Source: an uncultured virus (IMG/VR IMGVR_UViG_3300035502_000498) (taxonomy: Duplodnaviria > Heunggongvirae > Uroviricota > Caudoviricetes). Taken from it: 20,000 nucleotides of DNA. Made by a program: the position numbers and the translations under genes. Below are positions 1 through 20,000 of this stretch, one piece after another. Every line of letters starts with the position of its first letter. Position 1 is the first letter of the stretch. Under the pieces are notes generated by a model that saw only the letters and a program-made list of their open reading frames with translations, was not told the origin of the DNA and ran no database searches. The stretch lies in the IMG/VR virus record IMGVR_UViG_3300035502_000498, one strand, 5' to 3'.

Positions 1-22
1 CAGAGCTCTTTCACCTCCACTA
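1..22 (+). ncRNA. possible truncated 3' end of a tmRNA or tRNA-Ala (window edge)
   Basis: CACCTCC-A-CTA (12-22) matches the 3' acceptor strand of tmRNA/tRNA-Ala (U70 for a G3-U70 pair, A73). It is followed directly by a terminator and lies in a tRNA cluster. The 5' part is outside the window. Confidence 0.25.
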
Positions 23-28
23 TGAGCC

Positions 29-73
29 AAAACTCAGATTCAGCACCTCGTTAGGAATCTGAGTTTTTATTTT
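29..73 (+). terminator. intrinsic terminator
   Basis: 13-bp perfect stem AAAACTCAGATTC (29-41)/GAATCTGAGTTTT (55-67) running into a T-rich tract. Confidence 0.75.
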
Positions 74-137
74 CCAAATACGAATTTCACTAAATAGGAA
101 TCCAACCTAAATTATTGCACATAAATACTTATCTTAT

Positions 138-213
138 GCGGAAGTAGTTCAAGCTAGTAGAATCTTGGTGACCAATCAAGCAATGTGGGTGCAAATCCCA
201 CCTTCCTGCTCCA
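138..213 (+). tRNA. degenerate tRNA-Gly-like gene, apparent anticodon ACC
   Basis: GCGGAAG acceptor 5' strand, GTTC/GAAT D-stem, CTTGG/TCAAG anticodon stem with loop TGACCAA (ACC at 171-173), GTGGG-TGCAAAT-CCCAC T-arm, U73 and encoded CCA (Gly identity). Defects: extra T in the acceptor 3' strand, G33, no D-loop GG. Confidence 0.65.
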
Positions 214-223
214 TTTATGTTTT

Positions 224-298
224 GCAGGTGTAGCTTAATTGGTAAAGCTCCGATCTCCAAAGTCGATGTAGATGTAAGTTCGAGTCCTACCACCTGTG
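224..298 (+). tRNA. trnW: tRNA-Trp (CCA)
   Basis: Cloverleaf GCAGGTG/CACCTGT, GCTT/AAGC D-stem with TGG loop, anticodon loop CTCCAAA (CCA 257-259), TTCGAGT T-loop, G73. No encoded CCA end. One mismatch each in the anticodon and T stems. Confidence 0.85.
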
Positions 299-381
299 AA
301 TGATATTCAGATAATTAAGATTTCTCTTTTTATCTTTATCAAAAATTTCTCTAACTGTAATTATAATCGGAGGATATTCAA

Positions 382-1122
382 ATGTCAAGTAAACTATCAG
401 TAGAAGCAGCTCAAAAAGTTAGAGATCTGGCAGAGAAAGCAGCACCACATCGTCTTACAATCATGGATGATTTGTCCAAGAAAATGCGTTTCTTGCGTCA
501 GAGTTTTGTTTTGCATTTTGTCAAAGACATAAACAAAAAGAAAGATAAAGAACTTTATGTGGCAACCAAAATAGCACAAGAGAAGATTTTTCGTAAAGTT
601 AAAGACTATATTCATTATGAAGGTGAAGAATCTCCAAATAAGGCTTATGACGGGCTCAATAAATTGGAGAAGGTTTTGGATGAAGTTCAAATCGCAGTTC
701 AGTATCTTCGCTATATAGGCCACACAGATAACTTGGATAAACTTCTTGCAGATAGAAGTATGGCCATTACATGCAGAGCTCTTGAAGCAACCAATGAAGT
801 TCTTGCAGATGAAGAAGTAAAAGATAATATCACAAAAGTATTTGCTTCTGCAGATAAAACACAGACTCAAATTTGTATAGAAGCAAATACAATCAAAGAA
901 GATATCTATAATGAACTTGAAGAACACATTAAGTATGATGCCAAACATAATAAATCAGGTTTAAAATCCAATGAATTTGATAAACTTACAACTTTGGAAG
1001 CAATCAGACAGAAATCTGAAGATGCTGCAGAGAAGAAGTTGGATTCTATGAAAGATTCAATTGGAAACACTATAGACTCTCAATTAAATGTGCAAACTGT
1101 CGCACAGACTATCGCAGGATAG
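382..1122 (+). CDS. hypothetical helical protein (C-terminal part weakly resembles T4 DsbA/GapR-type DNA-binding proteins)
   Basis: 246-aa ORF with GGAGG RBS at 369-373; function inferred only from a loose motif resemblance. Confidence 0.8.
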   Translation: MSSKLSVEAAQKVRDLAEKAAPHRLTIMDDLSKKMRFLRQSFVLHFVKDINKKKDKELYVATKIAQEKIFRKVKDYIHYEGEESPNKAYDGLNKLEKVLDEVQIAVQYLRYIGHTDNLDKLLADRSMAITCRALEATNEVLADEEVKDNITKVFASADKTQTQICIEANTIKEDIYNELEEHIKYDAKHNKSGLKSNEFDKLTTLEAIRQKSEDAAEKKLDSMKDSIGNTIDSQLNVQTVAQTIAG

Positions 1123-1162
1123 TTATTTTTCTTTCAGAATTCCTAGTATATGATAATCTATC

Positions 1163-1200
1163 ACCTCCTGTGTATTAGTTAGTAACTAATTATAGGAGGT
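1163..1200 (+). promoter_or_regulatory. RBS-sequestering hairpin upstream of ORF 1208
   Basis: ACCTCCTGTG(T)ATTAGTT pairs with AACTAATTATAGGAGGT (~17 bp, one bulge), burying the AGGAGG SD. Confidence 0.65.
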
Positions 1201-1207
1201 TTTTATT

Positions 1208-1423
1208 ATGGATACAGAAGAAAACAAACAAGCTCAAGAAAAGATTAATTCAGATTCTTCGTTTGGTTATTTGTTAGCAATTATTATGGGTCTTATGTCT
1301 TTTGGAAATTCAAGTCCTAGTTTTGATATATCAAAATATGAGTTCGATTCTCTAAGAGATAGGTATCATGAACTAGATAAACGTGTTGCTCTTATTGAAG
1401 CAAAACTTTCTTCCAAAGAATGA
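1208..1423 (+). CDS. small protein with a hydrophobic segment and C-terminal coiled coil
   Basis: 71 aa, AGGAGG RBS, hydrophobic FGYLLAIIMGLMSFG, heptad-like LRDRYHELDKRVALIEAKL. Confidence 0.75.
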   Translation: MDTEENKQAQEKINSDSSFGYLLAIIMGLMSFGNSSPSFDISKYEFDSLRDRYHELDKRVALIEAKLSSKE

Positions 1424-1425
1424 AT

Positions 1426-1659
1426 TTAAGACTTTGTGAAACCGAGTAGGATGAACACTGACTTAGGCAGTTTGAATAGGAAACTGAAATCTCATCTTTG
1501 CTCAAAGATGCATTAAGTAGCAAGGCTCTGGGGACTCAGTCGGGAACGGACAGGAGAATAAATTTTGTACAGTTCAAGTGCACGATCGCTGACTAAAAGT
1601 TCCGAAGCGATTAATAAATTAAAGAACTTAGGTTTGGGTGTTTCTCCTTAAAACACCCA
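1426..1659 (+). ncRNA. unidentified structured ncRNA candidate (~235 nt)
   Basis: No listed ORF. Closing helix TTAAG/CTTAG + CTTT/AAAG (1426-35/1621-31); hairpins CAGTTT/AAACTG, TGTAC/GTGCA, ATCGCT/AGCGAT; terminal 9-bp hairpin 1635-1659 whose loop CTCCT complements AGGAG at 1552-1556. Ends 3 nt before tRNA-Met. Confidence 0.55.
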
Positions 1660-1662
1660 CAT

Positions 1663-1740
<78 letters not shown>

Positions 1741-1751
1741 TTATACAGAAC

Positions 1752-2215
1752 ATTGACAAATCGATATAATAGGATAGCATGGCTGAATAATCCTTTGATC
1801 GGGATAAGGCATTGCAAGTAGAGAGGTGGAATTCCTCTTCATAAATCTGTCAAGATTGAATGTTTGCAAATTATGGCTATATTCGGGCATAAGGCACAAA
1901 TAGAGCTAAGAGAGAAGGTTGAGAAATCACCAAGATTCTCTAAGGTTGCACCCTGAATAGTTCCTGTATTTGGTTCGAGCTGAGTAATTGTGCAATATAA
2001 CCATGCATATATTACGTATTCAGATCACAGTGAGATTTCGGTAACCAATCCGAACTAACTTTAAACTCTGTACAGAGGCTTTATAACATGATGTTGAGAA
2101 CAGCTGCTCCCAAAGTGTTGTAATTGGTTAGAAGCCTTTAGGTGTCTAGGGAATATAAGTGTTTAAGAGTAAAAACATAAAGCTCTTTGCTATCCTACTA
2201 TATCGATTTGTCAAT
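1752..2215 (+). ncRNA. large ornate ncRNA, ROOL-like
   Basis: 28-bp terminal inverted repeat (1752-1779/2188-2215, one mismatch), more than 10 internal stems, a perfect 8-bp loop-distal pairing TAACCAAT(2042-49)/ATTGGTTA(2123-30), and a position right after a tRNA in a phage. The ROOL assignment rests on recalled resemblance and context. Confidence 0.7.
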
Positions 2216-2267
2216 ATCTTCTATTTTGGAATTTAATCTTCCAGAACAGAAAATGGAGAGATTTTAT

Positions 2268-2510
2268 ATGTCAGAGTTAAAACAAAAGTTTGTATCCATT
2301 GCTCAAGTTGCTTTAATTGAGTTTTCTTTAAATCATCCAGGACATTGCGTTGTTGGCAAGATGATGGAAGGAATTCTTGATCTTTCAGAGGAAGAAATCT
2401 CAAAAGCATATGAAGCGCATGAAGAATTATCATCAGCAGTTGATGAATACATATTGTATCAATTCACTGCAGGAAGAAATGGATTTAAAAAACCTTCTTG
2501 GTTGAATTAG
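2268..2510 (+). CDS. hypothetical protein (80 aa; start reassigned from 2187)
   Basis: GGAG at 2255-2258 before in-frame ATG 2268; the upstream TTG lies at the ncRNA closing stem. Confidence 0.7.
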   Translation: MSELKQKFVSIAQVALIEFSLNHPGHCVVGKMMEGILDLSEEEISKAYEAHEELSSAVDEYILYQFTAGRNGFKKPSWLN

Positions 2511-2537
2511 TTCCTTTAGTATGAGGAGAGTTAAATA

Positions 2538-2786
2538 ATGCAAGAATCTGCAGATTGGTTTTTGGAGCACATAGAGTTTATATCCAGAGATGAATCAAGT
2601 GTGAGAGCACAATTATCTTTTAAGAAACAGAAACATCAATTTCCATTACATTCACGTTGGCAAGTTTTGGAATCCTGCTTCGATATAGATAATGGTGTTT
2701 TCAGCTCTTTACATCCAGGACAGTCCTATATTCTTATGTTTGATGAAAATATGATCTGCAGAGAGTTTCGTTTTCAATTACATTAA
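2538..2786 (+). CDS. hypothetical protein
   Basis: 82-aa ORF, GAGGAG RBS. Confidence 0.7.
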   Translation: MQESADWFLEHIEFISRDESSVRAQLSFKKQKHQFPLHSRWQVLESCFDIDNGVFSSLHPGQSYILMFDENMICREFRFQLH

Positions 2787-2830
2787 TAATGCATAGGGAA
2801 ATTATTGCATACAAGAAAATGGAGGTTCAC

Positions 2831-3103
2831 ATGACCGATAGATCAATTATTGTATCCAATGAAGTAGAATTGTCTCAAAATGAAAAAGGTCAATTTATAG
2901 TTCATAGACCTGGAAGCAATCCATATCCTATTAAACCTACTTCAAGCACATACTTCATTGTGAAGATTTTAGATTTACGTTGCGATGCACAGAAGCGTAA
3001 ATATGATTATGCCAATGACGTTATCCATTCTTTGCAAAAGAAGTTGGAACGTATTGAAAGCACTTTTTGGTATAAATCTTTGCATTTATTCGGACTTATA
3101 TAA
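2831..3103 (+). CDS. hypothetical protein (90 aa; start reassigned from 2789)
   Basis: GGAGG at 2821-2825 before in-frame ATG 2831. Confidence 0.7.
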   Translation: MTDRSIIVSNEVELSQNEKGQFIVHRPGSNPYPIKPTSSTYFIVKILDLRCDAQKRKYDYANDVIHSLQKKLERIESTFWYKSLHLFGLI

Positions 3104-3118
3104 GCACGGGAGTTAAAT

Positions 3119-4075
3119 ATGGACGAAATATTAGAAGCCATCATAAATATTAATACAAATGAAGATTGGGAAGATGCAGAAGAAAGTACTGCAAGCTTCC
3201 CAAGCGAAGACTTGCCTTTGGATATATGGGACAAAGTAGATGACACCTATAAACTCAAACCAGAACTCAAAGAAACGATCTTGGATGCATTGTCTCAATA
3301 TCCAGATGCTGATCTTTTGGACATGGCTCAAAGTATTAAGATTGTTGGTTCCATTGGTACTAATCTTTATGATGAAGATGCCGATATTGATGTCCATGTT
3401 GAACCAAAGTCTGAAGCACTTGAAGGAAAAACTCCCGAAGAACTGGAACAATTCCAACGAGATGTAATGAATTGGTTCAAAAATGAAAGAGAAGAAAAAG
3501 GTTGGTTTGTAGATCAGCACCCAATGGAAGTATATTTCTCATTGGCTCCAGTTCAAGATTATTTTTCAGATACAGTCTATGATTTACTAACAGATGAATG
3601 GATTAAACCAGTTAAGAAATATGCAATGGACTATGACCCATTTACTGCATATGGAGATGTTCTTACCGAACTAGATGAAGTAGCAGCACCTGCAGATATT
3701 CTTCTTGGAAAGATTAAAAGAGCTCTTGACTATATAGACAGAATTCATAAAGGAAAAGGTGCAGAAGATTTAGTTCAACCTCATCTTCAAGAAATCAAAG
3801 ATTCTGTCTTGGCTCTCAAAGAATGTAAAGAAAACTGGAGACTCATTCGTAGAAGAAATTCTGTAGAACTTCCAGATGAATTACCAGATGATATTACTAC
3901 TTTAGAACAGCCTGATGCATGGAAACATGATAATAACATTTTCAAACTTCTTGATGGTTCTTCTTATTTTGCAGTTGTTAATAGCTTAGCCAAGTTATTA
4001 GATGCCAATGGAGAATTAGTTGAAGATGCTCCAGAACAAGCAAGAAAGATTCTTTCTGATTTCTATTCTAAATAA
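3119..4075 (+). CDS. Pol-beta superfamily nucleotidyltransferase of large phages
   Basis: hG[S]x(n)DhD motif IVGSIGTNLYDEDADIDVHV, third carboxylate in HPMEVYF, helical C-terminal domain. Confidence 0.8.
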   Translation: MDEILEAIININTNEDWEDAEESTASFPSEDLPLDIWDKVDDTYKLKPELKETILDALSQYPDADLLDMAQSIKIVGSIGTNLYDEDADIDVHVEPKSEALEGKTPEELEQFQRDVMNWFKNEREEKGWFVDQHPMEVYFSLAPVQDYFSDTVYDLLTDEWIKPVKKYAMDYDPFTAYGDVLTELDEVAAPADILLGKIKRALDYIDRIHKGKGAEDLVQPHLQEIKDSVLALKECKENWRLIRRRNSVELPDELPDDITTLEQPDAWKHDNNIFKLLDGSSYFAVVNSLAKLLDANGELVEDAPEQARKILSDFYSK

Positions 4076-4108
4076 TTTCTTTTCTTAGATTAAAAGGAGA
4101 GAATCATA

Positions 4109-4612
4109 ATGGATCTAGAAAAATTAGCAGAAGAAGCACATAAAAATACTGCAAGATATGCAGCTGCTACTTCTCAATCAGAGTATTTTAATACTCTTCA
4201 AGAAAATCAATGTCATGAGTTATGTTCTTCAGGAAAATGCAAAGCAGATTGTTGTGGATGTGCAAGTTTATTGGAATCTTCTTTTAAAAGACTGAAGAAG
4301 TTTATTCCAGATAACACAGAATATCATCTTGTTAAAACAAAAGAAAATGGATTTGTTTATGTTAAGCCAGTAACTCCAAATTTCAAATGCGTTTTCTTAA
4401 CAAAAGATTGTAGTTGCTCAATATACAATTCTCATCTAAGACCTGAATACTGTAAGAGATTTGGTGAAGATGCATCAGAACCACTTTATGCTTGTACGTA
4501 CATCAATGAAGAAATGAAAGAAGAGATACAAGAGTTCGCTAGATTATACTTGGCTCAACAGGCAAGAAATGGCAATCCAGTAGCGAAACATGTATTAAAA
4601 CAGCAAGACTAA
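4109..4612 (+). CDS. YkgJ/FliB-like cysteine-cluster (CxxCxxCC) Zn/Fe-chelating protein
   Basis: CSSGKCKADCC ... CVFL...CSIY...RPEYCKRFG signature; AGGAG RBS. Confidence 0.82.
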   Translation: MDLEKLAEEAHKNTARYAAATSQSEYFNTLQENQCHELCSSGKCKADCCGCASLLESSFKRLKKFIPDNTEYHLVKTKENGFVYVKPVTPNFKCVFLTKDCSCSIYNSHLRPEYCKRFGEDASEPLYACTYINEEMKEEIQEFARLYLAQQARNGNPVAKHVLKQQD

Positions 4613-4626
4613 TTTCACTATCGATA

Positions 4627-4655
4627 TTGTATTCCTTATCATTAATTGCTACTAT
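4627..4655 (+). promoter_or_regulatory. sigma70-type promoter
   Basis: TTGTAT (4627-32), 17-nt spacer, TACTAT (4650-55) with extended -10 TG, in an intergenic gap. Confidence 0.55.
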
Positions 4656-4724
4656 CTAGTTCTCCGAACGAAACAGAATGTTTCAGAATTTTAATTCTTG
4701 GAAAGAATTAAAGGAGAACATTCT

Positions 4725-4970
4725 ATGATAGTAGCAAATTATTTTGCTTCAACGGAGTTTTTGAAGTTGATGGAGCAACTAGACGCTGAGGATCTGAGTC
4801 CAAAAGGTAAAGCTGCATTGGAACGTCTTAAGACGAAATTGCTTTTATTCAAATGTCCTTCTTGTGGAAAACCTCTTGGGCTGTCTCACAGTTTTTCTGC
4901 ATGGAGTGAAGCATTTATGGAAGATTGGAAAGCAGAAATGGAAGAGCTCCTAGCAAGGAGGAACTCATGA
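4725..4970 (+). CDS. small protein with CxxC knuckle (start reassigned from 4698)
   Basis: AAGGAG RBS 4711-16, ATG 4725; motif KCPSCGKPLGLSH. Confidence 0.72.
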   Translation: MIVANYFASTEFLKLMEQLDAEDLSPKGKAALERLKTKLLLFKCPSCGKPLGLSHSFSAWSEAFMEDWKAEMEELLARRNS

Positions 4971-5848
4971 GAACTTCAGCAAAACAAAAAGTATATGAGA
5001 CAAGATGGTCTCATGCAGAAAAAGAAAAATCTATGCAACGTAGATTGAATAAGTATTATATAGATATCAATGATAGGTTAAGAAATACAAAGGAGAAAAT
5101 TATGGAAACAGTTACAGACACAGAATGGACGTTACAAGATCTAAATAAGTTGAAATCAAATAAGGACAGACCAATGAATGAGTTGCTTTTGATACTTAAA
5201 AACAAGTTCAATGCAGATCAGATCAGAGAAATGAAAGCTAAGATTATTTCTGAACTCACAAAAGAAGGAACACCAAAAGCCAAAAGAGGATTCTCATGCA
5301 AGTTCTCAGATGAACAATTCAAAATCTTATATGAAAATCGCGAGTCTACAAGAAATGCATTTTTGTTGAAATATCCAGAATTCAGAAAGATTGCTGCAGA
5401 ATCAACAATTGGTTGGTACTTAAATTCTATTCGAGCAGAAATTAAAGGAACTCAAACTCATTTATCTCAACACTTTTATGATTTAGTCAGATTGTGGTAT
5501 AATAATTCTCATCCAGTCCCAATGCCAAAGCGTGGTGCAACTTCTGTCAGATATCTTGCACGAGCTAGGAAAAATAATACAGAAGAAAAGGAAGTCTCTA
5601 CAGAATCTTCTACCATAAAAATCGTAGAACACTTGCCAATTAAACCAGAACCAGTTCAAGAAGTAGATCCAAGTACTTTGGGCTTTTCCAAAGAAGCAAA
5701 AGTGAAATTTGGTTTAATAGTAGATGGTGTCGTTAGAGTTATTGGGGAAACTAAAGAGCATATAGAAGGTGCAGAAATGGTATACCGACAAATAGGCTTA
5801 ACCTCAAATATTCAACGAGTCAAACTCCTCGTTGAAACTCTTCAGTAG
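4967..5848 (+). CDS. putative DNA-binding protein with two Myb/SANT-like helical repeats (start reassigned from 4925)
   Basis: AAGGAGG RBS and ATGA overlap with the upstream stop; repeats WTLQDLNKLKSN...FNADQIREM and FSDEQFKILYEN...AESTIGWY; basic composition. Confidence 0.65.
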   Translation: MRTSAKQKVYETRWSHAEKEKSMQRRLNKYYIDINDRLRNTKEKIMETVTDTEWTLQDLNKLKSNKDRPMNELLLILKNKFNADQIREMKAKIISELTKEGTPKAKRGFSCKFSDEQFKILYENRESTRNAFLLKYPEFRKIAAESTIGWYLNSIRAEIKGTQTHLSQHFYDLVRLWYNNSHPVPMPKRGATSVRYLARARKNNTEEKEVSTESSTIKIVEHLPIKPEPVQEVDPSTLGFSKEAKVKFGLIVDGVVRVIGETKEHIEGAEMVYRQIGLTSNIQRVKLLVETLQ

Positions 5849-5897
5849 AAGAGAAAATACCTAAAACATTCCTAACATCCGGAAGGATGTTCTCCAT

Positions 5898-5928
5898 AGG
5901 GTTCTTCATAAGAGAACCCTTTTCTTTT
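5898..5928 (+). terminator. intrinsic terminator, preceded by a GGAA-tetraloop hairpin at 5874-5891
   Basis: AGGGTTCT/AGAACCCT 8-bp stem followed by TTTCTTTT. Confidence 0.75.
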
Positions 5929-5946
5929 GTCATCCTAAATTATAAT

Positions 5947-6099
5947 ATGAATCCAAAATATTTAACACCATTTTTTGCATTCCTTATAGGCTTCTGCCTT
6001 AGTTTTGCAATGTTCTGTTTGTTTGAGCTTTTATGGGCAGATGTCGAATTCTTTCCAAATCCAGAGACTCAAGCAATAGAAAAGATTAATAATAAATAA
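5947..6099 (+). CDS. small single-pass membrane protein (50 aa; start reassigned from 5887)
   Basis: Hydrophobic FFAFLIGFCLSFAMFCLFELLW. The upstream extension overlaps a terminator. No SD, so possibly leaderless. Confidence 0.6.
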   Translation: MNPKYLTPFFAFLIGFCLSFAMFCLFELLWADVEFFPNPETQAIEKINNK

Positions 6100-6141
6100 C
6101 GGAATTTAAACAATCATCTATTGTTGAAGGGAGGTATTTCC

Positions 6142-6642
6142 GTGAAAGATAATTTTTTAACAGGTATAGTCAGTTCAGCACTTAGTGCACAAGAGCAACA
6201 ATATTCCCAAGATGGTTCTTCTATAAATGAAGAGCAAGAATCTCGTTTATCTGGAATTACAGAAAAAGATGGGTATGTTGGAGAGATGGTGAAACAAACT
6301 CTGGCTTTATTCGAAGATTCTGATAGTCCAAAAGATTATAGAAAGAAGTTCGATTCTAAATACACAGTTGTTGTGGATTCTCTTTCTGTTAAAGTAGCAG
6401 ATACAGACATGCCAACAAATATCGAATACGATTCTGTAGATTCAATCGCATCTCTTGCTGCTTATGTTTCAAATGCTGCAGAAATCGATTTGGATGTCGA
6501 TAAGTTAAAAGCAACTTATGGCTCAGATAATAAAATCCATATGGAACAAGATAGTGAATATGGTTTGATAAAAATTGAAGTCAGCGTCACTGCTTATGAA
6601 GAAGTTGAAGCAAACACTGTTCTCAAATTACCAAGAAATTAA
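6142..6642 (+). CDS. acidic hypothetical protein, possible head-internal protein (GTG start)
   Basis: GGAGG RBS before in-frame GTG 6142; SINE motif near the N-terminus. Confidence 0.75.
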   Translation: MKDNFLTGIVSSALSAQEQQYSQDGSSINEEQESRLSGITEKDGYVGEMVKQTLALFEDSDSPKDYRKKFDSKYTVVVDSLSVKVADTDMPTNIEYDSVDSIASLAAYVSNAAEIDLDVDKLKATYGSDNKIHMEQDSEYGLIKIEVSVTAYEEVEANTVLKLPRN

Positions 6643-6668
6643 GCGTAATATTTTTCCTTAGCCAATGA

Positions 6669-6704
6669 AATCCTGAGCGATCAATAGTTCACTCAGGATT
6701 ATTT
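6669..6704 (+). terminator. hairpin / probable terminator
   Basis: AATCCTGAG (6669-77)/CTCAGGATT (6692-6700) 9-bp stem, then ATTT. Confidence 0.5.
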
Positions 6705-6857
6705 CTATATAAGACAAAAAGAAGGAGGATTCATAAAACGACAAACATCCCGTATACTTAAATCTAAGTTTCGAAATTTGAATCTGTATAAAGAGTAATC
6801 CTCTATTATATTAGGATATACAACGTTGTATTAAGTAAAGAAATGGAGATCTCAAAT

Positions 6858-7613
6858 ATGTTAAAAAGAGAGTTAAAACGTTCTTCAAGTTATAATGAAG
6901 ACGGAGCTATGCCTGAATTACTAGGCAAAGACCTTGAAAAGAATCTTGATGCAGTTGACACCAAGATGGAAGCAGATGAAGAAGATGTTGAACTTCAAGA
7001 TGATGCAGAGGAAATTGAAGACACTGAAGTTTCCGATGAAGAACCTGCAGAAGAAGTTCCTGATCATTTAGAAACAGATTTGGAAGAACCTGAGGAAGAA
7101 TTCAAAGACATCAATGAAAAAGTTGTTGTTTATCTTTACAGGGGTTTTGCAGAAATTGGTGACAATGTTCGTGTATTTGTTGAAGACACAGAAAATGAAG
7201 AACGTGATCCAGAATTAGTTGAAACTCTTCAAGACTTTATGGATGGCTATCCAGAAGTTATGGATGTTATTAAAGATTTGGCAAAGAAATATGTTACTTC
7301 TGTAGATCTTTTTGATCCTGAAGAAGGAGAAGAAATTGCAGACGAAGAACCTGAAGAAGACACAGAAGAACCTGAAGATTCTGAAGAAGCAGATATGGCA
7401 GATGACATTGAAGATTCAGAAGTGGTTGAGTCTTATGTTAAAGAACATAACTTAGAACACAATCAATTCGAATCAGAATATGAAATTTATGTTCCATATA
7501 CTTCTGAAGAACAAGCAGCTAAATACGAAGAAGACTTAAGAAAATTCAGAGGTGCTGAAGTATTTAGACATGCAGATATTGGCGAAATTCATGCATTTGT
7601 AAGAGTAAAGTAG
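6858..7613 (+). CDS. extremely acidic protein (prohead core/scaffold or internal-head-like)
   Basis: GGAG 6845-48 before ATG 6858; long D/E tracts; YNE/INE/VVES motifs. Confidence 0.75.
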   Translation: MLKRELKRSSSYNEDGAMPELLGKDLEKNLDAVDTKMEADEEDVELQDDAEEIEDTEVSDEEPAEEVPDHLETDLEEPEEEFKDINEKVVVYLYRGFAEIGDNVRVFVEDTENEERDPELVETLQDFMDGYPEVMDVIKDLAKKYVTSVDLFDPEEGEEIADEEPEEDTEEPEDSEEADMADDIEDSEVVESYVKEHNLEHNQFESEYEIYVPYTSEEQAAKYEEDLRKFRGAEVFRHADIGEIHAFVRVK

Positions 7614-7622
7614 GAGGAATAC

Positions 7623-8885
7623 ATGAAAGATTACGTATCTAGTTTATTTGATATAATTAAGACTTCTTCAAAATCTGAAGCTAAAAAAGTTGAATCAAAT
7701 GAAAAATCTGTAAAATCAGAATCAGATAAAAGAGTTCTATCACAACCTAAAAGAAAATCTATGAAAAGTGAAAGTGCTCACACAGATGCAATTCAAGAAA
7801 CTCTAGACAATGTTTTAAAGATTCAAGAAGAATTCAAATTATCTATAGTGCTTCCAATGAGAGCTAGTGATATAAAAGTAAATCCAGTTTCAGATGGTGA
7901 TTTGAAGTTAGGTGATAAAGCTAATCCTCATCTAAGAGCAGTCACTAAAGTTGAAGAAGCATTAGAAAACTTAGTATCTCAATTAAAAATGCAACTTTCA
8001 GATCCACTTCCTGAAGATGATGAAACAGTGGATGTAACCATTCATTCTACCGAAGGTGAAGAAATGGAAGAAAGTGATCACTACTACAGACAAATGCATC
8101 CAGAACTTGATGGAGTTGAAGAAACTATTCAAGTAAATGGTTGGAACTATAAAAATGGAGAAATTTGGGATGATCAAGGTCTTTGCTCAATAAGCTATGA
8201 CAAAGACAATGATTGTATCCATGTTGCAGAGCTTATGGATCCAGATGGTGTTGATCAAGAAACAATTGCAAATGTTCATTCAGTCGATGAGTTAGATGAT
8301 GTCTTAACTCAGTTCGTTGAATTGGATGAATTAGCAATAGAAATCAAACAGGCTTTTGCAGAATACATAGAAAATCAAAGAGGCTCTGTAAATGAAGCAG
8401 AAGATGATTTGGAAGACATGGATATTGAAGGTTCAGAAGAAATTGCACCAGAACCTATTATCATAGATGATTGGGAATATTTGGCATCAGATCCAGAATA
8501 TTATGGCAACCCAACTCTTTTATATGATAAGGGTGATTTTGTTGTATTTATTCAAAAAGATACAGACCCTGAAGAAACAGAACCATATTATGTTCAAGTT
8601 TCTATTGGAAATGCACAACCTCAAGACTATCAATCTGATGATATAGAAAATGTGTGCATGTGGTTAGAAACAATGGAAGCTCCCGTTCCAACTGAAGATG
8701 CTGTACTTGCTTTTTCTGCTGAACCTAAAGCAGAATTGGAAGAATCTGTAAACGAAGAAGCTACGGAAGAAAAAGAGAAAATTAAACTTCCTAAAGATTT
8801 CAAAGAAGCTCCAAATGATGAAGAAATAGCAAGAACTGCAAAGAAAGTTGAATCACCAAAAGTTTCTGATACAGAAGAGAAATAA
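7623..8885 (+). CDS. acidic modular protein with SVNE motifs (putative head-internal polyprotein)
   Basis: AGGAGG RBS; basic N-terminal leader, two similar beta-rich modules (ETIQVNGWNY / EPIIIDDWEY), GSVNE and ESVNE motifs. Confidence 0.78.
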   Translation: MKDYVSSLFDIIKTSSKSEAKKVESNEKSVKSESDKRVLSQPKRKSMKSESAHTDAIQETLDNVLKIQEEFKLSIVLPMRASDIKVNPVSDGDLKLGDKANPHLRAVTKVEEALENLVSQLKMQLSDPLPEDDETVDVTIHSTEGEEMEESDHYYRQMHPELDGVEETIQVNGWNYKNGEIWDDQGLCSISYDKDNDCIHVAELMDPDGVDQETIANVHSVDELDDVLTQFVELDELAIEIKQAFAEYIENQRGSVNEAEDDLEDMDIEGSEEIAPEPIIIDDWEYLASDPEYYGNPTLLYDKGDFVVFIQKDTDPEETEPYYVQVSIGNAQPQDYQSDDIENVCMWLETMEAPVPTEDAVLAFSAEPKAELEESVNEEATEEKEKIKLPKDFKEAPNDEEIARTAKKVESPKVSDTEEK

Positions 8886-8900
8886 TTGAAAGGATACATT

Positions 8901-9308
8901 ATGACAGATACTATTAAAAATGATATGTATGGAAAAATCAAAAGAGCAAAAGAAATTGCTGCAAAAGCATTAGGTCAAGTTGATCTAGGTGCAAAAGTTT
9001 TGAAACCAGAAGCTCCTGCTAAAGCAAAATTAGATGTTCAAACAAAAACTTCTAAAAATGCTACTTCAGAATCTGCAGAATCAGGAAAAGCAGAAATCAA
9101 AGGCAAACTTCTTGCTAAGTTGAAACTTAAAAAGGCAGATGCAAAGACTGAAGTTCCAGTTACAAAATCAAAACTTGTTGAAGAATCTGCTCCTGCAGGA
9201 ACTACTGAAGTTAAGAAAGTTCCAGATGACAAAACCAAAGCACAAAAAGCAAAAGTTCTTGCTAAAGCAAAGAAAGCAGATGCAAAAGAAACTAAAGTTA
9301 AGGGTTAA
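8901..9308 (+). CDS. Lys/Ala-rich low-complexity basic protein (histone H1-like composition)
   Basis: AAGGA RBS before ATG 8901; internal repeat KLLAKLKLKKADAK / KVLAKAKKADAK. Confidence 0.75.
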   Translation: MTDTIKNDMYGKIKRAKEIAAKALGQVDLGAKVLKPEAPAKAKLDVQTKTSKNATSESAESGKAEIKGKLLAKLKLKKADAKTEVPVTKSKLVEESAPAGTTEVKKVPDDKTKAQKAKVLAKAKKADAKETKVKG

Positions 9309-9342
9309 TTTCAAATTATACACTTATTCATGGGAATCAATC

Positions 9343-9400
9343 GGGTCTTGTTGCAAAACAAGACCCCTCCTTTTGCAGAATTTCATCTCATATAAGGAGG
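9343..9400 (+). promoter_or_regulatory. structured groEL leader: GCAA-tetraloop hairpin plus anti-SD/SD stem
   Basis: GGGTCTTGTT-GCAA-AACAAGACCC (9343-66); CCTCCTT (9366-72) complements AAGGAGG (9394-9400). Confidence 0.55.
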
Positions 9401-9407
9401 AATAACT

Positions 9408-11012
9408 ATGAAACATATTTACACAGATTCAAAAGCAAGAGAAAGATTGCTTACTGGCATAGATACTGTTGCAGATATAGTTAAGGCAACACTTGGACCA
9501 CGTGGAAGCAATGTAATCTTGAAAACACCATATAATGCACCAACTATTGTCAATGATGGAGTATCCATTGCAAGAGAAATTGTTCTTGAAGATCCTACAG
9601 AAAATGCAGGTGCAGTACTTATGACTTCTGCAGCATCAGCTACAAATTCTGCAGTTGGGGATGGAACCACAACCACTTGTATTTTAACTCAAGGTCTTAT
9701 TCAAAATGGATTCAAAGCAATAGAAAAAGACAAAGCAAATCCAATTCTCTTAAGAGAAGAACTTAAGAAATGCGCAGAAGATTTTGTCTATCCTGCATTG
9801 GACAAACAAGTAGAATCTTGTGATACCATTGAAAAACTTCAAAAAGTTGCAACAATCTCAGTTGGTGGAAATGAAGAATATGGAAAATTAATCGGAGATG
9901 CTTTATTTAAGGTTGGACCAGAAGGAATTGTAAACCTTGAAAATAATTCATTCCCAGAAACTACTCTTTCAATGATTGATGGATACAAAATCGAACGTGG
10001 TTATATGTCTCCATATGCAATAAATGATACAGAGAAATATGTAGTTGATTATGAAAACTGTCTTGTTCTTTGTTGCTATCATAAAATCACAAAAAGAGAA
10101 CATGTAGAATCTTTATTTAAGTATGCATATGATTCACAAAAATCAATACTCCTTATTGTTGAAGATATGGATGAATCCATATTTGGTGGATTGCAAGTTA
10201 ATTTGATGAAACGTGTATTCAAAATCTGTCCTGTTAAATCTCCAGGATTTGGTTTTAATGTCAGAGACTACATGAATGATATTGCCAAAATGACAGGTTG
10301 TATGGTTTATGCAGAAGATACTCGAGATATGAGCACTTTCAATCAAGATGATTTTGGTTTTGCATCAAGAGTTACTGCAAATAGAGAGTGTACTTGCATA
10401 ATTAGAGATGATGAGGATTCCAGAGAAGATTTGGATGAATATATCAGATCTCTAAGAAATCAATTAGCAGCCACCGAAAATGAACATCTAAAAGATTCCT
10501 TAAAGGAAAGAATCTCCAAACTTACGGTTGGTGTGGCAACAATTTCTGTTGGAGCAAAATCTCAAACCGAACAGAATGAGCTCAAACTCAGAATAGAAGA
10601 TGCAATCAATGCTGCAAGAGCTGCTCTTAGAGGAGGAATTGTAGCAGGTGGTGGTTGTGCTTTAGCAGCAATATCAACTAAACTTTCAAACTTGAACATG
10701 GATTTTTCATCTCATGAACAGAAACTTGCCTATAAGATAATGGAAAACGTTTTGCTTCTTCCTGAAGATCAAATTGTTGAGAATTCAGGTGGAAGTGCAG
10801 ATGGACTCAAGAGAGACCTTTTAGGAAAAGAAGAATCTTCTCTATATGATTTTGGTTTTAACGGAGTTACCAGACACTATGAGAATCTTAAAGAAGCAGG
10901 TATCATAGATCCTGCTTTAGTAGTGAAATCAGCAGTAGAAAATGCAGTATCAGTTGCTTCAACAATTCTAACTACTCAAGCAACCATTATAGCAGAAGAC
11001 AAAGGTGAATAA
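9408..11012 (+). CDS. groEL: phage-encoded chaperonin GroEL (Cpn60)
   Basis: TLGPRG, NDGVSIAREI, GDGTTT, KSPGFG, RIEDAINAARAA, GIVAGGG and GIIDP motifs; 534 aa; no GGM tail. Confidence 0.96.
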   Translation: MKHIYTDSKARERLLTGIDTVADIVKATLGPRGSNVILKTPYNAPTIVNDGVSIAREIVLEDPTENAGAVLMTSAASATNSAVGDGTTTTCILTQGLIQNGFKAIEKDKANPILLREELKKCAEDFVYPALDKQVESCDTIEKLQKVATISVGGNEEYGKLIGDALFKVGPEGIVNLENNSFPETTLSMIDGYKIERGYMSPYAINDTEKYVVDYENCLVLCCYHKITKREHVESLFKYAYDSQKSILLIVEDMDESIFGGLQVNLMKRVFKICPVKSPGFGFNVRDYMNDIAKMTGCMVYAEDTRDMSTFNQDDFGFASRVTANRECTCIIRDDEDSREDLDEYIRSLRNQLAATENEHLKDSLKERISKLTVGVATISVGAKSQTEQNELKLRIEDAINAARAALRGGIVAGGGCALAAISTKLSNLNMDFSSHEQKLAYKIMENVLLLPEDQIVENSGGSADGLKRDLLGKEESSLYDFGFNGVTRHYENLKEAGIIDPALVVKSAVENAVSVASTILTTQATIIAEDKGE

Positions 11013-11028
11013 GATTGTTTGAATCGAA

Positions 11029-11102
11029 TGTGCTCTAAGTTCCTATATATTATTGTAGAAATAATTCATCTCTTCAAAGAGAAGTAAACGATTTAGAGCA
11101 CA
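11029..11102 (+). promoter_or_regulatory. structured leader abutting the RBS of the tail-fibre operon
   Basis: 12-bp stem TGTGCTCTAAGT (11029-40)/ATTTAGAGCACA (11091-11102) enclosing two small hairpins; GGAG follows immediately. Confidence 0.5.
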
Positions 11103-11114
11103 GGAGATTTTATC

Positions 11115-12926
11115 TTGAGTACATATACAGTTCCATATTCATTTATAGGAGGAACAAAAGCTTCTGCAGATGAAGTAAACAAAAACTTTTCATATATAAC
11201 AGAGATATTGGACAGTATGAATGCTGCACAATATCCTTTTTGTGTTAATTCTGCAAACAGAAGCAGAAATAATGTAGAAGATTTATTTGCTTATAGTGGA
11301 TCTATTGTTACTTCAAAAGTAGGAGGAATCTATGATGAAGCTCGAATCACTACAGGCTCAGGAACTTCCTTAACTGTAACAGATTCTGCAAAAACCACAG
11401 TTACACCAACTACTTATAAATCAATAGTGCCTGTCCTTAAATCAAGTAAACAAGATGATATAAATTGTGCAACAACTTCTGAAGCATCAGGTTATGAAGC
11501 ATGGCATGCTTTTGATAAAGATGAAAATACTTATTGGGGTTCTTTTGTTGGTGTGAATTCAGCAGATTTAGCAATAACATTTTCACAAAGATACAATGTA
11601 TCTCAATACTATGTCAAGACTCTAACCGCTGCATCATGGACTTTGGAAGGAAGTAATGATCAATCCGTATGGACAGAATTGGATTCTTATTCAGTTGAAG
11701 AGGCAAGCGGGATTTTAAGGAGCGTTTCTGTCTCTGGTAATTACAATGTCTTTAGACTATCTGTAACTGTCTCTGGTTCAAATTATCAGATTCGTATTGC
11801 TGAGTTTGATTTATATGAAGAAGATTCTACAGGTTCTTTAAGAAAAGATGAAACTCAGATTCTATATCTTGGAGCAAAGGAATTAAGATCTTATGCAAAT
11901 AAGTTCTTTGTTCAAGAAGCACAGCCGGCAGGAATTCAAGCATATGATTCTTTGATTCCTGAGATGAAATCAAATGTTGTCCCAGCAGGATATACAATTA
12001 GTGCATCTTCTTATACTGCACAAAATCCACCATATGCTGCAACAGATAATAACATAGGAACTACTTGGGAAGCAACTTCAACTTCAGATAAATATACATG
12101 GTTTCAAGTTCAATTACCGAACAGAGCTACTGCTAAGGTATGCAAACTCACTCTTGGATCTGAAGCATCTGCAGTAAATAAAGCTATTAGAAATGGAAGA
12201 CTACTTGGTTCCAACAATGCTGTTACATGGGTAACTTTATATGATATAGAAGATTTAGAATGGACAAGTGTTGGAGAATCTAAATATTTATACTTCACAG
12301 ATAATGACACTCAATATTCTTATTACAGACTCGAAGGAAAAGCACCTTTTGCTTCTCTTGCAGAATTCCAATTATATGAATACTCTGCATCAGGAGAATA
12401 CATGTTGGGCGAAGCATCCTTAGATGATGTTTGGTTCAGTACAGTTGATCCACATGAAGCATCAATATATGTTGGTTCAAGTGCATGGGCACCATTTGAT
12501 CTTGTTCCCGCTGGAGAAGTTGATATTGATTCAACAGGTGCAATCACAGAAGTTCGTACATATCCTTATGACCAAAATGGATTCAATGTCAATGCATTTA
12601 CTACAAAAGATTTTGCAGGAAATGTTGTTACTTATGACAGTTTCCAATCTCTATATGGAGAAACAGGATGTGTTCAACTTCCTAACAAGTTTTTATTGCA
12701 ATGGGGAAGAACTTATGGAGGAAATACTACTTTATTTCCAGTTACCTTCCCGAATTCAATTTTCGGTGTATTTGTAAGTCCAATAGCTACAAGTGGGGCA
12801 GTTGGCAGCACCGTAACCTCAGTATCGACTTCTGGGTTCACAGCAGTGAATGCAGTTCAATCTGCAACTTCCCAGATGACGATCCAAAGTAATGTACAGA
12901 ATTATTGGTTTGCGATAGGACGGTAA
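11115..12926 (+). CDS. tail fibre / receptor-binding protein with two F5/8-type-C (discoidin, CBM32-like) domains and a C-terminal gp53-like fibre tip
   Basis: N-terminal FIGGTKASADEVNKNF; AWHAFD...W...WTLEGSND..W...IAEFDLY and PYAATD...W...LLGSNN..W...LAEFQLY; C-terminal QLPNKFLLQWG...FPVTFPN...YWFAIGR; TTG start with AGGAG RBS. Confidence 0.85.
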   Translation: MSTYTVPYSFIGGTKASADEVNKNFSYITEILDSMNAAQYPFCVNSANRSRNNVEDLFAYSGSIVTSKVGGIYDEARITTGSGTSLTVTDSAKTTVTPTTYKSIVPVLKSSKQDDINCATTSEASGYEAWHAFDKDENTYWGSFVGVNSADLAITFSQRYNVSQYYVKTLTAASWTLEGSNDQSVWTELDSYSVEEASGILRSVSVSGNYNVFRLSVTVSGSNYQIRIAEFDLYEEDSTGSLRKDETQILYLGAKELRSYANKFFVQEAQPAGIQAYDSLIPEMKSNVVPAGYTISASSYTAQNPPYAATDNNIGTTWEATSTSDKYTWFQVQLPNRATAKVCKLTLGSEASAVNKAIRNGRLLGSNNAVTWVTLYDIEDLEWTSVGESKYLYFTDNDTQYSYYRLEGKAPFASLAEFQLYEYSASGEYMLGEASLDDVWFSTVDPHEASIYVGSSAWAPFDLVPAGEVDIDSTGAITEVRTYPYDQNGFNVNAFTTKDFAGNVVTYDSFQSLYGETGCVQLPNKFLLQWGRTYGGNTTLFPVTFPNSIFGVFVSPIATSGAVGSTVTSVSTSGFTAVNAVQSATSQMTIQSNVQNYWFAIGR

Positions 12927-12928
12927 TA

Positions 12929-13369
12929 ATGTTAGATGGAAGCTTATTTTTAGACCCAGAAACATTGAAGATGGTTTTGAGAAAAGGAGATACAGGTCAT
13001 GTATGTCTTAGATTAAGCACGAGTCTTGCAGATGGAACATTTTGGTTTGTTGTAAAAGAAGATGCATCTCAACCTGATTCAGAAGCACCTATTGTACAAA
13101 AGTATGATCATCCAGGTGGTTCTCTGCTTTTAATTACTATTTCTGAAGAGGAATCAGATAAATTAGTAGGACAATCTGAATATTCTACTTGCGTATGTAA
13201 AAAGAACTATAAAGATTATATATGGGCGCTGAAATTTGCAGAACATTTAAGAGATGATGATGGGAATATAATTGGAGTTGGTTCAGTTAAGACTCTAATT
13301 CCATGCGTTACTCATAAAGCACCAATATTTAGAGTGTACCCAGAAATAATAGAAGGACCAAATACATGA
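12929..13369 (+). CDS. BppU/baseplate-upper-like Ig-fold structural protein (start reassigned from 12905)
   Basis: LRKGDTG motif, beta-strand pattern, tail-gene context. Confidence 0.55.
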   Translation: MLDGSLFLDPETLKMVLRKGDTGHVCLRLSTSLADGTFWFVVKEDASQPDSEAPIVQKYDHPGGSLLLITISEEESDKLVGQSEYSTCVCKKNYKDYIWALKFAEHLRDDDGNIIGVGSVKTLIPCVTHKAPIFRVYPEIIEGPNT

Positions 13370-13950
13370 TGAATCAAAAATTAAATCCTTATGATTACTA
13401 TAGACGTCCAGGAACAGGATATGGTCATAGATATGAATCTATGAATTGTCCGCCTGATAATGGTCTTACTGCTGCTCCTGCAAAACCATGGGAACAAACC
13501 GTTGCAGAACATAATGCAGACAGAAACTCACATCCTTATTTATTAGGATTAATCAAAAATAACATGATCAGTTACTATTGCAAAGATACCGTTGCAGATA
13601 GAGATGATATCCAAGAGGCACTTCGTATGGAAGGTCTTATGGTTTATGTTGTAGAAACCGATACTCTCTATAGATTGCAAGGTGGAATCAGCAATGAGAA
13701 CTGGGTAACTCTTGATCTAACTTCAGATCAATATATTAAAGTAGGAAGACTAAATCCCCCAACTGACGCAGAAGATGGTTCAGCATATTTCGACTTAACC
13801 ATTGGAAGGCTCAGAATAAGATATGAAGATGAGTGGGTTACAATTCCAACTAAAACAGATCTTGACACAGCAATTCTTAAACATGAAGATGACGTAAATG
13901 CACATGCCGATAGGTTTGCTGAGGTAGAGAATAAATGGTATACAATTTAG
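13366..13950 (+). CDS. tail-fibre-associated structural protein
   Basis: HNADRNSH and HEDDVNAH repeats; EGLMVYVVETDTLYRL...W and DGSAYFD...W modules. Confidence 0.7.
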   Translation: MMNQKLNPYDYYRRPGTGYGHRYESMNCPPDNGLTAAPAKPWEQTVAEHNADRNSHPYLLGLIKNNMISYYCKDTVADRDDIQEALRMEGLMVYVVETDTLYRLQGGISNENWVTLDLTSDQYIKVGRLNPPTDAEDGSAYFDLTIGRLRIRYEDEWVTIPTKTDLDTAILKHEDDVNAHADRFAEVENKWYTI

Positions 13951-13967
13951 AATAGGAGAAATTGCAA

Positions 13968-14948
13968 ATGGCAAACTATCAATTACACTTAGGTACGCAA
14001 GCAGCATTTGATGCCAAGAAACTTGCTGGTACTCTAGTAGCAAATGACTTGTATTTTATTGAAGACTCACAAGTTGTTTACATGGGCGAAAAACTTTTAT
14101 CAGCAGCAGCAGAATTAGTATCTTCATTCCCTGCAGCTGGTGTTCAAGGAAAAATCTACATCAATTCTGACTCTTTAGAAGCAAAAGTTTGGAATGGTGC
14201 AGAATGGACAGTAATCTCACCTGCTGTATCTACAACTCTTAACACAGATACTGCAGCAGGTGCATTAGTTACTGCAAGCGCTATCAGAGCTTATGTTTCA
14301 GGTGCTGTAGGAAACGATGGCTTGGTTGCTGACGTTACTTACGCTGCTGATACTGCTGTATTAACAGTTGCAAAAGCTGATGGTTCTTCAACTACTATCA
14401 ACTTACCAAAAGAAAACTTCTTAAGCAGTGCAGCTTATGATTCAACTACCCACATCTTGACTATGACTTTGGTAGATGATACTAAAGTTACAGTTAACTT
14501 GGAAGAATTAATCGATGTTTACACTGCTGGTAACACAGCTACAGTAAACATGGGTCTTAAAGATGGTCAATTCACAGCTGATGTTAACCTTTCAAAAGAA
14601 GCAAACAACGCTTTAGTTGCTAAAGAAGATGGCTTACACGTTGATATTTCTGGTAAACAAGACAACTTGTCAGAAGCTCAACTAGCAGCTACTAATTCTG
14701 GTGCTACTAAAACTAAAATCGATGCTTATGATACTCACGTAGCAGATACTACAATTCACATCACTGCTGCAGAAAGAACTGCATGGAATGCTAAAGCAGA
14801 TGCATCTGATGTTTATACAAAAAGTGAAGTAGATACTGAATTAGCCAAGAAAGCAGATGCATCTTCTGTATATGCTAAATCAGAAACTTACACTCAAACA
14901 GAAGTAGACGATGCAATCGAAGCATCTCATACTTGGTTAGAAATCTAA
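13968..14948 (+). CDS. fibre/whisker structural protein
   Basis: AGGAG RBS; HVADTTIHITAAERTAWN and YTKSEVD/YTQTEVD fibre repeats; Ala/Thr-rich. Confidence 0.78.
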   Translation: MANYQLHLGTQAAFDAKKLAGTLVANDLYFIEDSQVVYMGEKLLSAAAELVSSFPAAGVQGKIYINSDSLEAKVWNGAEWTVISPAVSTTLNTDTAAGALVTASAIRAYVSGAVGNDGLVADVTYAADTAVLTVAKADGSSTTINLPKENFLSSAAYDSTTHILTMTLVDDTKVTVNLEELIDVYTAGNTATVNMGLKDGQFTADVNLSKEANNALVAKEDGLHVDISGKQDNLSEAQLAATNSGATKTKIDAYDTHVADTTIHITAAERTAWNAKADASDVYTKSEVDTELAKKADASSVYAKSETYTQTEVDDAIEASHTWLEI

Positions 14949-14969
14949 TAATTCGGGAGATTAACGAGA

Positions 14970-15818
14970 ATGCCACCATTATTTCATGCAGTTAAAACAA
15001 CACAAGCAAGTTTAGAAGCCACAGCCATTACAAGTGGTAATGCTTATTTCGTGCAAGATTCTGAAAGGTTGTTCTTCGACTACAATAATTCAAGAACCGA
15101 GATTCGCGATATTGTAGTTTTGGATACTGAAGCAGACAGAACAGAAATGCTTGCACCAAAGAATAAGTTCTATTTTGTGCTGGAAACAACGGAGCTCTGG
15201 TTATATAAAGCTGGAACTTGGTATCAAATATCTGGAAAGGCAGACTCAATATCTCTTGCTTATCAATCTTTCAATGCTGGCACGGAAATCAGTAAAGTCC
15301 AATTGGACCAAGCTGTTTCCGATGCTGCTAGCATTGTTTCAGTTAACGTTGATAACACTGTATTATTGAAATCAACCTATACTCTTGGAGATGATTTACA
15401 GACCATTACTTTCACAAGTCCAATCACTGCAGAATTGGGTATAGATGTAATCTATTCAATTACAGAATCAGGAAGTTCAAGATCTGCATCTTCTTCAGTA
15501 AATACATTAACAACAACAAAATCAAGAAGCACTGTTTCTACAGTAGAGAAGAGCATGACTTTAACTGCAGATCAGGTTTATCAATTAAGTCTTACAGGTC
15601 ACACGAGTCTTTCTTTTGGAGGTTGGACAGAAGGAACAGAGCAAAAGATTACTCTATATTTAACTGTTCCTGATTCATATACTTTGACTCTTCCAGCAGA
15701 TGTTAAATGGAAGAACGGAGTTTCTCCTTCTCTTGAGGTAGATGGTGTTTATATCATGGAATTTAAGTCTATTGATGGTGGATCTACTGTATTTGGTTCA
15801 GTAGATAAATATATCTAA
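14970..15818 (+). CDS. tail-fibre-associated structural protein
   Basis: N-terminal modules resemble those of 13968; C-terminal LTLPADVKW..G..P...Y..EF.SIDGG fibre domain. Confidence 0.72.
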   Translation: MPPLFHAVKTTQASLEATAITSGNAYFVQDSERLFFDYNNSRTEIRDIVVLDTEADRTEMLAPKNKFYFVLETTELWLYKAGTWYQISGKADSISLAYQSFNAGTEISKVQLDQAVSDAASIVSVNVDNTVLLKSTYTLGDDLQTITFTSPITAELGIDVIYSITESGSSRSASSSVNTLTTTKSRSTVSTVEKSMTLTADQVYQLSLTGHTSLSFGGWTEGTEQKITLYLTVPDSYTLTLPADVKWKNGVSPSLEVDGVYIMEFKSIDGGSTVFGSVDKYI

Positions 15819-15826
15819 GGTAGTGA

Positions 15827-16477
15827 ATGAAAAATAAAATCAGAGTACTCTATAGTTCCGAAACAGGAAAGATCTTAGGCTATTATCCATATAGCATCGA
15901 GTATTCAGATATTCCTTCACCATGTATAGATATTTCAAACGAACAATATTCACTTTTATTACAGAATGAAGAGAAATTCAGAATACGAAATGGAGAGTTA
16001 GTTAGCATAGAAGACTCTGCAGAGTACTTTATGGAAGAGAAAAATTCTTTGCTATCACAAATATCATATAAGATAGAACAAGGGGCAATTCTTGCCAAAG
16101 AATGGGGAATCTTGGAACTAAACCAATGTTATGTAAATGTTCATTGGAAAGAATACTACTCTTCTTTGCTTAATTGTTTAGATTCGCAGAAAGATAACAT
16201 ACATATTAAGATATATGAACTTGAGTCAGATCAGTATTTCTTCAATTACAAGGAGTTCACTCCATCAGATGCGAAAGAGTTTTTAACAAATGCATTAGAA
16301 GCAATTGAAGATTACAAAACTCAATATATCCCTACAGAACAAACGAAGTTTATCCAACTTCTTCAAGAAGTTCAATCTTCTCAGAATTTAGTTTCTATTA
16401 AGGCACTGTATGACTCAGTGAACTATGGATGTGTGATCAACGAATTAGAATCCATAATCCCCTTAAAAGCTATATAA
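15827..16477 (+). CDS. putative tail-fibre assembly chaperone
   Basis: N-terminal YSSETGKILGYY...IPSPCIDISNEQY pattern of Tfa-like chaperones; last gene of the fibre cluster. Confidence 0.55.
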   Translation: MKNKIRVLYSSETGKILGYYPYSIEYSDIPSPCIDISNEQYSLLLQNEEKFRIRNGELVSIEDSAEYFMEEKNSLLSQISYKIEQGAILAKEWGILELNQCYVNVHWKEYYSSLLNCLDSQKDNIHIKIYELESDQYFFNYKEFTPSDAKEFLTNALEAIEDYKTQYIPTEQTKFIQLLQEVQSSQNLVSIKALYDSVNYGCVINELESIIPLKAI

Positions 16478-16560
16478 CACATATTGAAATATTATAATAC
16501 CCTATGGACAATCATTATATTCTAGACAAATTCCACATTGACTTAGAATTTTAATGACCG

Positions 16561-16596
16561 AAGCTCTTCTCTCTTCATTGAAGAGCTTTTCTTTTG
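16561..16596 (+). terminator. intrinsic terminator closing the tail module
   Basis: AAGCTCTTC/GAAGAGCTT 9-bp stem, then TTCTTTT. Confidence 0.75.
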
Positions 16597-16631
16597 TCCG
16601 TTCTTAAATTTCCATAGGAGGCTATTGCACT

Positions 16632-16799
16632 ATGCTCTGTGGAGTTTGTGAACATTGTGGAGATACTTATCCTTTACCTGAAGGAATGAAAGAAGGCAAA
16701 AAGTACAAATGTCTTAAATGTGGAAAAACTTATGTTCTTCACATTGTAAAGATGGATGAGTTCGTATTTCATTCATTGAAGGCAGTCAATCCTTCATAA
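16632..16799 (+). CDS. 55-aa zinc-ribbon protein (absent from the ORF track)
   Basis: AGGAGG RBS 16616-21; MLCGVCEHCGDTYPLPEGMKEGKKYKCLKCGKTYVL..., two CxxC pairs; the stop abuts the next gene's RBS. Confidence 0.8.
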   Translation: MLCGVCEHCGDTYPLPEGMKEGKKYKCLKCGKTYVLHIVKMDEFVFHSLKAVNPS

Positions 16800-16813
16800 A
16801 GGAGAATTAAGCA

Positions 16814-17176
16814 ATGGACAGAAATATAGCAGAAGATTTAATTAGAATAGAATCAAAGTTTAACATAGCATTATCGGAGTTTTCCAAACAATCTGGATAT
16901 ATCGAAGGAACTCTTGATACAGTTATTGCTACAAATGTAGATGCCAATCCAGAGATCTCAATGATAGCAGACAGATTGGTTAAGACTTTTCATTCTATCG
17001 AAGGTGTATGCAAACAAGGCATCTCTTTGGAGTTCAAAAATCTTTTAGATTTATGCAAAGAGCTTGCAGAAGAGAATTCCAAACTAATCGAAGAAAAGTC
17101 TAAACCTAAAGAGATTGATTTGGATTCTGCAATAGCCGCATTAAAGAAGACTACAAGAGGTAAAAATGGAAAATAA
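16814..17176 (+). CDS. hypothetical helical protein
   Basis: 120-aa ORF, AAGGAG RBS. Confidence 0.75.
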   Translation: MDRNIAEDLIRIESKFNIALSEFSKQSGYIEGTLDTVIATNVDANPEISMIADRLVKTFHSIEGVCKQGISLEFKNLLDLCKELAEENSKLIEEKSKPKEIDLDSAIAALKKTTRGKNGK

Positions 17177-17642
17177 CTTTATATCTGAAGCATATAAACC
17201 AGCAGAGAAATTGGCATTTGATTACTTTATGCTTAGAGGTATTCTTTCTCGATTATTGCAGGAACAGAAATTTTCTAAAGATATTGAAGCAATGCTTCTA
17301 AAGATATATAAGAACTTCCAAAATAATGCAGATAAATTGATATCGTTATATCAAGATGAAAAAGATGTCTTATCTCTTAATGAATTATTGAAAAACACAG
17401 AAGATGAATCTGATTCAGTATTCATAGATGCTGGAATGGATCAACCTCTACTAGATGAAGAAAAAGCAACAAGTTCTTTGGTTGATTTCTTAATAGATAT
17501 AGAAACTTCATATTTGGATGATGCAAAGAATTATGTAGATGCCATTCCGAAATTTCATTGGGATATAGACAGCTTTAAAAAAGCATTTAACACTGTAGAA
17601 AAGAAAGCAATAGATTATGTTAAAGAATTCGATAATGAATAA
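17166..17642 (+). CDS. hypothetical helical protein (possible degenerate Dps/ferritin-like fold)
   Basis: 158-aa ORF, GAGG RBS; helical pattern only. Confidence 0.7.
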   Translation: MENNFISEAYKPAEKLAFDYFMLRGILSRLLQEQKFSKDIEAMLLKIYKNFQNNADKLISLYQDEKDVLSLNELLKNTEDESDSVFIDAGMDQPLLDEEKATSSLVDFLIDIETSYLDDAKNYVDAIPKFHWDIDSFKKAFNTVEKKAIDYVKEFDNE

Positions 17643-17799
17643 ATCAGAGGTTCAGGAGAAAAGCATTTCAAAGAATATGAGTTCTGGTTGGGTATGTCCT
17701 AAATGCGGACGTGTTTTAAGTCCAGAAGTAAGAGAATGTCCTTGCTCAAAAGCAAAACAAGAAAATGCACAAATCAAAAAGAATTGGATTAACGATTAA
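17635..17799 (+). CDS. small zinc-finger protein
   Basis: GWVCPKCGRVLSP...CPC motif common in phage microproteins; ATG overlaps the end of the upstream gene. Confidence 0.7.
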   Translation: MNKSEVQEKSISKNMSSGWVCPKCGRVLSPEVRECPCSKAKQENAQIKKNWIND

Positions 17800-17826
17800 T
17801 CTAAGATTTTAGAGGAGATAGAAAGA

Positions 17827-18315
17827 ATGATGCTACTTAGAGAAAAGAGATTAGTAGTTATTTGTGATATAGATAATACTGTATTAGATATAACACATAG
17901 ATTCCATTTATTAGATGGAGAGAATACAAATTGGGAAGAATTCTTATCAGTAGATAACGTCAGAAAAGACAAACCTATGTGGAATACAATTGATGTTATT
18001 AGTTGTTTGGCAACAAGATATCCAATAATTTTCCTCACAGGAAGAAACGAAGGGACTCGTGGAATAACAGAAGAGCAAATAGCAAGTATGTGGAGATGTC
18101 AACCATTATTAAATGGATATGAATTATACATGAGAGAAGATGGCGATTATCGTAAAGACACAGAAATCAAGAAGGAAATGTACGAGAAATACATTGAACC
18201 AAACTATGATGTTCTTGCTGCTTTTGATGATAAGCCAGATATCGTAGAGCTCTGGAGAGATCTAGGCTTAACCGCTTACCATGTAGGTATCCTTGCTTCT
18301 GGAGATGGCTTCTAA
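17827..18315 (+). CDS. HAD-family phosphatase, stand-alone polynucleotide 3'-phosphatase (T4 PseT C-terminal-like)
   Basis: DIDNT (motif I), LTGR (II), MR..GDYRKDTEIKKE (III), FDD (IV), W..LGL. Confidence 0.88.
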   Translation: MMLLREKRLVVICDIDNTVLDITHRFHLLDGENTNWEEFLSVDNVRKDKPMWNTIDVISCLATRYPIIFLTGRNEGTRGITEEQIASMWRCQPLLNGYELYMREDGDYRKDTEIKKEMYEKYIEPNYDVLAAFDDKPDIVELWRDLGLTAYHVGILASGDGF

Positions 18316-18329
18316 GATTATATTAGCAT

Positions 18330-18668
18330 ATGAAAGAACTAGAGTTATTAAAAAGGGCATTATATGAAGCAGAAGACAACGCTATGCTTTCTGATCAATT
18401 TCAAACAAATTCCAAAGATTCTGGTCTTGTTTTCGATGGGAAGATAAGATATGAGGGTGATTCTAAAATTCATCTTGATTTAAACATATCTTTACCAGCA
18501 TACACACAATCTTATATAACCAAGACCGAATACAAAGAAATATCAGAAGATCAATTTTCAGAAGCATCAAAGAAAATTCAGAATGCATTGCAAGAAGTTT
18601 CTGAAACTTTTGCAACTGAATTAAAGAATAAACTTGCTTCTTATGGCTTAATACAAGGAGGACAGTAG
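18330..18668 (+). CDS. hypothetical protein
   Basis: 112-aa ORF; no SD; LYE motif near the N-terminus. Confidence 0.7.
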   Translation: MKELELLKRALYEAEDNAMLSDQFQTNSKDSGLVFDGKIRYEGDSKIHLDLNISLPAYTQSYITKTEYKEISEDQFSEASKKIQNALQEVSETFATELKNKLASYGLIQGGQ

Positions 18669-19945
18669 TGGGCAACATTAAAAACCGCATTGAATCAAAA
18701 ATTCAGGAAATATATGGTGAAGAAGCAGAAAACATCATGCCTGTAATAGAAGTAAAAGATTCCGAAGATGGAATGGAAGTAGAAGTTAGAACAGAACTTG
18801 ATTATGAAGGAATGACTGCTCTTGCAAAAGAATTGAATCCAATTGTTAAAAAATATGATAAAGATGCATATTTTGATCAATACTCTTCTGGAGTTATGGT
18901 TGCAAATATTCAAGGAACTGTAAATGAAGCAGAAGATGATAATGAAGATGGTGCTGAAATCGAATTAGATGATGTAGAACTTGAAGAAGAACCAATTGAA
19001 GGTGAAGAAGCAAAAGAAGAAAATCATATGGAAAAGTTCTCGGCAATGGTAAGATTAAGTCTTGCATCTGAACATGAAACTGCAGCTGAATACACAAAAA
19101 GAGCTGCAAAATGCGAAAAACATGGAATGGAAGATGCAGCAAAATTATTTAGAGACATTGCTGAAGAAGAAATAGTTCATGCTGGAGAGTTTCAATCACT
19201 TTTAGAAAAATATGGTTTACTTAATCAAGAAGCAATAGATCAAGGTGAGCAAGAAGGAAACGAAATCCTTGCTGGAGATAAAGAAGAACCAGAAATCGAT
19301 GCTCCAGAAGTTCCTGCAGATGATATGGAAAATGAATCTGTAAATGAAGATATTTCAGATAAAGGAGATTTAGTTTACAGAATAGCAGCAATTAAACAAT
19401 ACACTACTGCAGAAGATCATTCTGCTATTACACTTTTAAGAGAACTTTCTCGTTATTTAGACATAGATGAATTCAAAGGATTCTATGAATACTTAATGAA
19501 AGAATATGATATAGATCCAAGAGAACAATTCCCTGGAGACTATGAAGATAAAGAAGAGTCTGTAAACGAAGATGCAGAATTCCATGTTATTCAATACAAC
19601 AAGAAAGATTCAGGATATAATCCAACTACAAAATACAACTGTAATTCAATGGCAGAAGTAAGAGGAATCTTCAAAGGACACTCAGCATTGAATATAGTGG
19701 ATAAAATCGAAGTATTCAAAGGTGATAAACTTGTTTACATTGGAACCCCAGAAATCAAAGAAGGTTCTAAAAGATACAGTGTAAAATGGACTAAAGCAAC
19801 TGCATCAGAAGACGCATCTTCAGCAGGAACAGTTGCTTCTTTAGGTGCTGCTCCAACTGCAGTTGTTGGAAAGAAACCTGTCGAAGCAAAAGAAACAAGA
19901 ATTTGCGAAGAGTTAAAAGCTCTTCAAGAAGCATTGAAAGGATAA
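18668..19945 (+). CDS. modular acidic protein containing a half-ferritin (rubrerythrin/encapsulin-Flp-like) domain
   Basis: GTG start with AGGAGG RBS; E..E...EY...A...FRDIAEEEIVHAGEF di-iron motif at aa ~125-180; three (T/S)VNE motifs. Confidence 0.8.
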   Translation: MGNIKNRIESKIQEIYGEEAENIMPVIEVKDSEDGMEVEVRTELDYEGMTALAKELNPIVKKYDKDAYFDQYSSGVMVANIQGTVNEAEDDNEDGAEIELDDVELEEEPIEGEEAKEENHMEKFSAMVRLSLASEHETAAEYTKRAAKCEKHGMEDAAKLFRDIAEEEIVHAGEFQSLLEKYGLLNQEAIDQGEQEGNEILAGDKEEPEIDAPEVPADDMENESVNEDISDKGDLVYRIAAIKQYTTAEDHSAITLLRELSRYLDIDEFKGFYEYLMKEYDIDPREQFPGDYEDKEESVNEDAEFHVIQYNKKDSGYNPTTKYNCNSMAEVRGIFKGHSALNIVDKIEVFKGDKLVYIGTPEIKEGSKRYSVKWTKATASEDASSAGTVASLGAAPTAVVGKKPVEAKETRICEELKALQEALKG

Positions 19946-19949
19946 TGAA

Positions 19950-20000
19950 TTGCAAATACGTTTCGCAGTCAGAGGAATATTAAACAAGCTAAACGAGAAG
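19950..20000 (+). CDS. partial CDS running off the window
   Basis: AAGGA RBS, TTG start, open to the end (MQIRFAVRGILNKLNEK). Confidence 0.4.
   Translation, partial: MQIRFAVRGILNKLNEK

Follow-up and report, generated by a model that had tools for sequence, protein, structure and literature searches.

A candidate stand-alone RNA beside the initiator tRNA gene in the tRNA island of an uncultured phage

Directly upstream of the initiator tRNA gene of a large tailed phage lies a stretch of about 235-238 nt which may be a stable RNA in its own right, freed by an RNase P cut at the tRNA, with a pseudoknot that locks the 3' end. We give this explanation an even chance of being right. The sequence was analysed as part of a 20,000-nt piece of viral DNA, here called the window. 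As an earlier note on this DNA had reported, the region is bracketed by a stop codon and a tRNA. The stop codon (1421-1423) is that of a 71-aa open reading frame (ORF), the tRNA is tRNA-Met(CAT), and the candidate spans the whole gap between them. It is probably a real transcript, with a predicted fold that is probably uncatalogued and of a known kind (Table 1).

Table 1. Features of the candidate RNA and its surroundings (window positions)
Feature	Position	Strand	Basis or remarks
Degenerate tRNA	about 138-216	+	25.9 bits against Rfam tRNA
tRNA-Trp	223-299		
Putative hairpin locking the ribosome site of the 71-aa ORF	1163-1200	+	z = -5.4; anti-Shine-Dalgarno-like arm
71-aa ORF, one hydrophobic segment	1208-1423	+	directly upstream of the candidate
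Candidate stand-alone non-coding RNA, about 235-238 nt	1423-1662	+	presumed ends
P1 closing helix, 5' strand (partner 1620-1634)	1423-1436	+	pair probability 0.41-0.90
5' arm, 11-bp helix 1444-54/1492-1503	1444-1503	+	pair probability 0.78-0.88 for most pairs, 0.54 for one
Central arm, 1531-36/1598-1603 and 1538-45/1586-94	1525-1608	+	pair probability 0.91-0.99 with the pseudoknot strands kept free
Terminal pseudoknot, 5' strand AGGAGAA	1552-1558	+	complementarity
P1 closing helix, 3' strand	1620-1634	+	pair-probability fold
Terminal 9-bp hairpin, loop CUCCUUA on 1552-56	1635-1659	+	pair probability 0.74-0.99
tRNA-fMet (CAT)	1663-1740	+	presumed RNase P cut at 1663
Enlarged manA-like RNA, long closing stem	1750-2218	+	fold, weak Rfam match, contigs

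The tRNA island and its transcripts

The window is phage DNA, with GroEL, tail-fibre and polynucleotide-kinase families among its genes. Relatives of the proteins encoded next to the candidate are found on contigs that reach 169-188 kb; one of these is named Siphoviridae sp. ctYh54, and the relatives of the phage, whose source is probably an animal gut, are about 170-190 kb in size. The first 2.2 kb form an island of tRNA and non-coding RNA genes, in the order degenerate tRNA, tRNA-Trp, a 246-aa and the 71-aa ORF, candidate, tRNA-Met and an RNA of ~470 nt. The candidate is non-coding and flush with the initiator tRNA inside this island, with tRNA-Trp, the degenerate tRNA and the manA-like RNA all at most 1.4 kb away. 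The initiator features of tRNA-fMet can be read directly: C1 is unpaired, the anticodon stem has three G-C pairs, and the CCA end is encoded. The degenerate tRNA has ACC at the anticodon position, preceded by G, together with a CCA end, and falls below the default ARAGORN threshold.

Two other features of the window may be recorded here. Positions 1-70 (+ strand) carry an apparent 3' end of tRNA or tmRNA type, followed by a long hairpin which is flanked by A and T runs and resembles a bidirectional terminator. At 3119-4075 (+ strand) a 318-aa protein is encoded with a conserved GS...DAD[IV]D motif of the nucleotidyltransferase type and a weak match to Pfam PF22600; it is encoded near the island and could possibly be an RNA-modifying enzyme. 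An assembly labelled archaeal (G001; loci L016 and L017) includes a contig of 179 kb with a distant relative of the protein, and a six-tRNA cluster in that assembly (contig C1) is probably on the same contig, which may be a binned virus.

The gap before the tRNA could also be an ordinary spacer or tRNA leader, i.e., a by-product of tRNA processing which persists by virtue of one good 3' hairpin while its other pairing is due to chance. We consider this unlikely. The stretch is 238 nt long and has a G+C content of 0.40, compared with 0.22-0.32 in all five other spacers, and the manA-like neighbour has a G+C content of 0.38.

Part of the region 1100-2300 is represented in 12 sequencing runs, 11 of which are gut metatranscriptomes, and coverage was calculated for the best four of the 12 (X1 to X4); the small shares of the region found in X3 to X12 were set aside as evidence. 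Transcription gives the candidate its strongest support. Run X1 contains a contig over 1452-1611 at a depth of 77.7 with one mismatching letter. The loose end behind this contig is presumably sequencing adapter; the mismatch is probably adapter as well, and we infer an insert ending near 1607. By contrast, the bins 961-1440 and 2281-3600 have a depth of 0 in all four runs. A covered candidate between empty mRNA bins argues against carry-over of DNA and against a mere 3' UTR, and a depth of 78 compared with 0 over the adjacent mRNA also speaks against a spacer. The absence of the candidate from the other three runs, where bin 1441-1560 has a depth of 0, favours the spacer, with the reservation that a missing contig is a weak hint only. 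The contigs carry no strand, ends or level, and X1 therefore shows the presence of the RNA in one sample only. No joint touching 1423-1662 occurs in the contigs of the four runs, which by their nature cannot show the absence of splicing or cleavage. The very abundant downstream RNA gave identical contigs at depths of 513-1083, plus diverged natural variants, in all four runs; in X1 the depth of the candidate is about one seventh of that of the downstream RNA.

The same data bear on a further alternative, in which the stretch is a structured 3' UTR of the mRNA for the 71-aa membrane protein. Its loop CUCCU, which resembles an anti-Shine-Dalgarno sequence, would alternate between two partners, the AGGAG inside the stretch and the one belonging to the gene itself (1195-99), and keep a toxic protein silent, a mechanism known from type I toxin mRNAs. 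The stretch does begin at the stop codon, the terminal loop is complementary to the AGGAG that is also present in the ribosome site of the ORF, and that site already lies within a predicted hairpin. However, the ORF has no RNA cover in the very run that contains the candidate, a fold of 1130-1662 retains its local hairpins with no contact between the 5' and 3' parts, and promoter calling gave no convergent antisense promoter there. Nor does the 71-aa protein, which has only one homologue (96% identical), belong to a family. We therefore regard this alternative as quite unlikely.

If the candidate is a stand-alone RNA, as we prefer to think, it would be co-transcribed with tRNA-fMet, and a cut by the host RNase P at 1663, deduced from position, would leave it with a 3-nt tail. 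The 5' end near 1424 might come from an endonuclease cut or from an unrecognised promoter; no promoter-like site was called in 1310-1740.

Predicted fold and terminal pseudoknot

The predicted ensemble favours P1, the 5' arm (an 11-bp helix capped by a hairpin) and the central arm, in which 1538-43 pairs with 1589-94. The earlier note had paired the 5' end with a segment near the 3' end, and this helix is indeed present as 1423-30/1627-34 plus 1432-36/1620-24. In the 5' arm there is an internal loop with the first CUGACU and a capping hairpin at 1468-86, the CAGTTT/AAACTG pairing of the earlier note (1468-73/1481-86); the GATGA/TCATC complementarity is found at 1450-54/1492-96. The central arm encloses the AGGAGAA strand and a hairpin at 1566-82. 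This strand resembles a Shine-Dalgarno site with no start codon downstream, and a small ORF after the internal AGGAG was rejected, as no frame has a start codon there. Six-base palindromes number four in the candidate, about the chance number by a rough estimate. When the tRNA is attached, the predicted minimum has 1431-39 on the 5' strand of the tRNA instead of in P1.

The 3' hairpin is as previously described, with 9 bp (1635-43/1651-59) and a loop CTCCT (1644-48) that can pair with AGGAG at 1552-56; we find that this pairing can be extended to 7 bp (1552-58/1642-48). The hairpin has no U-tract and is therefore not a terminator, and no terminator was called on the + strand. Nearest-neighbour programs cannot score pseudoknots. 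Leaving 1552-58 and the terminal loop unpaired gives -54.5 compared with -56.9 kcal/mol for the preferred fold, i.e., a cost of 2.4 kcal/mol of nested structure, and the terminal pseudoknot is therefore compatible with the dominant predicted fold. The pseudoknot helix of 5-7 bp, calculated as a duplex, contributes -5.3 to -8.2, and freeing its strands brings back the 1566-82 hairpin (probability 0.91-0.94). The predicted molecule would consist of the closing helix, the 5' arm, the central arm displaying AGGAGAA, and the terminal hairpin docking on that strand. Such docking would most likely protect the new 3' end from exonucleases, replacing a terminator.

If the pairings of the earlier note are all taken as correct, a different architecture results, in which the purine-rich segment 1538-58 would be docked by three loops in a triple-pseudoknot core of the kind typical of ribozymes or ligand-binding RNAs, possibly a self-cleaving one. 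All 11 of its helices fit together sterically, except that C1496 is common to two of them, one of which has to be shortened by 1 pair, and its pseudoknots are beyond the scoring of nearest-neighbour programs. However, the nested part of the model reaches only -37.0, or at best -44.6, compared with -56.9 kcal/mol for the preferred fold, three compatible loop partners occur in 689 of 2000 shuffled linkers (a lenient test), and none of the ribozyme core motifs searched for matches. As a model of the RNA we find this architecture very unlikely.

Nearest-neighbour energies disfavour the many-pseudoknot core. CUGACU is present twice, at 1458 and at 1589, and AGUCGG pairs preferentially with the copy at 1589 (pair probability 0.91-0.98). 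Three helices of the earlier note are excluded in the preferred ensemble, where each is left with a probability of 0.01-0.03. CTGACT/AGTCGG (1458-63/1538-43) exists but is disfavoured, GATCGCT/AGCGATT (1584-90/1606-12) exists but is outcompeted by a stronger alternative, and CTTTGCT/AGCAAGG (1496-1502/1519-25) exists as a nested hairpin rather than as a crossing pairing. The hairpin TGTAC-AGTTCAA-GTGCA is also present (1566-70/1578-82), but a pattern test puts its GUUCAA loop, likened to a T-loop in the earlier note, out of T-arm register.

All of the listed pairings are thus present, but taken together they are no better than those of shuffled sequence, whether measured by minimum free energy or by a crossing-allowed helix set. 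The minimum free energy of the candidate corresponds to z = -1.12 (33 of 200 shuffles as good), or -1.3 in a repeat (21 of 200), and a greedy helix set with crossing allowed gives z = -0.78 (28 of 150 shuffles as good) with ordinary helix counts. A hairpin of at least 9 bp appears in 147 of 1000 shuffles, and in 59 of 1000 together with a complement to 5 nt of its loop, where it should be noted that this feature was picked post hoc. Whole-region statistics that do not rise above shuffles favour the spacer. However, the z-scores of manA-type RNAs are equally weak: 16 of them, 11 taken at the Rfam cut-off and 5 delimited by eye, range from +0.74 to -2.42 with a median of about -1.3. Since these RNAs score equally low, the z-score of the candidate neither supports nor refutes its fold. 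Twelve segments of mostly coding DNA range from +0.59 to -3.45.

Searches for families and relatives

No known family was recognised in the candidate, as the earlier note had stated for several main classes: Rfam gives no match at the gathering score or at E ≤ 10. Specifically, no model of RNase P RNA, tmRNA, SRP RNA or 6S RNA matches; a pattern search for the conserved cores of the first three was negative, and RNase P RNA was further rejected because its motif order does not fit. The same holds for group I and group II introns and small self-cleaving ribozymes, for which there is no model match and, in a weak pattern test, no catalytic core. A tRNA-like or Y-RNA-like element was sought in 1423-1662, with no + strand call even at 75% of the ARAGORN threshold and no T-arm pattern. 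The candidate has no Rfam match to ROOL or GOLLD, whose size of several hundred nt compares with a gap of 238 nt. For raiA there is likewise no Rfam model match, and the conserved linker between PK1 and P6, as given in passages of PMC12968392, is absent.

The candidate could still belong, as a highly diverged member, to a family already known, such as manA, raiA or one of more than 10,000 candidate viral RNAs outside Rfam. By eye, short look-alikes are found: GAUGAACA near UAGGCA resembles the 5' motif of manA, and UGAAA follows the closing helix. However, at E ≤ 10 the stretch alone matches neither manA nor raiA (for manA, RF01745 against 1415-1662), a pattern search for the manA 5' motif UGAAUAA-hairpin-UAAGG is negative in the candidate, and a profile built from the 16 manA-type RNAs finds nothing in 1423-1660 and matches only 1777-1816 and, weakly, 1877-1907, both in the downstream RNA. 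A look-alike family from another tRNA gap fits no better. This Asp-Thr gap RNA of ~150 nt is found at three loci (L048, 1970-2121; L057, 1140-1288, - strand; L075, 1087-1235, - strand), shows covariation in its closing helix and terminal hairpin, and has no Rfam family. A model of this RNA does not match the candidate over its full length, the best overlap (8.8 bits, E = 0.33) being mostly tRNA. Distant membership in a known family is in our judgement highly improbable.

Sequence searches recovered no relatives, a result which favours the spacer. Exact 18-mers from 1426-1659 have 0 matches in viral contigs and 5 in metagenome contigs, none longer than 19-22 bases, and the 29 matches of a gapped motif in viral contigs include none that is scored by a one-sequence covariance model (R1) and none near a tRNA. 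With blastn the same segment returns 18 phage records, where the matching pieces are just 19-29 bases long at E ≥ 0.8, and no match in plasmids and E. coli. Model R1 finds only itself in 72 sources and a best other match of 9 bits in 4 loci with filters off; in 50 records it gives three partial matches, all weak (8-15 bits). No homologue of the candidate was found by blastn in 5 records carrying enlarged manA-type RNAs, and no RNA in the arrays of the manA-type loci matches it by nhmmer or by its own model.

The neighbouring proteins have 36 and 19 protein relatives. DNA scans for these gave either none or only relatives of 31-38% identity (10 viral loci and 1 genome locus), with no tRNAs and neither RNA nearby, and tblastn against phages gave none; the close relatives known from proteins are absent from the DNA collections scanned. 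With no homologue recovered there is therefore no covariation for the predicted fold, and the candidate is a single-sequence case of limited weight. The proposal of an undescribed class of non-coding RNA is accordingly borne out as far as the lack of an Rfam family goes, but class status needs relatives, and none were found. Literature searches gave no paper on the candidate; supplement file 4 and six smaller files of PMC10690425 contain no match to six short words from it, and the large alignments of that source, which lay outside the search, may hold it.

Comparison with known phage RNAs

The RNA on the other side of tRNA-fMet is an enlarged relative of manA with a closing stem of ~27 bp, and its folding score depends on this stem (z = -3.9 with it, -0.9 without). 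It opens with the manA 5' motif at 1777-1816, which may be compared with the part of the manA alignment given in PMC2864571, where manA is described and aligned. The Rfam manA match is weak (1782-1810, 9.2 bits, E = 8.1), and the E-value from the manA profile is circular, as a pattern from this very RNA had been used to collect the profile's members. A second UAAGGCAC-type piece lies at 1877-1907, and with two manA-type pieces the RNA may be a tandem form.

The pattern taken from this RNA fetched 59 viral loci, 23 of which have tRNA or tmRNA genes; the manA cut-off is reached in 21 of the 40 loci scanned. Phage tRNA arrays among the 59 contain several uncatalogued RNAs of 150-220 nt, some of which end in a hairpin just short of a tRNA. 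Structured RNAs outside the catalogued families are frequent between the tRNAs of phages. At least three more uncatalogued structured families, of 165-217 nt and with two loci each, lie between tRNAs at L026, L038, L052, L057 and L066. Three small phage contigs (L041, L077 and L081; 19-35 kb) have no nearby tRNAs and carry an enlarged manA-type RNA of ~340 nt closed by a stem; that of L041, the one scanned, is below Rfam's manA cut-off.

Abundant structured RNAs (manA, ROOL, GOLLD, T4 RNAC/RNAD) are found in phage tRNA islands. Here one cassette combines an initiator tRNA, an enlarged manA-like RNA and a candidate with an uncatalogued predicted fold, the last detected in a gut metatranscriptome. 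We infer that its role in infection is most likely that of a structural or decoy RNA rather than of a switch or an enzyme. The terminal loop CUCCUUA resembles the anti-Shine-Dalgarno tail of 16S rRNA. A bolder and rather improbable idea is a new compact class of phage RNA whose loop is latched at rest on its own AGGAG decoy. Once unlatched, it would turn to the ribosome-binding sites of mRNAs, steering translation in step with the release of the initiator tRNA, or it would swap partners between molecules and so build an assembly of RNA only, either by itself or together with its manA-like neighbour. The candidate is small and easily transcribed, and it offers a test object for self-assembly, co-assembly with manA and anti-Shine-Dalgarno mimicry.

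T4 RNAC and RNAD are stable RNAs of 120-140 nt that are excised from a tRNA-cluster transcript. Set beside them by description, the candidate is longer and belongs to an unrelated gut phage. Passages of PMC9697503 describe these T4 RNAs (species 1 and 2) as small phage RNAs of unknown function. The Asp-Thr gap RNA shares with the candidate a closing helix and a terminal hairpin with a pyrimidine-rich loop, followed by a tRNA, and by eye some short words; the position of AGGAG is not conserved even among its own members. ROOL and GOLLD are, in the parts of PMC12286853 that treat them, non-coding, abundant, located near phage tRNA islands and rich in pseudoknots and kissing loops; the candidate is much smaller, GOLLD often exceeding 800 nt according to the same parts. 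The raiA motif RNA is of similar size (253 nt for one member) and also has a closing P1 and pseudoknots, whereas the terminal hairpin of the candidate lies outside P1, where the raiA passages of PMC12968392 mention none.

A further comparison is with manA, also a phage RNA, which resembles the candidate in size, often lies flush between tRNAs, and is enlarged in the candidate's own neighbour. In manA, as predicted for the candidate, a 3' hairpin loop pairs with an upstream element. They differ in that the candidate lacks the conserved motif of manA, and in that its terminal hairpin is outside the closing helix while that of manA is inside. As manA assembles via kissing loops in the sections of bioRxiv 10.64898/2026.07.01.735769 on this point, docking between two candidate molecules might similarly act as an assembly contact. 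On the preferred reading, the candidate can be grouped in a general way with T4 RNAC/RNAD, manA and ROOL, but it belongs to no catalogued family.

Follow-up and report, generated by a model that had tools for sequence, protein, structure and literature searches.

A compact ROOL-like non-coding RNA beside a phage tRNA-Met gene

The window analysed here is a 20,000-nt stretch of an uncultured virus of the class Caudoviricetes (IMG/VR IMGVR_UViG_3300035502_000498). Its 24 scanned proteins include a GroEL, tail-like proteins, a polynucleotide-kinase phosphatase domain (PF25109; 17827–18315) and an acidic 425-aa protein with a ferritin/rubrerythrin-like domain (18668–19945), and the host replicon appears to be a large tailed phage. 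The 246-aa protein encoded upstream of the RNA described below has 19 relatives on contigs of at most 174 kb, one of which is Siphoviridae sp. ctYh54, so that the jumbo-type phage of the original prediction is not borne out. A nucleotidyltransferase-like protein (Pfam PF22600, below the cut-off) is encoded at 3119–4075; this protein and the one with the PF25109 domain, which both lie near tRNAs, possibly have RNA end-repair functions. The gene for tRNA-Trp (223–299) is preceded by a tRNA-like sequence with a CCA end (138–213), missed by ARAGORN, which scores 25.9 bits against the tRNA model (below its cut-off); its anticodon arm is unusual and its acceptor stem contains a bulge. A perfect sigma-70 consensus on the minus strand (388–360; 12 of 12 positions, 17-nt spacer) points back to this tRNA pair and overlaps the start of the gene for the 246-aa protein.

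The tRNA-Met(CAU) gene, which we take to be of the initiator type (C1:A72 mismatch and three G-C pairs in the anticodon stem), is followed, 11 nt after its CCA, by a 464-nt element (Table 1). The terminal arms of the element pair at 27 of 28 positions (self-BLAST E 1e-7), in agreement with the near-perfect 28-bp inverted repeat noted earlier, and form the longest of the 292 inverted pairs in the window, where the element is present as a single copy. Its ends, as given here, are taken from this closing helix rather than mapped. Inside the element the plus strand has no ORF of at least 50 aa; on the minus strand a 52-aa ORF starting with TTG (1741–1899) overlaps it, and a TTG-started frame overlaps its last 29 nt. 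The direction of the tRNA, the use of G-U pairs and the orientation of the motifs suggest that the plus strand is the functional one. A promoter scan of the window gave 15 sites, with 12.5 expected, and the two that fell inside the closing helix were not credited.

A second non-coding stretch (1424–1662) lies directly 5' of tRNA-Met and ends in a hairpin (~1637–1659). It has no Rfam match at E ≤ 10, a weak fold (z −1.4) and no match in the compared loci; a single RNA contig (1452–1611, depth 78) was found there in one of the four runs described below. It is possibly a second small RNA or a leader.

Table 1. Coordinates of the element, its predicted parts and phage RNAs that share its first hairpin
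Feature	Position	Strand	Basis or remark
tRNA-Met(CAU)	1663..1740	+	encoded CCA
Compact ROOL-like non-coding RNA, 464 nt	1752..2215	+	closing helix, RNA contigs, model
Closing helix, 5' arm	1752..1779	+	pairs with 2188–2215, 27/28
First hairpin, asymmetric internal loop, manA/L082 type	1780..1811	+	L082 match, partial match to Rfam manA
Three-way junction 1812–20/1861–69, two hairpins	1812..1869	+	ROOL consensus has three hairpins
Long-range three-part helix, 5' strand	1878..1895	+	pairs with 2134–2157, −14.9 kcal/mol
Helix 1897–1908/1958–1972 around reduced central domain	1897..1972	+	top 2–5%
Candidate pseudoknot 1945–51/1990–96	1945..1996	+	top 0.3%; place of ROOL junction-to-linker pseudoknot
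Loop-E-type internal loop, linker helix, UU, hairpin	1979..2054	+	descriptor match
3' junction	2055..2127	+	match to ROOL 3'-domain model, 14.8 bits, E 0.0095
Last hairpin before closing helix, as in ROOL	2165..2187	+	model, ROOL consensus
Closing helix, 3' arm	2188..2215	+	pairs with 1752–1779
Phage RNAs with manA-type first hairpin	L107 1304–1533; L116 2470–2698; L117 1359–1570		below Rfam manA cut-off
Phage RNAs with manA-type first hairpin	L119 2471–2698; L110 ~2359–2553		below Rfam manA cut-off
Phage RNAs with manA-type first hairpin	L109 448–804; L122 ~2480–2880		below Rfam manA cut-off

Of 24 runs listed for the stretch, we examined the four best, each a contig-level metatranscriptome of an animal gut, and left out the other 20, which share few words with it; the four were chosen for holding the stretch and possibly come from one campaign. 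RNA contigs that match exactly over 1840/1856–2125 are found in all four, with depths of 513–1083; of 30 bins over positions 1–6000, only 3–5 are covered and 25–27 are empty, and the protein genes reach at most 0.8. We read this cover as transcription of the element because even carry-over of DNA would not give such a pattern. The contigs give no strand, ends or level, abundance here meaning contig depth only, and they reach neither end of the element, where a gap in contigs proves nothing. The element is almost certainly a real structured RNA.

The whole 464 nt is more stable than each of 100 shuffled sequences (z −4.2; −5.8 for the minus strand). This value is due to the closing helix, since the interior alone has z ~0 on both strands and 23 of 40 shuffles are equally good. 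The interiors of five true ROOLs themselves reach only −0.6 to −2.8, and the value for the interior therefore does not rule structure out; energy alone neither supports nor excludes the inner stems of the element.

The Infernal-type check against Rfam did not confirm the earlier assignment of the element to the ROOL family. Neither ROOL nor GOLLD matched at E ≤ 10, the ROOL model (RF03087, cut-off 99.1 bits) not even on a 481-nt stretch alone, and at cut-off only tRNAs were recognised in the window; the control, the ROOL of L. salivarius, scored 130 bits in the same ROOL model. A match to snoZ107 was dismissed as chance, being on the wrong strand and from the wrong kingdom. An nhmmer profile built from nine ROOLs recovers held-out ROOLs (27 and 32 bits) but misses the element, and none of the 57 matches that a model of the ROOL centre (R3) gives at E ≤ 5 falls within it. 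With a model of the ROOL 3' domain, the element comes first in the window (Table 1), apparently a weak match, as the held-out L. salivarius ROOL scores 24.5 bits and a locus sharing only the motif (L095) 24.7 bits. That locus and L097 carry, at ~1500–1535 on the minus strand, an intergenic ROOL-type hairpin of GUGAAA and UAACCAAU with no Rfam ROOL match, which suggests chance or another relative.

The resemblance to ROOL lies in the parts and their order, which in the 3' half of the element follows the ROOL consensus. A pattern made from this 3' part retrieved 20 viral loci, nine of them Rfam ROOLs (eight distinct). One of these, L082 (1158–1656), is a ROOL of 499 nt from a phage record of 206 kb, with a tRNA ~24 nt upstream; it passes the ROOL cut-off, at 110 bits, with its centre unaligned. 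Its first hairpin is of the manA type and matches positions 1780–1814 at 83% over 35 nt (E 1.3e-5); L082 had been picked on its 3' motif, independently of this match. Such a first hairpin occurs in only one of the eight distinct viral ROOLs. A descriptor of the module of loop E, linker helix, UU and hairpin matches five of nine ROOLs, two of 14 manA-like RNAs and the window once (at 1979), with no match in 3000 shuffles or in 745 kb of unrelated loci; it was written knowing the sequence of the element, and canonical manA RNAs fail it.

Like a typical ROOL, the element follows a phage tRNA, is abundant (by contig depth) and has a long closing helix, a first hairpin leading to a multiway junction, long-range helices that wrap the centre and the 3' domain (with one-sided variation only), a loop E with linker helix, a UU and UAAYCAAU-loop hairpin (variant A, described below, departs at loop E), a putative long 3' stem with a GC-centred loop, a last hairpin and a loop-to-linker kissing contact. 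It differs in its two junction hairpins instead of three, its 33-nt linker, the lack of any model match and its one-stem centre of ~50 nt, which has neither the kissing hairpin of bridge B4 nor the GAAA-capped hairpin of bridge B2. At 464 nt it is also, as the original prediction had it, shorter than typical: a ROOL is expected to measure near 500–660 nt, the average is 581 nt according to the accessible part of PMC5737381, and the shortest ROOL found here has 499 nt. As for the three pseudoknots of the ROOL consensus, a candidate for the junction-to-linker pairing is present and B4 has collapsed, and inspection by eye did not find the linker-to-3'-stem pairing in the element. The ROOL central domain is missing or unrecognisable. 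Thus, the element is ROOL-like on present evidence, yet not a member of the family by the tests applied; that it has a ROOL-related fold is nonetheless quite probable. An L082-like or shorter subfamily may already stand in published ROOL alignments.

Using L082 and the ROOL consensus as guides, we drew a ROOL-type structure of 135 pairs by hand. Its energy of −111 to −116 kcal/mol (pseudoknots uncounted) lies 16–20 kcal/mol above the computed minimum of −131 kcal/mol. Ranked against alternatives, the long-range helix, the linker helix and the pseudoknot fall in the top 0.3%, the kissing contact in the top 1%, the inner helix in the top 2–5% and the 3' closing stem in the top 9–12%, percentages that are optimistic, since we selected the helix windows by eye and already knew the sequence. 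For the helix 1878–95/2134–57, 0.3% of windows of the element and 0.08% of the background are equally good. The central domain consists of one GAAA-capped stem (1911–1941), the further central hairpins of ROOL being absent. In the loop-E module, the linker helix (1987–92/2026–31) holds the 33-nt variable linker and is followed by the UU and a hairpin with the loop 2042–2049. The 3' junction comprises a small hairpin (2066–77) and a long stem (2081–2123) whose loop contains a palindrome (2101–2106), a candidate self-kissing site.

Two natural variants come from the same data of four runs. Variant A, pooled from two contigs, has 24 substitutions and three indels over 1840–2125; relative B is more distant and collinear with the element. 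The 24 substitutions break none or one of the pairs of the hand-drawn model, according to the alignment adopted for a 3-nt deletion, compared with 6.95 expected (P≤1 0.0006; the pseudoknot 1945–51/1990–96 was left out of this count). Five of the changes lie in regions that we had selected knowing the variants; when these are set aside, 0 of 19 break a pair (P 0.0006, or 0.006 when restricted to pairs covered on both sides). Changes at 1898, 1905, 1928 and 1938 preserve pairing in the 1897–1972 region, and five pairs of the candidate pseudoknot remain in variant A, whereas the two outer ones are lost. The 3-nt deletion lies within the loop-E module and removes three bases of loop E itself. Each change that preserves pairing affects one side of a helix only, and no two-sided change supports the ROOL-type model; the computed minimum-energy fold has one two-sided change (1984/2015). 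The changes of relative B at 1875–77 are unpaired in the ROOL-type model and paired in the computed fold, and those at 1866–69 have partners outside its cover. We rejected the minimum-energy fold as a working model, since conserved loop motifs are paired in it and since, by a hand count, variant A disrupts ~5 of its positions where 8.6 would be expected.

These results bear on the original prediction of a region filled with stems. All 12 of the listed complementary pairs are present, and both they and the closing repeat are real as sequence, but the interior does not exceed chance by energy alone and several inner stems are contradicted. Homology or the variants support ATCCT/GGGAT, AATCT-GTCA-AGATT, TTCGG/CCGAA and the AGAGAA/TTCTCT stem with its GAAA tetraloop; AGAGG/CCTCT is unchanged in the variants where covered. 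The variants speak against TTATG/CATAA (position 1872 changes in both) and CTGAATA/TATTCAG (a change at 2021 and an insertion at 2018); CTCTG/CAGAG forms a stem of 4 bp whose loop varies. TGGTT/AACCA and the long-range TTCCT(1961–65)/GGGAA(2149–53) clash with ROOL-type helices. GCCTT (2134–38), which had been paired with AAGGC at 1806–10, more likely pairs with a second AAGGC at 1891–95, because in the first hairpin 1806–10 forms the conserved 3' strand. The 8-bp loop pairing 2042–49/2123–30 exists as sequence and ranks in the top 0.5% within the element, but it competes with a ROOL-type stem, and its partner strand lies outside the cover of the variant contigs. Several of the proposed stems and pseudoknots are thus probably not real ones.

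In the solved env-120 ROOL, according to the accessible part of PMC12286853, bridge B1 joins the loop of the first hairpin to the bases that directly follow the linker, B2 involves a GAAA loop, B4 pairs GGUA with UACC, B5 stacks an A of the GUAA-loop hairpin and B6 is a GC self-kiss. We took these bridges from its Supplementary Table 2 and placed them by eye on the printed sequence. Across nine ROOLs and the element, loops scored against their own flanks reach a kissing-contact score of 98, compared with 71.6 for permuted combinations (p 6e-5), and the loop/flank pair of the element is the best in its row and column; two of the ROOLs are close kin, three pair poorly, and 5% of 9-mers from the element reach its score. 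Loop 1795–1800 is a candidate kissing partner of 2023–2027, a contact that corresponds to B1, and candidates for B1, B5 and B6 appear to be kept in the element. It has no elements of B2 and B3, and of B4 no more than a short local pairing is left, so that the element lacks part of the ROOL cage interface. We give its predicted self-assembly an even chance.

The first hairpin points to manA, a link that was absent from the original ROOL interpretation. The CUGAAUAA/UAAGGY internal loop of the manA first hairpin is present in the element, and Rfam manA (RF01745) has a partial match there (29 nt, model positions 25–60, E 8.1), whose 9.2 bits compare with 55.2 bits required over the 192-position model; our model R2 is circular for this hairpin. 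A pattern of the first hairpin retrieved 22 viral and 10 genome loci, one of which (L106) is the L082 record. Fifteen of these 32 loci, chosen for an extended match, were scanned, and 11 matched manA, three of them above the cut-off. The outer pair of the hairpin is G-C in eight and A-U in three of the 11 manA-like rows. Measured by their closing helices, the manA-like RNAs are 195, 212, 228, 229, 230 and 357 nt long (L122, by eye, ~420 nt), and two of 229 nt carry the ROOL loop-E/linker module with a covarying flanking pair. The seven phage RNAs of Table 1 have long closing helices, and several sit among tRNAs; that of L122 follows a GOLLD RNA containing tRNA-like sequence.

The element thus shares with manA a first hairpin that is almost letter for letter the same, with a covarying outer pair, and, in the consensus, a closing helix, a junction and a UU followed by a GUA..AAUCC hairpin; both are phage-borne, manA often beside tRNAs. 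In contrast, manA RNAs are ~160–230 nt long and have neither wrapped long-range helices nor a 3' junction. They form 8-, 10- and 60-mers, as stated in the accessible part of 10.64898/2026.07.01.735769, which names ROOL four times and, in that part, claims no kinship with manA. Our literature search, with subscription papers and several supplements outside its reach, found no paper linking manA and ROOL. We propose tentatively, at somewhat less than even odds, that manA, the 195–420-nt phage RNAs, the element and ROOL form one superfamily of self-assembling phage RNAs. Its core would be the closing helix, first hairpin, junction, loop-E/linker helix and UU-hairpin, with domains added or lost, and the element would be an intermediate with the outer frame of ROOL and the first hairpin of manA, but without the full centre.

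Other readings of the element are less probable. It could belong to an unrelated new class of large phage RNA that borrowed, or converged on, common building blocks (the first hairpin, the loop-E motif and the GUAA-loop hairpin) and may act as a monomer or with protein. Every whole-family model fails on the element, as would be expected in that case. Its first hairpin recurs in L109 and L122, RNAs that are built quite differently, and so may be a mobile module. Loop E, too, is a common motif. It is listed in many RNA families (PMC13085918, accessible part). We consider such a class unlikely because some ten elements, among them long-range helices and a kissing contact that covaries with that of ROOL, are ordered and spaced as in ROOL. 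Less likely still is an ordinary ROOL, assembling into the usual hexamer or octamer, that the Rfam model missed. L082 does pass the cut-off with its central part unaligned, and by eye GGU (1917–19) and ACCAA (1929–33) occur in the order of bridge B4. The centre of ~50 nt, however, falls short of the roughly 95–140 nt of ROOLs, the GAAA hairpin of B2 and the B4-presenting hairpin are absent, and 16 helices and five junctions are common to the solved ROOLs (10.1101/2025.04.15.649049, accessible part).

An expanded manA RNA, that is, a manA core with insertions that assembles via manA-type pentamers, would fit the first hairpin, whose pattern finds manA in 11 of 15 scanned loci; it is very unlikely as manA models match only 1782–1814 and manA has neither the 3' junction nor the long-range helices, which are characteristic of ROOL. 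GOLLD (RF02032) is likewise large, phage-borne, tRNA-linked and cage-forming, and one member follows Met-tRNA (PMC12286853, accessible part), but GOLLD RNAs measure 700 to >800 nt and have another consensus, to which the element has no Rfam match. The conserved 3' domain of GOLLD, for which 150 bits would be required, is not recognised in the element either; the GOLLD model does match L122. A MITE or other DNA element with terminal inverted repeats is brought to mind by the 28-bp repeat and the lack of an ORF, in a search confined to the 20-kb window. The check for it proposed earlier found no scattered copies in that window, the element being there once, and no target-site duplication of 2–9 nt within 5 nt of either end. 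With the RNA cover and the structure-keeping variation, and with similar closing helices in ROOL and manA-like RNAs, this reading is largely refuted and of only marginal probability.

Searches for relatives of the whole element returned little. Among the best 20 of 638 matches to phage records, full-length homologues were absent and only tRNAs matched; the element alone gave a best E of 0.5 against phage records (88 records) and of 0.4 against plasmids. DNA patterns taken from it retrieved 18 and 60 viral stretches with no homologue, and other patterns none from viruses or metagenomes; L024 was rejected as a chance match. Searches with the neighbouring proteins gave no confirmed locus, despite the 19 relatives of the 246-aa protein, and the GroEL and 246-aa protein of the window are absent from five ROOL- or manA-bearing phage records.

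Starting from what is observed directly (the sequence, the closing helix, the presence in RNA libraries and the order of the motifs), we favour, with a probability of about 0.6, the reading that the element is an abundant phage-encoded non-coding RNA that descends from ROOL, or shares an ancestor with it, and has had its central domain cut down. The original interpretation would then hold for a large, structured, tRNA-linked phage RNA with a ROOL-like frame that is not a MITE, and not for Rfam ROOL membership. The element would be co-transcribed with tRNA-Met and cut free just behind the CCA end of the tRNA, and its 27-bp closing helix would shield both RNA ends and allow the RNA to accumulate. 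It would fold on the ROOL frame, and copies could join via a kissing contact between the loop of the first hairpin (1796–1800) and the linker flank (2023–27), and further through the self-complementary loop 2101–06 and stacking of the 2042–49 loop. The outcome might be a closed oligomer, of a size other than the ROOL octamer because elements of B2, B3 and probably B4 are missing or collapsed. Its most likely role would be that of an RNA-only scaffold or container tied to phage tRNA and translation supply, which may soak up host nucleases. ROOL itself is abundant and non-essential in L. salivarius and has no known function (accessible parts of PMC12286853 and PMC5643018).

ROOL, GOLLD and manA form protein-free RNA cages. 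A natural, abundant RNA with the frame but without the centre shows which parts selection keeps, and the element predicts which contacts suffice for cage assembly. If the proposed superfamily is real, the cage formed by the element should have a new geometry. Should manA and ROOL have a core in common, two cage families that have been studied separately would become one series, from ~160 to 600 nt, of which Rfam misses members.
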